A stretch of DNA of 64,000 nucleotides, taken from assembly GCA_002104945.1 (NCBI GenBank), contig MCFH01000045.1, positions 310,001 through 374,000 of the forward strand, read 5' to 3'. Made by a program: the position numbers and the translations under genes. Source of the stretch: Piromyces finnis finn (taxonomy: Eukaryota > Fungi > Neocallimastigomycota). Positions 1 through 64,000 of the stretch are shown here, one piece after another. A model generated the notes under the pieces. The model saw nothing but the letters and a program-made list of their open reading frames with translations. It had not been told where the DNA came from and ran no database searches. Positions within the stretch are counted from its first letter, which is position 1; every line of letters begins with the position of its first letter.

Positions 1-498
1 AGAAAAATAAAATATACTAATATAATATATATTACATAATTACTGTCTTTGATAATTGATAAAAACTTTACTCTCTTTTTGTATATATCTATATGAATAT
101 TTCATTTAAACCTTCGAAGCATTAGATATTACCGAATAATAAATTTGCTTAAAATTGAAAATTCTTTATTTTAGAAAAAAAAATATATTCCTTTTATAAA
201 AGTAGATAAAATGACTTTTTAATTAATTAGAACCAAAAGAGACTTTTAAAAATTATTTCTTTTCTTAAAAACTTTTTAATTTGAATGGTTTGTTTTAAAA
301 ATTATTAATTAAAAAATATATATATATATAATCATTGAGAGTAAAGAAAATATGCCTTCAATTTAACTGGTACCCAAAATGGTACCTTTAAAAACCATGT
401 TTTGAATAGAATATAATAATAGAAGGAACTGTCATGATGCTACCCTCTCATATAGATTTCAATATTACTTTTTTGATAAAATTAAAAATTAACTTGAT

Positions 499-511
499 TA
501 TTAAATGACTA
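499..511 (+). repeat. Left target-site duplication (TATTAAATGACTA) of the SINE-like element
   Basis: Exact 13-nt match to 1073-1085, directly abutting the element. Confidence 0.9.
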
Positions 512-1072
512 GTCGTTCCAGTTTTTATCCTGGTTGTTAAGGCGTTGCCTTAGTATACATAAGGCTTCTGGTTCGACCCCGCAGATGTCAGTGCCTGTGG
601 ATTTTCCCACTGGGTTTGCCATGGGTTGGGTTATGATATTCAGGTAAGTATAAATGAACTTTCTAATTTACTACTATGATAATAACACTCGTCTAGCCGG
701 CCTGAGAGGGTCTAGTGTACATGGTACATTCCAAATTAGAACTTAATAAGTGGTGACTTAGGCTATGCCAAAAACACATAATATTCCTTAATCAATTTAA
801 GTGTAAACATTAGGGGGCGGTTGACACGTGATCAAATTGACTATAAGAGGCTTAGCATTGTAGTTGTGAAATATCGTACAACGACATGCATCTAATGTAC
901 ATGGATTAAGTGAGCGTCGAAGCTGAAGAAACAGTATGACAGACCAGGAGGGTCACAACCACCTAGCAATAGGAATGAGCCAACGTTTCTCTAAGAACCA
1001 CCATTGGAGCTAACTCTGATCGATGGGAGAAATGCACTCGGAAGTTAAAAAAAAAAAAAAAAAAAAAAAAAA
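512..1072 (+). mobile_element. SINE-like retroposon: tRNA-derived head, GC-richer body, 26-nt poly(A) tail, 13-bp TSD
   Basis: GC-richer island in AT-rich DNA. B-box-like GGTTCGACCCC at 570-580, preceded by a tRNA-D-loop-like GTTAAGGCG and a GCCTTA/TAAGGC hairpin with a 7-nt loop. A26 at 1047-1072. Identical TATTAAATGACTA at 499-511 and 1073-1085. Confidence 0.85.
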
Positions 1073-1085
1073 TATTAAATGACTA
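1073..1085 (+). repeat. Right target-site duplication (TATTAAATGACTA) of the SINE-like element
   Basis: Follows the poly(A) tail immediately; identical to 499-511. Confidence 0.9.
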
Positions 1086-2067
1086 TTTAATATTAATATA
1101 AAGTAATATATAAAATCAATAAAAGATTATATATTATTATATATTGAAAATAAATTACCAATAAAATAAATCTTCAAAATATCTTTTTTTAAAATTTTAT
1201 TTTTTTTTTTTTTTCGAATTAAAAAGTTTAAACTTTATGTAATATGTAAAAAAAAAAAAAAGAAATATTTAAGAAGAAAAAAAAGTAAGATTTCTAAAGA
1301 AAATAGAAATATTATAAATTAAAATAAAAAGATAAATAAAAAGAAAAAAAAATAAAAATCTCTTATATATTAAGCAACCACCACCACAACAACATTTATT
1401 TAATCTAATAAAAAAAGATTTTATAAAAAAAAAAAATTTAAGCAATTAAAAATTGTTTTACATTTAAAAACAAACATTTAATATTTCAATTAAATTTAAA
1501 ACAATAAAAAGTTTAAAATTTTTATTTGTTAAATATAAATTACATTTTACAAATTTATCAAAATAAAATAAAATAAAAATAAATACATTTTAAAAAAATA
1601 TAATACATAAAAAAAAAAAGAGAGAGAAAACTTATATAAAAAATTCAATTTAAAATAATCTCACTTTTAACATTTAATCGGATAAAAATAAGACAAAACT
1701 ATATTTAATATCTATTGAGAAATTTAAAAGTGGAAATATTGCAAATACTCAATAAATATTACATACTAATTGTAAATTAAACGTTATGGACAAAGTTGAC
1801 ATAATTAAAAGCAATTTAATTAAACATTATTTAAGTAAAATACCTATTTCTCTTATGTATTGCTTTTATAATATAAAATAAAATAAAGATTTTAAATCAT
1901 TTCAAACTTATATATATTTAATATTTTATTATACATATTTGCTATATATTTTTTTTTATTATATATATATTATAAATTAATTCTATCTAGAATTGAAATA
2001 AAATAAAATAATAATAAAAGTAAATAAAATAAAATAATATAAATAATATATAAATAAAAAGGAAAGC

Positions 2068-4020
2068 ATGAATAGAAGAAGAAATGAAAAGAATGTGTTA
2101 AACATGAGAAACGAAATAACTTTTCATAGAGCAAATTCTAGAACACCAACTAATAAGGATATAAAAATTATTAAAAATATGTTCCCAGAATTTAATAATA
2201 ATTACATAAAAGAATTATTACAAAAAAATAATCTTAATAAAGAATTAACAATTGAGGAATTATTAAGTGAACGCTTTATTCAACAAAATTTAACTTCAGA
2301 CGATATAAAAAGAAATACTAAATTATTAGGAATATATAATGTAAAAATAAAAAAAAAATATTATCTTCCTTAATTAAAAATTAAATATTAATAAATTTTG
2401 AAATTACCAATGTTTACTAATATAAATATATTTAATAACTTTTCTATATAATAATTTTAAAATAAATCAAAATAAAATATCTTATCAATAAAAATTATAT
2501 AAAATATATTCATTAAACATATAAAGAGTAATACTGATGAACAAGAACAAGAAGTAATCATTGGTGATATCACTAATATTATGGTAAATGATATCGCAAA
2601 TAAAAAAATATGTATTCCAAAAAGAGAAACTTCTTCCAATTCCTTAATATCTACAACTACTCCAGAAGAACCAAGGGCTGATTCAATAAAAAGTAACGAT
2701 AACGAAAATTCACATCATAAAAAAAAAAAGAGAAATAGAAAATCAAAAAAAAAAGGTTCACAACTTTCAAAAGATAAAGAAGAAAATGAGGAGGAAAAAA
2801 ATATGGAAGATAAAAATAGTAAAAATTCAGATATAAAACCAACAATTCAAAGTTACTATAAATTAAGTGAAATAAAAACTATGTTTCCAAATATTTCAGA
2901 CCGTCTTTTAATTTTAACACTCCAAGTAAATAAAGGCAATATCGATGAGGTCATAAATTATTTATTAATGCATAATAATATTAAAGATGAAATTAACGAA
3001 GAAGATATATGTCGTAGTTTAGAATTACAATTAAAAAATGAACAAGGTGATCCATCTCCATGTGATGGAAATTGTATAGAACAAGGTTATCCATGCTTTA
3101 TTCATAGTCGTTTGATTTTAACCAAAGAAGACGAATATAATACCCTTTCTCTATCAGAAATTATGAAAGTGTGGAATAAATTTGAACTTATGGATCGTAA
3201 TGCTAATATTGGTTTTTCTGATCAGAACCAAGCTATTAAATACTATACTGAAGATAATGAGGAAATAGAATTTTTAATTTTGAATAGAATAAAAGAAGCG
3301 GAAAAAGCAATGACACCAGAAGAAAGAAAACATCAAGATGATGTGGAATACTTTAGAAATTGTGAAGAAAAACTTAGGAGTAGTAAATATAAATTCTTTA
3401 ATGAAGCTAGTAAAAAATATAAGTCAGGTGGTATGACTGGTTTTTCATCTGCAGCATATTATAGTGCTGAAGGTCGTCAGTTACAAGATGAAATTGAAAA
3501 GGTTAAATTATTGGCGATAAGTGCCCAAATTAGAAAGAATGAAAAGAGTTATATGCAAAACAATGGATTAAATAGTTTTTGTGGCGTTGATTTACATGGT
3601 CTCACTGTAAAAGAAGCAATTCCCTATTTGAGTGATATGTTAGTTATTTGGAAAACTGAAGTTATGAAATATAATCCAAGATTACAAAAGAAGAATGTCA
3701 CTGTTAATGCTGCTATCAATACCACAACAGAAACTTATGATTTTAGAAGTTCACAATGTAAATCTTTCTCCAAAATTGTTTCTTCAGCTCCAAAGGCAAA
3801 ACCTACCATTTACCATAATGTCAAAATTAATAAAGTAGATAGTTTAAAGAAAAGAACAAAATGTATCTATCCTAAAGTGTTTAATATTATTACTGGGCGT
3901 GGTATTCATTCAGATGCCAATATTGGTGCTCGTTTGAAACCAAGTATTTTGAACTATCTAAGAAAAAATAATTATAATTTTATTGAAGTTAATTCAGGTA
4001 GTATTGAAGTACGCCTCTAA
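2068..4020 (+). CDS. CUE2: CUE-domain / DUF1771-Smr domain protein (Cue2/N4BP2-like endonuclease); probably 2 exons
   Basis: Two CUE-like segments (IKNMFPEFNNNYIKELL, IKTMFPNISDRLLILTLQVNKGNIDEVINYLL), AYYSAEGR, and Smr motifs VDLHGL and IITGRGIHS. A phase-0 GT-AG intron at about 2341-2526 joins the two ORFs in frame. Confidence 0.8.
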
Positions 4021-4412
4021 ATGATTATTATTCTTCTTCTTCTTAATAGTAATCCTAACATAATTATGTACTCAACAATTTTAAGTTATCGATCAGCCTA
4101 TTATTTTTATAGATATAAATAGATAAATATATAATATAGTATACATTACACATTCCTTTCTTTTTTTTTTTTTTTTTCCTTTTGTTTGTTTATTTTTCGT
4201 TTTTTTGTTTTTAGATTACTAATTAAAATAATTTTAAGAATATCTTTAAATAATTTTCTAATTATATAATAGTTTTTATTTTTATATTAAATTTCAGTAA
4301 ATTTATTATTCTTTCTTTCTTTTTTACCTATGTATCGTTTTATTTTAAAAATAATTAAGTTGTAACCATTTTTTAACTTTTATAAAATTTCAGTTCATTT
4401 TCTCTCGGTATC

Positions 4413-4448
<36 letters not shown>

Positions 4449-5007
4449 GTATATAATGTATATTATATTGTTCATTATAATAATCCATAAAATAAGAACA
4501 AAATCTATTTATAAATAAGCCAACAAAAATAATAAAATAACAAAATATAAAAAAAGAATAATTTTTACTAATGATTTATATCCTATCCAAAAAATATTTT
4601 TCTTATATTGCTTTTCTTTATCTTTCTTTCTATAACCTTGTCTTTATTTATTATTATAAAATATACTCTCTTGAATGAAATAAATTATTAGCTAATATTA
4701 TGGCTATTTAAAAATTAAAAATCAAAAAAAAAAAAAAAAAAATTATTTTTATTTTTTTATTTTTTTTATTTTTATTATTTGCAAATATCTATTTTAAATA
4801 GAAATAAATTTATATATTTAATTATTATTATGATAAAATAAAAAAAATATTTGGTATAATAAATAAAAATATTTTATTTTTTCAAATTTCTATTTTTTTG
4901 TATCTTGTTGCTTTTTTTTTTTTTTTTTACTTTTTTTTAATGTAAAGCTTTTTCATTTATTAAATTTCAATCTAATATTTTCATCTTTTCTTTTTCACTT
5001 TCTTTAC

Positions 5008-6063
5008 TTAGTTCTTCTTTTGTTGTTGGGCAGCAATATTTGGATCAGTACCGATCTTAATAACAAAGTCACGGATTTTTACATAAGCATTTTGAGCAAA
5101 GGCTGGAACCTTTTCATTACCTAATAATTTAGAATCAAGAGTAAGACGAAGTGAAGTGAATTCTCTTTGAACTAATGGTGAAGAAATGTAACGGAAACGA
5201 AGGAATTGAACAAAAATGAATGGTTGAACAAAGGAGGCACGTCTGAAAAGAACCATAAGAATTAATAATGGAAGAATACCAACAACTTCAAGTCTAGCAA
5301 TGAATTGAACAGTAATTGGTTGGTAAGTATTAATAAAGTTTCTTATCTTTATAATTAAAGCTTTTTGACTTTCGGTTTGGTTTGGAACAAATAATGGTAA
5401 TAAAACACTAATAATGTATTCTAAGGCATGGAAGAGAGAGAAAATAGCATATGGTAAAAGAAGAACTATTTTATATAATTATTAATTTTGAATAAAATAA
5501 AACCAAAAGAAAAAGTTAATAATAAGATCATATAACACCTTTATTTATTTATTTATTTATACATACCAAAGAATGGTGGAGAGGTCATCCAAACAAAAGC
5601 TAAAATCATGTATTGAAGATTTTCATCATTAGTAAGTCTCATCCAATACATTTTATTTAATTTTGGGGCCTTATATATAGTTATTCAATGAGATATGAAT
5701 GTTACATATATATTTTCAAAATAAATATTTACATTTTAGTCAGGTTTTGATTTCCTATAATAAATACATTTTTTTTGAAATATTAATAAAATTGTCAAAT
5801 TATAGTAATACTTACACCATATAACTTATAAAGAACAATACTGTAACTTAATAAAACACCCATAAAGGCTCTTTTATAAAAAGACATAAATGGTCTATAT
5901 AAAGCAGAGAAGATATATAATACAGTACAAAGAACTATTTTTTTTTTAATTATTTAAAATATAATATATAATTTTGCTTTAATGGGCTGAAGAATTGTTT
6001 CTCTTTTTTTTTTTTTTTTAACAATTCAATAATTCAATTTTAATTTCTTTTTTACAATTGTTT

Positions 6064-6100
<37 letters not shown>

Positions 6101-6268
6101 CAACATTATTGAATAATTTTAAAATATTACAACTAATTTTCATTAGTTTTTTTTAATATGTTTAATATAATATTAATTACCTGTTGTTAAATGACCCATA
6201 AACCAAACATATTGAAGGTTCATAAGAGAAGAAAATTTAGAAGTTTTATTAGCTTGAGCTTCTGGCAT
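5008..6268 (-). CDS. POM33: TMEM33/Pom33 family (UPF0121) ER/nuclear-envelope membrane protein; multi-exon
   Basis: Spliced product MPEAQANKTSKFSSLMNLQYVWFMGHLTT-VLCTVLY...YKLYG-APKLNKMYWMRLTNDENLQYMILAFVW...FLRFRY. The W-F-x-G-H, DENxQY and FLRFRY motifs are characteristic of the family. GT-AG introns keep the frame. Confidence 0.8.
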
Positions 6269-7606
6269 CTTTAATATTCAAGTAGGATAAAGAATAGTTT
6301 TAAAACAATTTAATATGGTTTCTATTTTGATAAAAATAAATGAAAAATAAAAAATACTATTATACCTTGGTTATTATTTTTTATTTTTTATTTTTTTATT
6401 TTTATTTGTTATTATTGCTATTTTTTTTTTTTTTTTTTTTTTTGTTTTTGTTTTTGTTTTATTTTTTTTAATTTTATTATTATTACTTTATTTTTGTTGA
6501 ATGAAAGAATTTATAAAAAGTGTTAAAAAAAAAAATAATGGTAAGAAAAAGGCAGAGTTAATTAATTTTATATTGTAATAAATTTCTGATTTGCTTTTTT
6601 TTTTTTTTTTAATTAAACATATCATTATATCTTAATGAAATATTAGTATTCGTATCTACATAATTAGTTTAATTCACAAGCCATACTTTTTATTTAGTTT
6701 TCGAATAAATTATTCCAATTATTTATTGTATATTGTATTTTAATATAATATTTTATTTATTAATTATTATTTGCCACAATAAAATATAATAAAGTATTGG
6801 AAAATCATAGAAGAAAAACAAGTAATGATGAATATCAAAAATTCTATCTTTTTTTCGATTTTAAAAGAATATTATAAATTATCATTTTATATTTCAATAC
6901 ACTACCTATTTCCACTGATATAGAATTGGTCATAAATAAATAACAAAATATCAAGTTTTATTTTATTTTATTTTTTTTTTTTAACTTGTTGCTATCCAAC
7001 TAACCATTATTTTTTTTATATATATAAAAGATTTTTTCGCAAACAACTTCATTCAACAATAAAACATGAGGTCATGTATAGAATAAATATTTAATAGTGA
7101 TTTTTTTTTTAATTTTTAGTTTTATTGTTTTATTATTATTGTTTTATTAATATAATTTTAAAATTATAATATTAATAATAATAATAAAAAAAAAAAAGAA
7201 AGAAAGAAAGAAAACGATAGAATAAATGTATTTTAAAATATTTTATTATAAAATATATATATGTTTATATTTATATATATATGAATAAAGATGCTAATGC
7301 CATGAATGTCTTAATACTTTATATAAACTCTAAAATTATACTCAAATTTACTCTATATTTTTATCATCACCATTATTATTTTCTATTAACAAATAAATAT
7401 TATAAAATATTAAACCCAATTATTATTAATGGCATTAGTGTTTCATAGGAAGAAAAAAAAAAAATTATAGTAATTAATAAAATATATAGTTATGGATAGA
7501 TTATAGTGTTATGGATATAAAATAAAAATTATTAAATTTTCATTTTTTATTCAATAATAATTTTCGGCGGTATTTCAGTCATTGTCTTCATTACTACGAT
7601 TATGAT

Positions 7607-10545
7607 TTAATGAGTAAATCTATACATTTCCCTTTCTAATTCTGATCCATCATTATTATTAGCAATAGGTGATGAAATATATTCATTTTTTGTAATATAA
7701 TCATTTTTTACTGCATTTAAATCTCCCTTTGCTTTTTCTGCATTTTTTAAATCATCTTTAATACTATTGGTACTTGCAGTTTTTTCGGTTAATTGCTTAA
7801 TGTCTTCTTCATCATAAAAATTTATATTTTCTTCACTACTACTTAATTCTAAATCATCATTAGTATTTGCACTAGTTTTACTTTCAAGAAAAGCAAAAAG
7901 TGTATTTCTTTTATTAGTGGTATAATTAATGTAATTTTTTGCAACACTATAGTTACTTATATTACTGTCTTCATTTTCATCTTTATCAGAGTAGGTAAAT
8001 GAAGTAGCATTACTAAAATGTCCGCTAATGTCTTTTTCTTTTTGTAATGTATTAAATTCATTATTGACTTGCTTGGAATTTAATGGATCATTAATATCAT
8101 CATCTATTGATTTTTTTCTTAAATTTAATTCTTGAAGAATAATACTATCTACATCATTATCTTGTTCAATGTCAGTTAAATCTAAATCTGGATATATTAG
8201 GGTATTTTCATGTTCATCACTTGAATAATAATTATCATAGTATGTGTCATTAGTTACACTAGTAGAGTTTTCCATTATACTATCATTTATTCCACTAGAT
8301 ATATAAGAAACATTATTAGCATGAGTTGTATCAGTCAAATATGAAGTATTAGCATCATAATTTTTTTGTACATCATTATAACTAGAATAACTGGTATCAT
8401 ATGTATGGGTTTCTGGAGTTAATGGAGGATTGGTGTCAATAATTACAGTATCAGTGCCACTATCAATATTAATGGTTGTATAATCATTTTCGCAATGACC
8501 AATTGGAATATTATTATAGCCAATTTGTTCTGGTAATTGTATATTTTCCATTTCAATTTCATTTTGATAAAGAAGTGGATTTTTAGAGGAAGATGGATCA
8601 TTTATTGGAGAATCAACATCATCATTTAAAAAAACGGTTTTTCTTAAATCACTACGGCTATGGTTATAACCAGTCTTTGTTTTGTTGATAATTTTCATAA
8701 TACTATTTCTTGGATTAAATTTATTCCAAACTGATTTAGTCTTTTCTTTCTTTGTAGCATTAGTATGAATGTAGGTAGTGGCATTACTATCATTAAGACA
8801 TTTGGATAAAGACTTGGATTGACGATCACTTAATTTATAGTCAAGAGAAATCATTTTATTTTTATAACTAGAATTCATTAATTTAGTTACTTCTTCCTCA
8901 ATCTTTACTAAATCAGGTCTTTTCTTTGATTGATTATTCCAACAATTTAAGATCAAATCATGATAACGACTTGGTATAGTATTTCCAACTTCAGGTCTTA
9001 ATTGATTTTCGACAATTACTTTTTATTTACAATGAAATTATTGTTTTTGCCATTATAATTTTTTTTTTTATTTTTTAAAAATTTATAAATATATATAAAA
9101 ATATTTAGAATATTTTTTAATAAATATGATCATTTATTATTATTTACAATATATAATATATATAATATATATTATTTTTTTTTTATTTCCTAAATACTTA
9201 CAATTATATAATTTTAAAAGTTCATTATTTTGTGAATGACGTTCCACCCTTCCTGGACGATTTAAATTTAATTTATAGTTATCATTTATGTAATGAGTAG
9301 ATTGTTGAATTTTATTATATGATTCTAATAATTCTATTTCTTTATTTCTTTCCTCAATTTTCTTTTTAAATTCATATGGCATTTCCTTTGTATTGTCATT
9401 TTGTATTGGTAATATTGGTGATAATTCACTATCTTCACCATATCCATTTTTAGCATGACTATTATTATTTAAGATAACATTGTTCAATTTAATATTATTT
9501 ATTTCTTTAAATTCTTTTAAGAAAGGTGTTTCATTATATGCAATTTGCCATAATAAAAGACCAAATGAATAAATATCATCTTCAAAAGAATATCCATTAT
9601 TTGGATATTTAATACAATCAGGTGATGTGTAACTGGCATAAAATTCATTTGGACTTATTATACTTCTTTCACTAAATGATGGAATAACAGAAAAATCAGA
9701 TAATGACAATTCAATATCTAAATTATTACTTTTATTTCTTGAACTTCTTGAGCTTCTTGCATTTTGCTCTTGTTCTGATTTCTTAAATACTTTTTTTTTT
9801 TTATAAATTTATAAATATATTACAATATATCAAATATAGTGGTTAATATCAAAATTTAATATATTTTTCGTAAATGAAAAAAAAAAAATTTATCTTATAT
9901 TAATATTAATGCTAAATTTTACCTAATATATTTTCAGCTTTTAATGCTGAATGGCATATTGTTTTACAATGTAAATTTTGTATACCATTAAGTATGGTAT
10001 TAACTATTTCCAGTCTATCCGAATAATTTAAATTTTTATGTTCTTTTAAATAGTTATCTAAATTTCCATAACTAGCTAATTCCTATTTTGTTGTATGTAT
10101 TTTTTATATATATTATTAATAAAAATAATTACCCTTTTTACCTTTCTTTTTACTACACACATTTTTAATATTATAATATCAATAATAATATAAAACTTAC
10201 TGATAGTGTGGCATAACCAGTGATTATTTCACCTTCTGGTAAAAATATATTATCTAAGTAAATCATTTTATACTTATGAAGTATAGAACGTCTTCCTCGA
10301 TAGCTTCTATATAAATCATCTACATTTTCAGGATTATTTGTACTATATTTAATGAGATTTTCTATAAACCTCTTTGAATAGGAAGGTTTCAATATTTTTA
10401 ATGCATAAAGTTCCTTACTAGTCGAATTTAAATCGATAACTTTATAAACATATCCATAACTACCTTCACCTATCTTTTCTCCAATAACATATTGTTCATT
10501 ATTGAATAATTCAAAATTATAAGTATTTTTAATCACATCGCTCAT
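7607..10545 (-). CDS. Protein-kinase-fold protein (TKL-like), probable pseudokinase, with a long acidic low-complexity C-terminal tail; 4 exons
   Basis: GEGSYG G-loop, YALK, ELASYGNL hinge, HSALKAENIL in place of HRDLKxxN, DFS in place of DFG, DIYSFGLLLWQI, LNCWNNQSKKRP. Exons join with canonical GT-AG introns. Confidence 0.8.
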
Positions 10546-12628
10546 TTTTCTTTTTACTTCGTATTATTTTATTATAAGATTATTTTATTTAAATTTCTGT
10601 GAATTAATATTCCTGATTTTTTTATTTTTTTTTTTTTTTAAAAAAAAAAACTACTAAAATTTAAAATTTTATTAAAAGTTATTGTTATAGAATTATTTCT
10701 TTTAAAAGAAAAATATTATATAATAAATTAATAATTTATATCTTAAATATATTTTTAATTATTTACAATAATAATATTGAAAAGTTTTTTTTTTCTCTTT
10801 TTTTAAAGATTTATATTTTTCTAATTTCAATAATTAGGAATTAATACTTTAATTAAAATTATTAATAATAATTAATTTTTTAATCCAAAGCTTTCTTACA
10901 ATAATTATTATTTCTTTAAACTCGATTCTTAATAACAATAATAATTATTATTAAGTTTTTCTTTTAAATACCGTTTTATTATTTAAATCTTCAGAAAAAA
11001 AAATAAAAATAAAAAACTTATTTATTTTACAATCTTATTATATTATACAAGCTTAAATAATAAAAAAAAAAATATATATGCTGTTAAAAAAGTCCAAAGG
11101 AAGAATTACTCCCTTTTATATAATAAATACAATTTTTTATATATTTTTTAAAAAATGATTATAATTAAAATTACATAATAATTATTAAATTAAATATTTA
11201 TTATTATTTAAATTTAAAATTTGAATAATTATTATATTAAATTAATCATATTAATTCCCATTATTTTTGATATATTAATAGTATAATTGTCATAATTGAA
11301 TAAAAGCATATAAAGATTATATATCTTTTTTATTTCATTATAATTTCCATTATCATTATCAATTATATTTATTATAATTTAAAAAAGTTTGCAATATGTT
11401 TTTATATATAATATTACTATCTTTTTTTCCAACGAATACTTCTTTATATATTATTATAAAAAAAATAATCTTTCTTTATATTATTTTCTTTTAAAAAAGG
11501 ATTATCAATAATTAATTTAATTTAAAAGAATATTAAAATTTAATATATATAAAATGAAATATTATATTGGAATATATTGTAAAATATATTATCAAATAGG
11601 ATTTTGATTTTACAATAAATAAAATTAATTTATAAATTAGAATTATAATTGAATGCTTTACATTTATCATATATTAATTAATGAATTGATACATTAAAAT
11701 TTATATAAGATATATTAAAAAAGAAAGTCAATCTATATAAATTTATATTAAATTATAATAAATAAAGTCTATATAGATTAATACATTACAACAGTATATT
11801 GCAATTAGACTTTCTGAATTTATGAAATTCAGCAGCATTAAATTGTTGTATGAAAGAAAAAAAAAAAGTCATAAATACTATACAAATAAAAATATTAAAA
11901 TAATAATTATATGGTAAAGATAAAAGAATCGCAAGCAATAGAATTGTAATAAATAATAAAACTGGAAAAAAAAATAAAATAGAAAAAAACTATTTAATTT
12001 ATATATTCAGTGTGAAGTATAATGTAACAAAAGAGAATAAAAAAATCTATTAAAAATTTTAATACTGTGGATATTCAGTAATTTAAAAAAAAAATTAAAG
12101 ATTAAAATTAATATATATTAATATATAATTTATATAAAATATAATATAATCTATTATATTCCATTATATATAATAATAATATTCAGACCTTCCGTTATTT
12201 AAAAAATTTTTGTAATTGCCGTTTTTTACTTTAATAATCTTTTTTTAAATATTGTAAATAAACTAATTTTTCTTTCAATGATTATTAATAAATAAAATAA
12301 CATGTAAAATACACTTTTTATTATTAAGCATGAAAATGTATTGTTAAAAGAAAGTTAAATTAGTAATAAAATTTTAATATAATAAAAAATAGTTGTTTCC
12401 ATTTAAAATATATATAGAAATAGTTTTGAAGGATATACAAAACTTATTATTTTTATTTACTTTTCTTTTACTGTTATTTTTATGTGTTTTTTTATTATTA
12501 TATATACAAGGATAAAGGTTTTTGAAAAATCTTTATTTCATTTATCTAAGTATTTATTTCGTTGAAAATTTTAAGTTTTCTCTTTATAAAATAAATATTA
12601 TTTATCATTTTGTTATTTTTAAATTTAT

Positions 12629-13641
12629 TTATAAAACATCATCATCGTCGTCATCATCGTCATCATCATCATCGTCATCAGGATCATTATCTATATGGCC
12701 ATTATTTGCATTATGTAATTCTAAACTTAATTTGCAAACAAGTGGATACTAATAAATTAAAAATAAAAAAAAAATTATTTAAAATATAATCAAAATAAAA
12801 ACACCATATAATACTTAATCAATTCATAAATAAACTAATACTTACATGATCTGAAAGTAAATGTGTACCATATTTCGTAGTATCAACATACGATGAATTT
12901 GGTAAAAGAGAATTAATATGTTTTATTAAAACATAATCAATTCTTGTCTTATTTGGGAATTTATTTAAATCACCGGTAAAATTATGGTATGTACCCATAT
13001 TAGAATCAGGATTCAACATTTTATAACAGTCATTCCATCCAGTTTTATTTATATAATTTAATATAGGCTCATCTGCATCTTCTACATTAAAATCACCAAG
13101 TAAAATAACTTCATATGTTGGGAAATTATCTTCAACATGTTGATTAATAACTTCCATTGATTTTTGACGAGCGTATCTTGAACGATATTCTAAATGACAA
13201 TTATAAATAATATATCTATTCAATAATTCTCTATTATTTAGTTTTTCAAATACACCATAAGTACAAACTCTTGGGTGATAAGAATCCCAGCTTGGAGTTC
13301 CTGGAATTTCTGGTGTATCACTTAACCAAAAAGTATCAGAGTTATAGAGACGGAAAACACTTTTATCGTAAAAAATAGCTGAATATTCACTATTTTCATC
13401 ATTTATACTTCTCCCTATACCAACATAATCCAAGTTTGGAACATTTTTTTTTATGTCCTCTAATTGGAATTTTTGACCTTCTTGGGTACCTATTATACAT
13501 GGTTGAGCTTTTTTAAAAAATTCAAATACAGACTTACGACGATATTCCCATGAATTTTGACCATCTTTGGCTTTTCCTAATTTACAAAAAATAAAAAATT
13601 TAATATGATATAAAATAAAATTAAACATTTAATATTGATTT

Positions 13642-13680
<39 letters not shown>

Positions 13681-14261
13681 TAAAACTTTTATTTAAAATT
13701 TTAAAATTTAAAATATTATATTAATATCTTGAATTTCTTTCTCTTAATAAATATTATGCAATGAAAATAATAATAAAGACTAATAATATTTAATTAAAAT
13801 CATTTTAAATTTCAATTCTATTATACTTTAAATGAATTTCTTAATTTTTGTAATATTAAAATAAAATAATAAAAAAAAAACTAAAATATTTATATATATT
13901 GTATATATTAATTCATGAAAATGAATATTTAAAATAATAAAAAGAAAAAATACTAAATTCAATGATTTCTTAAATATAAAGATAAAAATAAATAGATTTA
14001 ATAAAGTATATCAAAAGAAAATCAAATACATTAAATAAATTGTTATATTTCATTTATATTTTCTATTATTGATAATTAATTTGCAAGTTTTACATAGTCT
14101 TTATACTTACCATATCTTAAGTTAAACGTTATAATTTTAACAGAATCTTCGTCTGTATCAACACCAATAATAGGTATATTTTTTTCTCTTTTTATAGAGG
14201 TTAAAAATAACAAAAATATTATTATTGTGAAAGCATAAATTGTGGTTTTTATTTTCCCCAT
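12629..14261 (-). CDS. Endonuclease/exonuclease/phosphatase (EEP) family hydrolase, bacterial-like subtype, N-terminal hydrophobic anchor, poly-Asp tail; 3 exons (14261-14111, 13576-12846, 12748-12629)
   Basis: TFNLRYG-KAKDGQNSW, IIGTQEG, NCHLE, LLGDFN, RIDYV and SDH|YP (the last split by intron 2) are the EEP catalytic motifs. Confidence 0.85.
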
Positions 14262-14742
14262 AGTTTGTTTGATTAATAGATTATCAAAAATGAAAATAAA
14301 AATTCTATATTAAATTTGATATTATTTATTTAATTGTTATTGATAAAATTAATGTATTTTTTTTTAGAAGAAAAAGAAAAAGTTATTGTATTTTACTTTT
14401 CATAACATTTATGTTTAATGTTTAGTTTTGTTAATTTTTTTTTTTTTTTTTTTTTTTTTAATGCTTATAAAATTAGTGATAAAAATTAACAATTTAATTG
14501 TAAATTATATTCTTTTTTTTTATTTATTAATTTTTATTTTAAAATTTATATTTTATTTTTAGGAATTTTAATAATACTATTATAAATCATTTAAAATGAA
14601 TATTGTTTTAATTTAATAATAATTATCTATACTTTTATTCATGTTAAAAATTTTAAATGTTTTTAATCAAAACGTTCTTCAAATATTTTATTATTATAAC
14701 TTTTAATATATTTTAATAATTAAAACTACATTTAATTTGTAT

Positions 14743-14777
<35 letters not shown>

Positions 14778-16583
14778 GTGTGGATAAAATACAATAATTT
14801 AATTGGTAATTTTTTAATTTTATAGAGTAGTTTTATATATATTTAAAAATTTAATTTTGTTAATCATGTTACTATACTTTTTTATACTTTTTGTTTTAGT
14901 GAGCTATTCAATAAAATAGTTTAGTATTTAAAGAATTTATTGTTTTTAATTCTTTGTTTTTACTAACAACACTATTACCATTATTATTGCTATTATCAAT
15001 GACACAATAAATTCATTCATATTCACTTTTATATAAATTATTTTTTCTTTGTATTAAAAAAAATAAGATGATTGGGCATTTACTTATTGTTATATATTTT
15101 TTTAAAAAACAATTAAGAATATTATGGAGGATGGAATTATAATTCCAAAATAGAAATAAAAACAATAATAATATGCGTATATATATAGTAATTTCATGAA
15201 TAATTTAAACTAATAAAAAAAATGATAAAAACAAAAATTAAAAAATTACAAATTGTTATATGACAATTAAAATTTAATTAGTAGCATACTAAAAGCTTTT
15301 CTCATTATAGAGGAATTTATTTAAAGGTGAAATTTTTAATTTTGAAACGAAAAAAATAAAAATAAAAATATTATTAATATATCTTATTTTAAATATTGTT
15401 TTTTATTTTAATAGTTGATAAAGATATTAATATTTAAATTCAAAAAAATTACTTCTTTTTTTTTCTTTTATTGTCGTTCATCTTGAACTACAATTAAGAA
15501 AAAGTTTTTATTGTTACACTTTATGAAATTTTTACAAAGAAAATCATTATTACTAGCCATAAATTATTGGATATATTTCATCCATGTGCCACAGTAATTA
15601 TAATGAAAATGTTCCATATAATTTTTTAATGAAAAAAATAATAGTAATTATAGTACATATAATTATTAATATAGATTAATATAGAATTTAATTAATTATT
15701 AATTAACGGACTAAATAAAAATATCAAAAAAATATTTATAAAAATAAAAAAAAAAAATTGGTATAATAAAAAAAGAAAAAAAAGTTAGAAAATAGTTAAG
15801 GTTAGAGAAATATACGATAAAAATTTTTTTACTATTTTATTGTGTTTTTGTATTATTATTTTATTTTGTTTTATTATTATCTTTGTATTTTTATTTATTA
15901 AAGTATAAATTAAATCACTTTTTTTTTTTTTTTCATCTATAATTATTTAATTTTAAAATTTTAAAAAAAAAAAAAGAAACCTACAATTCTCTTAACGTTT
16001 TATAATAAATAAAAATATTTTATTTTATTTAATACATTATAAAGTAAATAGAGGAATTTAATAAGTTTTTTTTTTTTTTTTTTTTTTACTTTTTGAATAA
16101 ATAAAATAAAATATTATTAATTATAAAAAATATAAAAAGGTATTTATTCCTTTTTATATTTTTATTGTTTTCTTTTTTATAGTTAGTATAAAAGTGTATT
16201 GAATTTTAAATTTAAATTTTTGTAATTCCATATCCTTAATTTCAAAACTAATACAAACATATAAAGCTTTTCTAATGGCAACTTAAAAAAATGTTTTATT
16301 TCATTTCATCTTATTAATTTTTCAATTATTTTTAAAAGTGGTTGTCACATAATTATTAATTATAAAAGAATATATATATTATAAAATTTTTTATTTTTTA
16401 ATTAATAATTTAAATATACATTTTAATTTTAAGAAATTAAAAATTAAAAATCGTAATCAATAGTAATATTTCATTTATAAACTATCAAATAATAATTTTT
16501 AATAATATAATATTGGAATAATTTTGAAAAATAGTTTTTTTAAGGAAAATTTAATTTTACTAAATGAATAACTTTTATTAAAT

Positions 16584-24729
<8,146 letters not shown>

Positions 24730-26054
24730 AAGAGGTGAAAATAAACATTATTCTTATTTTCATATATACTATAATTTGCAGTATTATTATTAGTAAAGAA
24801 AAAATAGAAAATAAAAATACTAATTTATTTTCAAAAAAAGAAAAAAGAAAAAAGAAAAAGAAAGAGGGGATAGTAAAAATTATTGTTGTTGTTATTATTG
24901 AAAACATTAACTATTATCAATTTAAACATATAAATATCATATTTTTAAAATATTTTTTTTATTATTCTTATTATTATTATTATTATTTATTTATTCATTT
25001 ATTATTCATTATTTTTCAGTAATATAGTTTTTTTATTGTTTGTTTGTTTTGTTTTTTATTATAAATATATTCTTAAAATGTACAATTTTAGTTTTTATAT
25101 ATTATTTTTTATATATATATTTAGTTTTTTTTTTCTTTTTTTTTTTTTTAAAAAAAAAAAAAAAGTTTAACAATTGTTTTAAATTTAATATATATTTTAA
25201 ATTTTAAAAAAAAAAAAAAAAGCCATAAGAATATATCCAAATGAAATAAATAAAATACTTTAATTATAAAATAAAATATCTCTTTATATTTATTTGTATG
25301 TTTTTTTTTATTTTTTTATTTTTTAGTTTATTCATTTAAAATATTTTTTTATACTATTTTTTGTGAAACATTTGAATTGTGATGTAAAAATATTTTTAGT
25401 GAAACCTTCACCATAAAAATTTATAAAATATTAAAAATATACCATAAAATTTAATATAAAATTTTTTTTAATTTTTATTATTAATATTTTAAAATTAAGA
25501 TTAAACTTTATATACAAAAAAAGAAGAAAAGATACACCACACAATATTAAAATTAACCAAAATTATAAATATTTTTTTTTTTAAAATAAAATACTTAAAA
25601 AAAAAAATTGAAAAAAAAAAAAAATTAAAAATTTTAAGATTGTTTATAAACTATCTTAAAATATTATAAAACCAATAATAAAAAGTATATATATAAAGTA
25701 AAGAAGATGAGAAATTGAAAAATAATAAAAGTATATACATTTATCATTCAAAATATATTAATATATATCAATTTAAACTTCAAAAGAATTATTTATTAAT
25801 TATTATCCTACCTACCTTTTTTTTTTATTTATTTATAGTTTGTAAAATAAAGATTCAATTTATAAAATTAACAAAAAGAAATATCAATCTATTATTAAAA
25901 AATAATTATAATTGAATTTTGGATTAATAATAAATAAACAATTTTAATAATAACTTCTTTTTTTTTTCTCAAAAATCTTTTGAAACACTATATAACAATT
26001 ATTATAAAACAAAATAAAGTTAATATATATGTAAAAATAAAATAAATAATCAAA

Positions 26055-28020
26055 ATGTTTCAAAAAAAATATTTATTTATGTACTTTGTTGCCTTTGTGG
26101 CATCCCTTGGAGGTTTTCAATTCGGTTATGAAGTTGGTATTTTAGAGTAAGTAACAATACTATTATTTTTGTTAAATTTAACTTTATAAATTAACTTAAT
26201 AAACTATATCCTAAATAGTTTGGCATAAGAAAAAAGTATTAATGTAATGAAAAAAAAAATTTTTTTCTTTTCTTATCTTCATTATTATTTTATATATATT
26301 CCAAAAATACAAATAGATCTATTAAAAATTTCTTAAACTTCAAAACCGATTTTCCACTATTATACGATAAACGTTTGGAATTAAATGCAGATAATAATGA
26401 ATATACATTTATATACGAAGAGAATAAACTTAAAAATGCATTTTTATTATCAGTATTTTGTATTGGTTGTGTCATAGGAACTTTAATTGTCCCATTAGTT
26501 TGTGGTAATGTTTCTGTTTCATAACTAAAATATATATATATATATTACAAAAGTGATAAAATGAAAATTAGATAAATAAAATTAAATAAAATATAATAAA
26601 AAATAAAAAAAGGATTATTAAAAGAATTATAATATTAAAATATAGTGGTAATTTATTATAGAAGGAAAAAATAATTTCAATGTTATATAAAGTATATTGA
26701 CAGTAAATACTCTTATAAATTATTATTATTAATATTATTTTTAATTAAAAAAAAAAAAGATTTCTTCGGTCGTAAAAGAACTATCTTATTTGGCGCTGCT
26801 ATCTTTGGTTTTGGTAGTCTTTTTGCTGTAAGTAATATATACTAAAATAAAAAAATAAGTTCATATAAACAAATAACAAAATAGTAGTAATATAATTATA
26901 TTTGTACAAATAATAAAAAATATTTTTTATATGTTATTTAAATAGGGTATTATTTCAGATTTATGGTTATTTTATATAACAAGAATTATTATGGGTATAG
27001 GTATTGGTCTTCTTTCAACCATTTGTCCTGTATATATAGCAGAAACAGCACAAACAGAAAAAAGAGGACAATTAATTACTTTATATCAGTTAATGATTAC
27101 TGTGGGTATTTTATTAGCCTATGTCACAAAATCATTTTTAAATTGGATTCTTTCCACAGATTCACATGTCCAATGGAGAGTCGTTCTTGGTAATCAAGTT
27201 ATTCCAGGTTTTTTCTTATTGGTAATAATCAAAATCAAAATGAATATAGACATAAAAGTTTTTCTTAATTAAATATTAAGAATGAAATAAGAGAAAGAAA
27301 GGAAAATTGTAATAATAATTTCATTTTCCATATATTTTGTATTTTATAAATAGATTATGATGTTCTTCTTACCATGTTCCCCAAGATATTATATATGGCA
27401 AGAAAGAGATGATGATGCATTAAGAATTGTTTCAAAATTACGTGGTATATCTACTACACGTGATCCAGAAATTCAAAGTGAATTTCAATCTATGAAAAGA
27501 TCACTTGAAATTGAAAAGCATAAATATTCTATTTCCTGGAGCGAATTTTTATCTAGACCAATGTTAAAAAGAGTTCTTATTGTCATGGGTCTTCAAGCGC
27601 TACAACAATTTACTGGTATTAATTTTATATTAAACAACCATCAAAATATTTTTGATGAAATATTTTTCGGTAATAATTCCAATAAGGATAGTATTGAAAA
27701 CCTTCCTCTTATATTAGGTTTTGTTAATGTAATTATTAATGTCATTGGCACACTTCCTACCTTTTTCTTAATCGAAAAATGGGGTAGAAAAATATTATTA
27801 ATGGTTGGTAGTGTTGGAATGGCTTTAACTTTAGGTATTAGTTCTGTTGCTGATTATATTAATAATAATAATAATAATAGTAATATAATATATTCGTATG
27901 TTTCAGCCTGTGGTATCATCTTATTTATTCTATTTTTCGCATGTTCATGGGGACCTGTAGTTTGGGTTTATCAAAGGTACTATTAAATTTTAATTTTTAA
28001 TTTAATTAAAATATTTTTAA

Positions 28021-28051
<31 letters not shown>

Positions 28052-28548
28052 GTGAAGTATTCCCAATGAGAGTTAGATCCAAAGCTGTTGCTTTCTGTTC
28101 CTTAGCTAACTGGTAAATTTTATAAAAAAATTTTTTTATTTATCGAAAAAAAAAAAAAAACTCATTAATCATATCAAAATCTAATCATTTAATTAACCAT
28201 ATATACTATTCAAATTAATATTATGATCATTTTATTCCTTTTTTTTTTTTTTCAATTTTCTTATTTTTCAATGTCTTATTTTTTAATACTGTATAATAAT
28301 TTAATAGGTCATGTTTTGCTTTAATTGCCACTGTTTACCCTTTAATAGAAAAGTCATCAGTAAATAATGAAAATCAAAAAAATAAAAATAGAGGTTTAGA
28401 AGCTTTTCATGTTAATTTTATTTTTGCTTGTTGTTGTCTATTTTCCTTATTATATGTATTAATATTTGTTAAAGAAACAAAAGGTGTGGTTCTTGAAGAT
28501 ATGGACTCTGTTTTCGAAAGTAGTAAAGAAAAATCTAAACAAAAATAA
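26055..28548 (+). CDS. MFS sugar porter (hexose transporter family); multi-exon
   Basis: SLGGFQFGYE, DFFGRKR, PVYIAETA...RG, LPCSPRY, LQQFTGIN, IEKWGRK, SWGPVVWVYQSEVFPMRVRSK, VKETKG. Confidence 0.92.
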
Positions 28549-28860
28549 ATTTAAATATTATTATAATGGCATAAAATATAAATCTAGAAATAAAATAAAA
28601 TAAAAACATTTCACAATAAATCATAAATAATAAAAGTAAAAAAAAAAAATAATAAAAAAAATAAAAATAAAAAAAAAACGCCGTTTCAAACAATAAATTT
28701 ATATATAACTTCAAATTTAGAGTTAGTATATAAAATATAAATATTATCAATATTAATAAAAAGATTAAAAAAAATAAATTGTAAATTTAAAGTATTAAAA
28801 ACTAGTTAAGCATATTATATTATATTATATTATTAGGATAAATTATTATTCATCAGTTTG

Positions 28861-28917
28861 TTTATTTATTTATTTATCTATTTATTTATTTATTTATTTA
28901 TTTATTTATCTATCTAT

Positions 28918-28952
<35 letters not shown>

Positions 28953-28957
28953 TCTAT

Positions 28958-29016
<59 letters not shown>

Positions 29017-29018
29017 TT
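28861..29018. repeat. (TTTA)n microsatellite with occasional TCTA units, about 158 bp
   Basis: Directly visible tandem array. It generates the spurious FIYL-repeat ORF in the track. Confidence 0.95.
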
Positions 29019-29957
29019 CTATATAGTATATAGAGTTGTAATTTTTAAATTATATATCTTAACTTTTTAATTTTACCAAATTATGAAAAAACTAAAAAAA
29101 AAAACAAAGTTAAGGTTTACAGAATTATAAATTGTTACTAATTTTTTTTTAATATTTTTCCATATAATAAAAAAATTAATATTAATCCTATTTTAATATT
29201 TTAAACATAAATTTACTATTATTATTAATACGTATCTTTCTTTAAAACAAAATTTAATCTTGAAAAATTACAAAATTCACACTTTAAAATCAAAATCTTT
29301 TTTATTATTAACTATTATATATATACAATTAAATAATAATAAGTATTTATTTATTAAAAGCTTTTAAAAAAGCTGTTAATAATATTAATGATCATTTTTA
29401 TATGAAATGAAATCTTGATTAATAATATTTTCTATATATATATATATATATATAGAAAAATGTATGTTTATAGGAAATATATATTTATAATGAATATTAA
29501 TGTATATATTTAGTTATATACTACAATATTGTTTCACCTTTATAAATTACTAATATTAAACTTTAATATAAAAAAGTTAATTTAATATATATATGTATAT
29601 TTTCTTTTTTATGAAAAGAAAAAAAAAAGTAAAATAGCAAAAAATTCTATACTAATAATTTTAATTTTGGAAAATATTTGATAAAATGAGTTATAATATT
29701 ATGACTTGAATATTAATTTTTCATTTTTCATTTTTTTTTTTCATTTTTGTTTTAATATGTTTTTTAAGTTTGATAAATAAAACTTTTTAGCATTAAGTAA
29801 AAATTTATAATTATTGATTATTGATAGAATTTATCAAATGTGAGTTTATTAATGGTTTGATTAAATATATAAAACTAAAAAGGGAAAAAAAAAAAAAAGC
29901 ATTGGTGTAATTGCGATTCGAAATATAAATGGTGCTTTTCATTTCTAAATCATAAAA

Positions 29958-30729
29958 TTAATTTTTTTTATTACATTTTCTCTTAGCTGTAACTTTGGCT
30001 TTCATTGTACTTGTTTTTGGGGAAGCCTTTTTTGGAGCTGCTTTAGTAGCTGCTTTACTGGATGTTTTAGTAGTTTCCTTAGTAGTTGCATCATCCTTTT
30101 TTGTGGTAGCTTTTGATTCTTTTTTCTTATCTTCTTTAGCTTTAGTCTTAGTAACTTTCTTTTCAACTTTTTTCTCAACCTTCTTTTCAACTTTCTTTTC
30201 AGCCTTCTTTTCCTTCTTAACTTCTAGTTTCTTTTCTTTTTTTTCTACAGGCTTTTTTGCTAATTTCACTAATATAAATAATATATATAATTAGAAAACA
30301 ATTAATTTTAAACTTTTTTACTCTTATTTTCAATATAAAAAAAAAAATATGAATTAAATATTTACATGGCCCACTAGTACCCTTTGGTTGAATGAAAATA
30401 CCTTTTTCAACACAACTCTTAATTGTATTTCTAATAAAAGCATCAGCATTATCAGCAACCTATACATGTTTTTATTTATTAAATAATATATATATATATT
30501 AAGAATAAATTCGATAATTTAATTAAAATGAATACATAGATATTTCTTATTATTATTGTCTTTTGAATAAATATCAAGGAAATACCTTAAAATTAGCATG
30601 AATATATTTCTTAATAGCTTGACGACTACTACCGTTTCTTTCCTTAAGATTAACAATAGCAGCTGTGATCATTTCCTTGTATGTTGGGTGTTCGGCTTTC
30701 TTAGAAGCGGCATCCTTTCCAGTAGACAT
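29958..30729 (-). CDS. HHO1: Linker histone H1; 3 exons
   Basis: Globular domain [30 protein letters not shown]...[15 protein letters not shown] followed by a Lys-rich tail. Confidence 0.92.
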
Positions 30730-31372
30730 TTTTCTATATTTTTTAATTATTAAACTAGTTATTCATGGTTAGTTTTTATGAATGACAATTATTTTCCGTT
30801 ATTTTAAAAAAAAGAAATTGATTTTTATAATAAAAATACAACAATATAACAATATTTTTTTTATCTCTCATAATGTTTATTTCTTATCTTATTTCAATTT
30901 CCATTTATTAACAATAATAATTAAAATGAAAACAATTATTTTTTTTGAATGTGATCTTTTAATTGCTTAAATTTCCCTTTATATTTTTTATCAAGTTAAA
31001 ACTTTTGTTTATATTTAAAAATATCTCTTTTCCCATTATTTTTTTTTTTTTACTTTTTTTTTTTTTTTTTGCTTATTTTAATTAACAAACTAAACAAATA
31101 AAATATAAAAAAAGCTAATAGTTTTATTTTCATAATAGATATATTCTCTTTTTAAAAAAGAAAAATATACTCAATTTGTATTATCAAAAATTTACCTGTT
31201 CTGTATTCGTTTATATTTTTATAAAAATAATATTATTAAATATTATTTCTTTTATTACTTTTCTTTTTTATATTATTTGTTTACTTTAACTATACTAAAG
31301 CTAAATAAAAAAAAAAGAAAGAAAGAAAAATATAAAGGAACTTTTTTTTTTTCTTAGTTTTAATAAAAATTT

Positions 31373-31412
<40 letters not shown>

Positions 31413-32540
31413 CATCAAATACAAATAATAAAAAATATATAAATCTTATTAAATATTTATTATTTAATCTTATTTTTAATGAAATAGTAAAAAAAAAAAA
31501 AAAAAAAAAATTAAAATTTTAATTATTAATTTTTATTTTATAATTGAATAATAAAAATAATAATAATAGTAGTAGTAGTAATACTTGAATTTTTCGATGT
31601 TGAATATTTTAATAGCAATAGAAAATGATTATATTTACGTATTCACTTCATTGTAACAATAAAAGATAGAAAAGGCTATTTGTCGATACTATACTTTATT
31701 TTTAACATCAAATTATCAATAAAAAAAAAGTAGAGAAATATTTAACTTTTGATGTAACATACTTTTAATGATAAATTAAAAAATATGTCATAAACTAAAA
31801 TGGCTTTATTATCATTAATAAATAATATAATTACATTATTAATTATTACAAAATTGGTATTATACGTTGATTTATGGCTTTATTCTATTTTATTGAAGAT
31901 TTAAAGTTAGGTTTAATAGGAGAAATTTTAGAAAAATCAACTTTCATTATTTTTGGTAGAATAATAATAATTAATAATATTAAAAATTTTAAATTTAGTA
32001 TTATAATTTTTTATTATAAATTAAAATTTTTATTAATAAATAAAATGTAATCATTTGATTTTTTGTATCTAAAATTTTAAAACTATAATTAATAATATAT
32101 TTGTATAAATATATCAGAATATATTGATTATAAAATAATAATAAATTAATAAATGTTAATTTTATTTCCTATTAAAATAATATTAATTTAAGATGGATAT
32201 TAATTTAAAAGGTACCAAATTATTTTTTTATGAGTCGATCCTATGATTTTCAATACACTGATAACACGTGTATATTATATTTTTATGTATCATTATAATA
32301 TATATAGAGAGTGTGTCTATTTTATTACTCTTTTTTGAATTATTATTATAATACTGTAGAATGATATAAAAATCCACTTTAAATAAAAACAAAATACATA
32401 TGTAAAAGATAACCATCAAAGCTTTTTTTTTTTAATGAAATAAAAGGAAAATTTTAATAATTATTTATTCAAAAAATAAATAAAAATAAAAATAAAAAAT
32501 ATTCTTTGTATTATTTCCTCTAAATAGAGTTAATAATTAC

Positions 32541-32582
<42 letters not shown>
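32541..32582. repeat. (GAT)14 trinucleotide microsatellite
   Basis: Directly visible; lies outside any ORF, downstream of the coiled-coil gene. Confidence 0.95.
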
Positions 32583-32585
<3 letters not shown>

Positions 32586-32919
32586 TAAATTTCAATAGGA
32601 AAAACAATAATTCCATTCAAAAATTCAAAAGTGAAAAGATAATATTTATTTTTATATTTTTTTATTAAAAGAAATCATTCTTATAATTCTGGTTTTAAAT
32701 ATAAATATATATATATAAAGAATATATATTAAAAATCATTTTTAAAAAAAAAAATAAGAAAAAATAATAATTTAAAAAAATATTTTTATAGATTCTTATA
32801 TAAATAAAAATAGTCAGTATTTATATTTATAGATTATTATTATTATGGATCAATGTTTTTTTTTTATATTACTATTTGCTTTAGGTTCGTCTTTTATTTT
32901 CTGACAGATGTCGTTATTT

Positions 32920-34170
32920 TTAAACTTTAGCTTTTTCTAATAATGAATTAATTAAACGAAGATGTTCTTTTCTTTGAGATTGGTATTCAGCAATTTTTAT
33001 TTTATCCTTTTCGTGTTGTTCAGTTAATATACGAATTTGTTCCTCTTGAGCTTTAACAACTAACTTAAGGTATGGAGCTTCATTACTCATATCAGCTATT
33101 GAAGAACTAGTACCGATACCACCAATAGTTCTTCTTCTCTTACTACGACTCATACTACTAACACTGGTGAGTGAAACAAGACTCTTATTCTTTTCAATAG
33201 TACTATTAGCCATCTTTAAAGACTTTTCTAAATCTTGAATAATACTGGTTTGTCTTTCAATGGTTTTTTCTAATTCTTCAATTTTTTCTTTTTGTTTAGT
33301 AATAGTTGAATTTAATTGTTCGACAAAGATCTTATTTTTGCTTTCTTCACTTTCAAGCATAGCCTTTTTAACTTTTTCTGCTTCTTCAAGTTCAGAAATA
33401 AGAATTTCATTAGATTGAATAGTCTTTCTTTGTTCCAATGTTTCATTTGTAAGTTGTTCAATGTATTCCTTTAAGTTTACATTTAATTCAGTTTCAGCTT
33501 CTTCTGAGGATGGTGCAGTAACCTTACCTTCACTATCCTTTTTATTGACTTCGGTTTGATTGTTTTTGTAGATTACATTTAATTTTAATATTTTGTTATA
33601 ATATTCATTAACAGATTCTTGAAGAGTAATTTTACATTTTTCTAAGCATTCAATCTTTAATGCTTGTTTTTTAATATCTTCTCTTAATTTTTCATTAGCT
33701 AATATTAAAGTATCATTTAAACTTTCTTGTTCATTAATTTTTTCATTAACTTTAGTTTTTTCAGTTTCCTTTTCAAATTTAAGATTGTCATTCATTTGAT
33801 GAAGGAGACCAATTTTTTCTTTTAATACAGTATTAACTTGTTCTGCTGAAGCTAATTGATCTTTAACATCTTTAATATTTTCGTCTAAAAGATCTAATTC
33901 TTTTTTAAGTTTTTCATTTTCAACATCTTGTTCAAGAACAATTTTTTGATATTCTTCACAATTATGACATTTAAAGAAAAAGTTGAGGAAGGAACGTCTT
34001 TTATTCAATCTTAAATTTCTCTTAAGTGAAGCTTTTTTATCAGTGTGAAAACTTCTTCTTCTTTTTCCAAGTTTTGTTGAGGATAATGTGGATAAATTAG
34101 CATAATCATTTTCAATGTCTGAAAGGTCAGATACTGAAGAAGCAGAAGAAGAAGGAATTGAGTATGGCAT
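32920..34170 (-). CDS. Hypothetical coiled-coil protein, single coding exon, 416 aa
   Basis: Long uninterrupted ORF in very AT-rich DNA with E/K/L/Q heptad-like composition and basic N-terminal patches. No family recognised. Confidence 0.75.
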   Translation of the reverse strand: MPYSIPSSSASSVSDLSDIENDYANLSTLSSTKLGKRRRSFHTDKKASLKRNLRLNKRRSFLNFFFKCHNCEEYQKIVLEQDVENEKLKKELDLLDENIKDVKDQLASAEQVNTVLKEKIGLLHQMNDNLKFEKETEKTKVNEKINEQESLNDTLILANEKLREDIKKQALKIECLEKCKITLQESVNEYYNKILKLNVIYKNNQTEVNKKDSEGKVTAPSSEEAETELNVNLKEYIEQLTNETLEQRKTIQSNEILISELEEAEKVKKAMLESEESKNKIFVEQLNSTITKQKEKIEELEKTIERQTSIIQDLEKSLKMANSTIEKNKSLVSLTSVSSMSRSKRRRTIGGIGTSSSIADMSNEAPYLKLVVKAQEEQIRILTEQHEKDKIKIAEYQSQRKEHLRLINSLLEKAKV

Positions 34171-37100
34171 TATGATTATTAAAAATCTAAAATTATGTAT
34201 TTTAAAAAAATAAAATAAAATTGGAAATTATAAATAATAATAAAAATAAAATAATTTATATTAACAATTTGTAAAATATATATATATTAATATATATTAA
34301 TAGAAAATTAACTAACCTTTATATAAATATTACTTATTATTGCTTTTTCTAATTTACTTAATTTCCCTATAAAACACTAATAAGTTTTTCAAAGTGTTAA
34401 AAAAAAACTAAATAAATTTTAAAATAATTTTCTCTTATTATTTAATAAATTGTAATTCATAAAAATTATTGGTTAAGATTACCAATATAATCATTAATAT
34501 ATGATAATATATTGTATAATAATTAATACAATTGTTGCACTTTGCGGTCCAAAAAATTTTTTTTTTAATTCTTCTATATTAATAAATAAATAAATAAATA
34601 AATAAATATATAAATAAATAGATAAATAAATAGATAAATAAATAGATAAATAAACAAATATATATAAATATATTAATTATTATAACTTTTATATTTTTAA
34701 CTAAAGTCAAAAAGCAAATGATTTTATAAAATTAATGAGAAACAACAAAAGAACATTCAACAATACATAATCATTTTTCTTTTCTTATAAAACTAAACTT
34801 TTTTTTTTTTTTTTCATTTATATCTATACTAATTTTTAATTCAAATAGAAAAAATTAATATTTAAAAATTTAATGAGAAATTTTAAATATTATCATCACC
34901 TAATTAAAACATGAATAAAATAGTTATATACTAAAACAAAAATGAACATTTAATATTTTATACAATATAAAGCATCCTTATCTTTAATTTTCACTAAAAA
35001 AATATTAATAAAAAATCATATGTGATAAAATAAAAATAAAACCTCTATTTTTATTATATAAAGTAAAACAATAAGATAAGAAATTATGTTATTATTTAAA
35101 ATATAATATTTCTATTTTTGGTTTATTTAATTTTATTATATTTTATTTTTTTATTTTTATGAACATACTTATTATTATATATTCATAAATACTCTTTATT
35201 CTTTTCTTTTTTTTTAATCGTTTCTTTTAAAAGATACTTACTATTTAAAAGTTGTTACAACATGTTTCAAATGTTAAACATTCAATCAAATTTTTATAAA
35301 TTATAAAATCATTAAATTTAATCTAAAATTCTATTATATTTTAAATAATATTTATAAGAAAGTAAAATAACAAGTAATGAGAAAATGATTATATTAAGTT
35401 GTATTACTACTCTTATGAGTAACTTCATAATTTATAAAGTTAATTATGGTATTAACTATTACAATATTTAATACTATATAATTTATTTTTTATAGTAAGA
35501 TAGAAGTTTTATATATTAAATCATTTTCATATTATAATCATATATAATAATTATTATAATTCATAGTAAGGAATAAACTGTAAATATTTTAAAAATCATA
35601 AATGTAAATATATAATTATGAAAAAATATTGTTAATTAAATATAAAATGTTAATATTAATATTAAAAATTTGATATATTTCTCAAGTTTTAAATGGATCA
35701 TCCATAAATTAATAATAAAAACTATAGATAATATAAATTTATTTAAATCATTTAATCTTTTTTTTTTCTTTCTTTCTTTCTTTCTTTTTAATAATGGGTA
35801 TATTTAATGTTAACAATAATAAAATTATAATTTTATGACATAAATAATTTTTATTAAACTTCTCTTTTTTCTTATTGTTTCTAAATTATTATATTCATCT
35901 ATAATCAAAAAATAAAGTTATAATAGTTGAATTGCATTATATAAATCAATAATTTTAAATTTTAAATTTATATCAAGATTTTAAAATAAAAATAAAAAAG
36001 TTTATAAATGTCTATATAATAATTTAAAATAAAAGTATACTTAATAATTAATATATTATTGTTAATAACAGATAGATATAATGTATAATTTCAATTTTAT
36101 ATATATAAAATGTGTATGATTTTAATAGTACTTTTTTATCTATAATATTCTAATACTATTAAAATATGTATAAATATTTTTTCCAATTATTTATAAATAT
36201 GATATTTTTTCATATTAATATTGATCAAAACCTTTGGTATATTTTTGCTCAATAGTATAATTTCAGTAATTTCACAAAAATGTATGTATTTATAATAATT
36301 AGCTGTATTTATTATTAATTTTTTTTAATAAACTTTCTTAATGCAAACAGTTATTTTTTTTTATAACCTTAACAAAAAAAAAACTAAATTTATTATTGTT
36401 ATCTTTTTTTTTTTTTTCTTTTAATTATTTATTTACATATATAATATAATAAAAATTAAAAAAAAATGTTTACACTTTAAATTTAAACTATATTATATAA
36501 TATAGTTATTTAATATATTAAAGAATCAAGTTTAAGGTTTTAAAGTTAATTAGTTTTTAGCGAAATAGGATCAATAAAAACAAAAACAAAACAAAACAAA
36601 ACAAAAAAATAATAAATACTACATATATTAAATATAATCTTAATTATATTAATATACTAATTCAAGTAAAATAATTATATATATTTTTTATCCATTATTG
36701 ATTTATTTATTTATTTATTTATTGAATCTTTTTTTTTTTTTTTTTTTCATAATTTTGATTATTTTAAACTAATAGAAATCTCAAAATCTTATTTTATATT
36801 AATTATAATCATACTTGTTATTCAAATAATTTATTTACTTTTTTCACATTTTTAATTTTGATTTCATTTTCTTTTCTTTTTCTTTTTGTATTTCATCATT
36901 ATTCTTTTGTTAACTTTAAGAATTTTTATTTTCACAGTTACTTTTATTTTTATATTTTATTTGGTTATTCATTATATATTTATAATAAAATAACTTATTC
37001 ATTTATTAACAAAAAATTCAGTAATTTTTATATTACATCATAATCATTACTAGTTATTTTCATATATAATAATATTAATAATATTAATATTGAATAACTT

Positions 37101-37462
37101 CCTAATATATTTTATTATAGAAATTATTGATTAAATTTCGAGTAGTAAATTTTATATTAGGAATCATTAATAAAATCATATAATAATAAATATATCAGGA
37201 TAATATAATATATTATCATTAAAGATTCTATCTATAAAAAAATTCTCATTTAAAGAAATAATAAAAACAAATTTAAAACAGGGATTTTAATATTTGTTTT
37301 ATATCTTAATTTCATTCATTTAATATTAATCTCCTCAATCTAATTTAAAGAAATATATCTCTATATTAAATTTAATACTATTATTTACATAAATTGTTTA
37401 AAAATATATACTGTAACTAACAATAACAAAAAGATATAACATAAAAGCAAAACCATTAAAAA

Positions 37463-39391
37463 ATGAACTTTTCTTTATACCCTGATATTTTACCATCTCA
37501 TGCTAAAAACTCGTTTCAAAAAGAATATTTTATTAATGAGGAAATTAATAATGATATATTAGCAAAAGTAAGTTTTTTTTTTTTCGGTTATGATATATTT
37601 ATTATATTATTAAATTGTTCCATTTATTCAATATAAATTATATATTTTTATCAATAAAATTATTCAGTCAAAGGTTAATATAAAAGAAGATATGTACATT
37701 GACGATCCAACTGAAAAAGTCATTATGAAACGTTTTATATCAGCCGTCACAAAAAATATCAAAAAACCATCCAAAGATAATATTAATTTAATTGAAGCAT
37801 ATCCATCAATTGAAGAAAATATTGTTAAAGCTGCATCTATATTATTTTTTTCTATTGGACATTCTTCCCTTCTTCATAGCAAACAGACTTTTGATGAAAA
37901 AGTTCAAGATAATAAATCAGATGATTTAAGTTACGATGATGGAAGCGATAGCGATAGTAGTTGTAATAGTGAAACGGATTACTATTATTGTGGCTATTAT
38001 CCAATGCGCCATAGAATAAAAAGACAAAAACCAAAATGTGAAAAAATTGATAAAGTCTTTAAAAGAGTTATAAGTAATAATTGTACTACCAGAAGACAAA
38101 CTTTAAATTTTGATTACTATGAGAATTTAAAAAATAATAATGATCCTTTAAGTTGTATTAAAAATGAATTCTTTAATGAAAGTAATATAAAAGGAAATGA
38201 TATGAAAATGGTAAAAATATTTATTTACAATTAAAAAATAATTTTTATTTATTAATTATTATAGCAATTATTAATTAATATTTTTGTTATAAATAATAAT
38301 AAATGAAAAAAAAAAAAAAAAAAGATGAATAATTATAATGATAATATAAAAATTAATGATATGGATAATGATGAAATTATGGACGATTCCAATCCATCAA
38401 GAAAAAAGAAAAGAAATATTAAAAGAAAAAGAGATATAAATGATACGAATAATAACAATGATAACTTACTAAATAAAAATAATATTTTTAAGAGTACTCT
38501 TGTCTTTTCCAATCAAACTTCAAATAATTTTGCTTCAGCATATAATATTTCTAATATTAATAATATATCAAGTGTTAATAATAATTTTAATAATGAATTA
38601 ATAATACCAAAAGATTTGAATAATATGAATAATTCAGAATTTTCATCGATGTCATATAGAAAAATAAAATGTAAAACAGATAATACGAATAATTCAACAA
38701 CATCTGTTTTAGTAAATTCAAATATAAAAGGTATGTAATAATATAAATTTTATTATATATTAAATATAAAAAAATAAATAAATAAATAAAAATACATTCT
38801 AAAAATTATTAATCTTAATTATTTTATATATTTTTTGGAATAAAATAATTTTCATATAAAGATAAAATCTCTACTAAAAGTAGTAGTAAAAGCTCCATCA
38901 GTAATAGTTCTTCATCAAATTCGAAATCTTCAAAATCAAATATTAAAAGTAAAGCCGATAAAGTAACGTCACATGATTTGATTAATGGTATTCGATTTTT
39001 TCATCTTCAACCATCTAATGACCCAAATGCAAGAAAATATCTTTGTTCATTTCCAGGATGTACTTCAGCATTCCAAAGAAAATATAATTGTAGATCTCAT
39101 TATTCAAGTGTTCATCTTCAGCTTCGACCATATCATTGTGATTGTGGTATAAACTTTACAAGAAAGTATGATTTATATCGTCATGATTCTATGGTTCATA
39201 GAAGAGGTCCAATGGTAAAAAATTTTAATAATAAAAATAAAAATTCTAATGGAAAAGGAAATAAGAATAGTAAAAATACCAACAATAAAAATAATAATAA
39301 TAATAATAAAAGAATTTTAAATCCAGAACAAAATGATAATATATCATCTTCAATGTCAATTGTTCAGAAATGGAATCAAATACCCCAATAA
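37463..39391 (+). CDS. C2H2 zinc-finger transcription factor, Ace2/Swi5-like fingers; 4 exons
   Basis: YLCSFPGCTSAFQRKYNCRSHYSSVH and RPYHCDCGINFTRKYDLYRHDSMVH resemble Swi5/Ace2 fingers (CxFPGCxKxFxRxYNxRSH). Upstream exons join in frame via gtaagt..cag, gtaaaa..aag and gtatgt..aag introns. Confidence 0.75.
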
Positions 39392-39839
39392 AATAAATTG
39401 TAATTTATACATGAATTCATATTTATTTAATAACAATAATAATATAAAAAATATAGATAAATTATTAAAGGTAGTACTTTTTTTAAATATATATATATAT
39501 TTATTGAGATATAATAAATATATAATTTAATATATAATTAAATTGAATTAAATATCATTAGTAAAACAATAATATAGATTAATAGAAGAAAAGGTTTTTA
39601 GTTAAAACTACCATTTTTATTTTTTCATTTTTTTAATATTTTTATTTATAATTATAAGTATTTATTAAAATTTATTTATATTAAAAATACATTATATAAA
39701 CTTTTTAAGTTAAATAAAAATGTATATTTAATATTATAAAACACAACATTAATAATAATAAAACAAATTAAAATATATATCTATATATATAATCCTCAAC
39801 TATTAAAAGCTCTTTTTATGCTTTATATTAAAACAATAA

Positions 39840-39870
<31 letters not shown>

Positions 39871-40502
39871 AAATCCAATATAAAAAATAAAATACAAACA
39901 TATCTAATAACACCTAATATTTTCTTTAAATTTATTATCATCTTAGTGTTATACTTTGATTTTTCTTAATGGTTTTTCATTTTTCTAAATAAAAGTTTTT
40001 AATGCTTTAACAACACTTTTTATTAATGAATTTTCTCCAAATTTTAACACCTTCATATTTATTTATACATCCAATCTAATATATATCTATTAAATGAAAT
40101 CCAAAATTTTTAACTTTCCATGATCAATTCTTTTCTTTCATCAATAAGTTAAATTATAGTTTAAAGCATCACATTTAAGACTAAAATTAATAAAAAGATA
40201 ATTCAAGCTTTCCAACTTTTTTGAATTATTCTTTATTGAATAACCTTTACTATCTCTAATATTTATTAAATATATTATTTTATTTACTTTATCTTTAATA
40301 ACAAAAAATAATTATGAAGGTATACTAATTAATATAATTATTCAATAATATATATTATTAATATTTTTATTAAATATTTTTGTTACTTTATTGTTTATCT
40401 ATTTTATAAATATATTTTATCTCTTTCTAAATTTTTTATTTTAAATAAATAAATTATTAATATATATATATATATATATTTTTTATTTCTTTTTATTTGT
40501 AA

Positions 40503-40542
<40 letters not shown>

Positions 40543-40829
40543 GATGTTATTGTTTAATTTTGTTTTATTTTTAATTTATTTTTTATTGTTATTTTTAATT
40601 AACTCTACCACTTTCAATATAATTATTAACATTTTTTTGAAAGAAAAAAATCATTAATAATTAAAAGATTCTTGCTTTCTTATTTTTTTTAAAAAAAAAA
40701 AACCAATTTTATATATTAATTTTAGGTTTTTTTAACTTAAAATTAATTAAAAAATTTTTATTTTTATTTTATAAAAATGATTATTTTTTATCATTATTAT
40801 ATTGCTAACTATACTTCTGAATTAATCAT

Positions 40830-42674
40830 TTAGAGCTTTGATTGAGCAACAAAGTTAACACCCTTTTCAATGTTAGCCTTAAGTTGTGGAATACATTCGT
40901 TGTAAAGGTTTTGTTCGAATTCAGATAATTTACCAAGTGGAATGAATTCTTCAATACCGTTCTTGTTGATCTTTAAGGAAGAAGAGAAGAACTTGACACC
41001 ATCAGCCTTAGCGATTGGGCTTTCGACGTAAGAGCAAGCTGTAACAGTCTTACCTAAGACAATAGCGTTTAAAAGCTTGTCAACGAAGAAGGCACCAGCG
41101 TAAGCCATAGAAAGAGTAGCGGAACCCTTACCATTCTTAGCCTTAACAACTATTATTAATAATAAAATATATATATGATTATTATTTATTCAATATTTTT
41201 ATATAAATAACGTTCTTTCTTAAAATATGTTTACCTTCATCACCACCAAATTGAATGTGTTGAGTAAGACTCTTGATTTGAGATTCAGTGAAGTTAGTTC
41301 CTTGAATCTATTTTAAGTTTAAAAGCATTAATAGATATTCTTATTTTATTCATTAAAGAAAATTATTTAATTTACTTACTTGAGAAAGAAGTGGAATGAT
41401 AGTAGTACCAGAGTGACCACCAATAACAGTAATGTCAGTCTTGTTAACATCAAGACCCTTGCATTCAGAAACGAAAGTGTTAGCACGAATAACATCTAAA
41501 GTAGTAACACCGAATAACCTTTTTAAATCAATATAAAAATATATTTAGTATCTTAACAATTTTTATTTCATTGTTATAACCCTTTTTTATTAAAAATTTA
41601 TATATATTATTCATACTTCTTTGGATTGTAGCAACCGTAGGTCTTGAAAACTTCAGCACAAATTGGGACAGTAGAGTTAACTGGGTTGGAGATAACACAA
41701 GTGAAAGCCTTTGGACAGTTCCTAATATATTTATTATTAATATTTAATTCATTTTAAATATATTTTTATTTGTTTAATACATACTTAGCAATAGCAGTAG
41801 CAAGACCCTTAATAATACCAGCATTGATCTTGAAAAGATCATCACGAGTCATACCTGGCTTACGTGGAACACCAGCTGGAATGACAACAATATCACAACC
41901 AGTAAGAGCATTGTCGAGTTCCTTAACACCGTTGAAACCGGTAACCTTAGCCTTAGTGTTAATGTGACTTAAATCAGTGGCAACACCTGGAGCATTAACA
42001 ATATCGTATAAAGCAAGTTCATCAACGAGTGGGTGGTTCTTAAGAATAAGAGAAATGGATTGACCAATACCACCAGCAGCACTGTTATATAATTTTAATT
42101 TTATAAAATTCAATATTCAAATTTATTTAAAATTAAATATTTTTAGAAAATTTGTCAATTTTATATATTAAATATTTTTTTTAAATGAATCTAAATTCTT
42201 ACCCAAGAACAGCGACCTTAACCTTTTTTTTTTAATTTTTATTAATTTTATTATTATTATAATATATAAATAGGTTATTAAATTATTAAATATTAATTTA
42301 TTTAATTAAATTTTAGGGTTTTAAAACTTTTTTCCAGTTTTGTATTTATATATTTTATAAATTTGTTAAAATTTTTAAACTATTTTTTTTATCTTCTTAA
42401 AAATTTAATGTTGAATAAAAAAAAGAGATATTAATATTTAAATAATCCTTTTCTTTTTATCTCTAAATATATACTTTGGTATAAAGCTTTTTGTTAATTT
42501 ATTACTTTATAAACTTTACTTTATAAACTTTATCTCATTTCACTTTTAATTAACATTTAATTTTTACCAATATTATTATTATTATTACTATTGCTATTAT
42601 TATTATATTAAACATTTCATTTTTAATTATTTGTAAATTAATATTAATATATTTTTTAATTTCGAACCCACCAT
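40830..42674 (-). CDS. MDH: NAD-dependent malate dehydrogenase (mitochondrial/glyoxysomal-type sequence, no N-terminal leader, C-terminal SKL); multi-exon
   Basis: M|VKVAVLG|[67 protein letters not shown]; ends VAQSKL*. Strongly biased codons typical of a highly expressed gene. Confidence 0.95.
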
Positions 42675-43293
42675 TTTTGTTAATTTTTTTTATAATTTTT
42701 AAATCTAAAAAATAAAAAGTGATTTCAAAAATATCTTGACTATTTTTTTGCTTTTATAAATTTCAACGTTTGTATCATTGATTTTAATTGATATAATATA
42801 TTTTAATATATTTTAATATATTATTAATTTTAAATAATGATAGGTTAAGAAAAAAAAAGTTATTTGATAAAAATATAATTCTTATTGGCTAAATGAAATT
42901 TTTACATAGATTACAATATTTTTGGTTTCAATGTATAAATTTACCATAGTAATACATTCATACATTTAACGTACAATTATAATAAAATATGTTACATTAA
43001 TCATAATGTTTAATATAATAATTATAAAGCTATTTTAATTTGAAATGGTATATACATCCTACCAAAATTTAAAAATAATTAAAATTAAAAAATAACTAAA
43101 TATATTTACAAAATTTATTTTGACATTATTAAAGGTTTTATCCTTATTTTTTTTTTTTTTTAAAAAAAAAAAAACTAATAAAAACATAATAAATCAAAAA
43201 ATATATATTATTTAAATAAATAAGATTTAAAATAATATTTTTATTGTATAAAATAATAAAAAACTTAATGAATATTTAATTAAATATAGAAAA

Positions 43294-45015
43294 ATGAAAA
43301 AGAAGGTATTTCAGAAGCAAAGCTTATTAATATTTTATAATTTTAAAAAATAGTTAAGCTGAAATAATTTTATTATGTTTTGAAATAATTAATAAAGGTT
43401 TTATTAATGGGTAAGAGTGGCTCTGGAAAAGTAAATATTAATAAAAGTATATTTTTCGAAATTGATATATTTATTAATTAAATGAATTTATTATATACAA
43501 AATGATATTAGACTTCCATGAGATCCATTATTTTTGCAAATTATATTGCAAGAGATACTAGAAGACTTGGCGCAACAAGTAATAAATTGATTTTTCCAAA
43601 AAAATAAAAAATAAAATATTTCAAAAAAACTATAATTTAATAAAAATGAAATTTTTTATTCATTTAAAAAAAAAGTTGATGTTGAACATTCACACGTAAG
43701 ATTCCTTGGAAATTTAGTTTTAAATTTATGGGATTGTGGAGGGTATTATATTAATTTTTAATTATATATATTCAATATATATTTGTTATTAAATAATAAT
43801 TTTATATATAAAAAAGTATAAAATTTTATTATAAATAATTTAAAAATTACATATGCTAATTTAAATAATTATAATAATAATAATAATAATGAAATATAAA
43901 TTTTATATTTTTTAATACATATAATAGTCAAGAAGCTTTTATGGAGAACTATATAGCTAGTCAAAGAAATCATATATTTAGAGATGTTGAAGTTATGATT
44001 TATGTTTTTGATGTAGAAAGTCGAGAATTTGATAAAGATATGCATTATTATCAATCATGTCTAGAGGCAATTTTACAAAATTCAAAAGATGCTAAAATAT
44101 TTTGTTTAATTCATAAAATGGATCTTGTTCAGGAAGAACAACGAGAATTAGTATGTACATTTTTGAATTAATTAGTTTTTTATATTTTCATTTAATTGAT
44201 TATTTATTTTTATATTTAATATAAAAAAATAAAAAAAAATCAAAGATTTTTAAAGAAAGAGAAATAGAATTAAAACAAAGATCATTGCCGTTAGAAATAA
44301 CATGTTTTAAAACCTCTATATGGGATGAAACATTATATATGGTAAGTTATTTTATATAAAGAAGATACAAAGTATATATAAAAATAGTATTTTTATATCT
44401 TGAATAATATTATTTATATAATTTAAAAAGGCATGGTCAAGTATTATATATTCATTAATACCGAACGTTAGAATGCTTGAAAATAGTTTACAAAATTTCT
44501 GTAGTATTTGTGAAGCAGATGAAGTAGTATTATTCGAAAGAGCTACTTTCTTAGTTATATCGCATTCAACTAAGAAACCGCATCATGATATTCATCGTTT
44601 TGAAAAAATATCAAATATCATTAAGCAGTTTAAACTAAGTTGCAGGTAAACAAAATAATAAAATCAGTATAGTTAAGCGTAATTTTATTTTACTAGAATA
44701 GAATAATAATTTTAATGCTTAAACATATATAATTTTTATTTTAAGTAAATCACAAACTTTATTCCAGTCAATGGAAGTAAAAAATTCAAATTTCACTGCA
44801 TTCATTGATGTTTTAACACCAAATACATATATTATGGTTATTATGTCAGATCCTACAATTCGTATGTCTAATTTATTTAAAAATAATATAATATAAAAAT
44901 GGAAATATAGTAATAAATATTTATTATATTATATAATAGAATCTGCAGCTACTGCAATAAATATTAATGTTGCAAGAAAGCATTTTGAAAAAATTGAGAA
45001 AATGGCATCTTTTCG

Positions 45016-45019
<4 letters not shown>
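43294..45019 (+). CDS. GTR1: Rag/Gtr1 small GTPase (RagA/B ortholog); 9 exons
   Basis: MKKK|[11 protein letters not shown]|[30 protein letters not shown]|[36 protein letters not shown]. All introns GT-AG. Confidence 0.96.
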
Positions 45020-45047
<28 letters not shown>

Positions 45048-45352
45048 AAGAAAAAAAAAAAAGGTACAATTAAATATTCAAGAAAAATTAAATTAATTGT
45101 AAAACAATAACATAATAAAATATTTAATAAAAACAAAATTGGAAATTAACAATAATTTAATAATTATTAAACTATTTTTAATATGTAATTTAAAAAGTTA
45201 AACATATTATCTTTATATCTTTTGAAATATGTACATAAGAAATTTCATTTAATAAAATACAATTAAAGACAAATTTTTTATCAATATTTCATAAATAAAA
45301 GAAATTTATCTTTGTTTCATTTTATACTTTGGTCACTATATCATAAATATGA

Positions 45353-45386
<34 letters not shown>

Positions 45387-45681
45387 TTGACAATTAACAA
45401 AAAAAATTTTTTATTAAATTATTGATAATTTATATATATATATTTAAAGTTCATTAACTTTATTTGTAGTTTGAATCAAATAATAATAATCAAAAAAAAA
45501 AAAAAAAAAAAAAGAAAGAAAAAAATGTATATATATATTATTTTTGATATTACTTTTCATTATAACCCTAAATTTACATTTGTTTAGCTGTGATCATATT
45601 ATTTCTTGTTTCTAACCAGATTTACTGAATAGTATTTATGATATTTAACCTAATTTACTCCTTAAAATCATATTCATTGTA

Positions 45682-48077
45682 TTATTTATGAAAAGCACTG
45701 AATAATATAGTTTATAATAAAAATTCATTTTATTGGTTAATAATTAATTGTTAAGAATTACTTAAATATACTAAAATATAATATACATACCACAGCATAA
45801 ATACCAAGTATAAATACATATAAACATAAATCATTGTAAAGTGTTCTCCAAATTATTTTATACTGAACTAAAAAGTTTATGATTTGATTTATAAATAAAA
45901 TTGAAGTATATGAAGCTGGCTTAAAAAATGGTACTATTTCATCCATTATAAACTTAAGTAGTTAAATAAAAAGATATTAATAATTTTAATTTAAAAGAAA
46001 TATTATAGTATTATTATTATATGAATTATATATTTACATATTGAAATCCTAATTGTGCTACAATTAAAATGAATTCTAAAATAACTAAATAACTCCATGG
46101 TGACTACGTATATATAAATAATGATAATAATAAAATAAATAGAATGCCTTTAAGTATATATGTTTAAATGATAATAATTATGAAAATAAATTTGTATATA
46201 TTAAATTCAAAAATATTACAATTTTTTGTTTCCAAGTTTTAATTCTTGTATCATTTTGAGGTTGTTTTAAATATCCCTGATAGCAGTTATTAGTTATTAT
46301 ATTTCCCGTGAAATTATCTATATAACTTTGTTTCCTTTTTAACACTTGATAATCACTTTTTGATGAAAACCAAGTTACTGGTGTTATTTCTACCCATATC
46401 ATATTTTCGCATATATTATTATTTCTACTTGATTTTAAAATAACTTTACTTTTATTATTAACTAAATTCTTATTTAAAGAAAATGATTTTGCTTGAATGG
46501 AATTAGAAGGTTGTTCCTTCGATAAAAATATTAATAACAATAAGATTATAACTACATTATGAATTATCATCCAAATTTTATTAATTAATTTATAACCATC
46601 TTTCCTTCTTTTTTCGTGTTTTTTGGCTTCTTTTATTTCATTTAAGGTGAAATATTCAATATCCTCATTTTCAAAATGATTTGTATCTTGTGAATATGAG
46701 GAATAACTATCACTTGAGGATATATTAACACCCATTTTATCTTTTAATATATATTTTAGGATTTGCTTTCCTAATTCCATTTTTCCTCCATTGTAAAGTA
46801 AAAATGAAATTAATTTTATTATAGTAGTAAAAAATTTAGATTGATATCCATAAAAATTCTTAATTACATCATTAAACATTGATTCTAATAACTCTTCTTG
46901 TTTATGTAATTCAGATTCTTCATCTGAATATAAACTATTTTCAGAAATATATGAATTTTGGATTATTTCTTCTTTAATTTCACCTTCGATAGAATTATTC
47001 TGTATACCTCTTTTAATAGTATTGTTCAACGGACTATATTCTTCCTTATTAATTGAAATTTCCAAATATTTTAATAATAAATTTATTAAAGAATTATTAC
47101 CTTCATCATTATCCTTTTTATCCTTTACACTTTTTATTTTATCATTTCTTACTGTACTATCACTATCATAATATATTGTTTCTTCATCAAGAGCTTCTAA
47201 TTCCTGTTCCTTGTATTCAAGTTCCGTTTCTCGTAATTCTAAATTAAAAGTATTTTATTTATTCTTGTTATTACTTTATAATAATAAAATCTATATTTCT
47301 ACAATATCACTATCTGCTATTATTATAATATTATAATAAAATTTTTCTGTTATTAGTAATAATTTAAATAATTATACCTTTTTCACGAGCTTGTTTTAGC
47401 TCGTGATATAACGTATTAGGAGGTAAATCAGAATAAGAATAATCAAATTTATCACTATAAAAATCATCATCAAAAGTATATATTCTTGATGTTGGAGAAT
47501 GAATTGAATATCTTCTTTTAATTTTTTTATTTTCTTCCTCATTTTGTTTAAAAGATATTGCGCTACTGCTTTTCATTTTTTTTAAACGTCTTATATGTTC
47601 TTTAGAACTTAATAAAATCTTTGGTTTTCTAAAGGATCTTTTTTTAGCAAGAGTTGTAGCACCATTTAAACTACTATGAGATCTATGATGTGAAATTTTC
47701 CCACTTACATGATTATTCTGAGTATTTAGATTGTTGTAAGAATTATTATATTCGTTATTTTCAAAATAGTAACTATTTGAATTTGATAATTGAGATACAT
47801 CAGCAAATGATATTGACCTAGCTCTTCTTTCTCTAAAGCATGCGTTTTTATCTTCTGGAGGATTTTTTAAATTTAAAGATGAATCTCTTCTTAATTTTCT
47901 TGCTAGATTTTCATTATCATTTTGAAAATTAATTTTTCCATAATTATTATTTGAAATGGTTTCTTTCAATATATTCGAATATTTTACTTTTGGATTTACA
48001 TTTAATATATTGTCATTATTTTTTTCATTTTCTTTGTTATTAAATAATTCATTCACATAATTATTACTAAACTGCAT
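45682..48077 (-). CDS. Hypothetical membrane protein: low-complexity N-terminus, one central and several C-terminal hydrophobic segments; multi-exon, 3' end uncertain (stop at 45758 or 45682)
   Basis: ORFs 48077-47379 and about 47240-46220 join in frame (KQAREK|ELRETE). Further exons SPWSYLVILEFILIVAQLGFQY and FIMDEIVPFF...YFSIF have canonical splice sites. Confidence 0.6.
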
Positions 48078-48895
48078 TTTTATTGATATAATAAAAAATA
48101 CTATTATAAATGAAAAATGGTTAAATTATATAAATCAATAATTATAATAATTTTCAATAATAATTTATAATTTAAATAAATAATTCCATTATTTTAAGAA
48201 ATAAAAATAAAATAAGTAAATAACGAATTATTTTTATTTTAAAATAAAAGATAATTATGTATTTTATATAATATTTACTACAAATAAGGTTTTATATCTT
48301 ACCTTTTTAAGAAATATTATTTTGTTGTAATTATTCGTAGTAATAGTAGTAATATTTTGAATATATATATAAAAAAAAAAAAAGTAAAATAATACATTGG
48401 TATATTAATATATTTATTCTTACTGAAATTTTAATTTCATAACCTTTATTAAATTTTATAGATAAAATAAATAAAATAAATATTTTTTACAAATATAATT
48501 ATTTTTACCTAGTATTACAAATTGCAATTTAATTACTATTGTTTTACTGTTTTTTTTTTTTTTTTCTTTTTTTATTATTATTTTATTTTTTTTAAACTCT
48601 ATGTAATTAATATTAAATGGCTATTAATCAAATTATATTTTGATATCAATATATATATACATTATTGAAAAAATCCAATATCAGAATTTTAAAATGTATA
48701 GCCTTATTCTTACTATTATAACAATAATTATTAATAGTATTAATAGTAAACTATTTATTGATTTTATTATATATATAATTTTTTTATTTTTTTATTTTTT
48801 TTTATATTAACATTTTTTTTTTCAAATCCTTTCAAAAAAAATGTTATTGATATTAATATTATTATTATTATTAAGTATAAGAGAAGCAGTATTAA

Positions 48896-48927
<32 letters not shown>

Positions 48928-49530
48928 GATATGAATTAATTAAAATTTATTAATATAATAATATTATATTAATATAAATTAAAAAATATTAAAAAAAATT
49001 TATTGAAGTGTGTCCATTATTCTAATAAATAATACTAAATAAAAAAAAAAGAAAAAAGAAAAAGGTACTTATTATAAATATACTAAATATTATAGTATAG
49101 CGTTATTTAATATAAATATCTTTTTCTTTATTTTCTTTATTTTTAATAGTGATGAAGTGATGTGATAGTAATATATATTTAAACTTTTCTATAATACTAG
49201 CATAAAGGATTTTTATTGGAATAATATATTAGATTATATATTGATTAATATATTATAATATCATTTATGATTTATTCAAGATTATTTAATTTTTTATTTT
49301 AAAATTTTTAAATATTTCTTTAGTTGGTTATTATACATTTCAGAAGGTAAAATATAATTTTAAAATAATTTTAAATTACATTATAAGAAAAAGAATATTA
49401 AATATTTTTATTTTTTATGAAATAATTGATTTATATTTTATTATTAAAATTAATGTTTATGGAAATCTAAAAATTAATTTTAAAATAATAATTGAAATTT
49501 ATATTCAAATTATTAAATTGAATAGACAAA

Positions 49531-49773
49531 ATGTCACAATTATCATATTCGTACAGTGATAAGTCAAAAAATGTACTTGTTGAAAAAACAATCGAATTAA
49601 AGGAGCCAGGAAAACTAAGCATTTTAGCTGAAGAAATTGAAAAATTAAAAGTGGAAATAAATGACTATTTAACTGATCGAGTTAATGTGGAATCTGAGGA
49701 AAAAAAAAAAAATCAACAGAAAATAAATGAATCTCAAACACATAAAAGCAAAAAGCAAAAAGTTGATAATTAA
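49531..49773 (+). CDS. Small protein resembling EKC/KEOPS subunit Gon7
   Basis: LSILAEEIEKLKVEINDYLTDRV matches the Gon7 core pattern L-x2-L-x6-L-x2-(D/E)-I-N-x-(F/Y)-L-T-x-R, with an N-terminal Y-S strand and a charged tail. Confidence 0.55.
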   Translation: MSQLSYSYSDKSKNVLVEKTIELKEPGKLSILAEEIEKLKVEINDYLTDRVNVESEEKKKNQQKINESQTHKSKKQKVDN

Positions 49774-50335
49774 ACTATTTAACATTATATCCCGTTCATC
49801 TTTTCCCAAATAAATTTAAAGTAGTAATAAAAATTTCAATATAGCAATATTCAAAATGGATTATTAATAATAATATACCTGAAATAGAATTGTTATAACA
49901 TAAATTACATAATTATTAAAATTAAAAATAATTATCAATAAATTTATTTTTTTTTCTTCTTTATCTTCATTAAATATTAATCAAATGAAATAAATAATAA
50001 TTTATTAAATTACATATACTATTTATTAATAAAATTACGAAAACTGATAATAAATTTTATTTATATTTTATATAATATTGTTAAGTTCTTTAATTAATTA
50101 TAAAAACTTTTACTTTTTTTTTTTTTTTTTTAATTATTATTAGCATGTAAATATATGTATGTTGTATGTATATTAATTCAAATAATGGAAAAATGATTTA
50201 TAAATTTTCTTCAAAAAATAATTAATAATATGTACACAATGTGTTTTTTTGAGAAAAAAAGAAAAGAAAATGAAAGTAAAAAAAAAAAAAAGTACTTTAT
50301 TTTCTACCAATCCACTTCAAAAAAATAAAAATTCC

Positions 50336-53300
50336 TCATTTTTTCATTTTTCTATTAGATGAATCTTGAATAACTAGTAAGAATACTTCTTCAAGTGTTG
50401 TTTGACTTACACCCCAATTAGAAATAATATTATCTGGGTTAGAGTCTAAATACTTTATAAACTCAGGAATGTATTTAAGTTGTTCTTTAGTGAAATTGTA
50501 TATCAAAGCACCTGCACTATCATCTTCTAATTTAGCACCAGGAACAAATTCTTGAACTTTATTCTTAACTTCATCAATTTTCTTTTCTTTTGCAATCATA
50601 CTAATACGATAACCAGCACCAAATTTATTTTTTAAATGTACTCCATTGCCCATTGCTTTAATATCTCCATTAGCCATAATAATAATATCATCACCAAGAG
50701 CATCAGCCTCTTCCATAGAATGTGTAGTCTAATTTTTTAAAAATTATTTAAATTGATATTTTAAAATATTTTAGATTTTTCTTTTTTATTAAGTAAATTT
50801 ATATGCTTAGCTCATACCACAATAATACATCTATTCTTTTTAAATTTTTCAATAAATTTCCAAACATATCTTCTATTAAGTGGGTCCATACCTGTTGTTG
50901 GTTCATCAAGTAAAACAACATTTGGATCACCAATAGTAGCAATAATCATAGATAAACGTCTTTTCATACTTAATTTCAATAATTAAATATTTATTTTAAA
51001 ATTATATTAATTATATTTCATAATAAATTTGTTTTTATTTTTATTTTTATTTTTTTTTTCTATGTTTTACCCTCCAGAATAAGTATTTGTCCTAGCATCT
51101 TTTACAGTCCAAAGTTTAACAGCCTTCAATCTTTGTTCTAAAATTTTATCTAAATTATCAGTAGTCACCCCCTTTAATCCAGTATATAAACGTAAATGTT
51201 CCATAGCTGTCATATCAGCATATAGAATATCATGTTGTGGGCAAATACCTAATTCTCTTTGAACTTCATTTAAATTATTTCTTAAAGTTTTACCATAAAC
51301 TGAAACATCACCACATGATGGAGGGGTTAAACCTGCCATAATATTAATTGTTGTTGATTTTCCAGCACCATTTTGACTAATTATCATATATATGTTTATA
51401 AGTTAAATAATATTATTTTATATTAAAAAAAATACATATATTATAATATATTACCCTAAGAATACAACTCTGTATCAATTTAAAAGTAATATAATTGTTA
51501 AAAAATATTAGTAATAATTAGTAAAAAGTTATTAATATCTTAATAAAAAAAAGTATAAAAAATTAATTATTGAAACTAAAAACATACACTCTATCTTTGT
51601 CGAAAGAAAGATATGAACCCTTGACTACTTCTTTTTTATTTTTTCCGCTACCAAAGCTTTTTTTTAAATTTACAACTTTTACTGGACTTTGATTATTTGA
51701 GTCGCAAGTATAATTAATATGATCTAAATAATCTGAATCAATTTTGTTTTTATCATATGTTGGAGGATATTTTTCAGTGGTATTTTTAATCCACTCATTT
51801 CCAGAACTATTTTTATTTTTCGCTCCCCAGTAAGATGGAAGTAAAAAGTAGTAAAATGGTTGGCAATTACCAAATTCATTAGGAATAACATTATCAAAGT
51901 ATAATGTTAAAATAATAAAAATTGCAATATCTAATAACATTAATAATATACATTTTCCTGGTGTGTTAAGATAAACTAAATCCAAAACCATATTAATAAA
52001 TGAATCTGCTGGAATCACTGATAAATCTTTCATACCAAATCCAGTACCCTTAACAACAGAACCAGTAATAACATTTACCGATGAACCTGATTTTGATGAA
52101 ATATCAAAATAGACTCTTCCGAAATTGAAAAATGGTAATATGGAAAAAACTATATTTTTTATATTATTCATTGTTTTAAAAATTTATTTAAGTCATATTG
52201 TTATATAAAAGTATATTAATCATATAAACTTAAAAAAGAAACTTACTATATCTAAAGATTGAATTAACAGAATTACTCCACCAAATATATGCAAGATAAG
52301 CATTTGAAAAAAGAAAAGACTGGAAAAGGAAACCGATAATTAATACAAATATACCTGAAAGAAGTATATATTATAACAATTAAAGATAAAACAATATTCC
52401 TTATTTTAAAAATAAAATTTTTATTAAAATAATAATAAAGATGTTTATAAAATAAGGATATCAGCTGAACGAGATGAATTCACAAATGTTGTAAGTAAGA
52501 ATCCTAATGTAATCATTGCAATGCCAAAAATAAAAAATAAAATAAATAATATCTATATATATAAATGTTAATTATTTAGAGTTCTCATCCATATTATTAT
52601 ATTATATTTTAAATAAATACATACAAATATGTTGGTATTTAAAAAGAAAGAATATTGAAAGAGCATTCCAAATGCAATAGTAGCTATTGTGTTAATAAAT
52701 ATAAGAACGAAGTATATAATAAACCAGCTTAACCAATAAACACTTTTATATAAACCCATCATTTCCATACAAAAACGGATTTTACTTTCTTTTTCTGCTA
52801 CAATAGTATTTAAACAGTTAATAAAAATTACCATAGCAGAACAGAAAAAGAAAACTGAACCAAGAGATGATATAACAGATTCACCAAGATTTTCTTGAGC
52901 AATTTTAGGATAATCTTTTAAATTAACATCGAAACTTGCCTTAATATTTGGATTACCATTAGCATAGCTTGCTATAATATTTTATATTTTATAAATCATT
53001 TAATATTTTATATAATATATATTTATAATTATTTTATTATTTCATTTATTAACCAATTGCTTCATCAATTCCACGAGAAACACTTAAAACTCTTGATCCT
53101 AGAGTATCAGTTTGATTTTTATTTAAAGTTGAATTATACCATATTTGATAACGATAATTTGTAATATCATTATCTTTCTTTATATCAAATAATACACCAA
53201 AAAATGTATAATTTTGGTGATTTAATGCATAATCATACATAAAATTACTATTTGGAACATGGATTACATCGTGTCTTTTAGTAACTGTATAGCTCAATTT

Positions 53301-54037
53301 TGTTTCTAAATAATTATGTATAATAAAAATAAGTTTTTTTTTTCTTTTTCTAGTAATATAAATTTTTATTAATATTATATATTATACCATCCCAGTCTTC
53401 CCATTTACTAGAATCAGTTTCCCAATTAAGTCCCATTCTTTCATTATTTTTTTCCACGTAATTTTCTAAAATTTTATCAACTTCTGAATCTCTTTGACAA
53501 ATAGCACCATCAATACAGTTAGTAAACATTAAATTTATACAATTTCCTTCTAAATTAATTGGACCCTGAAAATATAGAATAATACATTTTCAATATATAA
53601 ATATAATATTTATATGTGAATTTTTTCATAGATATTTCATACTTTGCAATTTTCAATACCACTTAGAGGATAAGACTCTGGATGTAATATTTCTTTTCCA
53701 TTTTGATTCACTGCTAATAATTGAAGTAACTCTAAAAGAATCATTACAATAAGCGGAGTTATAATCGTCATTAAAAGAGTAGATTTCCAAAATCGCAACT
53801 AATATAATAATATTGTTATTATATTAATTCAATAGTTATTTAATAAAATAATAAAAATATATCAAAATTATAAAAATATCATTTTCATACTTGTAATACA
53901 AAGTTTTTATTTAACATTATTTTTAACTGCTTTTTCCATATCGTAAACCCACTATTTTTTTTACTATCATTATTATCCCATAACATAATATCAAAATCGT
54001 CATCATCTATGTTATTTTTATTTTTATCTTCTGTCAT
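50336..54037 (-). CDS. Half-size ABCA-subfamily transporter (paralog 'A'); many exons including a U12-type intron and a 15-nt microexon
   Basis: IVAEKESKIRFCMEMMGL, YFDNVIP.EFG, Walker A GQNGAGKST, GICPQHDIL, signature YSGGMKRRLS, Walker B LLDEPTTG, THSMEEAD, SQTTLEEVF. Confidence 0.9.
51455..51469 (-). other. 15-nt microexon (AGTTGTATTCTTAGG) in ABCA paralog A
   Basis: Bounded by tacag and gtaata. It restores DRVVVFLG|QNGAGKS, colinear with NKVVALLGQNGAGKS in paralog C. Confidence 0.8.
52364..52461 (-). other. U12-type AT-AC intron (98 nt) in ABCA paralog A
   Basis: 5' end ATATCCTTAT, branch-like TCTTTAAT about 15 nt from the 3' end, 3' end TATAC. Removal gives SRSA-V-LSGIFVLIIG; retention hits TAA. 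Confidence 0.85.
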
Positions 54038-54951
54038 TTTTTATTAATATTATAACTATTATATTATAAATTGTAAAATATTAAATATATGTATCCAAAA
54101 TTTTTATTTTTTATTTAAATAGTTTAATTTTATATATTTTACAATTTTAAAAAAAAAAAAAAAAAAAATAGAAAGAAAGAAAGGAATTATTATTCCTTTA
54201 TATTCTATAAGTTCATATCTAATATACAAAGTTTAAAATAAAGATAATATATAATTTATAAAAAGTTTAAAATACCTATCTATTTTTATATCTATTTTTT
54301 AAATAATTTTTAATAATTTTTAAAGTTAAATAATAGAAATTACACTATAACGTGTAATCGTTGTTCTAAATAAACTAAATTATCCATTCTAATTTTTTCC
54401 TTAAAAAAAATTAAGTTCTTTTTTTTTTTATTAATAAAGATTTAAGAATATTTACTTTTTATTCCAGAAACTATATTAACTGATATAGTTTATCCTCAAA
54501 AATATTTCAAATATAAATAAAAAAGGAATAATTAACTTTTAATAATATATCATTAAAAAAGCATAATTTATTGAATTATTAAATTATATATATATAAATC
54601 CTCTTAAAAATTACTATTATTAGAACAAATTACAAAAAAAAGTCTAAAAATGATATCATATATCCTTATTATTGAGATTATATATGATATATGATGATGA
54701 CATAGTATTAAATAAAATATATATGAAATATTTTTATATGACTCTTATATTTTTTATGTTATATATAGTTTATGTATTATATATTGAAATAAATGTTATA
54801 TTATATCTTATGTTTATATATATTTATTTATTTATATTTGAAATTTATTATAGCTATTTTATATTTAATACAATTATTAATGAATTATTAATAATTCATT
54901 TATTTACATACATTTAATCTAATTTATTTATATACATTTAATATAACAAAT

Positions 54952-57900
54952 CTATGATGCATCAGCATCATCATCAGAAATAATACTAAGGAATACTTCT
55001 TCTAATGATGATTGTGAAATACCCCAATCAGTTATACCATATTTTTCTTTATTATTTTCTAATTCTTCGAACAGTTTAGATATTAAACCTTTTGTTGGTA
55101 TAAATTCATATATACTTGTAGATGTTAAATCACGTACTGCTTTGTATTCAGATGGTAAAAGATTAATAATAAATTCTTTTAATTCCTTATACTTTTCTGG
55201 TTGATTACTATAAGAAAGTTTAAAACCGGATCCATATAATTCTTTAAGACGTAATTGTGTAGCACAGCAACGGAGTGTTCCGTGAGACATAATACCAATA
55301 CGATGGCATAATACTTCTGCTTCCTCCATAGAATGAGTTGTAATTATGATTGTTCTGTTTTGACTAATTTCATTTAAAATACCCCAAATTAATCTTCTAA
55401 CATCCGGATCAAGACCAGTAGTTGGTTCATCTAAAAATACTAGTTTTGGATCACCAACAAGAGCAATAGCTATACTTAAACGACGTTTTTCACCTCCACT
55501 TAAACCTTTGACTTTACTGTCTCTAAAGGATTCTAAACCAACACTGGACATACTTTCTACTATTGAAGCTTCTTCTTGATCTTGTGGAATACCTTTTAAT
55601 CTAGCATAGAATAAAAGATGTTCTTCAACTGTTAAGTCATTCCAAAGAATATCATGTTGTGGACAAATACCAATACGTTTATACACTTGATCCATATCTG
55701 TTTTAACATTAAAACCAGCCAATTTTGCATATCCATTTGTTAAAGTATAAACACCAATTAAAGAATGAATCAATGTTGTCTTTCCTGCACCATTTGGACC
55801 TAATAAACCAAATACAATACCTTCTTCAACAGCAAAAGTTACACTATGAACAGCAACATGTGGTTTACCTCCTTTAACTCTTGGGGCATATTCTTTTCTA
55901 GCATTTTTAATAATTAATGGACTGTTATGATCATATTTACCACTAATAACCCTATTTCTTTCAGCTCTTACATCATCATCTTCTAAAGTTTTTGCAGCTC
56001 TCTCTTCTTCTTCTGTATAGAATGGGTTCTTATTAGCTTCGTCGGCATTTTCAATTACTATTTTGTCCTTTCCATTAAATAATTTTTTAATTCTTGATAC
56101 AATATTTAAATGCCATGGTAAATGATTACCAAATTCTTGTGGAATAACTGCATCAAAGTATAATGAAAGAAGCATAAAGATAAAGAAATCAAAAATTAAA
56201 AACATAGTAGCAGTGAATACTTTATTACCAGGAACAAAATTAAATAATTGGTATGCTGGATTTATTTTTGAAACTGAAAGAGTTGAAAGTATACTTAAAA
56301 TATAATAAAATGCAAATGGTGGCCAAATAAAATAGAAATTTGTAGTTTCAAATATTTCGATTAAACCAAGACTGAAAACAATACTAAGTAATACAATTAA
56401 AAATGACGCAATTAATGCTGTTCCATTTCTACTAAAGAAGAATGATAAAACAAAAGCCATAGCTACTTGTATATTTGCCCATATAAAGAATACAATAATT
56501 AATACAACAATCGAGGTTTTAATAAACATATTCATATTACAAATCATTCCTGCAATTATAAAGCATGCCATAGATAGCATACTTAAGCATAAATTTGTTA
56601 TATATACAGATATATAATAAGTTGATGATTTCATTCCGTTCATATTCATCATTACTAAGAATCTTTCTTCTTTTTCTTTAACTAATCCAATTACAAAAAT
56701 TGGAATTAAGAAACTAACACCCCATGGGAATAATGCAATACCAATCATGCTAGGTAAATCAATTGGTAAACCAGATTCAATATTTTCTGGGAAGGATCTA
56801 AATCCTTGAGTTATGGAAACTTTATTATCTGTTATTTTTTTAACTATAGCATTACTTGTTTCAGTTAAGAAATATGCTAATCTTTTGCCTCTTCCAGGAA
56901 AAGACATATAGGGCGTGACGTCACCACATACCTCACAACTATATAAACTAGCCAATTTTCTATTCTCACCAACAGCAATTACTAGATTGTAATTTAATTT
57001 TTCTTCATTAACATCTTTAAAATACACTACACCATAAGGCATATAATTTACACTTTTTTTAATAGCATCTTCTGTATTATCAAAAACAGATAAATCAATT
57101 TGTTGTTTTTCTTCTTCAGTGTATGAATCAAATGAAGAATTTGATAAAATTTTATTAACCCTTTTTTTCGTTCGGAATTATTTATTTATATATAAATATT
57201 TATATTGATTTATAAATTTATATTAATATAATTATTGGTTAGTTTTAAAAATACTAATTTTTTACTTTTTTTATAAAAAAAATAATGATTTAATAAAAAT
57301 ATTATAATTACAATTTTATTCTTTTAGTTAGCAAATCATCTACATCATTATCATCATCAACTTCCAAAACTTCGAAATATGGAACTCTTTCAAAAGATAA
57401 AACACCCTTAGAAAGAGAACCTATATCTAACATATAGCGAGAATAAGTATAATCTAAATAGCCTTTATTGGATAATGTATATTGATCGGAATTAATTGTT
57501 TGGAATGTTATTCCTTTTGGTCCCTCTTTACGTTCACCAATTAATGTCTTTTCAGTCACATTATGTTTATTAACAGCAATAAAACCCCATGGTCGAATTA
57601 TATTATCTGTAATATATTTCAAAATCAATGAGTCTCTATTAGCATATTGACTTATATCAAATGCTCTTTTACTTTTACTATTATTTTTATTATTAAATAT
57701 TTTTATTTGCTTAGTAATATCTTTAAGTGCATTGTATCCTTTCATCATTTCTGAAAGTTGTTTTTGTATTATGTTTGCAATATATAGATAATTTCCATTT
57801 TTTCCTTCGATATCCACGGATGGAATAAAAAGTGTATCACGATTTATATTAGCTTCATTATTTTGAGGAACAGTATCATAAGGAAATGATTCGAAATGAT

Positions 57901-58934
57901 CATTTGAACCAAACCAATATGAACATGAATCACCATTTGGGTTATAATGACAAACACGAACATCAGGATTTCCTTGTTTTTCTTGAGAACCTGTATTAGG
58001 CAAATATAATTTGCCATTATATTCATTTGAACAATATTCATATTTTTCTGTTTTAATAATATCTCTCAATAAATATTCAATTAATAAACTCAACAAAAAG
58101 GCAATAATAATCATCATTGTTGGACACACTCTATATAAGTTATTATTAGAAAAAAAATATTTAATATATTTATTTTATAGTGTTTAAGCACAATAATATA
58201 TAGAAATATAACTTACCCAACACAACCTATAGGATTAATGTTATTTTAAGTTCATTATATAATAATTATTAATAATTATTATTATAAAATATATAAAAAT
58301 AAATCTATCTTTTTTATATATAATTACATATATTTGTTCCTAATTGTCTTTTTTGAAATGATAATGTCTTTCTGAACTAAATTGAATAAAAAATTATTAT
58401 ATATATAAAATTTATAAATTATATATTTTAATTATTATGTTATTGTTGCTTCTTCTTTCTTAATATAAATTTACCATTGCTCTAACTTGAAAACTTTTTC
58501 TACGTTCTTAGTAGAAATTTTTAAAATAAAATATTATTAAAATAACAATAAAATATATTATTATTATTAGTATTATTTTTTATTATATATATTCATTATT
58601 ATTAAAAAAAAATAGAAATATTTTTTTAATATGATAGCAAACCTGGTGGAGGTAATGAATTTCTTGTAGATGTTCTTGATATATTTGATTTTACTCTTTC
58701 AAGAGAAGTAGAGTTTTTACTTGCATTTTCGGTAATATTGATTGATTGAGATCGTAAAACTCCTTCTTTATTAATTTCTTTATTTGAAATACCAAATTCC
58801 TCTTTAAACTCTACTGCATTTTCATTACCTTTAATATTTTCTTTTTCAACTGCAATACCACTTTCATTGGCACTATTATCATTCGTAGTGTCACTCCTTT
58901 CTTCAATAATCATTAACTGTTTTTCATCTTCCAT
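54952..58934 (-). CDS. Half-size ABCA-subfamily transporter (paralog 'B', different subtype); 6 exons including a 10-nt microexon and a 2.2-kb terminal exon
   Basis: FQKRQLGTNIC|CVG|VCP, LVKEKEERFLVMMNMNGM, YFDAVIPQEFG, GPNGAGKTT, LSGGEKRRLS, FLDEPTTG, THSMEEAE, SQSSLEEVF. Confidence 0.92.
58217..58226 (-). other. 10-nt microexon (GTTGTGTTGG) in ABCA paralog B
   Basis: Bounded by ctatag and gtaagt. It connects a phase-1 donor to a phase-2 acceptor, giving TNICCVGVCP. Confidence 0.8.
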
Positions 58935-59016
58935 CTTATATTATTATTTATTATAAAAGATATAGACGACTTTAAAATATAAAAATATATATAATTCCAA
59001 CTAATATGTTTAATAC

Positions 59017-59053
<37 letters not shown>

Positions 59054-60269
59054 TAATCAAGTAAATAATAAATGTTAATTTTATATGATATAATTTAAAA
59101 ATTTTTGTTTAAATATATTTTAATTAGAATTGGAATAATCAATTTTAATTATTCCAGGATATAAAAAAAAAGTAAAAATTGTAAAAATATTTTAATCTTA
59201 TTTCTATTAATAAATGTTAATTTTTATTTTAAATAAATTGAAATTATTGATTAACTTAATATAGCAAAATGGTTAAAAAGCTTTAATAAACATAATTTTG
59301 AATTCATATAATTAATAAATAAAATAAAATATATCGTGGTAGTAATATAAAATATTTTTAAAGAATATCAAATAACTATTTATTTAAGTAAACTAAAATA
59401 AAAAGAAAAATAAATAAAAATAAAATATTTAGTTTCTTATTTCTTGTTTAATATTAGGTTATTTTTTTAAAAATAAAAAAAAAAAAGTTTAATATTCATT
59501 TAAAAATTCAATTTTTCTATTGATACATATATTATAAAAATAAAGATAAAATGATATTAAAAAAGGAAATAGAATATCATTTTAACTTTTCTATATTAAA
59601 CATAAAATAGTATAGGTTTTTTTCTTTTACACTTTAATTTTTAATGAAATAATTATTTTTAAAAAAAATCCAAATTATAAAAACTTTAATATTTCCATAA
59701 ATTTTAAAATTTTTAAATTTATTTTGGATATTATCTTGATAATAAAATTGAAAAAAAAAAAAATCAGGATATTTTCTTATAATCTTATAATATATGAAAT
59801 GTTAAATGTCAACAATTATGTCAAAGGTATAATCAATCTAATTAATAAAGTTAATTAGATTAGACTGATTAATAAAGTTCCATTTATAAATATGATTTTG
59901 TTTCTAAAAGAGATATTTATTTTATGTTTTATTAAGAAATATTCCAAATTCAAATAAAATATTCTATTATATTAGTTTTTTTCTTATCATATTGTAAGTT
60001 ACTGTTTTTATAATAATGTATACAAAATGTATGAATAGTATGTATGGTTTAATTATTAAATATTAGAAATTAGAAATTGTTTATTAAAAATACTAAATAA
60101 TAAATAAAACATAGTATATGAATATTAAAGACCCTTTTATACTTAGTTTCTTAAATGGAAACTGAATCATATATGTATTATTATTCTTTCTTTTTTTTAA
60201 CATCAGAAATATTTTAAAACCTTTATTTAAAAAATAAATTTTATTAAACATAAATGAAAACAAAATATT

Positions 60270-60510
60270 AATCTTCATTGGTTACGCTGGCCTTATTGAC
60301 CTGTTTCATTTTTTAAGAATTGACGTTCCTGGTCATTAAATATTGTTGGCTAATAATATAAGGCATTATTATGGTTAGAAGTTTCACATTGGATGTCAAA
60401 AATAGAAATAATTTAACAATAACAATTCAAGGGAATGAATTGTTATTGTTAAACTTTCTTCCAGAAAGGAATTTAATTATCCCTTACCCACACTAAAATA
60501 ATTATACTCG
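60270..60510. ncRNA. Candidate structured non-coding element (identity and strand unknown)
   Basis: Locally GC-richer, with a perfect 18-bp hairpin at 60412-60453, a 6-bp hairpin at 60454-60468, and nested pairings GCCTTAT/ATAAGGC and TGACC/GGTCA. Confidence 0.35.
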
Positions 60511-61165
60511 GTAAATAAATTATTAAAATTGTTATTAAGTATATTTCATATTTTCTCTAATTAATATTTTATATATAGTATAAATAAATTTTAAAAAACA
60601 TAATATTATACATTATCAAAATACTGTAAAAAAAAAAAAAAAAAAAGTTACCACAAATGTTTTTAATAAAACCTAAAAATAAATTAACTTTTCCTTTTAT
60701 AAATTTAATAAATAATACATTTATTTATTCATTTATTTATATATTTTAGTAAATTTTTAATAATTAATAATGTAATCCTCTTTTATTTTTTATTCTTGTG
60801 TAAAAGAAAAAAAAATAAAAATATATTTATAGATTGATAATGATATAATATATAATTTCTTTTTTTTTTATCTTTTTATATTAAATGTTATAATTGTTAT
60901 TTTTGATTAATTCAATTAATAATTATATTATTTGCTTATAATTAATTCAATTATAAATAAATATATTTTTCTTTTAATGAATTGAATTACAGTTATTTTT
61001 TATTGTTATTTTTAATAAATTGATAAATATGATATTATGAAAATTGATAATATTATTATTAATAATTGATTATTTAAATTGAACTTTTTATAATTATTTG
61101 TTTTCTTTTTATCGTTTAATACATGTATATAAAAAGTATTTATAATAATATATTTTTAAATAGTA

Positions 61166-64000
61166 TTATTCTTCTTTAAATTTACGGTTTGAATCACTGT
61201 GAATGACATATAAAAATACTTCTTCAAGAGTAGTTTGACTCATACCCCAAGTATTAACATAACCATCTGGATTTTCATCTAAATACTTTACAAACTCAGA
61301 AATATAATTTAATTGTTCTTCATTGAAATCATAAATTAATGCACCAGCACTATCATCAGCAAGATGAATACCAGGAACCATATTTTTAGCAATTAATTTA
61401 AAGGCTTTAAGATTTTCTACATCAACTAAAACACTAATACGATAACCATTTCCAAATTTGTTCTTCAAATGAACACTATTACCAATAGCTTTAATTGTAC
61501 CTTTACTCATAATAACAATATCATCACCGAGAGCATCAGCTTCTTCCATAGAATGTGTTGTTAAAAGAACACATCTATCCTTCTTAAATTCTTCAATAAA
61601 TCTCCAGACATAACGACGATTAACAGGATCCATACCTGTTGTTGGTTCATCAAGCAAAATAACATTTGGATCACCAATTGTAGCAATAATCATCGATAAA
61701 CGTCTCTTCATTCCTCCGGAATATGTTCCAGCTCTAGCATCTTTAACTGTATACAATTGAACTGCCTTTAATCTATTAATAAGAATTTCTTCTAATTCAG
61801 GACAATTTTTAATACCTTTAATACCGGAATAAAGGCGTAAATGCTCCATTGCACTCAAATCTTTGTAGAGAATATCGTGTTGAGGACAAATACCAAGCTC
61901 TGATTGAACAGCAGATGGATTCTTTCTTACACTTTTATTACAAACTAAAATATCACCTTTAGTTGGTGGAGATAAACCAGAAATAATATTCATAGTTGTG
62001 GATTTACCAGCACCATTTTGTCCTAATAATGCTACAACCTTATTTTTTCCAATTGACAAGCATGAATTTCTAACAGCAACCTTTTTCTTCAAACCTCTTC
62101 CATATACTTTACGGAGATTAATGACTTTAACTGGATCATTATTTTCTGGGTTATATGTGTATTTATAATGATCTTGAACGTCATCGTCCAATTCTTCAAT
62201 ATTAATTTTTGATGGATACTTCTTTTGAGTCTTCAATAACCAATCTCTATTATTAATATCTTTATTACTATTAAACCAATATGATGGGAGTAAGAAATAA
62301 TATATAGGTTTTCTATTTCCATATTCATTAGAAATAATATTATCAAAATATATAGTCAAAACTAAATACATAACAATATTTCCAAGCATGTAATATAAAG
62401 CATGAGATGTTGGTTCCATATGTTCAAGATTTAAAACATAGGATAATTCGTCACCTTGTTTAACAGATAAGTCATTCCAATGAAATCCCTTTCCTTTAAC
62501 TACTGTATTGGTAATATAATTATATGTGTTACTAGAAAGGTAATTTATATCAACATATAACTTTCCAAAATTGAAAAATGGAATAAAAATCGAGAAAACT
62601 AATGACGCATTTAAAAATACAACAATTTATTAGTTACTATCTGTTTAAATTAAATAATTATATTTATTAAATAAAAATAATATATTACGTTTTCTAATAT
62701 ATTGTGGAACTTTATCACTCCACCATATATATGTGAGATAACTATCAGTAAACAAAACCGATTGGAATAAGAAACCAATAATCAATATAGATATACCTAT
62801 AAGAAGTATGAATCAAGTTAAGAAATCAAAATATAATATACTATAAATTATAATAATATTTTTAACTTTAAAATATATAAAAAGGATATCAGCTGTCTTA
62901 GATTTATTAACAAATGTAGTAATGAATATAGCAATAGCACCCATAGCAAGTCCAAATAAAAAGTATGTAAGCAACAAAACCTATTTTATTGTTTAAAATT
63001 AATAAATAGGTTTTTTATATTAATATACTATGTATATCTTTTGTCTGTTTGTTTATTTTGCTTTTTTTATTTACTTTTGTTTTTGTTATTTAAATAAATA
63101 AATATAAAAAAAATAAACTACTTACAAAGAAGTTAGTATTAGTAAAGCAACTGTATCCAAATAATTTACCAAAAAGAATAGTAAAGATAGTATTTAAAAA
63201 GAAATAAATAACATATATAACAATCCAACTAAGCCAATAAACACTTTGTTTTAATCCCATCATTTCCATACTGAAACGAATTTTGCTTTCTTTTTCTGAA
63301 ACAACTGTACTAAGAATATTGATGAAAATAGTCATTGAAACACAAAAGAAAACCATAGGACCACAAGTTGCAACAACAACATCTTCATAGCCATTTAATG
63401 GAGGTATTGGAAAATCTTTAAGGTTTATACCAAGTTGAGGTCTGATATTTGAATCACCATTAGCATATTTAACTATTGTATTTATATAAATAATAATTAT
63501 ATATTAATAAATAATTATTAATACTTGAGTTTAATAAATATTAAAATAAAAAAAATTTTCTACTAACTAATGGCTTCATCAATACCACGAGCTACGCTAG
63601 CTAATCTAGAGCCAAAAATATCAGTATTATTATAATTAGAAGTTGAATTAAACCATAATTGATAACGATAATTGGTAATGTTTGCTTCTTTTTTAACATC
63701 GAAAACAATACCGAAATTAGTAATGTTTTGATGATTTAAAGCATAATTATATATAAAATCACTATTTGGAACATGAACTACATCATATTTTTTTTCAATA
63801 TTATAATTTAATTTATCATCTATAAGTAATAATAAGTAATAATAATAATAAGTATTTTTAATTATTTGATAATATATAATTAATAGCACTTTAATAGTAA
63901 TTCAATATTACTTTCCCAATTATCCCATTTGTTTGAATCGGATTCCCATTTAATATTCATACGATCATTATTTGTTTGAACAAAGTTTGAGATAATTTCA
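61166..64000 (-). CDS. Half-size ABCA-subfamily transporter (paralog 'C', close paralog of A); 5' end lies beyond the window
   Basis: VVSEKESKIRFSMEMMGL, YFDNIISNEYG, GQNGAGKST, YSGGMKRRLS, LLDEPTTG, THSMEEAD, SQTTLEEVF. Shares 5' intron positions with paralog A. Confidence 0.92.
62806..62889 (-). other. U12-type AT-AC intron (84 nt) in ABCA paralog C
   Basis: 5' end ATATCCTTTTT, branch site TTTCTTAAC (62825-62817) ending 11 nt before the 3' end CATAC. Removal gives SKTA-V-LIGISILIIG in frame. Confidence 0.9.

Follow-up and report, generated by a model that had tools for sequence, protein, structure and literature searches.

The window analysed here is a stretch of 64,000 nucleotides of Piromyces finnis DNA, in which a tandem array of ABCA genes occupies the minus strand between 50336 and 64000. 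The array consists of paralog A (50336-54037), a differently built ABCA gene with a 696-aa exon at 54952-57042 and further upstream exons that probably reach ~58934, and paralog C, which extends from 61166 to beyond 64000. In Anaeromyces robustus, the A-type and the C-type gene lie directly side by side on a single scaffold. The features of paralog A and of its sister paralog that matter for the following are these, a slash marking a splice boundary:

50336-54037, minus strand: ABCA gene paralog A, NCBI BCR36DRAFT_334597 (P0005, Piromyces finnis), 904 aa in 13 exons; 11 of the introns are GT-AG and one is AT-AC
52462-52552, minus strand: upstream exon 6, residues 361-390 and the first base of V391; positions 1229-1318 of the mRNA contig L004 align to 52551-52462
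52364-52461, minus strand: U12-type AT-AC intron, 98 nt, phase 1, splitting the V391 codon as G/TT, 10% G+C; the sole junction that reproduces P0005 residues 390-392
52454-52461, minus strand: minor-type 5' splice site ATATCCTT, followed by an A; invariant in all seven homologous introns
52379-52386, minus strand: branch-site box TCTTTAAT, matching TCCTTAAY at 7/8 positions, its second A 16 nt from the last intron base
52364-52365, minus strand: 3' terminal AC, lying inside an invariant ATAC/TTCT
52247-52363, minus strand: downstream exon 7, from the rest of V391 to the split codon I430; L004 1319-1408 aligns to 52363-52274
52355-52470, minus strand: cryptic in-frame GT-AG pair, C/GTTCAG ... 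TTTCAG/GT, 116 nt; its use would delete SAVLSG (18 nt); unused in the public model and in L004
51455-51469, minus strand: 15-nt micro-exon AGTTGTATTCTTAGG between two GT-AG introns, encoding VVFLG just before Walker A; present in the public model and in L004
62806-62889, minus strand: homologous AT-AC intron of paralog C, 84 nt; ATATCCTTT ... TTCTTAAC (12 nt) ... CATAC

The public protein of paralog A was retrieved when the natural ORF from an orthologous contig served as query, and all 904 of its 904 residues map exactly to the minus strand of the window, in 13 exons between 54037 and 50339. An exhaustive search for exon boundaries consistent with this protein left, at that place, no canonical junction other than the AT-AC one from 52461 to 52364 that yields its sequence, while the boundaries that reproduce the protein at the remaining 11 introns are all GT-AG. 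Precomputed Pfam domains for the protein are PF12698, PF00005 and PF13304; it thus shows the ABCA-type order, in which an ABC_tran nucleotide-binding domain comes after an ABC2_membrane_3 transmembrane domain. A reading of paralog A as a pseudogene was ruled out, all 13 exons being intact and identical to the public protein. The apparent absence of a strand before Walker A was likewise accounted for, by the 15-nt micro-exon, which restores the motif GQNGAGKST and is also found in the orthologous mRNA, there as DKDRVVVFLGQNGAGKST; its absence would cost the nucleotide-binding domain one strand as well as the first glycine of the P-loop.

The exon on the 5' side of the AT-AC intron ends, on the minus strand, in ...AAT TCA TCT CGT TCA GCT G with its last base at 52462, and the intron opens from 52461 as ATATCCTTAT. 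Its tail, ...ATATAC, runs to 52364, after which the exon resumes from 52363 with TT CTT TCA GGT ATA TTT. If the intron is left in place, translation reads ...SSRSADILIL and then meets a stop after six codons of read-through, exactly as the initial annotation had described for GCT GAT ATC CTT ATT TTA; that annotation had also placed the intron elements on the minus strand, and all of them are indeed found at the coordinates given above. Removal of 52461-52364 yields SSRSAVLSGIFVLIIGF, so that the AT-AC termini restore the reading frame. The intron begins with a 5' site of the form /[AG]TATCCTT, namely ATATCCTT at 52461-52454, and has a TCCTTAAC-like branch box in the range of ~10-20 nt before the 3' site, namely TCTTTAAT at 16 nt, which agrees at 7/8 positions when Y is allowed at the last one; both are the hallmarks of the U12 type. 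By itself, the ATATCCTT motif is not significant, because six copies are seen in this window of ~20% G+C where 5.9 are expected. What rises above chance is the position of the motif, which recurs in the same codon phase in paralog C as well as in five more homologous genes. The four copies outside the ABCA genes, at 2155, 12429, 16230 and 54660, were considered and set aside as chance matches, having no coding context, no upstream ORF and no well-placed branch box.

Scanning of JGI metagenome and metatranscriptome contigs by alignment of exon-8 peptides led to an intron-free mRNA contig of 3058 nt, Ga0138317_1006981 from JGI sample 3300010976 (L004). It holds a single uninterrupted ORF of 903 aa that is 84% identical to P0005, and comes from a different but closely related organism. 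When the contig is aligned with the window, the aligned blocks are the exons of paralog A; block 1229-1318 directly adjoins block 1319-1408, so that 1318/1319 of the contig is the equivalent of 52462/52363, and the sequence at this junction is TCTCGTTCAGCTG/TTCTTTCAGGTAT. The message of a close relative therefore joins the bases that flank the AT and the AC, and does so without the GT-AG pair. A protein search with P0005:300-480 for partial transcript ORFs across the junction gave none, its matches being only genomic exon-5 fragments, and a word search with exon 8 alone gave three orthologous genomic exon ORFs and no transcripts. A further contig, Ga0138317_1028316 (L002/L005), carries at 1-270 a G+C-rich stretch that does not resemble the fungal sequence, joined to the intron and exon 8 of an A-type ABCA; the contig may be a chimeric assembly or a piece of unspliced RNA.

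The intron could be compared in seven homologous copies, five of the A type and two of the C type: those of paralogs A and C in the window (the latter being the one C-type copy that the window holds), and those of four genomic A-type orthologs, L001 (a Logan run), L003 (an ENA assembly), L016 (Anaeromyces robustus) and L017 (Neocallimastix californiae), together with an additional C-type gene from A. robustus (L022). In paralog C, the public model P0014 (BCR36DRAFT_359698) reads KSKTAVLIGIS across 62889-62806, and its intron lies at the same codon position and in the same phase; the proposed colinearity of the two paralogs after AT-AC splicing is supported. Both ATATCCTT and ATAC/TTCT are conserved in all seven copies. 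The branch box agrees with TCCTTAAY at 7/8 or 8/8 positions in each of the seven, with its second A between 11 and 18 nt from the 3' end. The individual boxes and their distances to the 3' end are as follows:

P. finnis A: TCTTTAAT, 16 nt
L003: TCCTTAAT, 16 nt
L001: TTCTTAAC, 16 nt
A. robustus A: GCCTTAAT, 11 nt
N. californiae A: TCCATAAT, 18 nt
P. finnis C: TTCTTAAC, 12 nt
A. robustus C: TCCTTAAT, 11 nt

Outside these elements, the interiors of the seven introns have a mean identity of 66.3%, against 66.0% after shuffling, while the 30-nt exon flanks are 89.5% identical. Within the intron sequence, it is the minor-spliceosome signals alone that are held constant, and this is the signature expected of a functional U12-type intron. 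The seven-way comparison shows strong purifying selection on the U12 signals, with the rest of the intron randomised. Across the junction itself, the protein motif A-[VI]-L-x-G-I is kept in 44 of 46 fungal homologs.

We thus consider it very probable that 52461-52364 is a genuine, functional U12-dependent AT-AC intron, and that the ABCA half-transporter gene in which it lies is expressed in Piromyces finnis. The claim of the initial annotation that paralog A contains such an intron is supported by its anatomy, by the seven-fold conservation of its position, by the spliced mRNA of the ortholog and by the public model. The possibility that the major (U2-dependent) spliceosome removes the intron has to be considered, since rare U2-type AT-AC introns exist, as reportedly described by Dietrich, Incorvaia and Padgett in 1997. 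Introns of that kind have a major-type 5' consensus, roughly ATAAGT, and are without a TCCTTAAC box; the paralog A intron has neither a major-type 5' site nor an empty branch region. Against this reading it also counts that all seven copies retain ATATCCTT and, at 11-18 nt, a branch box, in introns whose remaining sequence is randomised, and we regard removal by the major spliceosome as almost certainly wrong.

The GT-AG pair that was said to overlap the AT-AC intron is present at 52470 and 52355 and would remove six residues. If it were used in vivo, for the main or a substantial isoform, the product would read SSR/IFVL, six residues shorter, and the two spliceosomes would be in competition for the same transcript. 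The pair keeps the reading frame and has a good acceptor, TTTCAG; in addition, the public model of A. robustus takes the equivalent pair, whose donor, GTATAG, comes nearer to the U2 consensus. That model carries a partial flag and was probably called ab initio. The donor GTTCAG of paralog A, however, is a poor fit to the U2 donors of the same gene, 10 of 11 of which begin with GTA and none of 11 of which has C at +4. It is present in the A-type copies because of their R-S codons, and is absent in the C-type paralogs, where the corresponding sequence is AAG ACA GCT G. The six residues are retained both in the L004 mRNA and in the P. finnis model and are conserved in 44 of 46 homologs; because A-[VI]-L-x-G-I is kept in these 44, the GT-AG alternative would delete conserved transmembrane residues. 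Use of the GT-AG pair in vivo is thus very unlikely, and removal of 52461-52364 at its AT and AC termini remains the reading that we prefer.

It had further been proposed that the paralog A intron is weakening, that is, decaying toward U2 conversion or loss and inefficiently spliced from a degenerate branch site. This view can draw on the branch box, which is TCTTTAAT and not TCCTTAAC, on the +9 position of the 5' site, which is A in paralog A and T in the other six homologous copies, on the in-frame GT-AG pair nearby, and on a related paralog in Piromyces sp. E2 that has cleanly lost the intron. The box deviates at exactly one position in five of the seven copies, however, and each time at a different one, only L003 and the C-type copy of A. 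robustus matching at 8/8; because it is usual in this family for the box to deviate once, and at a position that varies, the paralog A intron is no outlier. Its box, at 7/8, scores as do those of four of the six other copies, and the 16-nt spacing is kept, being equal to that of the close orthologs L001 and L003. The 8-nt core of the 5' site is moreover intact in an intron of 10% G+C, and the E2 paralog lost its intron by deletion and not by conversion. The proposed weakening and U12-to-U2 conversion thus find no support in these comparisons, and we judge decay of this intron to be highly improbable.

The expectation that gene predictors would mis-splice the intron turned out to be wrong for the P. 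finnis copy, because the public model BCR36DRAFT_334597 already uses the AT-AC junction, and right for the models of A. robustus and N. californiae. Among the 46 aligned homologs, two depart from the A-[VI]-L-x-G-I motif, and both are public ortholog models, P0008 and P0007. The A. robustus model P0008, flagged partial, is without exactly six residues, a gap whose only possible source is a GT-AG intron at L016:2513-2629 (MCFG01000070.1) with the boundaries tctc/GTATAG ... TTTCAG/ga; this GT-AG intron overlaps an intact AT-AC intron, ATATCCTTT ... GCCTTAAT ... ATAC, at L016:2522-2620. In the N. californiae model P0007 (768 aa), exon 5 is joined straight to exon 8, so that both exons flanking the AT-AC intron, the equivalent of P0005 residues 362-429, are skipped; exon 2 and the 15-nt micro-exon are skipped as well. 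Here, too, an intact AT-AC intron is found in the genome, at L017:3410-3498 (MCOG01000188.1). The deviations of P0008 and P0007 are most likely annotation errors. They represent two correctable errors in public annotation, by which A. robustus loses six conserved transmembrane residues and N. californiae loses the two flanking exons and the micro-exon.

With regard to the age of the intron, homologs from Spizellomyces sp., Gigaspora rosea, Batrachochytrium salamandrivorans and Paraglomus occultum show no interruption at the site, and the homolog of Gonapodya prolifera has a GT-AG intron (L020:2330-2392) 14 nt downstream of the AT-AC site. In a quick tree, with SH-aLRT support only and midpoint rooting, all 23 of 23 gut-fungus sequences fall in one clade, in which the A-type is sister to the rest and the C-type is sister to a group that holds the Piromyces sp. 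E2 paralog without an intron at the site. This paralog, P0016 (KZ150989.1), is a more divergent ABCA with continuous coding sequence at L021:2651-2701; its nesting in a clade sister to the C-type, together with the uninterrupted site, suggests a clean deletion of a U12 intron. By parsimony, the AT-AC intron would have been present before the ABCA family expanded in the gut fungi, and would then have been cleanly deleted in the E2 paralog. Because the intron is found in both deep Neocallimastigomycota ABCA clades (A and C) and is absent at the site in five outgroups, we may also consider that the anaerobic gut fungi acquired this minor intron on their stem lineage and did not inherit it, although we regard such a gain as rather unlikely. 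Were it a true gain, it would join a very small number of U12-intron gains that have been documented outside Physarum.

We suggest that removal of the intron would proceed as follows. U11, and later U6atac, would recognise /ATATCCTT at 52461-52454, and U12 would pair with TCTTTAAT at 52386-52379, where C-to-T changes may leave G-U wobble pairs, as judged from the conserved branch-pairing box of human U12 snRNA. The AC at 52365-52364, which lies 16 nt from the branch A and is the first suitable one at the correct distance, would then serve as the 3' site, and the joining of 52462 to 52363 would restore codon GTT (V391) in the conserved transmembrane segment ...SSRSA-V-LSGIFVLIIGF. We infer both the identity of the acting snRNPs and the exclusive use of 52462/52363 by P. 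finnis transcripts. An Rfam scan found no minor snRNA genes within the 64-kb window, nor did any other family match, and a tRNA scan of the window found no tRNA genes. With no minor snRNA gene in the window, the minor machinery itself therefore rests on the literature: Larue & Roy 2023 (NAR 51:10884, PMC10639083) describe P. finnis as having both minor introns and minor snRNAs, with many if not all of U11, U12, U4atac and U6atac present; one supplementary file of the paper makes no mention of P. finnis or of two other fungi looked for. Compared with the Neocallimastigomycota minor introns of Larue & Roy 2023 (PMC10639083), the present intron is of the same class and from the same organism, and lies within the public annotation that such surveys classify.

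Within the window, the closest counterpart of the paralog A intron is its sister in paralog C, with which it shares codon position, phase, ATATCCTT, ATAC/TTCT and gene family, the two genes standing in one tandem array; the sister differs in having TTCTTAAC at 12 nt and an upstream exon without the cryptic GT donor. The AT-AC subtype of minor-spliceosome introns reportedly goes back to Hall and Padgett in 1994 and to Tarn and Steitz in 1996. The paralog A intron resembles the U12-type AT-AC introns in its /ATATCCTT 5' site, in a TCCTTAAY-like box near the 3' end and in its AC terminus, as well as in having no requirement for a polypyrimidine tract, a non-zero phase and a position conserved across orthologs and paralogs. 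It differs from them in no essential respect: the branch box has one C-to-T change, the interior is extremely AT-rich at 10% G+C, and the branch-to-3' distance is 16 nt, against an optimum of 11-13 nt for U12-type introns.

Because the public model splices 52461-52364 correctly and minor splicing has been published for P. finnis, the paralog A intron is an ordinary, already-known example of a U12-type AT-AC intron. Its significance for biology at large is accordingly low, and its use is that of a clean positive control for the detection of minor introns in an extremely AT-rich genome.

Follow-up and report, generated by a model that had tools for sequence, protein, structure and literature searches.

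Minor-class (U12-type) AT-AC introns, known from animals, plants and early-diverging fungi, are marked by ATATCCTT as the 5' splice site and by a branch site resembling TCCTTAAC that lies 10-15 nt before the 3' end; they end in AC, lack a polypyrimidine tract, lie in phase 1 and keep their position across paralogs and genera. The introns described here, found in ABCA transporter genes of the anaerobic gut fungus Piromyces finnis and its relatives, share this architecture; they differ in having an extremely AT-rich interior (7-12% GC) and, in the A-type genes of P. finnis and Neocallimastix californiae, a degenerate branch-site motif 16-18 nt from the 3' end.

At the level of species, the closest precedent is the catalogue of Larue & Roy 2023 (PMC10639083), which lists both minor introns and minor snRNAs for P. 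finnis and N. californiae, reports no convincing support for minor splicing in Ascomycota or Basidiomycota, and finds minor introns to be biased away from phase 0. This catalogue corresponds to the present case in species, intron class and kind of evidence (minor-type signals scored on annotated introns, together with minor snRNAs), but it does not discuss ABCA genes, and the match is one of species and class. Minor snRNAs have also been reported for the Spizellomyces and Batrachochytrium lineages (PMC2396436). A literature search linking U12-type introns with ABC transporters returned nothing relevant, and neither did one on the minor spliceosome in Neocallimastigomycota by name, P. finnis being covered in Larue & Roy 2023 (PMC10639083). 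An earlier note on this DNA had inferred that the organism has a working minor spliceosome, and had left open whether this was already catalogued for the taxon. The inference agrees with the minor introns and snRNAs reported in PMC10639083 and is thus sound, though not new; the question is answered at species level by the same paper, and for the junction itself by public gene models that carry it. Both minor splicing in P. finnis and the AT-AC junctions discussed below are therefore already known, the former from the literature and the latter from public annotation.

The window that we analysed, a stretch of 64,000 nucleotides with a GC content of about 19%, contains in its last 14 kb three half-size ABCA transporter genes, here called A, B and C, all on the minus strand and all with Pfam matches to ABC2_membrane_3 and ABC_tran. 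The order typical of an ABCA half-transporter (ABC2_membrane_3 followed by one ABC_tran) was found in the Pfam matches both on open reading frames of the window and on the full-length 905-aa protein of paralog C. This paralog is P. finnis BCR36DRAFT_359698 (905 aa; C-terminal open reading frame 100% identical), and its coding region in the window extends over 61166..64000 (minus strand), with the CDS end at 61166, the transcript 3' end near 60767 and about 129 N-terminal residues beyond the window end. Paralog A (BCR36DRAFT_334597; coding region 50336..54037, minus strand; 904 aa, 11 introns) is 57% identical to C and lies with it on the same 454-kb public contig. Paralog B (58826..54955, minus strand) belongs to another ABCA subfamily, made up of proteins of about 1120 aa, and is about 30% identical to A and C.

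The intron of principal interest lies in paralog C at 62889..62806 (minus strand), is 84 nt long and in phase 1, and was delimited from the sequence and from a joint in RNA. We consider it very probable that this is a genuine U12-type AT-AC intron of a half-size ABCA transporter gene in P. finnis, given its 5' splice site, its branch site and the spacing of that site, the lack of a polypyrimidine tract, the use of the AT-AC ends in mRNA and the conservation of its position. Its flanks on the minus strand read ...AAG ACA GCT G|ATATCCTTTTT ... GATTTCTTAACTTGATTCATAC|TT CTT ATA GGT. The 5' splice site ATATCCTTT (62889..62881, minus strand) fits the U12-type consensus [AG]TATCCTT, matching the U12 consensus at 9 of 9 positions, and the branch-site motif TTCTTAAC (62824..62817, minus strand) matches the consensus TCCTTAAC at 7 of 8. 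Between the motif and the 3' end of the intron are 11 nt, the presumed branch A at 62818 being 12 nt from that end, and the terminal AC (62807..62806, minus strand) is placed by an RNA joint that is unshiftable. The last 11 nt of the intron are TTGATTCATAC, and no polypyrimidine tract is present between the branch site and the AC, an absence that is weakly diagnostic since the genome has about 19% GC. Phase 1 also suits a minor intron, as this class tends to avoid phase 0.

After splicing, the paralog C transcript contains ...KSKTAVLIGISILIIGFLFQ... and its frame stays open, reading ...TTFVNKSKTAVLIGISILIIGFLFQ.... The exon upstream of the intron (62890..62980, minus strand; its boundary with the preceding GT-AG intron has a 2-nt alignment ambiguity) ends in ...KSKTA plus the G of a split Val codon, and the exon downstream (62689..62805, minus strand) begins TT CTT ATA GGT, or (V)LIG.... 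The four other introns of paralog C in the window (63911-63820, 63567-63473, about 63125-62981 and 62688-62599, minus strand) are all GT-AG. The RNA shows that the pre-mRNA is cut at G|ATATCC and AC|TT, and this restores the conserved transmembrane segment ...TAVLIGI.... Going by what is established for minor splicing in general, recognition of the 5' splice site (ATATCCTT) and of the branch site (TTCTTAAC) would fall to the U11/U12 di-snRNP, and the catalytic step to U4atac/U6atac.U5. An Rfam scan of the 64-kb window alone found no minor snRNA.

Evidence from RNA fixes the junction of paralog C to the nucleotide. Four RNA runs from one organism contained 55-76% of the sampled words of positions 60500-64000, and the corresponding share for paralog A in the same runs was 0.56-0.60. 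In Logan transcript contigs of runs X2, X3 and X4, which represent three samples from two studies and are single contigs of 3190, 2775 and 2707 nt, respectively, position 62805 is joined directly to 62890 in each run. The skipped 84 nt have the ends GT..AT on the plus strand, that is, AT..AC on the coding strand, and the 62805|62890 joint cannot be slid because no letters fit both sides ('both' = 0). The earlier note had placed an AT-AC intron at 62889..62806 and had named the RNA junction 62889>62806 as a check; the intron is borne out by the exact joint in transcript contigs of three RNA runs, and the junction, when sought in assembled contigs, was found as predicted in X2, X3 and X4.

The contigs over the AT-AC site of paralog C have high depth and are fully spliced ones only. 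Among the transcript contigs of the RNA runs no intron-retaining contig was seen for this gene, with the proviso that assembled contigs drop rare isoforms and that low-level retention, or occasional splicing to the in-frame AG 9 nt further on, could escape them; the depth in the intron bins is that of their exon share alone, and therefore no intron-retaining contig is present. The paralog C intron is a constitutive, ordinary minor intron, and the suggestion of the earlier note that minor splicing may be rate-limiting for the A- and C-type subunits, though not for B, finds no support. As a side observation, the X2 and X3 contigs match the window exactly, while the X4 contig has four differences from it (61307 A>T, 62078 A>G, 62132 T>A and 62759 C>T), which could reflect another isolate or allele of the same organism.

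Introns at the same codon were found in paralog A and in relatives from two other genera. In paralog A, the AT-AC intron lies at 52461..52364 (minus strand; 98 nt, phase 1), with the 5' splice site ATATCCTTA and a branch-site-like TCTTTAAT 16 nt from the AC, and the same exon-exon join is seen in a 3058-nt uninterrupted JGI mRNA contig (L012) from an 83%-identical relative (...TCAGCTG|TTCTTTCAGG...). In Anaeromyces robustus, both orthologues carry the intron: that of C at 2403..2535 of locus L001 (ATATCCTTTTT...TCCTTAAT, 11 nt to the AC) and that of A at 2522..2620 of locus L007 (MCFG01000070.1; GCCTTAAT, 11 nt to the AC). An A-type gene of N. californiae has it at 4410..4498 of locus L009 (MCOG01000188.1; TCCATAAT, 18 nt to the AC). 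The 5' element ATATCCTT is invariant in all five of these homologous introns (five genes from three genera, Piromyces, Anaeromyces and Neocallimastix), and a branch-site-like motif lies 11-18 nt from the AC throughout. The weaker, degenerate motifs are those of P. finnis A (TCTTTAAT) and the N. californiae A-type gene (TCCATAAT), at 16-18 nt; the classical optimum for the branch site is 10-15 nt from the 3' end, and these A-type copies fall outside it.

The interiors of the five introns are 31-53% identical, as against 68-88% for the flanking exons, and we judge the interior identity to be about the background for such AT-rich sequence. The earlier note had described an AT-AC intron at the same phase-1 position in paralog A, with a diverged interior, and had argued that the signals are under selection. 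The first of these statements holds at the coordinates given above; as to the second, the signals are conserved at one codon in five genes and three genera while the interiors drift.

It is established that AT-AC termini alone leave the type of spliceosome undecided, and T-rich 3' regions are found everywhere in a genome of about 19% GC; both points would allow for a U2-type (major-spliceosome) intron, that is, one with AT-AC ends and major-type internal signals. Introns of that kind have a GTRAGT-like 5' site in which A replaces G, and carry neither ATATCCTT nor a TCCTTAAC branch site. Because the U2-type AT-AC class is without both of these signals, whereas here the two U12 motifs occur at the right spacing and have been kept in five homologous introns despite drifting interiors, we regard a U2-type origin as very unlikely. 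A different doubt attaches to the donor motif, which might be a chance match in AT-rich DNA with no special meaning for splicing: the window contains 6 copies of the 8-mer ATATCCTT, where 5.9 would be expected. With these counts, and with the other four matches being non-coding, the donor motif alone was rejected as evidence. Those four (2155-2162 and 12429-12436 on the minus strand, 16230-16237 and 54660-54667 on the plus strand) lie in non-coding, stop-rich sequence, have no suitably placed branch-site motif, and are chance occurrences and not minor introns. The remaining two fall on the same codon, in phase 1, of A and C, with a branch-site motif 12-16 nt before the AC. What speaks against chance for the paralog C site is that it belongs to an expressed and precisely excised intron that recurs at one codon across paralogs and three genera, always accompanied by a branch-site motif, and the probability that we assign to coincidence is negligible.

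The choice of acceptor also had to be weighed. Paralogs A and C of P. finnis each have an AG in frame 9 nt beyond the AC (at 62797 in paralog C), and its use as the true acceptor would yield a 93-nt AT-AG intron that removes VLI; in addition, several GT-AG pairs near the paralog C intron keep the frame. On the latter point the earlier note, which had found no such pair nearby, was not strictly correct, 62940..62797 and 62841..62797 being examples. However, the acceptor at 62806 is the one used in each of the three transcript contigs, an AG is missing from the corresponding place in the A. robustus C orthologue, and the residues VL[IS] that would be lost are conserved and contiguous in homologues, paralog B encoding their equivalents without an intron in the uninterrupted stretch SRNGTALIASF (56433..56401, minus strand). 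More broadly, the junction is fixed by the motif TA[VI]L[IV]GI, which about 110 fungal homologues conserve as a contiguous stretch. The AT-AG and GT-AG alternatives are thus already contradicted as the main isoform of paralog C, and we hold a true acceptor at the downstream AG, or a nearby GT-AG pair, to be less probable even than a U2-type intron. The in-frame GT-AG pairs were set aside as candidates; their use would cost the protein conserved transmembrane residues or add 16 residues that are not conserved, and the RNA contigs do not show them.

The public models of C and A include the junction peptides KTAVLIGISIL (C) and RSAVLSGIFVL (A; model P0291), and because both models include these peptides, the AT-AC junctions are already annotated. 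What the present analysis adds is mildly new: an age for the intron that precedes the A/C duplication, the lack of the intron in the orthologues sampled outside Neocallimastigomycota, and faulty gene models in two relatives. As a case of minor splicing in an anaerobic gut fungus, the paralog C intron is clean and validated by RNA, with little import beyond bookkeeping.

A maximum-likelihood tree was used to place the intron in the history of these genes. All Neocallimastigomycota A/C-type proteins group together (100/100), and the first split within Neocallimastigomycota separates an A clade from a C superclade (both 100/100). Intron-bearing genes are found on both sides of the A/C split, and therefore the intron is older than the A/C duplication; the duplication in turn is older than the split between Piromyces, Anaeromyces and Neocallimastix. 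The C clade has a 17-member sister group inside the C superclade, and two genes of this group have no intron at the site, Piromyces sp. E2 PIROE2DRAFT_20971 and a gene of N. lanati; these absences are precise losses. The ancestral gene thus already had the AT-AC intron when A and C arose by duplication; Piromyces and Anaeromyces have retained it, signals included, in both lineages, Neocallimastix has retained it in an A-type gene, and it was precisely lost in the sister clade of the C group. The interest of this history is that one minor intron can be dated to before a duplication common to three genera and followed to its precise loss in a sister clade.

The C-like gene of Piromyces sp. E2 (locus L008, KZ150989.1) lacks the AT-AC intron (alignment column 1185) and also the GT-AG intron next to it on the upstream side (column 1156), with the flanking introns kept. 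This double absence is the pattern expected of loss via a partial cDNA copy.

Comparable genes outside the phylum are the fungal half-size ABCA transporters of chytrids and Mortierellomycotina (annotated as 'ATP-binding cassette sub-family A member 1'), which share the ABC2_membrane_3 and ABC_tran domains and a length of about 900 aa with the Neocallimastigomycota A/C proteins, and are 40-48% identical to them. The Spizellomyces gene has five intron positions in common with the Neocallimastigomycota genes (columns 597, 670, 1033, 1237 and 1703). The Neocallimastigomycota genes differ by extra introns at columns 819, 1156 and 1185 (the AT-AC intron), which are absent in the sampled outgroups; at the AT-AC site itself, 4 of the 4 non-Neocallimastigomycota orthologues examined (Spizellomyces, Batrachochytrium salamandrivorans, Glomus cerebriforme and Podila verticillata) have no intron. 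Two histories would account for this absence: the intron was gained on the stem of Neocallimastigomycota, or it was lost several times in other lineages. Gain of minor introns is thought to be extremely rare outside Physarum, and we consider a lineage-specific gain of this U12-type intron, on the Neocallimastigomycota stem and before the A/C duplication, to be possible but rather doubtful. If true, so rare an event would be of moderate interest for studies of intron evolution.

The non-fungal loci that could be reached for dating were intron-poor, comprising a pseudoscorpion gene and an intronless ENA contig (L011). The former, the ABCA3 gene of Cordylochernes scorpioides (L010, CP092864.1), has five introns only, none of them between residues 21 and 950. 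With a single intron in its first 950 codons, it is unusually intron-poor for an arachnid ABCA gene. The other top traceable non-fungal homologues came from transcriptomes or from assembly contigs and gave no genomic locus suitable for intron dating.

Gene models of the A-type orthologues in two relatives depart from the expected structure at the AT-AC intron. The public model of the A. robustus gene (P0293) is missing 6 residues there (...NSSR------IFVL...), and that of the N. californiae gene (P0294, 768 aa) has no alignment across the region. These faulty models look like annotation failing on a non-GT-AG intron, and they indicate that annotation pipelines still break on this AT-AC intron in relatives of P. 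finnis.

The A/B/C gene cluster is itself at least partly conserved. In P. finnis, B lies between A and C; in A. robustus, the A and C orthologues adjoin on one contig (184829-191291 and 191617-196744); and in Piromyces sp. E2, a B-type and a C-like gene have consecutive locus tags (20970 and 20971) on one contig.
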